Below, in pieces: positions 1-64,000 of a stretch of 64,000 nucleotides of DNA. The position numbers and the translations under genes are program-made. The stretch is from assembly GCA_951406725.2 (NCBI GenBank), contig OX597833.1, forward strand, positions 47,492,001 to 47,556,000, in the 5' to 3' direction. Positions within the stretch are counted from its first letter, which is position 1. Each line of letters begins with the position of its first letter. This stretch comes from Octopus vulgaris. Its lineage: Eukaryota. The notes under the pieces were generated by a model, which was not told the origin of the DNA, made no database searches, and was given only the letters and a program-made list of their open reading frames with translations.

Positions 1-180
1 AACCGATGCTGGTGTGTTTACATCCCCGTCACTTAGCGGTTCGGCAAAAGAGACCGATAGAATAAGTACTAGGCTTACAAAGAATAAGTTCTGAGGTCGA
101 TGTGCTCGACTAAAGGCGGTGCTCCAGCATGACCGTAGTCAAATGACTGAAACAAGCAAAAGAGTAAAAGAGTAAAGAGT
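1..180 (+). mobile_element. 3' part of tRNA-derived SINE family A
   Basis: Same 3' sequence (…ggtgctccagcatg…aaatgactgaaacaag…(taaaagag)n) as copies at 445-910, 16028-16441 and 60608-61018. Confidence 0.85.
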
Positions 181-632
181 TATCAAAGCAAAAGTCCTCA
201 CTGGCTGTGGTAAGGGAGACACTGTATTCATACGTAGAATACCACTAATACCAACAGATGTCCCCTTTCGTTTCAAGCGATTGCAATTCCCAGTGAGGGT
301 CAGTTACGCAAGTCTCAAAGTAAAACACTGGAGATTGTCGGTCTCCGTCTAGAAGAGGGCTGTTTCTCACATGGTCAATTGTATGTAGGTTGTTCCAGAG
401 TGGGAAGCCCACAGATTCTTCATATATGCATGAGTGGCTGTGTTAGGCGAAGGAGTGGCTGCGTGGTAAGTTGCTTGCTTACGAACCACATGGTTCTGGG
501 TTCAGTCCCACTGCGTGGCACCTTGGGCAAGTGTCTTCTACTATAGCCTCGGGCCGACCAAAGCCTTGTGAGTGGATTTGGTAGACGGAAACTGAAAGAA
601 GCCCATCGTATATATGTATGTATATATATATG

Positions 633-705
<73 letters not shown>

Positions 706-1180
706 ATTTGTGTATCTGTGCTTGTTCCCTCAACATCGCTTGACAACCGACGCTGGTGTGTTTACGTCCCCGTCACTTAGCAGTTCGGCAAGAGAACCCG
801 ATAGAATAAGTACTAGGCTTACAAAGAATAAGTCTTGGGGTCGATTTGCTCGACTAAAGGCGGTGCTCCAGCATGGCCGCAGTCAAATGACTGAAACAAA
901 TAAAAGAAAAAAAATACGTTCCAAAGAAAAATGTTTAAAACATTGTATATGCTGAGGTTTTGTAAATGTGTTATAATTTTCGTACAATACATTTCTCTGT
1001 TATTATCTATATTACTTTCCGTATCTCGATATTCTAAATAAATTTGTAAAATTATGTTCTGCAACATTTAAATACTTTTTAACAATTTTTCTTGTAAGGA
1101 AAATGGGCATTATGATAGTTGCCAATATGTGCCTTATGAATACATTTCAACACCGGGCCGAAGGCCGGGGGGCCCGCTAG
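181..1180 (+). mobile_element. Helitron 3' fragment (RepHel PIF1-like helicase C-terminus and 3' end), interrupted by a SINE
   Basis: 181-430 translates, with a frameshift, to IKAKVLTGCGKGDTVFIRRIPLIPTDVPFRFKRLQFPVRVSYA…SQSKTLEIVGLRLEEGCFSHGQLYVGCSRVG. It resumes as NIVYAEVL* near 940-965. A GC-rich hairpin (ccgggccgaaggccggggggcccg) is followed by CTAG at 1177-1180, then T. Confidence 0.9.
445..910 (+). mobile_element. Full-length tRNA-derived SINE family A with internal (TG)n
   Basis: tRNA-like head with A/B-box-like motifs (tggctgcgtgg…ggttcagtcc), central microsatellite and shared 3' tail; more than 10 related copies in the window. Confidence 0.85.
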
Positions 1181-1182
1181 TA

Positions 1183-1603
1183 TATACTTACTTACTTGTA
1201 CTTGTGGCGACATTCACCTTGGGCGGGTTGAGTCGGCTTCTTCTACCACCCTCGAGGCATCTCGAACCATGGCGGTGGAAGAAGTTTCGTGGGAATATGT
1301 GGATTTCACAAGCGGTCCCCAACAATCCCGCACGTAGAGACATCCTATTTGCCGCAGATTGTCCGCAGACGCAGGGACAGAACGACCGAGGAGCCGCCGT
1401 TTGCCGAAGCAGACACTCCGAGGATTTTCACCAGAGCCCCCCCCCCCCCCGTCTGCCGGGTTGTGGCCCTAATACCACTCGGTGTCAGACCAATCCGCCT
1501 TGGGTGGCCCTACCAGGAACCGAAGTTCCCGACGGCATAGCTCTGACACTACCCGTTGCGCCAGCGTCCCCACCACGGTGAGGAGGGGATGGATTTTAGG
1601 GAC
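1183..1603 (-). mobile_element. Short non-autonomous RTE-related retroelement (RTE/BovB-type 5'UTR plus (caagta)n tail)
   Basis: The minus strand carries gagctatgccg…ggtagggccacccaaggcgga, resembling RTE/BovB 5'UTRs as recalled (no search run). It ends gtcgccacaagtacaagtaagtaagta. Confidence 0.6.
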
Positions 1604-1737
1604 AAAATAAGAATGTGCGTGGTGTTACGCTAAATGATATGTTAACAAATTACATTGCTGAACAACAAGCGGAAAATACACACATAGGATGTTGCTAAAC
1701 TCTCGTCAGTTATCGTCCAAAGGACGTTTGTTGTGCT

Positions 1738-1777
<40 letters not shown>

Positions 1778-1789
1778 TAAGGGTAAATG

Positions 1790-2100
1790 GTAAAGACCCT
1801 CACCGGTCATGACTATCCATAGGATTGCACCTAGAAAGTAAACCTCCCAGGCACAAGTCCGGGCAAGCTTGTTTGTGGAAGACCAGCAGTCGCCCATGCA
1901 CACCAGCCTCCTATCTCCATGCCACCGATGTTATCCAAAGGAAAGACAAAAGTTGATACAGCTTGGCACCTGTGATGTCGCAACTCATTTCTACATCTGA
2001 GTGAACTGGAGCAACGTGAAATAAAGTGTCTTGCTCAAGAACACAACTCACAGCTCGGTGCGAGTCCGCTGCCCTAACCACTGGGCCATTGCGCCTCCAC
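1790..2100 (-). mobile_element. tRNA-derived SINE family D
   Basis: Body shared with 23240-23570 and 36360-36697 (gttcttgagcaagacactttatttc…ccagttcactcag); tRNA-like head. Confidence 0.75.
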
Positions 2101-3601
2101 ACAGGTGTTGCTGTTGCAGATGTGCAAGATGAAAGAACAGTGAGCGAAGTTGTAAAAGAAATATTTAGTTACTGCTACTTGATATAATGCCACGCCTCGA
2201 CGGGCAGGCGTGATATAATTGAAACCGCATGCGAGGTTAAGAAAGTGGATCTTTTCACCTTGACCGGCAGATTTTAAAAATAATTTCTTTGTAACTAAAC
2301 ACTTTTAAATTTCGTTTTCCTGTAATGTGCTACATAAAACATCTGTTTCTTTTGGCTTTCTTGAGAAAATTCTGTAGTTTGTAAGCTATTTGTTGTTTAA
2401 TTGCTTGCATTTCGGCAATTTCAACCAATCAATGACGTCTATTGGGCTGAACAAATAACTATGATTAATAAAATTAAGATAGCTTTAAACATTTAAACTT
2501 CTCCAACACTGTGGCGATGAAAGAAAACTTACTGTATATGGATGCACGTCGGATAAAATGCTTAGCAGCATTTCGTCCGTCTTTACGTTCTGAGTTCATA
2601 TTCCGTCTAGGTTGACGTTGCCTTTCATCCTTTCGGGGTCGATAAAATAAGTACCGGTCGAGCACTGGGGTCGATGTAATCGACTTAGCCCCTCTGCCGA
2701 AATTGTAAGCCTTGTGCCAAAATTTGAAACCAATATTACGACAAATATATGTGACAGCAAAAAATTCTTACGCTAAAAATGTTTACGTTAAAAATTAATT
2801 TTTCCTACAGCGAAAATGTTAACGGTAGAAATACCTACCACGAAAGAGGAGCTTCAAGATCCCGTACTCGTGTGTATGTGTGTGTGAATATATTATGCTT
2901 TCACAATTTATTCCCCTATTTGATATATCAGTACCAGTCTAAGTTAACTATCGTTCATGCTCGTCCACACCTAAAAGTTAATTCTGAAAAACACTTGAAA
3001 TATTCGTATGTATTTGTTTATCTCTGTGTATGAGTTTGGGTATCTCTGTACTTCTCTGTTTTTTTGGGGGGGTGAGATATAATAAGCATTTACGAGAATA
3101 ATAGGGCAACAGAAAAGATAGGGACTAAGCTAAACGCCTGGCAATGAAAAACTCAAATCACCCACTTAAAAAAAATCGCAAAAAATCTTATACTACAATA
3201 ACTAGCAAGCAAATAGGAAATATCCTATTTCAGTTCTTTATAAATAATACCCTTTATAAACATTTTCGAGTGAAAAAAATTGAGGCTACTTTCTGTTAAA
3301 ACATGACATCATCGCATGACATTTCCCCCCCACTCCATTAACGCTTTTGATATGACGAATTATAATTTTCCCATCGAATACGAACTGTTATAATTTTCAC
3401 ATCGAATAAATACTGTTGGCGATTTCTTCTCCTTTTTTGGACTTACCCCTCTCCTTTCCAACGAAGAGCTATGCTCGAAACATCAAAAACTCTCTCCTTT
3501 TACTGAGCGTGTAACTAATACATTCCTTGTGCACATCCTCTTGTTGTCTCTTATTGTTAATTCTATTATTTGTTTACTTAACTTAATTGTTCATTTGAAT
3601 T

Positions 3602-3666
<65 letters not shown>

Positions 3667-3860
3667 GCAAAATTTTTTATGTGAAGTCGTGTGTTGAAAC
3701 ATATATTGTTATATTTCGGAATGGTCATTTTGTCAGTTTAGCCAATAAAATAAGATTAAGATTAATGTAAAAAATAAATAACACTGAAGCAAAGTAACAA
3801 CAAATATATAGTGCGTGTGTTTTTATTGGCTAAACTGACAAAATGACCATTCCGAAATAT

Positions 3861-3891
<31 letters not shown>

Positions 3892-3897
<6 letters not shown>

Positions 3898-4794
3898 CAT
3901 CCCATAAATAATGCATTTTTTAATACTTATTTTATTTTTCAAAATTAAGATAAACAAAGTTCTTTTTTCATCCAAAATATACTTTCCTTCATTTTCAACA
4001 ATGCTCTTCCATCTATCTGGTAGACTTGCTAGGCCCCTCTTCCAAAATTCACTTGTCCGTGTCGAAAAATACTCCTCCAGTACTGTTCCGACCTCATCTA
4101 CAGAATTCATATTTTTTTCTGTCCAAATGATTTTGAAGACTGCGGAATAATGATAATCAGATGGGGTAATGTCCGGCAAATATGGTGGATGGGGCATTAT
4201 TTCCCATTCAAACCACTCCAGCATTTGGAATGTCATCCTCGCTGTATGTGACCGCTCTACTAAACTCGGAAAGTTTGTGAGGATCCCAATGATCCAATTT
4301 GCTGACTTTTCCAATGGCATGCCGGTGTCGATGAATGGTTGAATGACCAAATCCAAGCTTCTCTGCTAGTTCCTCAATAGTTACAATGGAATTTTGTTCC
4401 ACCAGGGCTTGCAGGTCGTCCTCCTCGAGCTCTACAGATCTTGCAGGACGAGGCTCGTCTTCTAGGCTATAGTTTCCGGTTCGGAATTTCTGGAACCACC
4501 GTTGACACTGGCTTACGATTATTGTCCGATTCCCATATACTGCATTAATATTCCTCGCACTTTCCGTTGCGTTGTTGCTTTTATTGAACTCATAAAGCAA
4601 AATATGCCAAGTATGCTCCTTTGTCACTTCCATTATAGCTCGAATTGCACTTTTCTAAACTTGCACTAAGAACAAAGACAAGGTAAAATTACTACCTGCT
4701 TTTATAGCAAGTTGATGCAGGTAGTTTATTCCGCCCCCTTCAACTTTTAATTCATGGACTTGGAAAAAACCGCATCATTTATGGGATGATCCAA
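3892..4794 (-). mobile_element. Internally deleted mariner element (defective transposase)
   Basis: TIRs ttggatcatcccataaat…/…atttatgggatgatccaa. ORFs 4208-4633 and 3823-4356 give the HTH region, W(D)PHKL and HPPYLPDITPSDYH motifs; the middle of the catalytic domain is missing. Confidence 0.93.
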
Positions 4795-4825
4795 TGTGAC
4801 GAGCACAAATGGATTATATATATAT

Positions 4826-4944
<119 letters not shown>

Positions 4945-5710
4945 TACATACATGCATGCATACATAATGCATACTTACATGCATCATGCATACATATGTG
5001 TATATATATATATTTACATATATATACACACATATACCATACATGATATATATATGTGTGTGTGTGTGTACGTGTGTGTATGTGTATGTATGTGTATATA
5101 TGTATATATGTGTGTGTGTTTGTGTGCATGGGCGTGAAATCAGAGTATATAGGCAAAACCGTATGGTAGGTGGGAACAGCAGATGTAGGCGATAATATCG
5201 CAGAAATTTGTTCTAAACAAGCATCCATCAGAAAGAATACGTTGTTTGAGAACAGCAAATTGAAATTGGGAAGAAATAATTGAGATAACATAAATGTATT
5301 TTTTATGAATTCGTATTTTTTTGTTAAAAATTCATTTGTTTCATTCGGAAATACAGCGTTATAAAGAAAAAAACCTCCCCAAAACACAAAGAATTAGGAT
5401 AGATGGGAATAATATTTTATTCATAAAAATGATTATGGTTATGGAATTAAATGATTAACCGATTTTCTTTTATTCAAAAACCTGCTTTCCCCTCATAAAT
5501 TCATAATGGTACCAATTGTACTTATAAGGGACTCTAAGGGAAATTACCAGCAAATATTTGAAATATGTATAATGCAGGAAAAAAAAACAGAAGAAAAACA
5601 AGAAACTGATGATTCATTAAATATTTACGCTGCAAAATCATTTGCTTTATATATACGTTACATCATCAATAATCATTTTTTCATATCGTCAGTTTTTGTT
5701 TGCTTTATCG

Positions 5711-6070
5711 TGGAGGCGCAATGGCCCAGTGGTTAGGACAACGGACTCGCGGTCATAGGATCGTGGTTTCGATTCCCAGACCGGGCGTTGTGAGTGTTTA
5801 TTGAGCGAAAACACCTAAAAAGCTCCACGTGGCTCCGGCAGGGGATGGTGGTGATTCCTGCTGTACTCTTTCACCACAACTTTCTCTCACTCTTACTTCC
5901 TGTTTCTGTTGTACCTGTGTCATGCTGAATATCCCCGAGAACTACGTTAGGGGTGCACGTGTCTGTGGAGTGCTCAGCCACTTACACGTTAATTTCACGA
6001 GCAGGCTGTTCCGTTGATTCGGATCAACCGGAACCCTCATCGTCGTAACCGACGGAGTACTTCCATCCAT
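5711..6070 (+). mobile_element. tRNA-derived SINE family C
   Basis: Head ggaggcgcaatggcccagtggttagg…ggtttcgattcc; a related copy lies at 59451-59750 and minus-strand relatives at 10690-10958 and 11250-11342. Confidence 0.8.
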
Positions 6071-6098
6071 TTTGTTTGCTTTATTATTAATTATTAAT

Positions 6099-6370
6099 TA
6101 TGGTGGGTGGGGCATCATTTCCCATTCAAATTGCTCCAGGCTTTGGAATGTAATCTTCGCTGTATGTGATCGCGCTACTAAACTAGGAAAGTTTGTGAGG
6201 AACCCAATGATCCAATTTGCTGACTTTCCCAATGGCATACCGGTGTCGATGAATGGTTGAATGACCAAATCCAAGCTTCTCTGCTAGCTCCTCAATAGTT
6301 ACGATGGGATTTTGTTCCACCAGGGCTTGCAGGTTGTCCTCGTCGAGCTCTACAGATCTTCCAGGCTCTG
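6099..6370 (-). mobile_element. Mariner transposase fragment (same family as 3892-4794)
   Basis: EPGRSVELDEDNLQALVEQNPIVTIEELAEKLGFGHSTIHRH…WVPHKL, nearly identical to 4180-4450. Confidence 0.9.
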
Positions 6371-6520
6371 AATGGACTCGTCCATGTCGATATCTATGAT
6401 CTGAAAAGGGTCCAAGATCCAAAGTGGGATTTCCAGATCTGACAAATCCTGAAACACAGTATCACGTCAGCTTCAACGCTCTTGAGATGCTCGGTGAAAA
6501 GGGAAGCATATCAGATGGGT
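6370..6520 (-). mobile_element. hAT (Charlie/Buster-like) transposase fragment
   Basis: Minus-strand reading EHLKSVEADV…FQDLSDLEIPLWILDPF resembles this region of Charlie-type transposases. Confidence 0.5.
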
Positions 6521-6832
6521 ATCCTCCCAGTTCTCTAAGGCTCTCGGGTGTTATATGTCATGCTTTTCTTGTAATTGTTTGGTTCCCTAACAGCCTGGCA
6601 ATTACGGCATTTCTCTTTAACTGGATGCTAAATTTTCTTTGTACAGTTTACTTACGATTATATACGCCCCACGCAAGCTGACGAGTGTAGCAAAACAGTT
6701 ACACTTGCGACGAATTCGGAAAGGTTTCTCTGTATTTAGAACAAAGAAACCCATCTTTTTACATTGCACGAACTATACTAATATTCATGAATGCATTTTG
6801 TAGAAAAAAAGTAACGGATTGAAGTTTTAAAT

Positions 6833-7893
6833 AAGTGGTTCCCAAACTTGCCCAAACTATCGACACCATGTTTATTGCGGTAAGAAGGTACGTGAAGGAA
6901 AATTGACGTCTTTCGTCATCTAATCTTAGTTGATCAAAACGTAGTTCTGAAAAGCATTTTATTTTTTGATAGAAACGTAGTTCTGAATAGCATTTTTTAT
7001 CATTAAGCATGTAGTTAATGTGAAGGATGAAATTGGTACTTGGTCAAGAGTTCTTCAATATTGGGCTTCATAACGGTAAGGCGAAATCGCAGGTCTCCTC
7101 TCTGCACAATATCCAGGCGATTTCTCGACTTGTTAAGAATCTGGGACAACACACTGAAACCTCTTTCAACTAATACAGTTTTATATTTAAGAGATGAGGA
7201 ATTATGTACATCATTTACATTTGACGGATATTTGTCCTCATCCTGATTTTTTTAAATGGTTGTTCTATAAAAGAGTTATCCGGCTGAATGCACGATCTTA
7301 TGCATTATGGCTGTACTGAAATGGAGTTGCTATGTTAATGATTGAATGCTGAAGAGATGCGTATTACCGTCACACATTGATCAACACTGACAAAACAGTG
7401 AAATCTTGCGAACTGATCAAATTCTAAGCGCCAACTAGTTGAAGCTAAGTTTTTGGCACCAAACAGCGGACAATCGTAAACGAGGCATTAACCCGTATTA
7501 CTACGCCTACAGCGATGCAGCACCCGAATCACTCACTACAGGGTTAGACTACGCCAGAGAGAAAATAATTTCATCATATTTCATCATACTCAATGAACAT
7601 GTGGATAAAATCTCGTGGTATGTTTTATCTGAATCATTTTTTCAATTCATTCTGGATATCCTTGTCATTTTGTCATTCCCAGTATGAAGATCTCATCAAG
7701 GGAATTAAGACAAACGTGACATTTAAACGTGTTCATTTTTTTCGTTAGCCTTTCACAACTTGCCTTTCCACACCCTTTTCTCAAGTTTTATTCCATCCAC
7801 CCACCCACTTAACACCCTAGTAACCTTTCAGCGCCCACTTGGAAACTCTTACCGACCCCCAGGGGGCAGTACCGCCCACTTTGGGAACCAGTG
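6833..7893 (-). mobile_element. Non-autonomous hAT (Charlie/Buster-like) element
   Basis: Termini aagtggttcccaaa / tttgggaaccagtg with an imperfect 8-bp TSD (ttttaaat/ttttaagt). Minus-strand 7015-7170 reads VERGFSVLSQILNKSRNRLDIVQRGDLRFRLTVMKPNIEELLTKYQFHPSH*, a hAT C-terminal dimerisation region. Confidence 0.85.
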
Positions 7894-8909
7894 TTTTAAG
7901 TAACCGAATGACCTTCACTGTCCATTAAGTTCATTTGTTTTCTGGTACGACTGAAAGAAAATTTATGACTAGTGGTACACTTAATGACGGACACTGGGTG
8001 GGATGATATTTTCAGGTTAGCCTATACATCCTTTTCACTGAAGGAAGCATCTTCTTACTTGCATTATCAGTTCCACAAGAAAATTTGAGCATTCAGATTT
8101 AAATCTAGCAAAACCATCAATAATTGAATGTTGAGCTTTTCAGGCCAACAATTTCAGAAGAGAGATATGTCGGTTACATGGCCCCTCAGGGCTCAACTTC
8201 TACTTATTTTATCGATTCCAAAAGGATGAAGGGCAAAGTCGACCTCGGTGGAATTTGAACCCAGAACGTTCTTCCCTACCTTGCAGGGGTTGATTTCAGC
8301 TATCAAAAACATCTTTGATAAAACAGGCAAGACTACCTATTTCTTTACTACCCACAAGGGGTTAAACACAGAGAGGACAAACAAGGACAGACAAACGGAT
8401 TAAGTCGATTATATCGACCCCAGTGCGTAACTGGTACTTATTTAATCGACCCCGAAAGGATGAAGGGCAAAGTCGACCTCGGTGGAATTTGAACCCAGAA
8501 CGTTCTTTCCTACCTTGCAGGGGTTGATTTCAGCTACCAAAAAACATCTTTGATAAAACAGGCAAGAATACCGTCATATTTGCTTAAGAGTAAACACACT
8601 GAATACAGCAATGCAATCGATATAAACATTGTATCATCGACTGATATCCCGTTCATCTTTTTATTTCTTCGCTAGAAATTTTCTTTTTCTTTTTCTTTTT
8701 TTTTTTTTTTTTTTGTTTGGCCACTATCATATAATTTTCTAGCTCTGTCAACTCGTCTATCTTCGATCCTGCTTGAAAGTAAAGCAGCGGGGAGTCCAAT
8801 TGTTCTAATACGACTTCAATTGCTTCTTTTTTTTACGTGATATAATCTTGTTTGAGTGAACTTTGGAATTTTATTCTTTCCTGTCTCGTTTTGAATACTT
8901 TTCATATCG

Positions 8910-9190
8910 TTCTATATTTAAGAGATGAGGAATTATGTACATTATTTACATTATTTTCATTTGATGGATATTTGTCCTCATCTTGTTTGTTGTTAACACA
9001 ACGTTTCGGCTGATATAATCGCCAGCCTTCATCAGGTGTCTTGAGGAAATTTCGAACCTGGGTTCTCATTCTTAAGGTATTTTTCGTTGTTGTTGTTACT
9101 ATTATTATTATTATTATTCAGGTCACTGCCTGGAATCGAACTCGGAATCTTGGGGTTAGTAACCCGCTCTCTTAACCACTACGGCATATC
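8910..9190 (-). mobile_element. tRNA-headed short element carrying a minimal hammerhead motif
   Basis: Minus strand: A-box-like tgccgtagtgg, B-box gttcgattcc, (taa)n linker, hammerhead motif at 9040-8995, then a tail that also occurs at 7180-7245. Confidence 0.7.
8995..9040 (-). ncRNA. Minimal type I hammerhead ribozyme motif (Penelope-type)
   Basis: GACAC CUGAUGA A GGCUG(gcgauuauau)CAGCC GAAA CG UU GUGUU: stem I GACAC/GUGUU, intact core, 5-bp stem II, palindromic AACGUU stem III. Confidence 0.75.
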
Positions 9191-9531
9191 ATTCCGAAAT
9201 TATTTAGGCGTTTACTACTTCGAGTAAAGTAAGACGTTAAATCTTTGTAAATAACTCTAGACACGAAGAAAAAATTTACCAGCATGACTCGAACAAAAGA
9301 CAGACATAATCTCTAACGGAAACAGACAAACAATCCTTTGATTAGATTCTGAAATTCACTTTTGTTACCGACCGTTTGGAGCAATTATCACTTGCAAATC
9401 CCATTATGTTATTCGGGATAATGCTCTGTTTGGATGAAACAAAATTTTACGGCTTTATAAAGACCTTTCGACGAATATTTTTTTCATTATAAAAGCATCC
9501 AGCAAAGCATCTTTGATATTAAGGGCTTTCA

Positions 9532-9590
<59 letters not shown>

Positions 9591-9592
<2 letters not shown>

Positions 9593-10183
9593 GCCCTGAT
9601 GCAGTATAAATGCCCTGATGCAGTACCATAAATGCCCTGATGCATTACCAAGCAGCGGCTCTCATGGCTTCTGATCTTAACTGACTGGAAGTGTTATCAT
9701 GTACATTGTTTTGTCATGGTGTAAAAGATAGGCTACAGCAAACATTCTGCTCAATACCACAGATTTGCTTGTCAGTTGCTTGACTGTAACCAGTTGAGCA
9801 CGTCCCTTAGTGGCTGACGATATCTCTGATCACGAGCAGAAGTAGTGGGGGAGAATCATAGCCATGTGTTGAGAGGGATTCTTTATGGTTTGGATAATTC
9901 ACCTCAGGAAACATGGGTGTTTCATTCAACATCCTTAAACAACCCTCAATCGGGAACCTTTTGAGTGGGATGGGTTACCCAACCAGAAGAAAATTCTAAC
10001 TGGGCCCCACCCGCAAGGTCATGCGCTATTTATCTTGTTATGAGATCACCATGTCGCGCACATATGGTTGTGATGCATGTGCCTGGTGTACCCTTATCAG
10101 ACGGGTAGTCATGATGGGTATACTGGGCTTCGTATATTTACCCCAGTGTCACTTTGATGGAATGCACTGCTCTCTCACTCGAA
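9591..10183. mobile_element. Non-autonomous element inserted in (TAA)n, probably mobilised by R4/Dong
   Basis: Flanked by (TAA)n on both sides; partial copies at 10198-10490, 11070-11250, 24400-24630 and 35555-35855, most abutting TAA tracts. Confidence 0.65.
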
Positions 10184-11454
10184 AATAATAATAATAAAAA
10201 GATAGGCTACAGCAAATATTCTGCTCAATACCACATATTTGCGTGTCAGTTGTTTGACCGTAACCAGTTGAGCATGTCCCTTAGTGACTGACGATATGTG
10301 CATCTCTGATCACAAGCAGAAGTAGTGGGGGAGCATCATAGCCGTGTGTTGAAAGGAATTCTTAGAGGTTTGGATAATTTACCTTTGGAAAAATGGGTGA
10401 TTCATTCAACATCCTTAAACAATCCTTATTCAGGGACCTTTTGAGCGGGATGGATTACTCGATCAGAAGAAAATTCTAACTGAACTAACTGAACTGCATA
10501 ATAATAATAATAATAATAATAATAGTGCTGGAGTCGGAGAGATGCAAGAGCTTATGGGATTTCCCTCTTCAAACGGATAAGAAGTTAGAAAATAAACCAG
10601 TCATAACAATAATAGACAAGGAAAAGTGGAGTTGCTTACTTCATCATGTCCAGCTGATTCCAGGATTTGGAAGGAAGAGGATGAAAATGTCTGGCTCATA
10701 GGGCCGGTTTCCTTGGCGTGTAGGTTCCCCATTTGGACGGGACGCCGGTCCGTCGCAGGTGAGCTGCAAGCTGCAGGAGGAAAGAGTGAGAAAGTTGTGG
10801 CGAACGAGTCAGCAGAAGTTCGCCATTACCTTCTGCCAGAGCCGCGTGGAGCTTAGGTGTTTCGCTCATAAACACACACATCGCCCGGTCTGAGATTCGA
10901 ACCCGCGATCCCTCGACCGCGAGTTCGCTGTTCTAACCACTAGGCCATGTGCCTCCACTTTTTAAAATATAGTTCCTTAAAATCTGAAATATTATACCAC
11001 CGTGGTCGATTTTAGCATTCATCCTCTCGTATGTGCCAAAAATTGAAATTATCATCATCATCATTATTATTGAGTAAGAGAGCAGCGCATGCCATCAAGG
11101 TGATACTGGGGTACAAATATACAAAGCCCAATATATCCACCTTGACTACCCGTATGATAAGGATACACCAGCCATCACAACCATATGTGCGCGACATGGT
11201 AATCTCATATCAAGATAAACAGCACATGACCTTGCTTGCAGGTGAGGCTCATGAACAAACACATCTCCCGGTCTGAGATTCGAACCTGCGATCCCTCGAC
11301 CGCGAGTCCGCTGCTCTAACCACTAGGCCATGTGCCGCCACCTGTTGTAAGTAGAACGAAAGAAAAGAAAAACGAAAAGAAAATAGAGTGAAAAGTGAAA
11401 AGTGAAAAGTTCCGAAATGTTTTTTTTATATAGACTATAGGCTATATTTTCGGA

Positions 11455-11966
11455 ACTTTTCACTTTGACCGGCAGATTTTTAAAATAATTTCTAGGTAAT
11501 TATTTTAAACTTAGTATACTGGTAGAATGTGTTTATAAAACATCTTTTTCTCTTGGCTTTCTTGAGAAAATTCTGTAGTTTGTAAGATATTTGTTATTTA
11601 ATTGGATCTTTTCACTTTGACCGGCAGATTTTTAAAATAATTTCTATGTTACTAAAAAATTTTAAACTTCGTATACTGATAGAATGTGTTTATAAACATC
11701 TTTTTCTCTTGGCTTTCTTGAGAAAATTCTGTAGTTTGTAACATATTTGTTGTTTAATTGGATCTTTTCACTTTGACCGGCAGATTTTTAAAATAATTTC
11801 TATGTAACTAAAAAATTTTAAACTTCGTATACTGGTAGATTGTGTTTATAAAACATCTTTTTCTCTTGGCTTTCTTGAGAAAATTCTGTAGTTTGTAACA
11901 TATTTGTTGTTTAATTTCTTGCATTTCGGCAATTTTAAAAATCTGCTGGTCAAAGTGAAAAGATCC
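11455..11966. repeat. Three tandem ~157-bp units of a GGATC-terminated MITE
   Basis: cttttcactttgaccggcagattttt recurs near 11456, 11608 and 11764; the block closes with the inverted end aaaatctgctggtcaaagtgaaaagatcc. Confidence 0.8.
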
Positions 11967-12319
11967 AACATTTCTACTTATGATTAAACAATAACGTAGC
12001 AGCTTTAGTTATATCATATTAAAATTGAAGCCTTGAATAAGATGTAAAATGTCCGGCAAAAGCACTTCCAAAAATAACTATTTAAAGTATACTAATAATT
12101 ATTTATTCGTAAATTTCCATTGTTTAAGGAAGTGCTAATTTCCTGATTTTTAGTCTCGTGTTTTGAGGACTGAATTACTGCACTGACTAACTTAACAAGG
12201 ATTGGCAACATACGTAATCACATTTACACTATTATGCATTTTATTTATAATTATTGTCTGGTTTTTAAAAATCGTTTTCGTAATAAAAATTTGTTAACTG
12301 ACTCATTACTCCAAAGGTC

Positions 12320-12723
12320 GGATCTTTTCGGTTTGAACTGCAGTTTTTAAAAATAATTTCCACGTAACTAAACACTTTTAAATTTCGTATACTGGTAGAA
12401 TGTGTTTATAAAACATCTTTTTCTCTTGGCTTTATTGAAAAAAATCTATAGTTTGTAAGATATTTGTTATTTTTTTCTTCAATTTCTGCAATTTCAACTA
12501 ATCAGTGACGTCTATTGAGGTAAAAAAACATTCTGTGCCGTATGAATATCTCCCTCGTTTAAGAAACAGATTGAGTTTATTTACATTTGTGAAGAAAAAA
12601 AGATACCCTTCCCTAACCCTAAAACAGATTGAAATGCAATAGATCGATACTAGGGTCATAATTATGTGTGGCAATTTCATATGACACCGCTAGAAAAAAC
12701 TGCCGTTCAAACCGAAAAGATCC
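12320..12723. mobile_element. MITE with GGATC…GATCC TIRs
   Basis: TIRs ggatcttttcggtttgaac / gttcaaaccgaaaagatcc; same family as 13057-13457, 17190-17594 and 37954-38362. Confidence 0.85.
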
Positions 12724-13056
12724 TAAGTATTGTCTATTTTCTTACAAATCGTTTTCGTAATAAAAATTTAACTGACTCATTACTCCAAAGGTCTTTTCGA
12801 AATAGAAGTGCAGTAAAATGATTTCGGCCAGTGTTGGAGAGCAGCTTTAAATTGTGACAATTCAGTCTCTTGTACTTAATAATTATTTCCTCTTAATCGC
12901 ACTCATTACTCTCATCGCCTCTTCTTCCTACGCACTACGTACTAATCTGGTCATCTTCAGGGACATGAAAGCGCTTGTCTTTCAGGTCTCTAAATATGAC
13001 CAGGTTAGTAGCTGTACACTTTGCGGGTCCCTGTGTGGTTTATTAGGCCAATGGTT

Positions 13057-13457
13057 GGATCTTTTCGGTTTGAACGGCAGTTTTTTTTATAGCGGTGTCA
13101 TATGAAATTGTCACCCATAATTATGACCCTAGTATCGATCTATTGCATTTCAATCTGTTTTAGGGTTAGGGAAGGGTATCTTTTTTCTTCACAAATGTAA
13201 ATAAACCTAATCTGTTTCTTAAACGAGGGACATATTCATACGGCACATAATGTTTATTACCTCAATACACGTCATTGATTAGTTGAAATTGCAGAAATTG
13301 AAGAAAAAAAACAAATATCTTACAAACTATAGAATTTTCTCAATAAAGCCAAGAGAAAAAGATGTTTTATAAACACATTCTACCAGTATACGAAGTTTAA
13401 AATTTTTTATTTACCTAGAAATTATGTTAAAAACTGCCGTTCAAACCGAAAAGATCC
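13057..13457. mobile_element. MITE with GGATC TIRs and 8-bp TSD (possibly Merlin-like)
   Basis: TIRs of about 25 bp; exact TSD caatggtt at 13049-13056 and 13458-13465. The superfamily assignment is an inference from GG termini plus an 8-bp TSD. Confidence 0.85.
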
Positions 13458-13662
13458 CAATGGTTAATCAACATTACTCCTTAAGTAGCATAGGGCCGGT
13501 TTCCCAGTTCCTCTGGCGTGTTGTATTCCTCCCTGGACGAGACGCTAATCCGTCACAGGATTACTGATTTTTACCTGCTGAATGGACTGGAACAAAGTGA
13601 AATGAAGGTTCTTTTGCTGAAGAGCACAACGCTTCGCCCTGTGTTCTACTGGTACTTATTTT

Positions 13663-14143
13663 GGATCTTTTCCTTTTGAACGGCAGACAATTTCTAGTTA
13701 ACTAAACACTTTAAAACTTCGTATACTGGTAGAATGTGTCAAAATAAAACATTTTTTTCTCTTGGCTTTCTTAATAAAATTGTAATTTGTTTATTTTACG
13801 TAGTTTAATTTTTCGAATTTTAACCAATCCTATGCCCTCTTTTGAGCTAAAATCATTTGCTGCGTCAAAAAACTGAGACAACATCCTGTCACTAACCCTA
13901 AACCTCCCCCTAACCCTAACCCTAATCCTAATTTTTTTTTCTTAATTGTTAAATAAATTTAATTGTTACGCGTGTAAAAAAAAAACGAAAGCAATGGAAA
14001 ATAATAACAATTAACAAACAAAATAATTCTATAATTTTATACACACGCTTTCCGTAACACACACATTCTACCAGTATACGAAGTTTAAAACTTTAGTTTC
14101 CTAGAAATTATGTTACAAACTGCCGTTCAAAAGGAAAAGATCC
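13663..14143. mobile_element. Related MITE with 8-bp TSD
   Basis: ggatcttttccttttgaacggcag / ctgccgttcaaaaggaaaagatcc; TSD cttatttt on both sides. Confidence 0.85.
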
Positions 14144-14626
14144 CTTATTTTATCGACTCATGTCTAGTAACCCAACTATTTAAAATATTCAAACGCCGAG
14201 AAACAAACAATTCGAGGACTAGTTTTACCATCAAATGTTAGAACCCAAACTAAGTTGTAAATGTGCGTGATAACAGAGGCAAACAAATTTTCTATTCTCA
14301 TTGTTTACTGAATAGATTCACAGGTTCAGTTCGGTCGGAACTTTACTCTTTTCTCCTTTGTCCTTTTCCCCCATAATGTTATTGGAACTGTAACGAGAAC
14401 CAAGCCTAAATTCGAACCATAGTCCTCAGATTTTCCCAGTCTAGAATCACGACCCTATTTCCATAAAAGAAAAAGAGTCACCTTAAAAAGTATAAATACA
14501 TACACGAATGTAGTGTCACCATTTAGCACTGGCTGAAGCTGCAACTTCGGAGGAAGCGTGCAAATTTTCTTGCCAAATGGATTCTAGAACCTTCTGGGCC
14601 GATAAATATATGAACTATGGTTCCTT

Positions 14627-15393
14627 AAGGCGGCGAGCTGGCAGAATCGTTAGCACGCCGGGCGAAATGCGTAGCCGTATTTCGTCTGCCGTTACGTTCT
14701 GAGTTCAAATTCCGCCGAGGTCGACTTTGCCTTTCATCCTTTCGGGGTCGATAAATAAAGTACCAGTCATACACTGGGATCGATGTAATCGACTTAATCC
14801 GTTTGTCTGTCCTTGTTTGTCATCTCTGTGTATAGCCCCTTGTGGGTAGTAAAGAAATAGGTATTTCGTCTGTCGTTACGTTCTGAGTTCAAATTCCACT
14901 GAGGTCGACTTTGCCTTTCATCCTTTCGGGGTCGATAAATAAAGTACCAGTTACGCACTGGAGTCGATATAATCGACTTAATCCATTTGTCTGTCCTTGT
15001 TTGTCCTCTCTGTGTTTAGCCCCTTGTGGGTAGTAAAGAAATAGGTATTTCGTTTGCCGGTACGTTCTGAGTTCAAATTCCGCCGAGGTCGACTTTGCCT
15101 TTCATCCTTTCGGGGTCGATAAATAAAGTACCAGTTACGCACTGGGGTCAATATAATCAACTTAATCCGTTTGTCTTCTGTGTATAGCCCCTTGTGGGTA
15201 GTAAAGAAATAGGTATTTCGTCTGTCGTTACGTTCTGAGTTCAAATTCCACCGAGGTCGACTTTGTCTTTCATCCTTTCGGGGGTCGATAAATAAAGTAC
15301 CAGTTACGCACTGGGGTCGATATAATCGACTTAATCCGTTTGTCTGTCTTTGTTTGTCTTCTGTGTATAGCCCCTTGTGGGTAGTAAAGAAAT
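14627..15393 (+). mobile_element. tRNA-derived SINE family B: one headed unit plus three headless units
   Basis: Head ggcggcgagctggcagaatcgttagc; ~180-bp units joined at aaagaaata|ggtatttcg; ~21-bp TSD (atatat[g/a]aactatggttcctt) at 14606-14626 and 15394-15414. Confidence 0.88.
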
Positions 15394-16027
15394 ATATATA
15401 AACTATGGTTCCTTCTTTGGAACAAAAGTTTGAAATAATAGATCTAAGTGTAATCACTTTTCAACTCTGTCTTTAAAACAATACTGATAAGTCTACAAAA
15501 ACATTTTGAAAGAGAATGCTGTTATACAATAGCCCATCCGATTTTAGTACCAAAGACCAAAGTAAAACGTTATATAAGGAAACAAAGTGTACTTTATACT
15601 TATTCTGAATTTCAAAAAAAAAATGTACATAGATAATCGTTGAATACTTTCTAATAGCAGAGGCTATATTGAAAAATATTCAAATGTTATGCTTGCACTC
15701 GTGTAAACAACACAAGCAAAAATAAACAAAAACGTGGAGATATTTTTTCTACTGGAGAAACGAAGATAGATTTAAAGTGCCGTGTTAAGTAATTTAAATT
15801 TATACACGCAGTTCTTTTCGACAATCCCAAGCTAACTGTGTACATTGAATATCGGAAACAATACAAATAAAATAGATGAATTTTTATACAGGTACATAGC
15901 AAGGGTCAAGTGGGTGGCCCGACTCGGGTGATGCCTTTATGGGAGGCGCAGCAAAGTGAAGGGCTGTGTATGTATGTATGTATGTATGTATGTATGTATG
16001 TATGTATGTATGTATGTATATATGCTT

Positions 16028-16557
<530 letters not shown>

Positions 16558-17189
16558 CTACAAAGTCACGCACCATGGAAGATATCAAATAGGCTTTATT
16601 ACCAATGAAGTAGGTATTCCATTACAATTGTTCAAAGTGTTGGCCATGTAGCTCTAAACAAGTGTTCATACGGAATTTAAAATTGCGATGAACCCTCTCG
16701 AATATCTCTTCATTGCCGTTGACTTGTTCACACGCTTCGATAATTCTTTGAAGATGTCCTTGGTCACTAATCTTTTCAGGATACACAAGGGATTTAATGT
16801 AGCCCAAGAAGAAAAAAAAGTCCATGGGAGTTAAATCTGGTGATCGTAGTGTCCATTAATTGGCTTGTGATACCTGAGCCATCTCCCTGGAAAATTTCCA
16901 TTCAGAAAATCACGAACTTGTAATGTATAATGGGGCGAAGCCCCATCCTGCTGAAACCAGACAGGATTTCTCCTTCCAAGTGAATGCACGTGAGGCATTA
17001 TCTTGTTGCCAAACATGTCCAGATACGAATCACCTGTCACAGAGCCAGGGGTTGTAAATAATTGATTGGAACCTTTCCAGTCAATCATTTTCTTAGCAAT
17101 CAGTTAATTTTAATTGGGATACAGGTCAATTAGTTATTGCAATTAATTGCAATTAATTGTCAATTATTTGGCTGAACGTAAAAACACCA

Positions 17190-17594
17190 GGATCTTTTCG
17201 GTTTGAACGGCAGTTTTTAACATAATTTCTAAGTAACTAAACACTTTTAAACTTCGTTTACTGGTAGAATGTGTTTATGAAACATCTTTTTCTCTTGGCT
17301 TTATTGAGAAAATTCTATAGTTTGTAAGATATTTGTTGTTATTTTTTCTTCAATTTCTGCAATTTCAACCAATCAATGACGTCTATTGAGGTGAAAACAT
17401 TCTGTGCTATATGAATATGTCCCTCGTTTAAGAAACAGATTGGGTTTATTTACATTTCTGAAGAAAAAAGATACCCTTCCCCCCTAACCCTAAAACAGAT
17501 TGAAATGCAATAGATCGATACTAGGGTCATAATTATGGGTGACAATTTCATATGACACCACTAGAAAAAACTGCCGTTCAAACCGAAAAGATCC
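17190..17594. mobile_element. GGATC MITE nested in the hAT element
   Basis: Family TIRs; TSD aaacacca/aaacacct. Confidence 0.85.
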
Positions 17595-17911
17595 AAACAC
17601 CTTATATTTGTAGTGTTAGCTTCGATTTAGATAAGAGCCAAAATGATAGGAAAATAAAAGGCACGTCCTATAGTTTCAAAAAACTTAATTATCAGAAAAC
17701 GTTCAAAGGTCAATTTTATTGATTTAGAATAGGGAACAAACAAGGTGTATACTCTACATTGTACTGTAGTTGAAAAACAAATAAATTGAAGGTCCTTAAT
17801 TGAAAGAGTTTCTCAAACGAATAGCACAATTAAAAGGTCATGGACGATTACAGATTTATGAAACTAAGTATTGCAGGGTGGTGCGTGACTTTATGGCCAC
17901 TCTGTGTGTGA

Positions 17912-17971
<60 letters not shown>

Positions 17972-18034
17972 AATAAAATGAGACAACAAAACCAAGGCAG
18001 TGAGAAATTTCTAGGACATCTATAAAGAGAAAGG

Positions 18035-18088
18035 TTGTCTTACAGCTGTTTCTGGGATATGAGGGATATATCCCTTCATCAGAGACAA
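18035..18088 (-). ncRNA. Minimal type I hammerhead ribozyme motif
   Basis: UUGUCU CUGAUGA A GGGAUAU(aucccuc)AUAUCCC A GAAA CAGCUG UA AGACAA: 6-bp stem I, 7-bp stem II, palindromic ACAGCUGU stem III, GUA cleavage triplet. Confidence 0.78.
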
Positions 18089-19573
18089 TATGAGAGAGTT
18101 AAATAGAGGGAAATAATAGAGTTCAATAGAAGATTTATGAAACTAAGAAAGTGCGATTGACTTTTAGAAATATTTGCATTTCTAAATTCATTGGTGTTAA
18201 GTATTGCCGAAAATCATTAAAAGCATAATCTGCTGAGCTGAAGAAATATTTCAAGATGCTGGACATTGGTAACAAAAACCTACTGTTCAGATATTGCTGA
18301 GGTGAGATTTTATCTTTTTTGTGTTTTTTTCAAACAATTTGAAGTAAAATCACCATCTTCTACAGGTAACTCAAACTGTTGTGTCGTGTCTGTCACCACT
18401 TTCGGTTGATGTAGAGAGCAGCCACTTCATCTGCAGTTAGTTCTGCTCCTGGATGTTGTAAAATTTTCACAACTCTACTTTCAAAATTTGGGCTGTGCAC
18501 AATGGCTGCTAATGGAAGCAAATATTTTTTAAAACTTCTCGTAAGGAAGCAATGCGAGAATTTCATCAGAAAGAATTCGAGCATCTCCCAAATCTATTTC
18601 TGTTCTTTGCAAGGCGACTGTTACTGAGTGTAACTTTCTTAAACTGTCTTTTAGAGTCTGCAGAACTTTATATGACCACGTGGAGTCAACAGCTGGCAGA
18701 AACGTTAGCACGCCGGACGAAATGCTTAGCGGTATTTCGTCTGCCGTTACGTTGTGAGTTCAAATTCCGCTGAGGTCGACTTTGCCTTTCATCCTTTCGG
18801 GGTCGATAAATTAAGTACCAGTTACGCACTGGGTTCGATGTAATCGAGTTAATCCCTTTGTCTGTCCTTGTTTGTCCCCTCTATGTTTAGCCCCTTGTGG
18901 GCAGTAAAGAAATAAGATAATCAACCAGCTTTGGATCGCCCTGAAAAGAGTCTAAAAACGGCTTGAGTTGGATGTACCTCTCAATCATGTCATAGGTACT
19001 GGATCAACGGGTTTTATTTCTTTATATAGTTTGCAAAGGTGTTTTTTCCCCGAAGTTTACCCGCAAGTTTTAATGGTTTTAGCTTGCCCATCAACATATT
19101 GATTTTATCAAGCAGAACTTCCTGCTTGTCGAGATAAGCAAAAACAGATAGATCGAATTTATGAGAGGCACATCCAATCAATGGTATTCTACACAAATTC
19201 GCTATAGATTTGTTCACTTCACTATTATCTCTGGTAATAACTACAACATTTCCTAAATTTTTGTTATAGATACTTAATACTCTATAATTCGACATAATCA
19301 GAAGTAGTGAATGGTTATTCACCTATTTTTGGCGAAAATGCCAAACAAAACAGTACAAAAGTCATTTTGATAATTGCCCGAATAACGTGCAAAAAGTCCA
19401 ATGAAATACGTCGTACCCTTAGTCCAACCGTCGGCTACCAGAGAAAATTTATTTGGAAGCTCATCAGATATTTTCTTTTCCACATTTTAGGCCGAGCAAC
19501 TGACCAAACTACTTATTGGTGAAAGAAAACTCGTTAAAAATGGTTGTCCAACTGTTTGTATAGTAGAATACTC

Positions 19574-20031
19574 TGGATGTTGTTTTTTTTATGTGATCCA
19601 TAAGATTTGTCCATCCACTTCCTTTTTTCTGGGCCAACATTTTCCGGTAAAATTACAGATTAACACCCGCACGATTTTCACTAAGAAAAAAAAAAAACTC
19701 GGATTTTTTGCGTGGAATCAAGTACTCTGACCTCCTAATATGCTGTAAATCCCATATTTGGGTTCGGAAGGGTGGGGGAAGCTTGATTTTTTTGTGTGTG
19801 AAAATTCCGGGGGTGGGGGACCCCCTCCGGACCAATTCCGAACCAAAATATGGGATTTGCAGCATATTAGGAGGTCAGGGTACTTGATTCCACGCAAAAA
19901 ATCTGAGTTTTTTTTTTTTCTTAGTGAAAATCGTGCGGGTGTTAATCTGTAATTTTACCGGAAAATGTTGGCCCAGAAAAAAGGAAGTGGATGGACAAAT
20001 CTTATGGATCACATAAAAAAAACAACATCCA
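19574..20031. repeat. Foldback element with ~195-bp near-perfect inverted arms
   Basis: 19574-19769 is the reverse complement of 19836-20031 with a few mismatches; 66-bp G-rich spacer. Confidence 0.9.
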
Positions 20032-20311
20032 TTTTTTTTCCTTAGTGAAAATCGTGCGGGTGTTAATCTGTAATTTTACCCATTTTTCAACACTTGCATT
20101 TCCATACATGTTCGCTGTCTGTTTGGTTAAAATATTTGTCAGTTTGGTTAAAATATTTATATGTTTGGTTAAAATATTTGCTCGTTTTCACGCGGCATGG
20201 GTTAGTTTAAAATAAAAGATATTTCGCCACTCCACTGAAGAGAGTCTGAATCAGTTAATATGTTGGAGCGGAATTCAAGATACAACCGCGTTGAGGGTGA
20301 CGTTACGATTT

Positions 20312-20630
20312 AAGACAGAATGTGTGAATCATTCTCGGCAGTTAGAATCAAAAATCACTCGACAGCGATAATTTGACAACATACACAATAGCCAATGCCC
20401 AAACACGTCAGAATGCGTGAATCATTCTCGGCAGTCCTAAACCAAGCGTCAACACTCGACATCGGTTATTTGACAACATACACAATAACCAATTCCGAAG
20501 CATGATAGAATGTGTATCATTCTCAGCAATCCGAATCAAGAATCAACACTTGACAACATACACAATAGTCAATTCCTAAGCACGACAGAATGTGTGAAAA
20601 ATTCCCAGCAGTCAGAACAAAGTCAACACA
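20312..20630. repeat. Degenerate ~75-100-bp tandem repeats inside the hAT element
   Basis: agaatgtgtgaatcattctc…tttgacaacatacacaata recurs about 4 times; a further copy lies at 22510-22655. Confidence 0.7.
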
Positions 20631-21344
20631 GTATCTCAAATAAGGAAGTTCAACCGTGTTTCGTGGTCTGCTACCACAACAGCTCCTTTGTAGGATCCAG
20701 TTAGCTCAAGACATCATCAGGAGTAACCACGTCCAGTTTCGGCCTCTACTCCTCTACCGTTTTGACGTGGCGGCACCCCACCCTTTCAGAGGTGTCTTCA
20801 GCTCTGGTGTTGGGTGCATGTCTTCTTCTTCCTTCTTTCTTCTGTTCCCTGGTCTCTTCGATGTAACTTCAACGAGTGTCAGCAGGCGACTGACTGTTTT
20901 TTGCTAACTGAACGTCGAATGAAGTCTGAGCCATTTGAAAAATTTCGCTGACGATGTTGCCAATTAACTGATATGATAGCAATAAATCATTTAATTGGCA
21001 GTACGACTCCAATCAATTAACTGGACCAATATATTGCAATTAATTTTACATCAATTAATTTTTTACAACCCTTGCAGAGAACCCTCAAAATAAAATGGTC
21101 CAATTACTTGATTGTGCCAAATCCTACACCACACCATTACCTTCCCCCTGCCTTGTTGATTATCTGCTTCCATCCAATGAGGATCGGTTTGTGAGTAATA
21201 TCAGCAATTGTGAAAAGAGATGAAAAAGAGAATGTTAGCAATTTCACATATTGCATGGTGGTGCGTGACTTTATGACCAATCTCTCCCTCTCTCTCTCTC
21301 TCTACATACACACACACATACACACACACATATATATATATATG

Positions 21345-21550
21345 ACCTCGTGTGAACCGTTGGCGATTTTTTTCCTCTGTCTTCCCTTCTCTGGAGCTTT
21401 CCTTCTCCTATGTTTCCGACGAAGAGCTCCGCTCGAAACGTTAAACCCTCCTTCTTTCCTTCTTTCCTAAGCGTCCAATAATACTATATTTGTTCCACGT
21501 CCTCGCGTTGTTGTGTTTTTTTGTGCTTTCTTGTTTGGATTAACTATATA
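21345..21550 (+). mobile_element. ~200-bp Penelope-like non-autonomous repeat in (TA)n with a minimal hammerhead variant (21412-21446)
   Basis: GUUU CCGACGA A GAGC(ucc)GCUC GAAA CG UU AAAC; near-identical copy at 43587-43785 and a diverged relative at 3425-3610. Confidence 0.65.
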
Positions 21551-23239
21551 TATGTATGTATTTCAAGGGGTAGCAAGTTCAAAGAAGCTACTTAGAATAA
21601 AGAATTTGAATTTAAGTGTGAAACTGAATAAACATTCATTCCATAAACATTAGTCCAACAAAATATATTTTGTTGAACTAACGATTATAGATAAACAGAC
21701 AGATTGATAGACGGACAGGAATCAATTCATCTCTTCCATAACTGTTTCTCTGTTCTCCTTCTTAAATTTTGATTAAGGTTTTAAAACTATTTTTGACTAC
21801 TATGATGATCAATTAGGTTCTTTTACTTGTTTCAGTCATTTGACTACGGCCATGCTGGAGCACCACCTTTAGTTGAGCAAATCGACCCCAGGACTTACTC
21901 TTTGCAAGCCTAGTACTTATTTTATCGGTCTCTTTTACCGAACCGCTAAGTTACGGGAACATAAACACACCAGCATCAGTTGTCAAGCGATGTTGAGGGG
22001 ACAAACACACAAACACATACATATATATACGGCGGGCTTCTTTCAGTTTCTGCCTACCAAATCCACTCACAATGCTTTTTTATGTTTCTAATTAATTAGA
22101 GAATTAGAATTATTATAAATTTCTTTTCTTATTTAATTAACTCTACTTGTCAAGAACTGGGAGTTGATGTAATCGACCTCCAGCTTCCCCTCAAAAACTA
22201 ATAGCCTTGTGCCAAAATTTGAAACCATAATCAAATAAATTAAGGCTGTAAGCTGGCAGAATTGTTGACGTTCTTAGAGAAACTTCATCCAAGTTCAAAT
22301 TTTGTTGAGGTTGACTTTGCCTTTCGCCCTTTCAGAATTGATAAAATAACAGCATCTAAGTACTGGGGTCGATATAATCAACAAGCCCCCTCTCAAAATT
22401 TCTGTCTTTGTGCATAAAATAGAAAGCATTATTAAATAAATCGTTTTCAACTCCAGTGATTTTAATGGTGAGTAAATTTAACCATAGTAACTTGAATCCA
22501 AAATAAATCAACATACACAATAACCAATCCCGAAGCATGATAGAATGTGAATCATTCTCAGCAGTCCGAATCAAGAATCAACACTTGACAACATACACAA
22601 TAGTCAATTCCTAAGCACGACAGAATGTGTGAAAAATTCCCAGCAGTCAGAACAATATCAAATAACATGAATTTAACCTTTTTTGTTACCATTTTTCTGC
22701 TGAAATATGCTTCCCTTTGCATTTAAACCAGCCAAATTTGGCCCGAAAATTCTTCCCGTTTCATATTCAAACTGACCAGATCCAGTGTTTCAAATCTGCA
22801 CCACAACATTATTCTAAAAATAATCACATCACCGAAATCTCAAAGCTACGAGACAATGCATGATTAATTCAAAATAACGTGAATAAATAAGGATTTATAT
22901 TTAACAGAGGAATCAGAATGCCAAAGGGTTAATTAATTTTGAAAATAATGCAGAATTTAGTAAAAATAGCTGTTCTGTTTTTAGCTTGGTGATTAGAACA
23001 TGAAATTTTGATGGAAGATTTCAACTAAGATCACTTTAAACCATTGAGTTTATATCTTCAAATCATGGATGGTCTCAGTAGTATAAGATATTTTAGCACA
23101 TCCAGTTTGTCACAAGCATCGTGGTGTCACCTGTTATTTGGTATCACTGATTTGATGCTGACCTGTTTGGCATGAAATGTTTTTAATGTTTCTCTCATTC
23201 TCTCTCTCTGTTTATGTCTTGTCTTACTTTCTTCTTGTG

Positions 23240-23570
23240 ACCCCCTTCGGTCATGGCTGACCATGGGCTTGCACCTGGAAGGTTACCCTCCAAGGCACAA
23301 GTCTGAGCAAGGTTGTTTATGGAATACCAGCAGTCACCCATGCATACCGGCCTCCCTTCTCCACGCTACCAGTGTTATCCAAGGGAAAGGCAACGGTCAA
23401 TACAGCTTGGCACCTGTGACGTTGCAACTCATTTCTACAGCTGAGTGAACTGGAGCAACATGAAATAAAGTGTCTTGCTCAAGAACACAACACGCAGCCC
23501 GGTCCGGGATTCGAACTCACAACCTCACGATTGTAAGCTCGACGCTCTAACCACTGAGCCATGCACCTTC
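23240..23570 (-). mobile_element. tRNA-derived SINE family D
   Basis: Head tggctcagtggttagagc…gagttcgaatccc; matches 36360-36697. Confidence 0.8.
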
Positions 23571-25353
23571 TCTGTTTATGTATTTTCTCTTTATGCATAT
23601 GAGAAGGGCATCCAGCTGTAGAAACTCTGCCAAAGGAGATTGGAGCCTGGTGCAGCCATCTGGTTTGCCAGTCCTCAGTCAAATCGTCCAACCCATGCTA
23701 GCATGGAAAGCAGACGTTAAACGACGATGATGATGATGATGAGGAGGAGAAAAAAATGCTTATGTTGGCTTTATTCAATTAATAAATTGTAATGTCTACA
23801 TTTCACCCTTTCTTTCTTTCACTCTTTCTATCTGTACATCTGTATATTTATATGTCTGTATTCAAGTGTGTGTTTGTGTGTGACTTTGCCTCTAGCATCA
23901 AAAAGTATAGTCATCAAAGCAAGTTGAATATTCAGTGAGCCAAACCAAATTGTCAGTATTCAAACAGCTGCATCATACCATTCCATTGTCTCAGGTAGTT
24001 TGGTATCAAAAGGGTTAAAGTCGAAACTTGTTAACCCTTTTGTTACCATATTTATGTTGAAATAAACTGCTTTAATTTCAATTAATTTCAAAAATAACAA
24101 AAAATTTAGTAAAACACCTTTGTTGTTATTAAGCTGGTGTTTGGAACATAAATTTTAGTATTTAAAGCAGCCATATCCGGCCCAAATATTTTACCTATTT
24201 TATGTTCAAAGTGGCCAGATCAGGCCTTTCATACCAACGCTACAATATCATTCTAAAAATAAACAATCACATCATCAAAATCTTAAAGCTAAGAGATAAT
24301 GCATGATGAACTTTGAAAAAATGTGAATAAATATACATTAGATTTGACAGAATATCTCTGTGGAACAATTTTTGTCCTTGAGTGGCAACTGTTATTTCCT
24401 ATTTGCTTATCCCTAGAAAGTATCAAATATGGCTAATATTTCCTTTAAATTTTGCATTTGTAACATTTATTCAAATCCCAAAGAATCCTTCTCACCACAT
24501 GGCTATGATGTGTCCTTCACTACCCCTGCTCGTGATCAGAGATGCACATATTGTCAACCACTAAGGGACAAGCTCAAATGGTTATGGTCAAGCAATTGAT
24601 AAACAAATCTGTGATATTGAGAAGAATATTTGCAATAACAATATTTCTGCTTCAGCAACTCAATGATGAATCTGTCTGAAATGTAATGGAAAACAGGTCA
24701 GTTTTAAAACATTGATGTACAGCTGACAAAAGCAAACTTTGAAGGGAATAGTAATTTCCTTTGATTTCTAGATAAAAGCAAATAGGAAATAACACTTACT
24801 AATCAGACGAAAAAAATAAACAAAATCCGTAATCCGAATGCTAAAGGGTTGAAACAGAAAGTTTGTATCATACAACAAAGGACAGTTTCAGGCAGCTTGG
24901 TACCAAAAGGGTTAAAAATTCAATCAGATTTAAACAAACAAAATAAATATAAGTTTCAAATATCTTTTAATGAAGAAAAAATTACTAAAAACAAACTTTT
25001 ATTTTTGAATAATATGAAATCAATGTTTATTAAATTTAAAACAATGTTTATATCAAAGATAATATATTTAATAGTTAAAATTGTTTTCTAGGTTAAGGAG
25101 ATATATTGTCAGAAAAGAATTTCATAAAAAAATAACTAAAATTCAAAAACATTTGTATATTGAAATTATCGAAAATATCAACATCTAAAAAATATTTTTC
25201 CTGGTTTCTTTTGGGAGGAAGACCTAATGTTTCATTTGAGTTCTTGTACTGTAGAGGGGCACAGTGTATTTTAATGTGGTATGTTTATATGTTGTACTGT
25301 ATATTGATGTATGTTTAATGTTACTATAGTACATACATACATATATACACACA

Positions 25354-25396
<43 letters not shown>

Positions 25397-25923
25397 ATAT
25401 GTATATACATATATGTACATAATAGAAATATCTATAAATATATATTTATATATGTATAAATATCTATAAATATATATTTATATATGTATAAATATCTATA
25501 AATATATATTTATATATGTATAAATATCTATAAATATATATTTATATATGAATAAATATCTATAAATATATTTATTTATATATACGTGTGTATATTAATG
25601 CTTGTATATATATATATATATATATATACATATATACATATATATATATACATTAATATACACACGTATATATATATATATAGACACACAGGCGTGCAGA
25701 ACACGCATTTATATACATTATATAAACACACACATATATTTATTACATGTGTATGTGTGTTTGTATCTTCATTTGTACGCATATATATATAAATATTTAT
25801 ATATGGACATCTCTATAAATTTGTGTGTATATACGTATATGTATTTTTATTTGTTTATATTTGTATGTATATATTTAAATATATATATTTGTATATGTAT
25901 GTGTGTATGCATATATACATATT

Positions 25924-25957
<34 letters not shown>

Positions 25958-28841
25958 TATATATATATACAGACGCACATACACTATAGTGTAATATTGA
26001 TGCGGGACCTGATTGACAGTAGTGTTGAATAATGCACAGTAGTAAGAGTAATAATATCGAAAAGTAAGTTGCAGTACATTGAAAGATACTGAACTTTATC
26101 AAAGTGGTATATTGTTGTTAGTATATACTACTGTTCTGTAGCAGATGTACTAGGGTAAGGCATCTTATATTGCAGTGGGAGATATATTACACAGAGTTTT
26201 AAAAGCAAGAATTGGCTTTTCATCGTTAAGCTTCCCACATTATCTTCCTCAGCTTCTCCACTTACTAAACAGTATTTTAATGAGATCTTTGTTCCTCTCC
26301 ATACTTTATGTTGTGTAGATATACAAAAATTAGTTTTTAACACTCCCTTTTTATGTTCCTTGGAGCATTTCGTTACCTGCTTCTCAATTCTGGGGCCAAA
26401 TATTAATATCTATGCAGCCATAGAAGATAATTAGTTTTAGGATATTTAAACTCTTATGTTAACAAAAACGTTTATTTTATTGTCAGCATCAAAAGTAGAA
26501 ATTTCTAAAAGTAATTTCATCATCAGAGACTACCCACCAGATAATTATTTGGCAAATTATTTTATCGTTATCATCATTTGTGTCATCATTTTTGCCATCA
26601 CTGGTTTACGGTCCCTTTTCCTTTTCACCGAGTAAAATCATGGCTTGATCAAAGTCTATATATTTCAACAACTATCCTTTGTCATCTTACTAATGAAAAA
26701 CTTAACTTTTTAAACTTACATGTAACAACCTCTTACAAAGTGTCTTTCTGCTAGCTATCATTACTATCATTCTTCTAATATTCTCTTTCTCTTTAATAAT
26801 TTCTTTGCCTTACATATCAATAACCAGCTCTCAAACTGCTATTTTAGCCCTTCCCCATCAAATCATGATTCTTCTTCATATAACACCATATATTTAACTC
26901 ATACATCATATAACCCAAAGTCTCATCTATTGAGACAGCATACTTTTTTCAATACTTCCATTGAAGCTCTTTGCCTAGCACTTCATACCCTAAACAACAC
27001 ATTATCACGAGCTCCAGCCCTAGCACTAATTGTCCAAGTAATGAATTGGTCTGCTCTGTTCAGTAAACTATTCAAGTAGCCAATGAGCTTCATTGTTCAC
27101 ACTATTAGTAACACAAGTGTATGTAGCACTGAAGTATTTGTCCTTTTTTTATGACAATCTGAATAAAGTTAGAGCCAACTATGTCAATTAAGTGACTAAT
27201 TTACCAGTCAAAGGGTGAATGTGTAATATCTTATTGCAGTACTGTTCTGAATTTGTGGCCAACAAAATTAGCTCTTGCTGGCTCAGACCACCTAATTTTA
27301 AATAGGTGACATTGGCTAAACATATTTATTAAGTAACCAGAAACAGCTTTTCCTCCAGTACTCAAACCAGAGTCCCCATCATAGCCAATTCCCAGAGATA
27401 ACTAGAACTTCCATAGTAACCATGTCTAAAATTGGGACCCTTTGCACTGACCCCTTTTTAACCCAGGTTTCATACTTTCTTGCACTACTTTGATCAATTC
27501 TATAAAAATGAATAAATCAACTACAGCAGAAATTCTTCTTTATAATTTTCCAAGATATGGATAAAAAAAAAAAGAGATGAGCATTGTTAAATGCCTACTC
27601 AACATTGAATCCTACTTTTAGTTCACACTCATACATGCTCTAAACTGTTCATACAAGCTATTCACATACACCTAAATGTTATTATCCATTAGACTACATA
27701 ATGTTGAGGTTTTCTCACAACAGCAATCTCACTAGTATCTGTCTCACAAATACAAATGCTTAATGTTAAAGTGGATTACATAGATTTTAGAGAAGACACA
27801 TACATTAAATAATGAGGTGATTTATTCTGATTGTATAACTTTAACAGAAGTACTGTATTAGTTGCTATGTAAACAACACAATATCAAAATATACTTCAAA
27901 TTCTTCATGGCAACGTGACATCATACTTTAGGATTTCCTTAAGAGCTTATTAGTCAATCGAATTGGTATGGATACAATAGTTGGTCATTCCTAAATACAC
28001 TAGAATTGGTCAACAAAAATATCTCTCTGGACAACAGACACTGAACCCAGATTATGAGGCAATAAAGATTAGTACTCCTAACCAGCAAAAATGATGTAAA
28101 AAAACAATTATATACAAAACTTGAAAAGTTATATAATTTTCACTGGTTAAATTGTTAAAAAATATCATGCTTTCACATCTGTGTTTAATAAATTCTTTTT
28201 TATGGAAGTTATCCAGTTTAATTTTCTTTTAATGATTTTTTTTAAAGAATAATTTTAGTAATTTCATTTTTAGATACTATTTAAATGAGTAAAGTGATTT
28301 ATAGCATTAAATGACCCAGTTGTTAATGGTAGTTATTAATCTAATTGTTTCGAAGGTTACAGCTACATAATCAATCCATAGATAACTCCAAGACACTCCA
28401 ATTTACAATACTCTTCCATTCTAACTCAAACTACTTCAATAATGCCTGTTTTCATGCAATTCTTTTCTACAAGGTTAGTTTGATTTATGATAGAAACCAA
28501 TCATCATAATATTTTAAATACTGACTTTTAGCATAAGCTTCAAGTAACGGATTTTATAGTTGCAATGCAAGAAATTGCAAAAGTATGGTGTCATACCCTT
28601 CCTGCTTGCATTCACAGTGAAAGTGAAATATAGATCTCACCAAGAATCAAAGCTGGATTGTGAAAGGCAGTCATCAAAAATATTCTGAATTATTAATCTA
28701 AAAAAATCATCCTGAGCAGAGTAGATGCTAATTATATGTAAATTGGCTTTAATTAATGATTGGAGCCATTTTAATCTACCAGTTTTCTAAAGAATATAAA
28801 ACATAAGGACTTTTAATTTCTTCTCTCCTAAAAGTCTCAGG

Positions 28842-28845
<4 letters not shown>

Positions 28846-28890
<45 letters not shown>

Positions 28891-28913
28891 CATGTATATA
28901 TATTATTTATATA

Positions 28914-28958
<45 letters not shown>

Positions 28959-29241
28959 ATGTATATATATTAATTATATATAGAGGTGTATATGTATATA
29001 TATACATATATATTAATTACATATATATATTTTAATTATATATATATATGTGTATATATATATATATATACATATATTAGTTATATATAAGTGTATATAT
29101 ATACATATATATATTAATTATATATGTACACATACATATATATATATACATATATATACTTATGTGTATACATACATATATATCGATTGTATATATATTT
29201 ATGTGTATATAAATATTAATATATATATATATGTTTGTGCA

Positions 29242-29289
<48 letters not shown>

Positions 29290-29326
29290 AATACATACAT
29301 ATACATATATATATATTAATTATATA

Positions 29327-29368
<42 letters not shown>

Positions 29369-29376
29369 TGTATATG

Positions 29377-29422
<46 letters not shown>

Positions 29423-29580
29423 CAAATGGTTGTTTGTAAATATATAATTATGCTGTTACATAAAAAAGATGATTGCCCATCAAAACATTTCATTGGCAGT
29501 AAAAACATTGTTGATAGCCAGACAACTGGCAGAGAGCTTACCTGTAAGCTCTGTTTGATTCTTTGAATCTCTAATCCTGT

Positions 29581-29637
<57 letters not shown>

Positions 29638-29689
29638 CACACATATATGAATACATACATACACACATGCACACACATAAACATATATA

Positions 29690-29731
<42 letters not shown>

Positions 29732-30130
29732 AATATGCATATATATATATACATATATATATGCATACATATACATATAGACATATATATAACTTACATA
29801 TACATATATATGAATGCATGTTTATACATATATGCATATATATTCATTTATGCATATATATATATATATATGTATATAAGTACATTTAAACATATCTAAA
29901 TAGGTTTGTATATATATGTACATATATATGTATATATATCTATGCATACATAAATATATACATGCATATATAAATATATATATATATGCATATGTAAATA
30001 TATGTATGCATATATAAACTTATGTATGCATATATAAACTTATATATGCATATATAAACTTATATATGCATATATAAACTTATATATGCATATATATATA
30101 TATGCATATATGTATATGCATATATATACT

Positions 30131-30206
<76 letters not shown>

Positions 30207-30218
30207 TGCATATATATA

Positions 30219-30278
<60 letters not shown>

Positions 30279-31211
30279 TATATATATGCATATATGTATA
30301 TATATATATATATAAATAAATATATACACATATATATATATATATTACATATATAAGATATGAGAAGAATGTATTATGATAATCGAATTAATATTTGGAT
30401 AAACTCCCATAAAGAAGTTTTTATATATTAGATATACTTAAAAAAAAAAATTCACACAAAAAGTAATGAATACACTTATGTAAATCATAATCCAAAATTT
30501 ATAACATGCTATATTAAAATAGAAAGCTCATAAATACTAAGAATTCTATGAAATTTACTTATTGTTTTTGTTTTTTGTTCCTTCCTGCCACTTATGAAAA
30601 CAATTTGGTCATTGTTTCTAAAGTTACATTATTACATACAGTAAGATGAGACTGTAAAAGAGAATCATGCTTGGTCATGTGATCAAGAATCAATTGAAAT
30701 TCCTCATTAGTGAAATATTTTTGAAATGAAGCAGATTGAATAATTTTTTGGCCAATTATAAAAAAAAGAAAAAAAAAAGAAAAAAAGAAAGAAAGAAATG
30801 ATAATACAAATGCAGGGTCATATAAAGGAATTGAAATATTTGTTGTGACTATTCGATTCCAACTAATGAAAAACCGATACAAAATTGGTAAATGTCTTCT
30901 GATTGTATTGTCAATTATTATTATTATTTTTTTTTTATTTCATGATTACTGAACTGAAGATATTAACTTATATTAAATTATTTCTGAAGAGACACTCTAC
31001 AACTAGAACTATATTAGTAGACAATAATACATATATGCATACATGCATAGATACATATATATGTGTGTGTGTACATGTGTGTAGGAATATACACTACACA
31101 CACATATATATATATATATAAATATTTATATATATATATACATACATATATATATAAATACATATATATATACATACATATATATATATATATAAATACA
31201 TATATATATAT

Positions 31212-31242
<31 letters not shown>

Positions 31243-31329
31243 CATACATACATATATACATACATACATACATATATATATATATATACATATATATATA
31301 CATACATATATATATAAATATATACGTAC

Positions 31330-31423
<94 letters not shown>

Positions 31424-31440
31424 GCATTTACACACACACA
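28846..31440. repeat. Long (TA)n/(TACA)n low-complexity tracts
   Basis: Interrupted dinucleotide and tetranucleotide microsatellites at 28846-29420, 29586-30355 and 31030-31440. Confidence 0.95.
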
Positions 31441-32162
31441 TTCTTGCTTACTTTGTCATTAAAGCACTGCATGGATAAGAACAAACTATAGTCTGTAGAA
31501 TCCCAAAATAGTAACTTCTTTTCAATAAGAATGGGTAAAATTCTACTGCCATAAGAATTTAATCTTATTCACATGCAGAAGCTTAAAGGTAACACATCTT
31601 TCTTCTGAAATTAGAAAAAATTACACTACAATAAAACGTAATGGAATAGAGACTTGAATTGTAAAATGGAATTAACTAATATATGATTTTTAAAAATATG
31701 TGTTATATTTCACAAAGAAATGAATAATGGTGAATATTTCTATGATTAAACATTAAATATTTAAACCAAATGGCCATTCTTCATTTTTATTAAAAATTTC
31801 ATCTAAATATTTTAACTTATGATGACATTTGATGAGATAAAAGAGTTTAGATAACAATTCTCAAAGAAAAAAGCTTTACAGATGTATATTTGTAAAAATT
31901 GTGGCGATTGTTTAAAAAGTGCTTTCATTCCCAAATTGTGTTTTGAACAATTTCTGCAAAAAGAATATCCAGTGTAACCAGGAATGGAAAAGTGGTGAAT
32001 AGCAAGGGCTTTTTCATTGAATATACCATCTTGGCAAAAGCTTGAAATGTTTTACACATAAAGTGTAAAGAATGGAGTTTTGCCTTTATTATTCCTCAGT
32101 TACAAGTCATAAACTATAATAATAGCATTTGTTGCTGCTGCCGTTTAACAGTATGTTTTTTC

Positions 32163-32389
32163 TCAACAAGATTTCACCTCTTCAATTTCTTCATCACTAA
32201 GTTCTTCCTCAATTTTCTCATCTATTACTGCTTCATTTGGACTTGTGATTATTTCTCTTTGTATCCGGTGCCGCCGTTTTGCAATTGGAGGGATGTATAG
32301 AATAAAATGCAGCAAACCTCCACATATAATCAGTATTCCACCCATTTGAAATGCTGAGTCGTATTTTTTGGTTGAATCATATATAGCAC
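32163..32389 (-). CDS. Monocarboxylate transporter (SLC16/MCT-like MFS), last coding exon
   Basis: Acceptor tttcacag| then (G)AIYDSTKKYDSAFQMGGILIICGGLLHFILYIPPIAKRRHR…VKSC*; final TM helix plus charged tail; phase 1 matches the preceding exon. Confidence 0.92.
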
Positions 32390-32495
32390 CTGTGAAACGA
32401 GAACAGCATAAAAGAAAAAATCATTAACAAAATTATACTTTGTCTAATAATAAGTGGATTGCTTATAAGGTGGCAAGCTGGCAGACACCTAGGCA

Positions 32496-32878
32496 TCTCT
32501 CTCTATATAAACGGCAGTTTGTCTGTGCGTGTTTCTGTGTGTCTGTTTGCTTGTACCCTCACCCTGACCACGGCTTTCAACCGATTCTGATGAAACTTGA
32601 CACACACATAGCCCAATGTCATAATTCAAAACTAACGTAGCGAAAATTTTGAAAAGTTCCCCCAGTTCTGAAAAAATCGATAAATTCGACATGGGGTCGA
32701 GAATCAGAAACACAAACCGCAAACTGTCTAGGGGACGCAACTCCACCTTTTTTCACTCTCAAAAGAAATTTAACATCATTTTTTTCCATTTTTTTGCTAT
32801 TTTTTGGCTATAACTCTCTAAAAATGCTTTATAGTTATTTCCCTTACAAACCTGAGCAACGCCGGACGATACTGCTAG
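32496..32878 (+). mobile_element. Non-autonomous Helitron inserted into a family-B SINE
   Basis: Starts with TC after A and ends with a GC-rich subterminal segment plus CTAG before T; no TSD. SINE halves lie at 32467-32495 and 32879-33065. Confidence 0.85.
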
Positions 32879-33249
32879 TATCAGATAAAATGCTTAGTGA
32901 CATTTCATTCATCTTTATGTTCTGAGTTCAAATTCCACCAAGGTTGACTTTACCTTTTATCCTCCTAGAGTTGATAAAATAAGTACCAGTCAAGCACAGG
33001 GGGCAATGTAATCAAGTAGCCCCTTCTCCGAAATTGCTGGCCTTGTGTCAAAATTTGAAATCAATAAGTAGTAAAAAATTTACACCTAGTAAAATGGGCA
33101 ATACTAGTAGCAGGAAGAGAAGGTAAAAATGTGGATGAAAAGTGAACAATTTAGTATTTCAGTCAAAGACATGAAAAAATTGTTGTATGGATCTGTCAAA
33201 ACCCATGATGATGATGGCAATGAGAATTTCAAAGAACAGTGGGATAATA

Positions 33250-34375
33250 ATAATAAAACTATTAAAATGAAAGTGAAAGTTGAGAAGGAGTACATCAAAA
33301 GTATGAAGAAGTTAAGAAAGTCAAAGTTAAATGGCCTGAATATAGGGAAAGCTGTAAATACTTGAGCAGTATTACTACTTAGATATGCAGCAGCTTTTGT
33401 AGATTGGACAAAATTTGAATAAGCAAAACAGGACAGAAGAACTGGGAGGGAATTCAATATGAATGGAGAACTTCATCCAAGGGCAGGAGTAGCAAGACTA
33501 TATTTACCTAGAAAGGAAGGTGGTAGAGGTTTAATATCAACAGAAGACTGTGCAGAGTTAGCTAGAGTAGATATAGCCTTCTATGTCGGTAATAGTGAAG
33601 AAAGTTTATTAAGAGCTACAAGAGTCACAGTAGGACATAGGGAAACCAAAAAGCTAAATGAAGTTGAAAACCAGAAAAAAGAAGAAAGATTATCTGATTG
33701 GCAAAAGAAGGCTTTGCATAGCATATTTCCAAAGATAGTAGCAGAAAATAGAAATAGTGAGGCATGCTTGAAGTTGCAGAAAGAAAGGCTGAAAAGGGAG
33801 ACAGAAAGTTTGTAAGTAGCAGCACAAGATCAAACATTGAAGACTAATTGGTTAAAAGCCAAGATAGACAAAAATCTGGTATATTCCCAATGTAGGTTAT
33901 GTAAATCAAAGGAGGAAAGTGTTACTCATATAGTTAGTGAATATAGTATGATGGCACAGAAAGAATACAAGAAAAGATGTGATAACCTAAGGACGATAAT
34001 CCACTGGAAGTTATGTAGAAAGCTAGGATTTGACCTTACTGATAAATGGTATAAACATGAACGTATTAAAGTGTCAGAAAGATTTTAACATTCAGACTGA
34101 CAGATTAATAGAAGCTAGAAGGCCTCATTTAGTAGTAATAGGCAAAGAGAATAGAAAGTACCAGGTAATTGATTTGACAGTCCCAAATGATGAGAGGTAT
34201 AGAGAAAATAGCAAAGTACCACGACCTAACCATTGAGTTATAGAGACTATGGAAAGTGCGGGTAAAATGTATCCCTATAGTTATAGGTGAATTAGGATAG
34301 AGGTATAAAACCTAGTTTAGTGCAGCTCCAGAAAACAGTATTATTAAGGACAGCTAAGATACTTAGGAAGGTAAA
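33250..34375 (+). mobile_element. R4/Dong-clade non-LTR retrotransposon 3' fragment (RT thumb, zinc knuckle, restriction-like endonuclease), decayed
   Basis: LHPRAGVARLYLPRKEGGRGL, LKRETESL.VAAQDQ, CRLCKSKEESVTHIVSE, WKLCRK, DFNIQTDRLIEARRPHLVV, LQKTVLLRTAKILRKV, with stops and frameshifts. Confidence 0.88.
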
Positions 34376-34679
34376 TTCTTGTAGCCCAATTTTAGGAATT
34401 TTTTTCCAACAGTCTAATCTGTTGTACACAAATGCAATAATAAATTGCTTCAAATTTTGTCGCAAGGCCAGCTGTTTTGGGGGCAAAGGGTTAGTTGATT
34501 TCATCAATCCCAGTACTTGACTGATACTTTATTTTATCAACCCCAAAAGGATGACAACCAAAGTTGACTTTAGCAGGATTTGAACTCAGAATGTAAAAAG
34601 TTGGAAAAAATATCAAAATTATTTTTTCTTAACAATTCTGCCAGATCACCATTCTTATAATAAGAGTAATAGTAATAAA

Positions 34680-35300
34680 AATTCTTTTTACTGAAGGCAC
34701 AAGACCTTAAGTTTTGGTGGTAGAGACTAGTCAATTACAATTGACTGTGGAGAGAGGAAAGGCAAAGTTGACCTCAACAGAACTTGAACTCAGAATGTGA
34801 GGACAGATGAAATACCTATTTTTTTACTACCCACAAGGGGCTAAACATAGAGAGGGCAAACAAGCACAGACAAACGGATTAAGTCGATTATATCAACCCC
34901 AGTGCGTAACTGGTACTTATTTAATCGACCCCGAAAGGATGAAAGGTAAAGTCAACCTCGACGGAATTTGAACTCAGAACATAACAGCAGACAAAATACC
35001 TATTTCTTTACTACCCACAAGGGGCTAAACACAGAGAGGACAAACAAGGACAGACAAACGGATTAAGTCGATTATATCAACCCCAGTGCGTAACTGGTAT
35101 TTATTTAATCGACCCCAAAAGGATGAAAGGCAAAGTCGACCTCGCGGAATTTGAACTCAGAAGGTAACAATGGGTGAAATGCCGCTGAACATTTCGCCCG
35201 GTGTGCTAATGTTTCTGCCAGCTCACAGCCTTAACAGATAAAATACCACTAAGCATTTTTTGTCCAGCTTGCAAACAATACTGCCAACTTGCCACCTTAA
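34680..35300 (-). mobile_element. Young two-unit family-B SINE nested in an older family-B SINE
   Basis: Old head at 35298-35248, duplicated target ggtattt(t/c)atctgt at 35247-35234 and 34816-34803, old tail below 34800. Confidence 0.75.
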
Positions 35301-35521
35301 TAAAATCTTTTCTGTGATAGAAACAAGACCGGAAGTTTTAAGGTAGGTGTTTAGTCAATTACATTGACCCTCCAATGTTCAAATGGTAATTGTCTTATTG
35401 ATCCCGAAAAGATGAAAGGCAAAGTAGACCCTGGTGGAATTTGGACCCGGAATATAAAACAAGATGAAAAACCACTAAGCATTTTAGCCAGCATGCTAAT
35501 GAGTCTGCAACTCACCACCTT

Positions 35522-35554
<33 letters not shown>

Positions 35555-35854
35555 TCTTGGAGGTTTGGACAATTCCCCTTTGGAAACATTGGTAGTTCGT
35601 TCGACATCCTTAAACAATCCTTATTCAAAGACCTTTTGAGCAGGATCGGCTACTCGACCAGAAGAAAATTCTAACTGGGCTCCACCTGCAAGGTCATGTG
35701 CTGTTTATCTTGTTATGATCACCATGGCGCGCACATATGGTTGTGATGTATGTGCCTGGTGTACCCTTATCAGACGGGTAGTCATGATAGGTATGCTGGG
35801 CTTCGTATATTTTACCCCAGTGTCACTTTGATGGCATGCACTGCTCTCTCACTC

Positions 35855-35890
<36 letters not shown>

Positions 35891-37068
35891 CTTTTCTATT
35901 AAAGACACAAGGCTTGAAATTTGGGGGAAGGGGATTAGTCAATTGTACTGACCCCAGTGTTCAACTGGTACCTATTTTATTGACACTGAAAGAAAGAAAG
36001 GCAAAGTCAGCCTCGGTGGAATTTGAACTCAGAACAGTAAGACAGATGAAATGTCGCTAAGCATTTTGCCTAGCATGCTAAAACAATTCTTTCAGCTTCC
36101 TGCTTCATAGTGATATTGATTTCAAATTTTGACACAAGGCCAGCAATTTTAGGGGAAGGGATAAGTTGATACCATTAGACCCCAGTGCTTCACTGGTAGT
36201 TATTTTATTGATCCTGAAAGGATGAAAAGCAAAGCCAACCTGGGTAGAATTTGAATTCAGAATGTGCAGACAGATGAAATGTTACTAAGCATTTTGCCTG
36301 GTGTGCTAAGGATTCTACCAGTTTGCCACTTTATGATAATAATAATAATAATAATGCCTGGGACCCCCTTCGGTCACGACACTGACCATGGGATTGCACC
36401 TAGAAAGTTACCCTCCTAGTCACAAGTCTGGGCAAGGTGGTTTATGGAAGACCAGCAGTCGTCCATGCATACCGGCCTCCCCTCCCCACGCCACCAGTGT
36501 TATCCAAGGGAAAGGCAAAGACCAACACAGCTTGGCACCAGTGATGTTGCAACTCATTTCTACAGCTGAGTGAACTGGAGCAACATGAAATAAAGTATCT
36601 TAATCAAGAACACAACACGCAGCCCAGTCCGGGATTCGAGCTCAGAACCTCACGATCGTAAGCTCGACGCTCTAACTACTGAACCATGTGCCTTCACTTA
36701 ATAATAATATTAATCATCATCATCATTTAACGTCCGCTTTCCATGCTAGTATGGGTTGGACGATTTGACTGAGGACTGGCGCACCAGATGGCTGCACCAG
36801 GCTCCAATCTGATCTGACAGAGTTTCTACAGGTGGATGCTATTCCTAATGTCAACCACTCCGAGAGTGTAGTGGGTGTTTTTATGTGCCACCGGCACGGG
36901 GGCCAGTCATTCGGTACTGGCAACAGCCACGCTCAAATGGTGTTTTTTACATGCCACCTGCACAGGAGCCAGTCCAGCGGTACTGGCGACCTTGCTCGAA
37001 TGTTTTTTTCATGTGCCAGTAAGGCGACACTGGTAACGATCACGCTTGAATGGTGCTTTTTACATGCC

Positions 37069-37118
<50 letters not shown>

Positions 37119-37135
37119 CAACAACAACTACTTAC

Positions 37136-37261
37136 CAGCCAAAGGTGGTCCAATGATGGTTGATATTCCTCTAACCAATGACAAGAGTCCGAAAGCATTT
37201 GTGAGCTTATCCAAACCCAAGAGATCACAGATGATAATGGAAGTTAATGATATAAATGCAG
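37136..37261 (-). CDS. SLC16/MCT-like transporter, penultimate coding exon (absent from the ORF track)
   Basis: tttttag|…|gtaagt; 126 nt, phase 1-1; (A)[41 protein letters not shown](G), a typical MCT TM10-11 segment. Confidence 0.93.
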
Positions 37262-37654
37262 CTAAAAAACAGCAAAAAAAAAAAAAAAAAAAGCCCAGTA
37301 AATTGTTTGTTCATACATTTCAAAAATTACCTAATTGCCTAACCCTTAAATTACCTAACACTAACCCTTAACCCCTTTGTTACCATATTTCTGTTGATAC
37401 ACTGCCTTTAGTTCATTAATTTTGAAAATATTGAAGAATTTAGTAAAATAACTTCGTCATTAAGGTGTAAGAGTGGCTGTGTGGTAAGTAGCTTGCTTAG
37501 GATCCACATGGTTCCAGGTTCAGTCCCACTGTGTAGCACCTTGGGCAAGTGTCTTCTACTAAAGCCTCGGGCCGACCAAAGCCTTGTGCGTGGATTTGGT
37601 AGACGAAAACTGAAAGAAGCCTGTCGTATATATGTATGTATGTATATATGTATG

Positions 37655-37701
<47 letters not shown>

Positions 37702-37953
37702 GTATGTGCATATGTATGAGTTCATGCATGTGTGTGTAAGTATATGCCTGTATGTGCATGTGCATGCAATGTATGCAGTGTGTGCATATGTAGACATGTG
37801 AATGTGCAATGTATGTTGTTTGAGCAAATCTCATTCTCACTGGATGGCCTTCCCACTGATAACCACTCAAATATATTGTAGGAGAACTATTTTTTCCTGA
37901 CAATTTGTAAGATAACAAATTATTGCAACTCACTCTGAACTCAAGACATTTCA

Positions 37954-38362
37954 TTTCGGTTTGAACGGCAGTTTTTTCTAGCAGTGTCATATGAAATTGT
38001 CACCCATAATTAAGACTCTAGTATCAATCTATTGCATTTCAATCTATTTTAGAGTTAGGGTTAGGGGTGGGGGAAGGGTATCTTTTTTTCTTCAGAAATG
38101 TAAATAAACCCAATCTGTTTCTTAAATGAGGGACATTTTCATATGGCAGAGAATGTTTTCAACTCAATAGGCATCATTGATTGGTTGAAATTGCAGAAAT
38201 TGAAGAAAAAAACAACAAATATCTTACAAACTATAGAATTTTCTCAATAAAGCCAAGAGAAAAAGATGTTTTATAAACACATTCTACCAGTATACGAAGT
38301 TTAAAAGTGTTTAGTTACATGGAAATTATGTTAAAAAACTGCCATTCAAACCGAAAAGATCC
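37954..38362. mobile_element. GGATC MITE (intronic, one end clipped)
   Basis: Matches 13057-13457; right TIR ttcaaaccgaaaagatcc. Confidence 0.8.
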
Positions 38363-38426
38363 CAATATAGTCCCAAATTCAGGTACAATACTAAAAATAA
38401 AAGCAATTTTTTTTTTTTTTACTCAC

Positions 38427-38606
38427 CTGCAAAGAGACCGAAAACACTCGCATAAATGCATAAAGTTGCATAATTGTTACAAAATAAACTGAGACAGGTT
38501 GCGATGCCCGTAACAAGCAGAGCAATATTATTGATCAATAAACTGTCTACTTTCCGAAGATCTGCAAGAAAACCAGTAACCACCCGACCAATGGTATTTG
38601 TAATAC
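38427..38606 (-). CDS. SLC16/MCT-like transporter, internal exon
   Basis: ttttcag|…|gtgagt; 180 nt, phase 1-1; (G)ITNTIGRVVTGFLADLRKVDSLLINNIALLVTGIATCLSLFCNNYATLCIYASVFGLFA, containing the conserved TM8 GR…G…D motif. Confidence 0.93.
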
Positions 38607-39099
38607 CTGAAAAAGAAAACACAGCGAAAATAGAATAAAGGTAGAATGAGGTAGGAAGACAAAAAGCGAAAATCATTTAGCCTCAGAGGAATTGGCAGCT
38701 GCTATAGACTTTTAGACTGGTGATGTTGATGTGGTGGACTGGGTAATGCTCATAGTCTTTTAAACTGGTGAGCTTTTGAACTCACTCTTGGCTATTATTT
38801 TTCCAATACTGAATATCAACTGCAACACAAACAGTACCTAAACTCCTGCATTAGGTTCACCAGTCCAAAATACTATGAATGCTACCTATTCCACCAAATC
38901 TAAATATTATTAAAAAAGAAAAAAAAAAGACACTTCTAACTCCAGAACGATAAAACTATTCTCTTGCATTTGGAACTATACATATTACATGCATAAATCC
39001 CCTTGCAGAGGAAACTATAGCTCTTAAAATAAGAATGGTCTCCTTGCATAAGGAGTTGTAAATTTTAAGATAAGGATGATTGCCTTGCATGAGAAACTA

Positions 39100-39660
39100 T
39101 TAGGTTGTCCGGAAAGTTCGTACCGATTTATAGTAGCTTCGACTTATTTTAGAACATGGTTGAGTCCATAAAATAGGATTTGAGTACACCTCCATTTAAA
39201 GCACAGTTTAAACTATCTTTTCATTGAAGAAGGTTTATGTTCCTATAACCTGTGTTAATTCTGTAACCCTTTAAATTGGAAGATAAGAAAGTTCATTTTC
39301 GGCACTTGATGCTTTGGGAACCTGAAAAAAATTGCTGCAGCTCAGCTGGGATGTGTTACCCCACCCTCCATATTCACCAGATATTGCTCCTTCAGGATTT
39401 CCACTAATTCAGATCTCTGCAGAATAATCTTAATGGTAAAATTTTCAATTGCTTGGATGACGTAAAAAGATACATTGATGAGATTTTTGCCATGAAACCA
39501 CGTCAATTCTGGGACGAGGGTATTTTCAAGTTAAAGGAAAGATGGAGATGCATTGTGCAACAAAATGGTTCATATTTGGTTGATTAAAAATGTAATGGCA
39601 AGTACTTATTGACCTTTTTCTTTCCTTTAAAAATTGGGACGAACTTTCCGGACAACCCAA
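39100..39660 (+). mobile_element. Internally deleted mariner element
   Basis: TA TSD; TIRs tt(a/g)ggttgtccggaaagttcgt; remnant WDVLPHPPYSPDIAPS…LQNNLNGK…WRCIVQQNGSYL. Confidence 0.92.
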
Positions 39661-39873
39661 TACATATTTGAAAATAAGAAAAAAATGATTGTGCTTATAA
39701 CAAATTTTTCTAAATATTCTACACACATCAAAGTTGTCCTATTTCTTCAATTCAAAAACTTTTATTAAAAATTGCATGCATAATTTCTTAGTTAAATAAT
39801 AATTTCTAGATTAATTGATTAGATAAACCTGTTACTTGAAGAATCTTATTTTATGAAGCAAAATGAGACTTAC

Positions 39874-40275
39874 CAATAATAGACAATAAAAAAGCAGCAT
39901 TTGAAGGTTTAATATTTAACTCTACAGTAGCTCGATCCCGAAGGAAGACAAAAGGAATAAAGTATCCAAGAAAAACTAGTATATTTCCAAGGCAAATTAT
40001 TCCAAAAGCTGGATCAATTAATAATGAAAAATCTAACATTTCTCTTAAAGTATCTTTGGCAGTTTTTGGGATACAAATGAAATCCCAGAAAAGTGATGTC
40101 TTTTCAGCTGGAATCATTCCTGGGATAGTTGTGATGCTTGTGATGTATGAAGTCATGTCTGGCTGTGACTGAAACTGAGGTATATGTACAATGCTGCCAC
40201 TGTAGAAAATATCTTTTCGGTAAAGGGGCCGAGCATAATCTTCCTTTGGTATGATCAATTCTTTGTTTGACCTCA
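39874..40275 (-). CDS. SLC16/MCT-like transporter exon (end of central loop, TM7-8)
   Basis: ttttttag|tgagg…attattg|gtaagt; 402 nt; RPLYRKDIFYSGS…DTLREMLDFSLLIDPAFGIICLGNILVFLGYFIPFVFL…AAFLLSIIG. The acceptor could alternatively be at 40271. Confidence 0.93.
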
Positions 40276-40769
40276 CTAAAAAAGATGAATTAAAAATAAA
40301 ATAAGTAATTTGATGAACTATTAACAAAGTTCCTTACAATTAAACTATCACATGAAAATTCAAACAATGTAAAAAACTTAAAACAACAAAATGTAATCTT
40401 ACTTTATTCTAATAGCACTTAACATAAAAATACTCATGACAATTATTAGAAAATTTCTTTAATAATTTACGAATATATGTATAAATATTCTTATTCATTA
40501 TCACATACAAATTTGAACATAGTAAAATTATATTCTAAAACTATGTACGCATTAATAAGACATAAATATATTTACTCAGAGTGAGTGAGACACATTTTGC
40601 AACACAGAAAATTCCAACAGTAATATGTAATCTGTAAAGCAAAACCTATTTTCTCATGGAAATTGAGGGAGAAAACAGGTTTGGCAGACTTACTGCTTCA
40701 TATACAAATTAGGGATTAATTCAGTCTACATTGAAGAAATTTGGTATGAAATCTTGAAAACTTTCATTC

Positions 40770-40801
<32 letters not shown>

Positions 40802-41409
40802 GTATACATATATGTATATAAATATATATACATATATATATATACATACATATACATATATGTATGCATATATATATATACATATATGTACATATACATA
40901 CATATACATATATGTATACATATATGTACATATATATACATATACATAAATGTATATATATGTACATACATATATATACATAGATGTATTTATATCTATA
41001 CATACATATATATATATATACATAAATATATACATATATATATGAATACATATATATATATATATACATACATACATATGTACGTATACATATATATACA
41101 TACATATACATATTGTTGTCAATTGCTCAAGATTTGGAGTAGATGAACAGCTGACAACTGATGAAGGGTTGTTCTATATATTACTAGTCTTGTTTTCTAT
41201 TTGTTTCGCTCATTGTTCGCAAACCCATGTTTTTCCTCGTAATTCATGTTGTTTTTGTATTTCATGTTGTTTTTGTGTTTCATGTTGTTTATATGTTTAC
41301 ATCCTGTACCCACATATGCATATATATATATACATAATAATAATATTAGGAAGTATAACTCCAAACTTACAGGGAAAAATTCAATTTAGTATTAAATCAA
41401 ATTTCACAA

Positions 41410-41735
41410 TATAAATATATATTATATATAAATTAGAGAAAAACCACTATTATGCAATTCAAACAATGATAGACATAAACCAAATCATAAAGAAAAAATA
41501 AAATATATTATAAAATATATAACTAGATCACAAAAAGTACAAAAATGAATAAACAATATATAATAAGTAAAAAGTACTTATTATATAACGTTTATTCATT
41601 ATTTTGTACTTTTTAGGATCTAGATATGCCTTATAATATATTCTATTTTTTTCTATATGATTTGGTTTATGTCAATCATTGTTTGAATTGAATAATAGTG
41701 GTTTTTCTATAATTTATATATATTATATATAAATA
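41410..41735. repeat. Imperfect ~160-bp-arm palindrome
   Basis: gaaaaaccactatt…aattcaaacaatgat…aaaagtacaaaa mirrored by ttttgtacttttt…atcattgtttgaatt…aatagtggtttttc, with the centre near 41570. Confidence 0.8.
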
Positions 41736-41944
41736 TATATATATATATTAATCAATATAAGGGTAGCAAAAAATTCAATAGAAATTTTTTCGCCACCAGC
41801 GGTCTAGTGAGAAAGAGAAAATAGTCACAGATTATATATATATAATTTCAACAATATTAAGGAACGGCCCCGATAGGCCATTCGACCCACTAGAAAGAGC
41901 AGCCAAGACTCAAACCGCTAAATAGTAGTAATTCAGAAATCAAA

Positions 41945-42868
<924 letters not shown>

Positions 42869-42873
42869 TTATT

Positions 42874-42909
<36 letters not shown>

Positions 42910-43233
42910 CACACATTTATTTATATATATATATATATATGTGTATATATATATATACACACATTTATATATATATATGTATATATATATATATACACAC
43001 ATTTATATATATATATATATATAAATACACATTTATATATATAACATCATCCTTGTATACGACTGGCATATTATGTTGGCAAATAAACTTTAGTATTTGG
43101 TACTGTTACTGCATATCTTTCATTCAAAGATTTAAAACAAGTTGTTTTTCTCTTTACAAGATCAGCAACTGTGTGCCACTTAAAAAATATATAGCATTTG
43201 CAAGTGAAGTCCCCATCACTAGCTGGTGATTGT

Positions 43234-43275
43234 CTTTCACTGAGGACAGGTAACTCAGAAACCTAGGTCTGTGAG
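43234..43275 (+). ncRNA. Minimal hammerhead motif, slightly degenerate
   Basis: CUUUCA CUGAGGA CAG(guaa)CUCA GAAA CCUAGG UC UGUGAG: palindromic ACCUAGGU, GUC triplet, weak stem II. Confidence 0.6.
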
Positions 43276-43499
43276 TATCACATAAGGTTAGTGATGGGAG
43301 CGATGACCTCCCTTGCATACACTATATGGGCACAAACTCTGTGTCGGTAGCGAACTGGAAAAGATGTTTTCCCAGGCCTAAAAGACAGTAACATCATAGA
43401 GGACTGCCACATTATGCTGGCAAATAAACTTTACTATGTGTGTGTGTGTATATATATGTGTGAATATATACACATATATATACATGTATATATATATAC

Positions 43500-43547
<48 letters not shown>

Positions 43548-43586
43548 ACACACATACACATGTACATATATACATACATATGAACG

Positions 43587-43785
43587 ACCTCGTGTGTACC
43601 GTTGGCGATGATTTTTGTTCCTCTGTCTTCCCTTCTCTGGATTTTTCCATCTCCTATGTTTCCGATGAAGAGCTCCGCTCGAAACGTTAAACCCTCCTTT
43701 CCTGAGCATCCAATAATACTATATTTGTTCCACATACTCACGTTGTTGTGTTTTTTGTGCTTTCTTGTTTGGATTAACTTTATAT
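43587..43785 (+). mobile_element. Second copy of the ~200-bp Penelope-like repeat with hammerhead variant (43658-43692)
   Basis: GUUU CCGAUGA A GAGC(ucc)GCUC GAAA CG UU AAAC; embedded in TA-rich microsatellite. Confidence 0.65.
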
Positions 43786-43927
43786 ACATATATACATATA
43801 TACACACATATATACATACAAACATATATATATATATACATACATATGAACATATATATATATACATACATATATACATAAATATGTACATATATATACA
43901 TACGTACACACACACATATACATATGT

Positions 43928-43980
<53 letters not shown>

Positions 43981-44903
43981 CAGATTTTATACAAAAGTCC
44001 ACAATGAAAATTCACTTTAATCCCAATTTGAACATGATGCAATAAGGCAGCTTTACTATTGCAAACGTATCACTCTATTAGCTTAAACTATCAATACTTT
44101 AAACTACGGAGAGTCTCATAAATATTCAATGTTTGTAATATTACTAACAATGAGCATTTAAATACAGTACAATTATACACGATATAGACTTATATAATAT
44201 TTATATGTTGCATCTATAATTATATCAATGATAATTATTAGTTCTTGAATTGTTTCAGACTTATTTATTTAAAACTTCAACATCAACACTTATCTAAGAC
44301 ATGTTTAATTCTAATTAAGAATATATTCAAATTATCTATACATTTTTTAAAGAAATTCAATTCTATAATTCTACAATGAAAATGTTAAAAAAAAAAAAGT
44401 CAAGACAGTTTTTAGAAGCATATTTATTTCCAATATTTAAAAGAACGACACATGATATAGGTCAAAACAATTGGTAAAACTTTAAGTAAAATATATTTTA
44501 ATCTAAGCTACCAAAGAATTAAGTTATTGCCTATACTGTTCACTAGATACTATTAATAAAGACTAAGAACAACTAAGAAAATATTCTAAAAACCTTAACA
44601 CACACACATTCTTTCTATATCTCGCTCTCTCCGTCACACACTCATATGTATACACTATTCCCCATTATGTTACTGCACAGTGTCTGTACATGCTATTATA
44701 TTAGGAATCAAAAACTTTTATGAAGCTGAAGCATTAAAGAATAATCATGCACCCCATTATATGGTCATGCTGTCCCAGCACATACTAACATATAATGAGA
44801 TTTCTAAGCGTTTTTGCAGAAAAGGAAGTATTGTTTAGGCTTATTTCATGTACAGAGTGTTCCCAGCTGAAACCCACCTCTAGCTTTAGAAATATTCTCA
44901 CAT

Positions 44904-45570
44904 TACAGCTAGGACAGGGGAATCCATAATAGTACAGCTAGGACAGGGGAATCCATAATAGTACAGCTAGGACAGGGGAATCCATAATAGTACAGCTAGG
45001 ACAGGGGAATCCATAATAGTACAGCTAGGACAGGGGAATCCATAATAGTACAGCTAGGACAGGGGAATCCATAATAGTACAGCTAGGACAGTGGAATCCA
45101 TAATAGTACAGCTAGGACAGGGGAATCCATAATAGTACAGCTAGGACAGGGGAATCCATAATAGTACAGCTAGGACAGGGGAATCCATAATAGTACAGCT
45201 AGGACAGGGGAATCCATAATAGTACAGCTAGGACAGGGGAATCCATAATAGTACAGCGAGGACAGAGGAATCCATAATAGTACAGCTAGGACAGGGGAAT
45301 CCATAATAGTACAGCGAGGACAGGGGAATCCATAATAGTACAGCTAGGACAGGGGAATCCATAATAGTACAGCTAGGACAGTGGAATCCATAATAGTACA
45401 GCTAGGACAGGGGAATCCATAATAGTACAGCGAGGACAGGGGAATCCATAATAGTACAGCGAGGACAGGGGAATCCATAATAGTACAGCTAGGACAGGGG
45501 AATCCATAATAGTACAGCGAGGACAGGGGAATCCATAATAGTACAGCTAGGACAGGGGAATCCATAATAG
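44904..45570. repeat. Minisatellite, 23 copies of a 29-bp unit
   Basis: Unit TACAGCTAGGACAGGGGAATCCATAATAG; 667 bp = 23 x 29; only point variants (GCT/GCG, GGGG/GTGG/GAGG); no spacers. Confidence 0.97.
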
Positions 45571-45995
45571 ATAATAATTTTAAGGAGGTAACAATTTTGG
45601 ATCTGGGTGTTTAAGTTTCTATATGCTCAGGACCCTGAATCGATGGAGGGGGAGGGGACTCAAACACAAGGGCTGCTCTGAGGAGAACACATTTTAGTTA
45701 CACTACAGCACATTGCTATATGAGCACCATAAGCATTTTAGCAAAGATATATACTAATTTTTTTCTTTTACTCAGTTCAGTTATTTAACTGCAGCCATGC
45801 TGGGGCACTGCCTTGAAGAGTTTTAGTCGAAGATATCGATCCCAGGACTTATTTTTTGAAGCCTAGTACTTATTCTATCAGTCTTTTTTGCTGAACCACT
45901 AAATTACAGAGATGTAGATACACCAACACCAGTTGTTAAATGGGGGTGGGCAACAAACACAGACACACATAGATATACACATACACATGTATGTG

Positions 45996-46038
<43 letters not shown>

Positions 46039-46252
46039 TCTTTTTACTCTTTTACTTGTTTCAGTCATTTGACTGCAGCCATGCTGGAGCACCGCCTTTT
46101 AGTCAAGCAAATCGACCCCAAGACTTATTTTTTGTAAGCCTAGTACTTATTCTATCGGTCTCTTTTGCCGAACCACTAAGTAACGGGGACGTAAACATAC
46201 CAGCATCAGTTGTCAAGTGATGTTGGGGGGACAAACGCAGACACACAAACAC

Positions 46253-46303
<51 letters not shown>

Positions 46304-46559
46304 CAATGGGCTTCTTACAGTTTCTGTCCACCAAATCTACTCACAAGGCTTTGGTTGGCCTGAGGCTATAGTAGAAGACACTTGCCCAATGTGTCATACA
46401 GTGGGATCAAACCTGCAAACACGTCGTTGGTAAGCAAGATTCTTATTGCACTGCCATGCCTGCACCAGAAATGTCCACAAGCAGGTGAATGGGGTTCACA
46501 GAAACCCATCCAATACGTCCCAAGATATTCATGAATTACTATTAACTAACTCACAGTAT

Positions 46560-47133
46560 ATATTTCTTTACTACCTACAAGGGGCTAAAAAAAAAAGGGA
46601 CAAACAAGGACAGACAAAGGGATTAAGTCGATTACATCGACCCCAGTGCGTAACTGGTACTTATTTAATCGACCCCGAAAGGGTGAAAGGCAAAGTCGAC
46701 ATGGGCGGAATTTGAACTCAGAACGTAACGGCAGATAAAATACCTATTTCTTTACTACCCACAAGGGGCTAAACACAGAGGAGACAAACAAGGACAGACA
46801 AACGGATTAAGTCGATTACATCGATCCCAGTGCGTAACTGGTACTTAATTTATCGACCCCGAAAGGATGAAAGGCAAAGTCGACCTCGGCAGAATTTGAA
46901 CTCAGAACGTAACGGCAGATAAAATACCTATTTCTTTACTACCCACAAGGGGCTAAACACAGAGGGGACAAACAAGGACAGACAAAGGGATTAAGTCGAT
47001 TACATCGACCCCAGTGCGTAACTGGTACTTAATTTATCGACCCCGAAAGGATGAAAGGCAAAGTCGACATGGGCGGAATTTGAACTCAGAACGTAACGGC
47101 AGACGAAATACGGCTACGCATTTCGCCCGGCGT
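46560..47133 (-). mobile_element. Family-B SINE chain, three units
   Basis: Junction aaatacc|tatttcttta on the + strand near 46745 and 46928. Confidence 0.85.
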
Positions 47134-47844
47134 GAGTCCCACCTACCACAAAGGCACGCTTCAATTACAAACGCCCATCAACTGCTTTTCGACCATGAAG
47201 TTTGGTCTCAATCGAAGTAATAACTCTACTCTGAAGGCAAATCCAAGCACTCATTGGTTAGCATGACTGACAGCTGCCCCATACGAAAATTAGCATTTAG
47301 CACCGTATATAATTGGTATATTTGTGTAGCATTTATACATTCTTCAATCTAATTGTTATTCATTTTATCACTCGTTTGTTCATTAATTCAGTTTTAATTG
47401 CTTATTCATTTTAATTACTTATAGGTCAATTGATCCGATTGGGCATAAAAAAACGTATGCAAATACATATTGTATATATTGTATACATGTACGTATGTAT
47501 AAGTATTAGTATGCACAAACATACATATATATATATATATGGATACAGAATTATATATATATATATGTGTGTGTTCTTATATATATATATATATATGATA
47601 AACGTGCATACAAAAAAATGAAGTGGACAGACGTATAGATGAGCTCATTGAAACTTTCTCCAGTCCATTAAGAGTTACCTCTCTTTATTAAGAGAACGAC
47701 CACATATTTGCTGTCAGCCATCTTTTTTGTCATCCAGAGCGAGATGTTTGAAAGACAAGGATTTTCCTGTCTAGCAAAACTCAGCGTTACTGGTGAACTG
47801 TCTAGCCCAACAAACCCACTTATACACATATTCACACACACACC

Positions 47845-49015
47845 CCTAAATTATGGGGACGTAAACAAACCAACACTAGTTGTCAGACAGTGGGGCTGGG
47901 GGGAAACAAACACACATATATACATATACTCTTTTACTGGTTTCAGTCATTTGACTGCGGCCATGCTGGAGCACCGCCTTTAGTCGAGGAAATCGACCCC
48001 CCCCCCAGGACTTATTCTTTGTAAGCCTAGTACTTATTCCATCGGTCTCTTTTGCCGAACCGGTAGGTTACGAGGACGTAAACACACCAACATCGGTTGT
48101 CAAACGATGTTGGGGGGACAAACACAGACACACACATATATATATATACATATATACGACGGGCTTCTTTCAGTTTCTGTCTACCAAATCCACTCACAAG
48201 GCTTTGGTCGGCTCGAGGCTATAGTAGAAGACACTTGCCCAAGGTGCCACGCAGTGGGACTGAACCCGGAACCATGTGGTTGGTAAGCAAGCTATTTACC
48301 ACACAACCACTCCTGTGCCTACGTGGAGTGTTCAGGATGAATTTGACTCTTTTTTTTGTTTCTTTTTTTTTCTGGAATAGCTTGATGTATTGGGGACCAG
48401 CCAATGGCTTTGGAGTGCATAAAGGTTAAAGTTGCAGTTGAGACAAAGTTAGCTGACATGGAGGACTGGAAGTCAGCTAAATATTGGAAAAAAGTTACCT
48501 GTATCATAATGATTCAAGCCAGGTATCAAAATGTTTTCTTTTATGCAAACTGTCAAACTTAGGTGGAACACCCTGTATGATAGTGTTCTTTCAGTTTTCC
48601 CTATATCAAATCTATTCACAAGAATTTGGTCAGTCCAGAGCTATAATAGAAGACACTTGCCCAAGGTGCTGCACAGTGGGTCTGAACCCAGAACCATGTA
48701 TAAGAAGAAAGCTTCTTATCCGCATAATTATGGCTGCACCTACATATATACATATACACACACATAAATTTTCATTATTGTCATCATTTTTTACTTTTTA
48801 CTTGTTTCAGTCATGTGATTGTGGCCATGCTGGAGCACCACCTTTAGTCGAGCAAATCGACCCTGGGACTTATTCTTTGTAAGCCTAGTACTTATTCTAT
48901 CGGACTCTTTTGCCGAACTGCTAAGTTACGGGGACGTAAACACACCAGCATCGGTTGTCAAGAGATGTTGGCGGGACAAACACAGACACACTGACATATA
49001 CACACACTGACATAT

Positions 49016-49052
<37 letters not shown>

Positions 49053-49222
49053 CATACATATATAGGACGGGCTTCTTTCAGTTTCTGTCTATCAAATCCA
49101 CTCACAAGGCTTTGGTCGGCCCGAGGCTATAGAAAACGCCCAAGGTGCCACGCAGTGGGACTGAACCTGGAACCATGTGGTTGGTAAGCAAGCTACTTAC
49201 CACACAGCCACTCCTACGCCTA
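47845..49222 (-). mobile_element. Cluster of family-A SINE copies
   Basis: Full copies near 47928-48320 and 48790-49222, plus fragments. Confidence 0.8.
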
Positions 49223-49844
49223 TTTTTATGTATGCTTTCCAAGATGAAATGGGGTGGACGTTTTGACAGTATCCAACAGTTCAGAACACTACACCTTGTT
49301 CCAGTCTCTCAGTGTTGACATTGTTGCTATGGCTGGATGCCCTTCCTAATGCCAACCCCTTTACAGAATGTACAAGCACAACGCATAATACCCATAATGT
49401 GTATACATACATGCATATGTACATACATATTCTTTTATTCTTTCCTTTACTTGTTTCAGTTATTTGACTGTGGCCATGCTAGAGCACTGCCTGTATAAAC
49501 AATTTATTTGTTGTTGTTAATTAATCTGTTGTTAATTAATCGAAAAATACAAAACATTTACTAATGGTGAGATTCTAATTCTTTTAGTTCAATCAAATTT
49601 ATTAGTGGTTTTGTGTTGACAGGGACTTCAAGTTTAACAGTTTAAGACTTTGCTTTAACTGCTTGTTCAACCAGTTGATCAAGCAGCTAAGGCAAAATTT
49701 AAGTCCCTGTCCAGTTAAGGGTGAAAGCAGTTAAGGTAAACATTTATGTTATTGAGTCTCTGTCCAACCCATTCTAGCACGGGAAAGTTAACATTAACAA
49801 ATTAATAGTAATGGAATGATGAAGGGTCACAAAGTTATATGTTA

Positions 49845-50736
49845 CAAGGTCTTATCAATAAGAATCTGGACTGATGAAGCTAAAATCTGGAGTGATGAAG
49901 CTAAAACACACAGAGTAAAGCTGCTTGGCAAAAATTGACTTTGAACTTTGCTGTGCATGCACACTAAGTTTTAATGTTCTGGCTCATACTGTTTACGGCA
50001 GTACTTCAAAGGAAGGTGTGTAGCATGTGATCGTCACATTGCCCATGACTGAGAAAGTTGTCGAGGCGATACCTGCTAAGAGGCCTATGCAATGTTTGCA
50101 GAAAGTGTATGGCGTGGATTGTATGAGCCACACACAAGTGTACTTGTGATTCAGACATTTCCAAGATGGCTAACAAAATGTTGATACTGACGAACGTTCT
50201 GGGAGACCTGCAACCAACAGAACTGAGAAAAACATCACAGAGGTGCATGCAGCTGTGAGGGTAAATCATCGAATCACCATTTGCCAGCTATCAGAGGATG
50301 TGCAGATTACAGTTCAGTTCAGTCCATTATCACTGAAGATTTGAGTATGAGACGCGTGTCTGCCACGTTTGTGCCAAAACTGCTTTCAGCTGACCATAAA
50401 TACACTCAGGTTTCAGTTGCACATGATCTTGATTGTGTTGAGAATGACGAACATTTTTGAAACCTTTGTGTATGCTTCTGAGCAGGTATCACCAAGCTTT
50501 TGGCAAAATTTGATGCAGATTCTCTGCTCATCTGTCTCTGTCATGGTCAATGCAATAATCACACGCTACATACCTTCCTTCCAAGCATTGCTGTAAACAG
50601 CAGAAGTGAGCTAGAACGTTAAGACTTAGTGTGCATGCACAGCAGAGTTTAATGTCAATATGTGCCAAGCAGCTTCACTCTGTGCCTTAGTTTCATTACT
50701 ATGGCAACAGTCTGGATACTTATTGATCAGGCCACA
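49845..50736. mobile_element. Mariner-derived element built from two convergent 5' ends
   Basis: TA flanks; ~200-bp inverted arms; transposase N-terminus on + (…DERSGRPATNRTEKNI…MRRVSATFVPKLL) and on - (MTETDEQRICIKFCQKLG). Confidence 0.8.
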
Positions 50737-53619
50737 TACTTCTGCAACCTAGGGTCACTAACACAATCCCACTGTTTTTCTAAATAAACTGTACTATTAT
50801 TAGGAAATAAATGAAAAGTGAATATTATAGTGCTTTGTGTGTTTGTGTGTGTGAGTATATGTTTTCATTTATTTTGTTTTATGTGTTCCAGCCCAAAGGC
50901 TCAGGCCATGTTGGAGCATTGCCACTTTAGAAAAATATAGAATGCTTCATGAATTTGCATGTCATCCTTGTGTGTGTGTGTGTATGTGTGTGTGTGTGTG
51001 TATGTGTTCTTCATTAGTTAAAATAACTCTCAGTACAATTATCTATGTTTTGACACAATCTCAGTTCAAGTCATTTGCCTAATGATGTACAACTCACATA
51101 TTTTATTTTAAATATTTCTAAATTAAAAATAGAAAGAATTTAGAAAATTTTTTTTTAAATATCAAATCTAAATATATCTGTCTGTTAACAAAATATTGTT
51201 GTGATACACATAGCTCCTACTTTACTGAAGAGAGAGAGAGAGAGAGAGAGAGAGACAATATAATGGTAACTCATCTATTTTATACTTGTTTTTGCAGTCA
51301 TTTGACTGTGGCCATGCTGGGGCAATCCTTTAAAGAGTTGAGTCAAAACAAATTGACCTCAGTACTTATTTTTGAAGTTTGGTACTTATTCTATGAGCCC
51401 AACTGCTAAGTTACAAGGACATAAACAAACCTACACTGATTACCAAGTGGTAGAGATGGGCGAGGGGCAGACAAACACAAGCACACACATGATGGGCTTC
51501 TACACTGTTTCTACTTGCCAAGTTCACTTACTAGGTACTGGTTGTCCCAGGGCTATAGTAAAAGACACTTGCCCAACCCCAAATCCCATGACTGAAAAGT
51601 GAACTTAACCACACCACCACGCCCATGCATGCATCATAAACTTATTAAGTTCTTAATTAAAATTTTTTTTTTAATTGAAAGAGGTCAGTGCCCACAGTAC
51701 CCTTGACCTTTGACTTGACAGAGCCCCCGAGACTAGTACAGGTGAAGGAGAAAGTATCCTCAAACCAGACATTTGGCCTGAAGTCTTGCAACAGAGGAAA
51801 GTCTGCTAAAGGTATCCAAAGTGCCAAGTTTAACAGCATGTTAAATAAAACAGTGTGATAGATTGAGTCCACAACCAAAGTTCCTTCTAGTTTTTCTTTT
51901 TTTTTTTTTGCAAAGGATCATTATCATCATCATAATTTTCCATGTCCATTTTCCATGCTGGCATGAGTTGGATGATTTGATAGGAGCTGGCCAGCCGGAG
52001 TTGCACCAGGCTTCAATTGTCTCTTTTGTCATTGCTCCTACAGCCAGATGCCCTTCCTAACATCAACCTCTCTACAGAGTACACTAAGTGCCATTTATGC
52101 GGCACCAGCATGGCTGAACACAAAAATTCACTTCATTTAAAACTTTGGGGCTTTTTTTTTTTTTTTTTGCAATTTTGGTTTTTTTTTTTATTTGATGCAA
52201 GTAACTATCAATCAAGTTTCTTCAGTTAAAAATTTTGATTTCATCTCGGAAACCTTATATATACTTTTACACTTTTACTTGTTTCAGTCATTTGACTGGG
52301 GCCATGCTGGAGCACCGCCTTTAGTTGACCAAATCGACCCCGGGACTTATTCTTTGTAAGCTTAGTACTTATTCTATCGGTCTCTTTTGCCGAACCGCTA
52401 AGTTACGGGGACCTAAACAAGCGATGTTGGGGGAACAAACGCAGACACACAAACATATGTATATACACATATATAGATAGGCTTCTTTCAGTTTCTATCA
52501 ACCAAATCCACTCACAAGGCTTTGATCGACCCGAGGCTATAGTAGAAGACAATTGCCCAAGGTGTCACGCAGCAGGATTGAACCCTGAACCATATGGTTG
52601 GTAAGCAAGCTACTTTACTACACAGCCACTCCTGTGCACATATTCTTTCCTTGTGCTTTAGATGTAAAACATGTGTGCATGCACACAGCTTAGAGAGAAC
52701 ACTGTCTACTGCTCATGCAGACCATTATGGGATTTAAACATAGAACGGAAAGAATTGAAATGCTGCAAATCATCTGGTCCAATGTTCTTACATCATCTTC
52801 GTTGTTCTAATATCCATTTTTCCATACTTGTATAGATCAGATGCAGTTTATTGAGACAGTTTCTTTTTTGTAGTTAGATGTCCTTCTTGTTGCTAACACT
52901 GACCTGTTTCCAAGCAAGGTAATATTCTCCTGTAGCCAGACATGTTTCTGCAGAATATTGGAAAAAAACTGGACACCACTTGCGTGACAGTGACACTCAT
53001 TTACAGCTATGATGCAATGTCAAGACAAGTAAAACACACACACACACACACACATACACATACACAAGATATATGAAGGTTTCCTTTCAAAATCCACCTA
53101 CCATAAGGTTTTGGTTAGCCTGAAGTAAAACAACAGTAAACATTTGCCCAAGGTTGCCATGCAGTGGGACTGAACCCAAAAACATCTGGTTGGGAAGCAA
53201 ACTTCTTAACCACAGAGCCATGGCAGCACCAATCTCATAATTCTTACAGTTCTACCAATTCACCTTGCAGGGTTGGTATTTTTTTTTATCAATACAGAAA
53301 GGATGAAAAGCAAAGCTAACCTTAGCAGGATTTGAACTCAAAATGCAGAGAGCTGAAACAAAAACTGCAAAGCAATCTTTTCTGTTCAGTGTGCTAAAAA
53401 CTCTGCCAAATCATTGATTTGCTGTATATTTGAAGGATAGGATTGGATTGCCTATGTTTAGTCCACTGCAGGACGAAGGCCTCAGCATATTCTCTCCACC
53501 AACCATAGTCTGATGTGGAGGCTGGGAATTTGAGCTTAAGGTCATGTTGGTTTGATGAGCCTACTCTTCCACACTGGTTCACCACGGCTTGGCAGACGGA
53601 TGCAGTTTTTATTTTTATA

Positions 53620-54198
53620 CTCATACCTAGGAGTAGTTAAGTTGATTACATTGACCCCAGTATTCAACTGGTACTTATTTTATCAACTCCAGAAGGATGA
53701 CAGGCTAAGTCAACCTCAGGAGAATTTGAACTCAGAATGTAAAGACAGATGAAATACCTCTTAGCATTTCACCCGGTGTGCTAACAATTTTTTTCTACTC
53801 TAGGCAAAAGGCCCAAAATTTGGTGGGAGGAGGCCAGTTGATTAGATTGAACTCAGTATGCAACTGGTACTTACTTTACTGACCCCAAAAGATGAAAGAT
53901 AAAGTTGACCTCGGTGGAATTTGAACTCAGAACGTAAAGACAGATGAAATACCTCTTAGCATTTCACCCGGTGTGCTAACGATTGTTTTCTACTCTAGGC
54001 ACAAGGCCCAAAATTTTGGGGTAGGAGGCCAGTTGATTAGATTGAACCCAGTATGCAACTGGTACTTACTTTATCAACCCCAAAGGGATGAAAGGTAAAG
54101 TCGACCGTGGCAGAATTTGAACTCAGAACACAAAGACAGATGAACTACCGCTAAGCATTTTGCCCAGCATGCTAACATTTCTGCCAGCTTGCCACCTT
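53620..54198 (-). mobile_element. Family-B-related SINE chain, three units, different junction
   Basis: Units of about 195 bp joined tail-to-head at gagtagaaaa…aat(c/t)gttagcac. Confidence 0.75.
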
Positions 54199-54415
54199 AT
54201 TTATTTGACATCTGATTTAATTATTATGCTTTTAAATTTAAGAACTGATTATATAAGTGCTGGTGTAGCTGAGTGGTTAGAAGCTTGCTTCTTAACCATG
54301 TATTCTTGAGTTCAGTCTCACTGTATGGTACCTTTGGCAAGTGTCTTCTACTGTAACCCTAAACTGACCAAATCCTTGAGTGGATTTGGTAGATGGAAAC
54401 TGAAAGAAGCCCAAC

Positions 54416-54459
<44 letters not shown>

Positions 54460-54845
54460 TGTGTGGTGTGTATCCCTTATCTTAACATCACAGGATGGTT
54501 GTAAACGAGCATCACCATCATACAAGCGATGTAGTGCATTTCCATTCTTCTTTGGAAGTCACGTTTGGCCAGGGGAAGTTTTACCTTGCTTGGGAACAGT
54601 TGGTGAGAGGAAAGGTATCCAGCTGTAGAAAATCTGCCCCAATAAACTCCATTTGATCCATGCAAGCATAGGAAAATGGATATTAAACAATGAGGATGAT
54701 TCACATTTTTAGTTGTGTCTGCCCTTGTATTTGGGTGCTTGTACATTTTAGTGTATGAGTATTTAATATCATATACTACATTACTACATTATGTTAATGG
54801 GTAGGTTTATTTTCATGCAGCTATATTTATGTATGTATATTATAT

Positions 54846-54881
<36 letters not shown>

Positions 54882-56131
54882 ATATATATATATAATATAT
54901 ATATATAATATATATATAATGTCCAACCCATGCTAGCATGGAAAATGGACGCTAAATGAATATATAATATATATACCCATACACATTGTCAAATTGGAGT
55001 GCTGTGACTATTGGGAAGGAACAAACAAAACATGGGTTAAATTGAATTAAAACTGAGTATATATTAAAAACAAAAAAAAACAACAAAAAGTAGAATGTCA
55101 AAACAAATAGGGGAAAGCAAAAAACATAACATAAAAGCAACATTCAAAAACAGAATGAAAAAAAATAGATAAATCTCAAGGGATAATGAAAATTAAACTA
55201 CATCAAGCAAACAGTACTACAGTGGTAACTATATGATATTATATATATATATATGTATATATATATATAATACTACAGAGTAAAAAAAATTTAACAAGCA
55301 AAAACAAACAACCTACAAAACTAAAATAAAATCACTGTGTTAGATACACCATAAGCAATATTATTTAGGATTACAGCATGACAGATTACATTTCAGTTTT
55401 TAATCCAAGAATAAATTTGGAGAAGCAAATGAAAAGGCAAGAAGCTAAGCAAGCTAAAAATTGAAAATGAAAAAGTTTCAAAAGGGAATGATATTTTCTT
55501 TTTCGTACCACATATGTTAAAATTAAAATAAAGTCTGGTTACACGCAATTGAAGAAAAGTTTAAATTAAGATAGTCATCTATGTCTCATACTTAATGTAA
55601 TATTACAGTAACTAGTGTATCATGAATGTGTATGCATTAAGTATGATACATAGATGGCTATTTTAAAATAAAATAATTTTTTTTGTTTTTGTTTTTTTTT
55701 AATAAATATTTCTGAGTGCTCAATGCTATTAGGGCTGAGCTTTTGCTTACCCATTTTTCTATTCCATAAATAGTAATAAATAATCTTTAGTCGTTGTATA
55801 GAACTTTGTATTTGATACTGTGTTCGTTGATTGAAATCTATTAATGCAGTTTGTGAAATACTTGAGAGAATATTTGTCAATCATCACTGCTACAAGAACT
55901 ATTGCATATCAGAATAGAATTTCATCCTTATTTCAGTTGATGCCAAAAATGATGCCCCTACTGTTGTAACTAGATTATATATATATATCTATAATTAATA
56001 TGAAATAAAATGAAATAGAGAAAAAATATAAATTGATGGGAATTTAATTCTCTATAATAAAACCATACCCTTAAAAATATTTTATGATGCACACACCTAT
56101 ATAGATATACATATATGTCACCATATTTCTT

Positions 56132-56239
56132 TCCATAATGGCCACCTCTGAAGAGTGCAGGGTTACATAATCGCACTGTTATCTTACATTCCGTTGAACC
56201 CTTTGTGTGAAACTGATTGGTAAGATCGGCCATTATGGA
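56132..56239 (+). ncRNA. Candidate extended type I hammerhead ribozyme
   Basis: 12-bp perfect outer stem tccataatggcc/ggccattatgga; CUGAAGA at 56148-56154; stem II GUGCAGGGUU/AACCCUUUGUGU; GAAA at 56209-56212; short stem III; GUA at 56220-56222. Confidence 0.6.
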
Positions 56240-57143
56240 TATATAGTACTGTACACTTCAATTAATATATTTATATATATACATACATTCATACATACAT
56301 ACACATATGCATGCATACAGACATTCAAGTATGCATATGTATACAGTCAAATATCCATACACACACACACATACATTCTTGAATGCTGTCAACTGACTTT
56401 TGTGTTTATGACTACCTTTTCTGCTCCCTCTTCTTTTCTTTCTAAAATGTAGAGCTTTAAAGGGTTGCACCCCACAGTGATAAAGATATACACAGTATCA
56501 CAAGATCGTGACTCCACATACCACGACACCAACAGCTCTTCGACAGAAGATACTGCTACTTGGATGGAGTTAGCAGCTCTACAGATGTGAAACTTTCTTT
56601 CTAAATCAATAAGGAAGAAAACACAAGTACAAACATGCATATACATACATACACACATGCCTGTACATCTAATAAAATAATTTAACAGAGAAAAATATAA
56701 ACGATATTTCTGTAAGAGAGTACATAGATAGGTTTCAACACAAGGAGCACTTGTGGAAAATTCTTATCAAAAACTCCTATTGTGTTCTAACATAACACAC
56801 ATGATATAAGGTCTTTAGGATACAAAAGCAAGTAAATTACTAAAGAAAAAAAATGAAGAATATTTATACAAAACAGCTCTGAAACTTACAGCTCTATTAA
56901 ATCAATTATATCTGTAAGTAATGGTGGACTCAGCTACCTTATGGAATGTCTTAGAGTTAGTCATGAAAAATAAGAAAAGCTGCAGCTCTCAGCCAAAGAA
57001 AGTTACCAGCTGACATGCACTTTGCAAATGCAATCTGAAAGCGGAACAGAAAAAGTATACAAGACACTTCTAAGTTCAATGAGAAACTTCACTTGAAGGG
57101 TTTTGTTCCATTGTTAGCAAGAAAGAATTGAAAACACACACAC

Positions 57144-57175
<32 letters not shown>

Positions 57176-58058
57176 AATAAGGGCTAAAGAAAAATTTTCT
57201 TTGCCAATATGCTGAAAAATAGACAGTAGATCATCTAGCCACATAATATTCACTTATATTATTACACTACATGTTGAAACGAGGAAAGCAAGCTAACAGA
57301 AATTCATAAAACTATAGTTATCTCCAAATCGATTCTGATTTCTGGATTAATCCAAAAAGGATTCTTCCTTCATCAACAAGGAACACAAAATGAAAATAGA
57401 TAAAATACTTAGACATACCCACGGGAAAGCAGATGCCATGTCATGAATACATTTAAACACCCAAAATATATCCAAATAGAAATTCCGTAGCAAACCTTGA
57501 CACAAGTGTAGTCAGTCAGGAAACACAAGTGGTTAACTAGTCTCTAAGTGAATGAGAATTAATTTACTTCTAATCATCATCATCATCATCGTTTAATGTT
57601 CACTTTCCATGCTAGCATGGGTTGGACGATTTTGACTGAGGGCTGGCAAGCCAGATGGCTGCACCAGGCTCCAACTGCACAGATGCTTTTACATGGCACC
57701 ACATAGGTGCTTTTACGTGGCACCCCCACAAGTGCTTTACACAACCAGAAAGATTGGCCTTAACACATCTGCTGTGGGGTATGAGTCTTCTTGAGTATGG
57801 TCAGGTATCTCAGTCCATTGTCATCTTGCCTGAAAGGTTCGGCTTCCTGAAGTCGTTCTTCAGTACTTCATCCTATGTTTTCTGGATCTCCCACTTCCAT
57901 GTGTTCCATCCTATTTGAGAGATCAGCTCTTCTTTATGGAGCTGTTGGCATCCATCCATATTGCAAGAAAACATCCATAAACTAGAAACCCCTAAACTAG
58001 ACTTAACCTTACAAAAATTTGAACCCCAATGAAGGACAATTCAATTCAATTTTTACTA

Positions 58059-58502
58059 GCTCAAAAAGCAAAAGCAAGGCCATGTAGGGGGACAGGGAGT
58101 TATGTACAGGGAGGGTGGTCATACAAAGAGTTCAGGCCATTTCTGGTCAAGAGAGACTTTGAACCGAGCGGTCGTCGGCATCTTCACTATCTCGTCCAGC
58201 AGCTTATTCCACGGATCAGCAACCTGGACGGAGAAAGCCCTTCTCCTTCAATTGAGATGAAATCGTCGTAGATAGAGCTTTTCAGAGTGACCCCGCAGCC
58301 CATGCTCTGGAGCAGGAGTGAAGAACAGCTCTTTCGAGAGGTTACACTTTCTGCTTATGATGTTGTGAGTGAGAATGAGATCACCATGGCGTCGTCATTT
58401 TTCAAGAGAATAAAGGTCGAGCGTCTTCAGCCTTTCTTCATAAGACAAATACTTGAGACCAAGAACCATGCTGGTAGCCAGCTTCTGGACTCTTTCGAGA
58501 CA
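58059..58502 (-). mobile_element. CR1-clade LINE 3' end (5'-truncated)
   Basis: [41 protein letters not shown]…LRGHSEKL…AFSVQVADPWNKLLDEIV…FKVSLD. Confidence 0.9.
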
Positions 58503-58953
58503 ATCTCACAATGGTGATGTCTGGTATAGTATATACAAAAAGAAACTAGCATAAACCAAAAAACCAAAAACTTCTAAATAAGTTTAAAACCTATGAGAAC
58601 TAGAATTTCAATAAAGGACAACTTAGAACTACGAGAACGCAAGATACAAAAGATTCACAGTTAACAAGCACATCAAACACGCGCATCTATCATCAGCTGC
58701 TTAATAGATATCATTGTAGTCTTGACACCTGGGCAGAACCACTCAATCCAGTGATGCCAACTGTGCTAAAAACATAAACGATTGCCTGAGAATTAATAAA
58801 CACAAAATGAGAGTGAAGCATTGAATTATTAGAGTATGTCCATTTTTTCAACACCTGCTTATTGTTACAAATAGAAATATCAAATCTCAAACATAAACCT
58901 TTATATAACTATAGCTATGAAGCACAGAAACTTTAAAATATACATAGTATATA

Positions 58954-59391
58954 TCGGGTTGAGTCAAAAGTTTTTTCAGATTTTCACAGATATCTTTTGG
59001 CAACCAAGTTATATATTATTCTCTTTCTCTTTTGTTTCATTCGTTTGACACACTGTTAATGTGACCAAGTACAAACTCAAGGAACACAAGGGGGCTGGAA
59101 GTGCTGCGTCACTCTGCCTATAGTCCAGACCTTTCACCATCATATTACCACCTTTCCTGATCCATGGCACATGTCCTGCATGGACTAAGGTTCAACAATG
59201 TAGATGAGGTTGAAAACAGGTGCAGAGAGTCTTTTGCCTCTAAACCAGCCAAATGGTATAAGCATGGAATTGAGCTTCTGGCAACAGACAATAGAATATG
59301 ATGGGATATATTTTGATGAATAAATGCTTTTTGTATGTAATTTATATGCACTATTCATTAAAGCCCAAAATGAAAAATAACTTTTGACTTG

Positions 59392-59392
<1 letters not shown>
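58954..59392 (+). mobile_element. Deleted mariner element
   Basis: Partial TIRs (gagtcaaaagtt / aacttttgactt); remnant EVLRHSAYSPDLSPSYYHL…FASKPAKWYKHGI. Confidence 0.8.
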
Positions 59393-59450
<58 letters not shown>

Positions 59451-59453
<3 letters not shown>

Positions 59454-59750
59454 AGGCGCAATGGCCCAGTGGTTAGGGCAGCAGACTCACGGTCATAGGA
59501 TCGCGGTTTTGATTCCCAGACTGGGCGTTGTGAGTGTTTATTGAGCGAAAACACCTAAAGCTCCACGAGGCTCCGGCAGGGGGTGGTGGTGATCCCTGCT
59601 GTACTCTTTCGCCACAACTTTCTCTCATTCTTTCTTCTGTTGGCCTGCTCGCTTAGCCAGCGGGGAGGCGTCATTTGAAGGCTAAAACAATGCGAAGTGC
59701 ATTGTGACCAGCGATGTGTAGCAACATCTGATAGCCTCGTCAGTCAGGGT
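59451..59750 (+). mobile_element. tRNA-derived SINE family C
   Basis: Head nearly identical to 5711-5890. Confidence 0.8.
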
Positions 59751-60607
59751 GGTATATATTTATATATAGGGAGAGAGAGAGAGAGAGAGAGAGAGTGAGA
59801 GAATTGTGATGTAGTGCTTCTGTTATTTCATTCATGTTGCCCATGCTTGTACTGTTAAATATAAGTATCACTATATATACACACATATACACACACATAC
59901 AGAAATTAGGTTAAGAAAATGAACTTTAGTTTCAGACATTGCTTTGTGAGCTGTCTGTAAAGTTTATTATATACAAGGTCAAGATATCTCATCAGGACCA
60001 GAGCTACCTTGTAAATTTTTCTATTGCCATCAACAAGGTAGTGGTACTCAGTACATTTACATCTCAACAAGGAAAAACTGTTTCGACCAACTATATTACT
60101 TTTTCCGCCACCTGTTTCAATGCCAATATAATTTATGACCTGGAACACACCCAACACACTTACAAGAAGAAAAATTGCACATTTAATTAGCTTCAACTTA
60201 TTTGATCAGTTTAACTCTCTCGATACCAATCTACCTGAAACCATCCTTGTTTCTATAATGCCCTAAGGAGTCCCCCCTCTACTAAACACCAGGATACAAC
60301 AAAAGACTACATTTGTTGCTTTGAACAATGCTCAATGTTTGTGAAAGCAGACCTGGAGTAGAGAGAGGATGTCGTTGATAAGATTGTGAATGGTGACAGA
60401 AGAATTTTTGACAAACCTAGCTGTTTGACTGATTGTAAAAGTTTACCCTAATCTTTACTGTCTTGAGTCCTAGGATCATAGGGCTGGTTAACCAGTTTCC
60501 ATGGCATATAAGTGATTGAGATCACATTCCCCCTAGACAAGATGCCAGTTCTTTGCAGGATTACTCATTTACAGCTGAGTGGATTAGAGTTATGTGAAAT
60601 GATAGGT

Positions 60608-60825
60608 TTTACTCTTTACTCGTTTCAGTCATTTGACTGTAGCCATGCTGGAGCACCACCTTTAGTTGAGCAAATCTACCCCAGAACTCATTTTTTGTAA
60701 GCCTAGTACTTATTCTATCAGTCTCTTTTGCCGAACCGCTAAGTTACGGGGATGTAATCACACCAGCATCGGTTGTCAAGTGATGTTGTGGGGACAAACG
60801 CAGACACACAAACATATACACACCT

Positions 60826-60856
<31 letters not shown>

Positions 60857-61018
60857 CACGATGGGCTCCTTTTAGTTTCTGTCTACCAAATCCACTCACA
60901 AGGCTTTGGTTGGCCTGAGGCTATAGTAGAAGACACTTGCCCATGGTGCCACGCAGTGGGACTGAACTTGGAACCATGTGGTTGGTAAGCAAGCTACTTA
61001 CCACACAGCCACTCCTGT
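60608..61018 (-). mobile_element. SINE family A
   Basis: Reverse-complement match to 445-910. Confidence 0.85.
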
Positions 61019-62313
61019 GATTTCACTCAAGAATATAATGCACCACCCAGTCTGGGAACTGAAACCTCAACACTGCAATCACAGGTGCCTTCACTTGTTG
61101 CTTTATTGACCAAATGATTAATCAAGCAATTGATTAGTTAAGTGATTAAATGTCAACAAATTAATTAATAATAACAGTAATAAAAGAAAAACAGAAGCAG
61201 GGCGTGCATTTATTATTGGCGTATTGACCTTCCCGAGATGCAATAAAAATACTTTATAAAAAATATTACAGCAATAACCCCAGTCAAATAAATGTATATT
61301 CTATTTCCTATTACTACATTATTACCATATTCTATTGTGATAAGCACATCTATTCTCTGTAATTGTTGATCACTTATTCTTACTGACATTTGAGTAGATC
61401 CACTAATTCTACAGATGTCTATCGCAGCACTAACAAGTCATTCCATTACTGTCACTATTATTTGATTTCTTCACTACTGCAGTAATATTAGATTACAATC
61501 TTTGCTTAACTTGTTATATTATAAACTCTATTCTGAAAGCTCAAACCTTAATATTTGATTCTATTTTACTTAAGTTGTTTAGTAACAAAACAATGCTTCA
61601 TGATTCTTTGACATCACTTTCATCAGTTTTCAATCAGTATAAACACATTGGCAATTGTTTCTACAAAACTCTTGTGTTAATACTCCCATCAAAGTATACT
61701 GAGAACTTGTAATCTGCAGTCAAGCACTAGAATTTGATGCCACAGATTCATTCCTAAAAAAGAGGAAAGCAAAAGGGATAGATCAAGGGTTCAGGATAAA
61801 GCAACTTTATGGGTTTAAAAATAGGGTAAATTGGGGTTTCAGCTTGAGCTATAAAGGTTTGTATCCATGAGAATTTTTATTCATCATTACTACCTTTACA
61901 ATGATTCTTAACACCATTCTTAAAATTTTTTTTTACATGAAACCAATCTTAAAAGCAGGTAAATACTTACCAATATTTTCAAACTAGGTTGAGTGCAAAC
62001 AAGGTGAGGGTAATAACAGCATATATAATCTGAAGCATTATAAATATTATCAAATTTATGCTTTGCAATTTGACTAAAAAAGCAAGTGAAAACATTTACT
62101 TTTGGAATGTCATTATTATTCAAATGATTTCTTTTCAATAAAAAAAAATACAAAATGTAGTTTGAGAAATACTTAGCTTCTAAAATGAAATATAAAAAAA
62201 AAGATTACACACATCATCTTTACTATAACAGTTGTTTTAGATAAACTATTATGATACAGATTTTAGTCACCGATACTGGTCTCTGCTACAAAACAAGAAA
62301 TTATGTACATTAA

Positions 62314-62533
62314 CCCTTTCGTTACCAACCCGGCCAAAACCGGCTCTGGCTCTGAGTTCAAATATCTTATTTTCATAAGTTTTGACTTAAAATCTTCCAT
62401 CAAACCTTAGTCACAATTTATGTTTGTAACACTCGCTTAATGATAACTAAGTTATTTTACTAAATTCTTTATTATATTTAAAGTAATTGAAAGAAACACA
62501 GAGCATCTCAAAATAAATACAGTAACGAAAGGG
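62314..62533. mobile_element. piggyBac-like MITE
   Basis: TTAA TSD on both sides; TIRs ccctttcgttac / gtaacgaaaggg; relatives at 22675-22932, 24031-24350 and 37368-37460. Confidence 0.85.
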
Positions 62534-63260
62534 TTAAAGTATAGTTGAGAAAATGCAGTCCAAGCAGTAGAGAATGTATACATGTACAAATATAATACCT
62601 AGAGACTATTAGAGAACACACTATTTGGAAAGTGATGTTGGCAAAAAATAATGAATTTAATGATCTGATTAATTAGGCCTATGTATATATATATATATAT
62701 AGGCCTATATATATTTATTATATATATATATATATCTATATATATATATGTATATGTATACATATTAAATGTAGAAAATTATATAGGATAAAAGAGGGTG
62801 TTCCCAATGAGGACCCAACAGAAGGACTAGCCATTCTAGAAGACACAATGAGGGGTAAAGCAATTAAGCAGATGAAGATAGGGAAAAGCCCTTGTCAGGT
62901 CAGGTCAGATGTGGGGGAATGCACCATTGCAGTGGATTGCTGCATTCACCATTTGTTGGTATATTTCTGGGTCCTCCCAGGCAATCCATCAAGCAAAATC
63001 TCAGTTAGTCCCCATCTTTGCAAGATACCTCTCATCTGCCATGATTACGTGGGATGTGGTTGGTCAACACAAACTGACAACCCAGGCAGATCCTCAATGA
63101 AGGGAACATGGTAAACAGGATCTAACATGGCCAAACAGTCTGAGCTGGTGCTCCTGAACCATACAAGTAACAGGACACATCCCAGTTTCTGAGTATAGTC
63201 ATTAGTCGGATAATAAATCTGACAAATGATAACCCATAATACTGCAACGTGTACAGGTAC

Positions 63261-63494
63261 TTATTTCTTTATTACCCACAAGGGGCTAAACATAGAGGGG
63301 ACAAACAAGGATAGACATAGATATTAAATCGATTACATCGACCCCAGTGCATAACTGGTACTTAATTTATCGACCCCGAATGGATGAAAGGCAAAGTCGA
63401 CCTCGGCGGAATTTGAACTCACAACATAATGACAGACGAAATACCACTAAGCATTTCGCCCGACATGCTTACATTCCTGCCAGCTCACCACCTT
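63261..63494 (-). mobile_element. Family-B SINE monomer with TSD, inserted in RTE-like LINE debris
   Basis: TSD tgtacaggtac at 63250-63260 and 63494-63504. Confidence 0.8.
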
Positions 63495-64000
63495 GTACAG
63501 GTACCAAAGGAGTTCAGGAGGACTGTAAGGGCTCCAAGCTGTATCCATGTCTCGTCACTATAGTGCAGGACAGAGAGATGCTTAAAATGTCTTTTGGAGT
63601 AGATTGCAGCCAAATCACTAGCAAAGTCAACAGGAAGATGTCACACTCAGTGACTGATAAAGCAGAGTAATAATAATTTCATATTGTTGGATCAGGTCAT
63701 GAAAATTACAGAGAGTGTTATAGCACAAGTGATTAGGAAGAGGATTAGAAGTTCAGTTTTGTGCCAGAAAAAAGTGCCAGAACTGGTGTCATGTAAAAGC
63801 ACTTGTGCCAGTGAATATTAGCAGAATTAGAAAAAAATTGCAAGTGTGGAAGCAAAACCTGGAATTAAATGGTTTCAAATTCAACTTAGCAAAGATTAAA
63901 GTTTTAGTAAATAGAAAAAAACAGATAGGTCTCTGCTACCATCAGAGAAATAACCTTGCTAAACATGTATAAAAGGAGTAGATAGAATTTCTGTACAATG

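Follow-up and report, generated by a model that had tools for sequence, protein, structure and literature searches.

We find that family B, a tRNA-type SINE, occurs in chains in which the joins fall on a single, constant base of the head, the head being common to family B and its sister families. The explanation that we consider probable is TPRT by the enzyme of an L1/Tx1-type LINE with a preference for GGTATTT, in which the matching head of the new copy would anneal to the head of the host copy and leave no seam. Site-specific insertion of the element into its own family had been one of the readings offered by the first-pass annotation, and it is supported genome-wide by nested copies that keep the host head together with a target-site duplication (TSD), by last units that are older, star-like and drawn from three sister families, and by heads of host type. 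Head and body are common to family B and the sister families A1, A2 and A3, which have other tails, and both an A-box-like motif and a B-box-like motif (GTTCAAAT) can be read in the SINE sequence. We presume these families to be the octopus tRNA-derived SINEs OK, OR1 and OR2, which have a shared tRNA-type head and different tails and to which they are likened here by description only. Family B is a short, interspersed element of very high copy number, and TSDs were found for 43 of 73 solo copies.

Within the window, i.e. the whole stretch of 64,000 nt that was analysed, the focal array consists of one head and four units (Table 1). Its headless units stand behind a headed one, as first described, and each of the three junctions reads AAAGAAATA/GGTATTT. 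The two TSD copies form a 21-bp direct repeat with one mismatch, and together they enclose the whole array. When one mismatch at most is allowed, the junction 13-mer is found seven times in the window against 0.22 expected; three of these are in the focal array, and the others are at 34810, 34994, 46738 and 46922. The recurrence reported in the first pass thus holds for the latter four positions, and near 8337 the same site is used with letters that are only partly the same (GAAATA/GGTAGTC).

Table 1. Positions of the parts of the focal array and of related loci in the window
Feature	Position	Strand	Basis
5' copy of the 21-bp TSD	14606..14626	+	sequence; the empty-site contig of organism E has one copy only
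SINE head, 49 nt: A-box-like region, hairpin 5' arm and hairpin loop; loop variant CGTAGCC (young)	14627..14675	+	
13-bp hairpin with 4-nt loop; join site X = 14676, first base 3' of the loop	14659..14688	+	predicted fold
Unit 1 (B box, body and family-B tail, starting from site X)	14676..14859	+	
Unit 2, headless, joined tail to GGTATTT	14860..15043	+	
Unit 3, headless, 16-bp internal deletion	15044..15211	+	
Unit 4, headless, last tail	15212..15394	+	
3' copy of the target-site duplication	15394..15414	+	
Nested insertion: old sister-family head, 15-bp TSD from site X (35233-35247, 34802-34816), a full-length and a headless B, remainder of the old host	34754..35300	-	
B unit in a host that carries a private ~60-bp insert, joined at host site X; private insert duplicated on both sides	8166..8573	-	
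Three-unit chain, head 5'-truncated	46561..47134	-	
Sister-family A1 chain joined at the second head site, about head position 18	53637..54196	-	
Solo B copy; TSD begins (G/A)GTACC, a non-SINE target like site X	63251..63505	-	

The first-pass annotation had put the junction where the loop of a tRNA anticodon arm ends on its 3' side. The place is right, as the 4-nt loop of the predicted hairpin (13 bp, z -3.2) is directly followed by site X, but anticodon arm can be kept only as a positional name. The hairpin is elongated, ARAGORN called 0 tRNA genes, and Rfam returned a single chance match (E 9.3) with no tRNA and no ribozyme, a search that an undescribed ribozyme would escape. In the focal head the young variant CGTAGCC (window 14671-14676) replaces a hairpin G-U pair by G-C and converts GGTATTT to CGTATTT; it may make the head a poorer target.

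The units of the focal array do differ from each other, as had been noted, by 7 to 13 letters in 168 to 184. Despite this the four units are mutually related, judging from a variant that all of them carry and that is present in only 3 of 90 solo copies. The target of the array was of the TA kind and not GGTAT. A 952-nt contig of a related organism (organism E) joins 14612 to 15401 and represents the empty site, with the whole array absent, and in organisms B and C there are contigs that run from the last tail into the flank, showing that the element, in whatever number of units, is present there. As the array is homogenised and wholly absent in organism E, it gives by itself no evidence of stepwise growth, and it probably grew by local duplication or came as a block, a possibility outside the options named in the first pass. 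There is no run of four T within the array, hence read-through transcription is to be expected.

A genome-wide tally of the letters behind family-B tails, as proposed in the first pass, shows the joins to be non-random. The exact 23-nt B tail has 63,092 copies in the 2.8-Gb genome, and 27,618 of these (44%) are directly followed by GGTATTT. A 19-nt tail with GGTATTTYRTCYG occurs 24,287 times in the genome, and the tail followed by GGTAT and a letter other than T 3,796 times. In a sample of 197 tails, made up of loci picked by the exact 23-nt tail plus the window, a SINE body lies at a fixed offset behind 113, and 99 of those begin with GGTATTT. It should be noted that the first samples were picked by the exact young tail, which biases their upstream units towards young ones; later samples are free of that choice. 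GGTATTT outside SINEs is a common sequence (9 of 20 sites in the window, and 6 of 6 in 111 kb around LINEs), and only three unique-DNA targets in the 197-tail sample start with it, hence the heptamer alone would seem insufficient for the excess. Bodies of A1 were counted 1,920 times behind a B tail and 1,705 times with a head, by search patterns of unlike length.

Some individual loci show unusual arrangements. The chain at L120 (G000:C1:4676263-4677961) has 10 junctions with a spacing of ~185 bp, and at G000:C26:21165557-21169109 there are ~30 junctions among the matches listed, spaced by ~101 bp, which form a satellite built from the SINE junction. Two B units lie back to back and inverted at L117:2440-2760, with both tails at site X of the flanking SINE parts. 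In L214 and L219 the head loop is replaced by GAAATA, as if the chain had collapsed between GAAAT of the head and GAAAT of the tail.

Insertion prefers GGTAT-like DNA, whether inside a SINE or outside. In 19 TSDs of unique targets, which came from 49 loci picked for a downstream GGTAT, the upstream and pre-existing copy has G, G, T, A and T at 16, 18, 19, 18 and 16 of 19, respectively, and the TSDs begin where the tail ends. As the pre-existing copies read GGTAT, the preference is independent of the SINE context. Further unique targets start with TATAT, GAAT and similar. This preference is the first step of the proposed route, and it is seen directly: GGTAT-like sequence follows B tails both within SINE heads and in unique DNA, and in the latter the TSD copy that was there beforehand already reads GGTAT. 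A T is found at X+2 in 93 of the 100 listed junctions that precede TCCRTC, compared with a C in 10 of 13 headed copies; this excess of T suggests an RNA-templated or selected GGT, in a comparison that is confounded by mutated A1 and B copies. Mismatches between TSD copies number 8 in 95 for the first five letters and 9 in 224 for the rest, too few to prove templating.

The last units of the chains are often of another family than B. Among 75 chains the last unit was B in 34, A1 in 20, A2 in 2, A3 in 3 and damaged in 16. We further collected 70 B-A1 chains, picked regardless of the B tail, of which 69 were measurable; the A1 unit was more diverged than the preceding B in 53 of the 69 and less diverged in 10 (p 1.5e-7). 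Non-CpG divergence is 5.9% for the A1 last units, 5.7% for solo headed A1 copies and 3.0% for B, and in the 30 B-A3 chains the A3 unit, which belongs to the oldest family, is 12% diverged against 3.7% for the B unit. In most chains B letters give way to A letters no more than about 13 nt from X, and an A-type letter is found at X+15 in 49 of 69 last units and in 36 of 52 solo A1 copies. No signal was obtained for a correlation between the divergence of head and unit (50 chains; elsewhere equal for first and last unit), and an early idea of long homologous priming deep within the second unit was dropped.

The last units also appear to be independent of each other. Pairs that share two or more variants number 13 among the 70 A1 last units, against 17.5+-3.8 when permuted, which makes the set star-like, and the closest of the 435 pairs among the 30 A3 last units are 15% apart, with no clades. 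As the last units form no clades, the junctions must have arisen many times independently. Descent of all arrays from one ancestral multimeric master, which the first-pass annotation had put forward as the counter-case to its reading, is hence not what the 70 A1 and 30 A3 units show. Neither do the chains look like a fixed dimeric SINE of the Alu kind made from few masters, since their star-like last units come from B, A1, A2 and A3.

The same data bear on the possibility that chimeric or multimeric loci, themselves products of rare self-insertion, are read from their B head into what is left of the host and retrotranspose as blocks, in the mode of dimeric SINEs, so that most seamless chains would be daughters. 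To yield 70 A1 and 30 A3 last units without clades, such copying would seem to require hundreds of equally active sources, and the host-type heads of the B-A3 chains, described below, are not accounted for either. What does agree with it is the lack of a four-T run in the focal array, a read-through copy at L066, the young TSDs of the B-A1 chains and the homogenised long chains. Hence we suggest that block copying probably contributes, notably to long chains, but not as the main route, a role in which we give it only a slim chance.

Direct traces of insertion into a host copy are found in a minority of cases, in which the host head, a TSD and a full-length insert are all retained. What these nested loci have in common is the head of the host (or else an earlier junction), an 11-22-bp TSD that starts from X, and a full-length B (window 34754-35300, L046/L063, L089, L285, L296, L440 and L473). 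At window 8166-8573 and in L286 the host-private sequence behind X has been duplicated. One sample held 5 true nested cases against 123 seamless headed chains. The call of L214 as a nested case was false.

For the seamless majority we propose, on the precedent of R2, that the head of the cDNA pairs with the host head and that second-strand synthesis starts there; the single head that is left would then be host-derived, insert-derived or a mosaic. In the B-A3 chains the A3 marker T at head position 22 is present in 25 of 40 heads, whereas B has it in 31 of 116 and solo A3 in 31 of 35 (p 1e-4). Heads with 8 or more changes make up 10 of 42 in B-A3 chains against 8 of 126 (p 0.003), and the body behind them is young. 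Host-type heads in front of young bodies are the pattern expected if the 5' join is homologous and crossovers occur within the head.

The heads of the B-A1 chains are mostly of the insert (B) type, with the loop variant in 15 of 52, compared with 2 of 56 solo A1 and 11 of 39 solo B copies, and head CpG decay is 10% in B-A1 chains against 20%. TSD mismatch amounts to 5.1% for B-A1 (32 TSDs in 53 chains), 5.1% for B (56 in 96) and 7.7% for solo A1 (29 in 51). For B-A3 it is 7.7% (15 TSDs in 39) and for solo A3 10.5% (7 in 25), B-A3 lying between B and solo A3 with no significant difference. The contrast in TSD age between B-A1 and solo A1 has p about 0.07-0.10, and only B against solo A1 reaches p 0.05; contrasts that were suggestive in the first loci were not significant with more loci. 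With their B-type heads and young TSDs, the B-A1 chains agree at least as well with a template switch or with a chimeric RNA inserted as a block, and some of them may have come from template switches or from read-through RNA copied as a block. In L066 a B copy plus 29 nt of a second unit lies inside a fresh 22-bp TSD, hence read-through RNA has been copied at least once. For the seamless B-A1 chain L300 the contigs of organism E do not cover the flanks, and no contig of organism B or D bridges the element.

In a template switch the reverse transcriptase would begin on SINE RNA at a new site, reach X and jump to the 3' end of a B RNA, giving a seamless B-headed chain in one event. The pairing at the jump would be either that of the tail GAAAUA with UAUUUC of the hairpin arm or that of a GGUAUUU extension with the cDNA end. 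Besides the B-type heads and B-age TSDs of the B-A1 chains, the absence of the entire focal array in organism E is in line with this, and star-like last units would be expected if many loci were transcribed. It leaves unexplained, however, the nested copies with host head and TSD, the duplicated host-private sequence, the host-type heads of the B-A3 chains and the same GGTAT preference in unique DNA. The B boxes of the last units are moreover no better kept than those of solo A1 copies (12 of 69 and 15 of 69 damaged), although this test is weak and does not separate the models. We regard template switching as an unlikely general explanation and continue with insertion of B into the heads of its own and sister families as the preferred reading.

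Dimers and longer chains differ in how alike their units are. In 31 dimers the distance within (0.095) is no smaller than that between (0.098), while the units of 15 chains of three or more, the focal array among them, are homogenised (0.066 against 0.098, p 1e-4). Homogenised units, as known from SINE-derived satellites, are thus a trait of these longer chains and of the focal array and are absent in dimers. The homogenisation itself is observed, and from it we infer that units are added in chains of three or more by local expansion, i.e. local duplication, or by block copying.

A process at the DNA level only, in which one founding dimer arose and its junction was spread by unequal crossing-over, slippage or ectopic conversion, would account for the homogenised longer chains and for the ~101-bp junction satellite on C26. 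We find it very improbable as the whole explanation, given that the dimers are not homogenised, that the B-to-A switch within about 13 nt of X is too short for ordinary recombination, and that the TSDs start at X in the nested cases.

The first-pass annotation had also suggested template jumping or rolling-circle copying of RNAs cut in the anticodon loop, in which case the headless part would circularise or be jumped end to end to build the chains. This suggestion is not supported by the starts of first units. Of these, 251 of 323 begin within the first 10 letters of the head, and starts at X+1 to X+4 without a preceding tail number 4 against about 2 expected from background truncation, i.e. 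there is no clear peak of headless starts at X. The dimers are unrelated inside, the last units are often of other, older families, and Rfam gave no ribozyme. Head-free arrays of near-identical monomers, as in retrozyme-like elements, are likewise not what is seen. The location of X at the 3' edge of the loop and the homogenisation of some long chains would agree with such a cut, which we nevertheless consider hardly credible.

A search for the partner LINE had also been suggested in the first pass. Two LINE families have 3' ends to which the B tail can be aligned, and we tentatively take them to be of the L1/Tx1 type from their domain order rather than from a tree. LINE family 1 is young and abundant, has a 1149-aa ORF2 with endonuclease (PF03372), reverse transcriptase (PF00078) and zf-RVT (PF13966), and is mostly followed by (TATC)n-type repeats among the 29 ends listed. 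Many of its copies (L181 G000:C1:49500-58500; L151-L180) hold an intact 1149-aa ORF2, are 98-99% alike and end in (TATC)n or (TGTC)n. LINE family 2 is a low-copy sister, about 61% identical, with 26 nt in common with the B tail, and in most copies (30 loci) its junction falls on a single base that lies within, or at, the head of another tRNA-type SINE; loci of this family are L184, L185, L193, L196, L201, L204 and L212 (G000 C1). A pattern search for a LINE with the exact B tail gave only a sister LINE with another target, and a limited search of 30 junctions with a non-standard tail gave 0 LINEs at site X, only damaged SINE tails. Other LINE types from the search by RT family have 3' ends that do not match the B tail. 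In sum, LINEs with tail-like 3' ends were obtained and none at site X, both families being site-specific but for other targets.

A second self-junction, at head position 18 (AGAAACG/AGAATCG), is present in 13 of 70 headed A1 loci. It is used by A1 tails and by CA-variant B tails (window 53637-54196 on the minus strand, L071, L078, L116, L364, L367 and L376). The tail variant tracks the site, with 156 T and 6 C at X and 5 T and 13 C at the second site (p 9e-12; 190 loci not picked by tail variant), and the L226 junction contains slipped repeats of AAATAGGTATTT. The link between tail variant and site, along with the slipped AAATAGGTATTT repeats, points to base pairing of the target with the final letters of the RNA, although such a link would also arise if two LINE enzymes of different kinds were at work. 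Read-through RNA ending in ...GAAAUA-GGUAUUU would pair with the nicked site and so help to choose it.

Further, we speculate that the RNA encodes a heritable address, an idea we hold as possible though we would not expect it to prove right. The read-through 3' letters would copy the last target and pair with the next, and each subfamily would home on a head site of its own family, TAGT tails on GGTATTT and CAAT/CAGT tails on AGAAACG, with the matching head completing the seamless insertion. If this is true, self-targeting would be self-reinforcing and no dedicated site-specific endonuclease would be needed; about half of sister family A1 has been hit.

We consider the chains to be a real variant of target-specific non-LTR retrotransposition, the novelty of which is that the target is the element's own head. 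According to Kojima a SINE is target-specific if one target type makes up >20% of its flanks (PMC4494074, in the part available); here GGTATTT follows 44% of exact tails, and a SINE body lies behind 113 of the 197 sampled. The part of the same paper that deals with crocodilian SINEU-3 reports a strong preference for a Mariner DNA transposon, attributed to a Tx1-type LINE (Tx1-Mar), and tandem copies from sequential insertions that sandwich a TSD (PMC4494074). Family B resembles that pair in being a SINE with a preference for a repeat as target and in forming tandem copies by sequential insertion. Going by this part of the paper, it differs in that the target is its own and sister heads, that most joins are seamless and headless, and that no LINE was found at X. 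The text also lists Tx1 of Xenopus (in Tx1D), Keno, Kibi and Koshi as site-specific L1/Tx1-type LINEs with foreign targets (PMC4494074), and to these the LINEs found here, tentatively placed in the same group, are similar, as they target (TATC)n and the head of another SINE.

For R2, the part of Eickbush et al. 2013 (PMC3774820) available describes RNA with upstream 28S sequence as giving uniform seamless 5' joins, over 80% precise in an injection test, along with tandem duplications of 13-28 nt in a minority. These two outcomes are matched by the seamless and nested classes found here. As far as that part of the paper goes, R2 is unlike our case in being autonomous, with its own restriction-like endonuclease and a 28S target, whereas here the insert is a non-autonomous SINE, its own head provides the homology, and the targets are dispersed and renew themselves. 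Examples of multimers and satellites made of SINEs are the Dip/B1 multimers of jerboa and squamate sSats (PMC10702118) and the tandem SINEs of bivalves (PMC11481361), and as in those a large share of copies is in short chains, some of which become homogenised arrays. The portions of these two papers that were available concern full-length SINEs or internal segments and mainly unequal recombination, and describe no fixed head base and no age polarity between host and insert. A self-insertion system was not described in the open-access full text searched, which included portions of PMC13282606, PMC4758252, PMC5786205 and PMC13295347.

With tens of thousands of joins, family B would be a SINE that has itself as main landing site at genome scale. 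Self-targeting would represent a natural safe harbour, and a way in which dispersed repeats can turn into tandem arrays and satellites. The chains also provide a natural data set on the roles of RNA-DNA pairing and endonuclease in site choice, and on the resolution of homologous 5' joins, with crossovers readable in mosaic heads that number thousands. A further consequence is that, when repeats of this genome are annotated and dated, units of unlike age are mixed. Other tandem repeats in the window, at 11452-11916 (156 bp x3) and 44904-45570 (29 bp x23), are unrelated to the chains.
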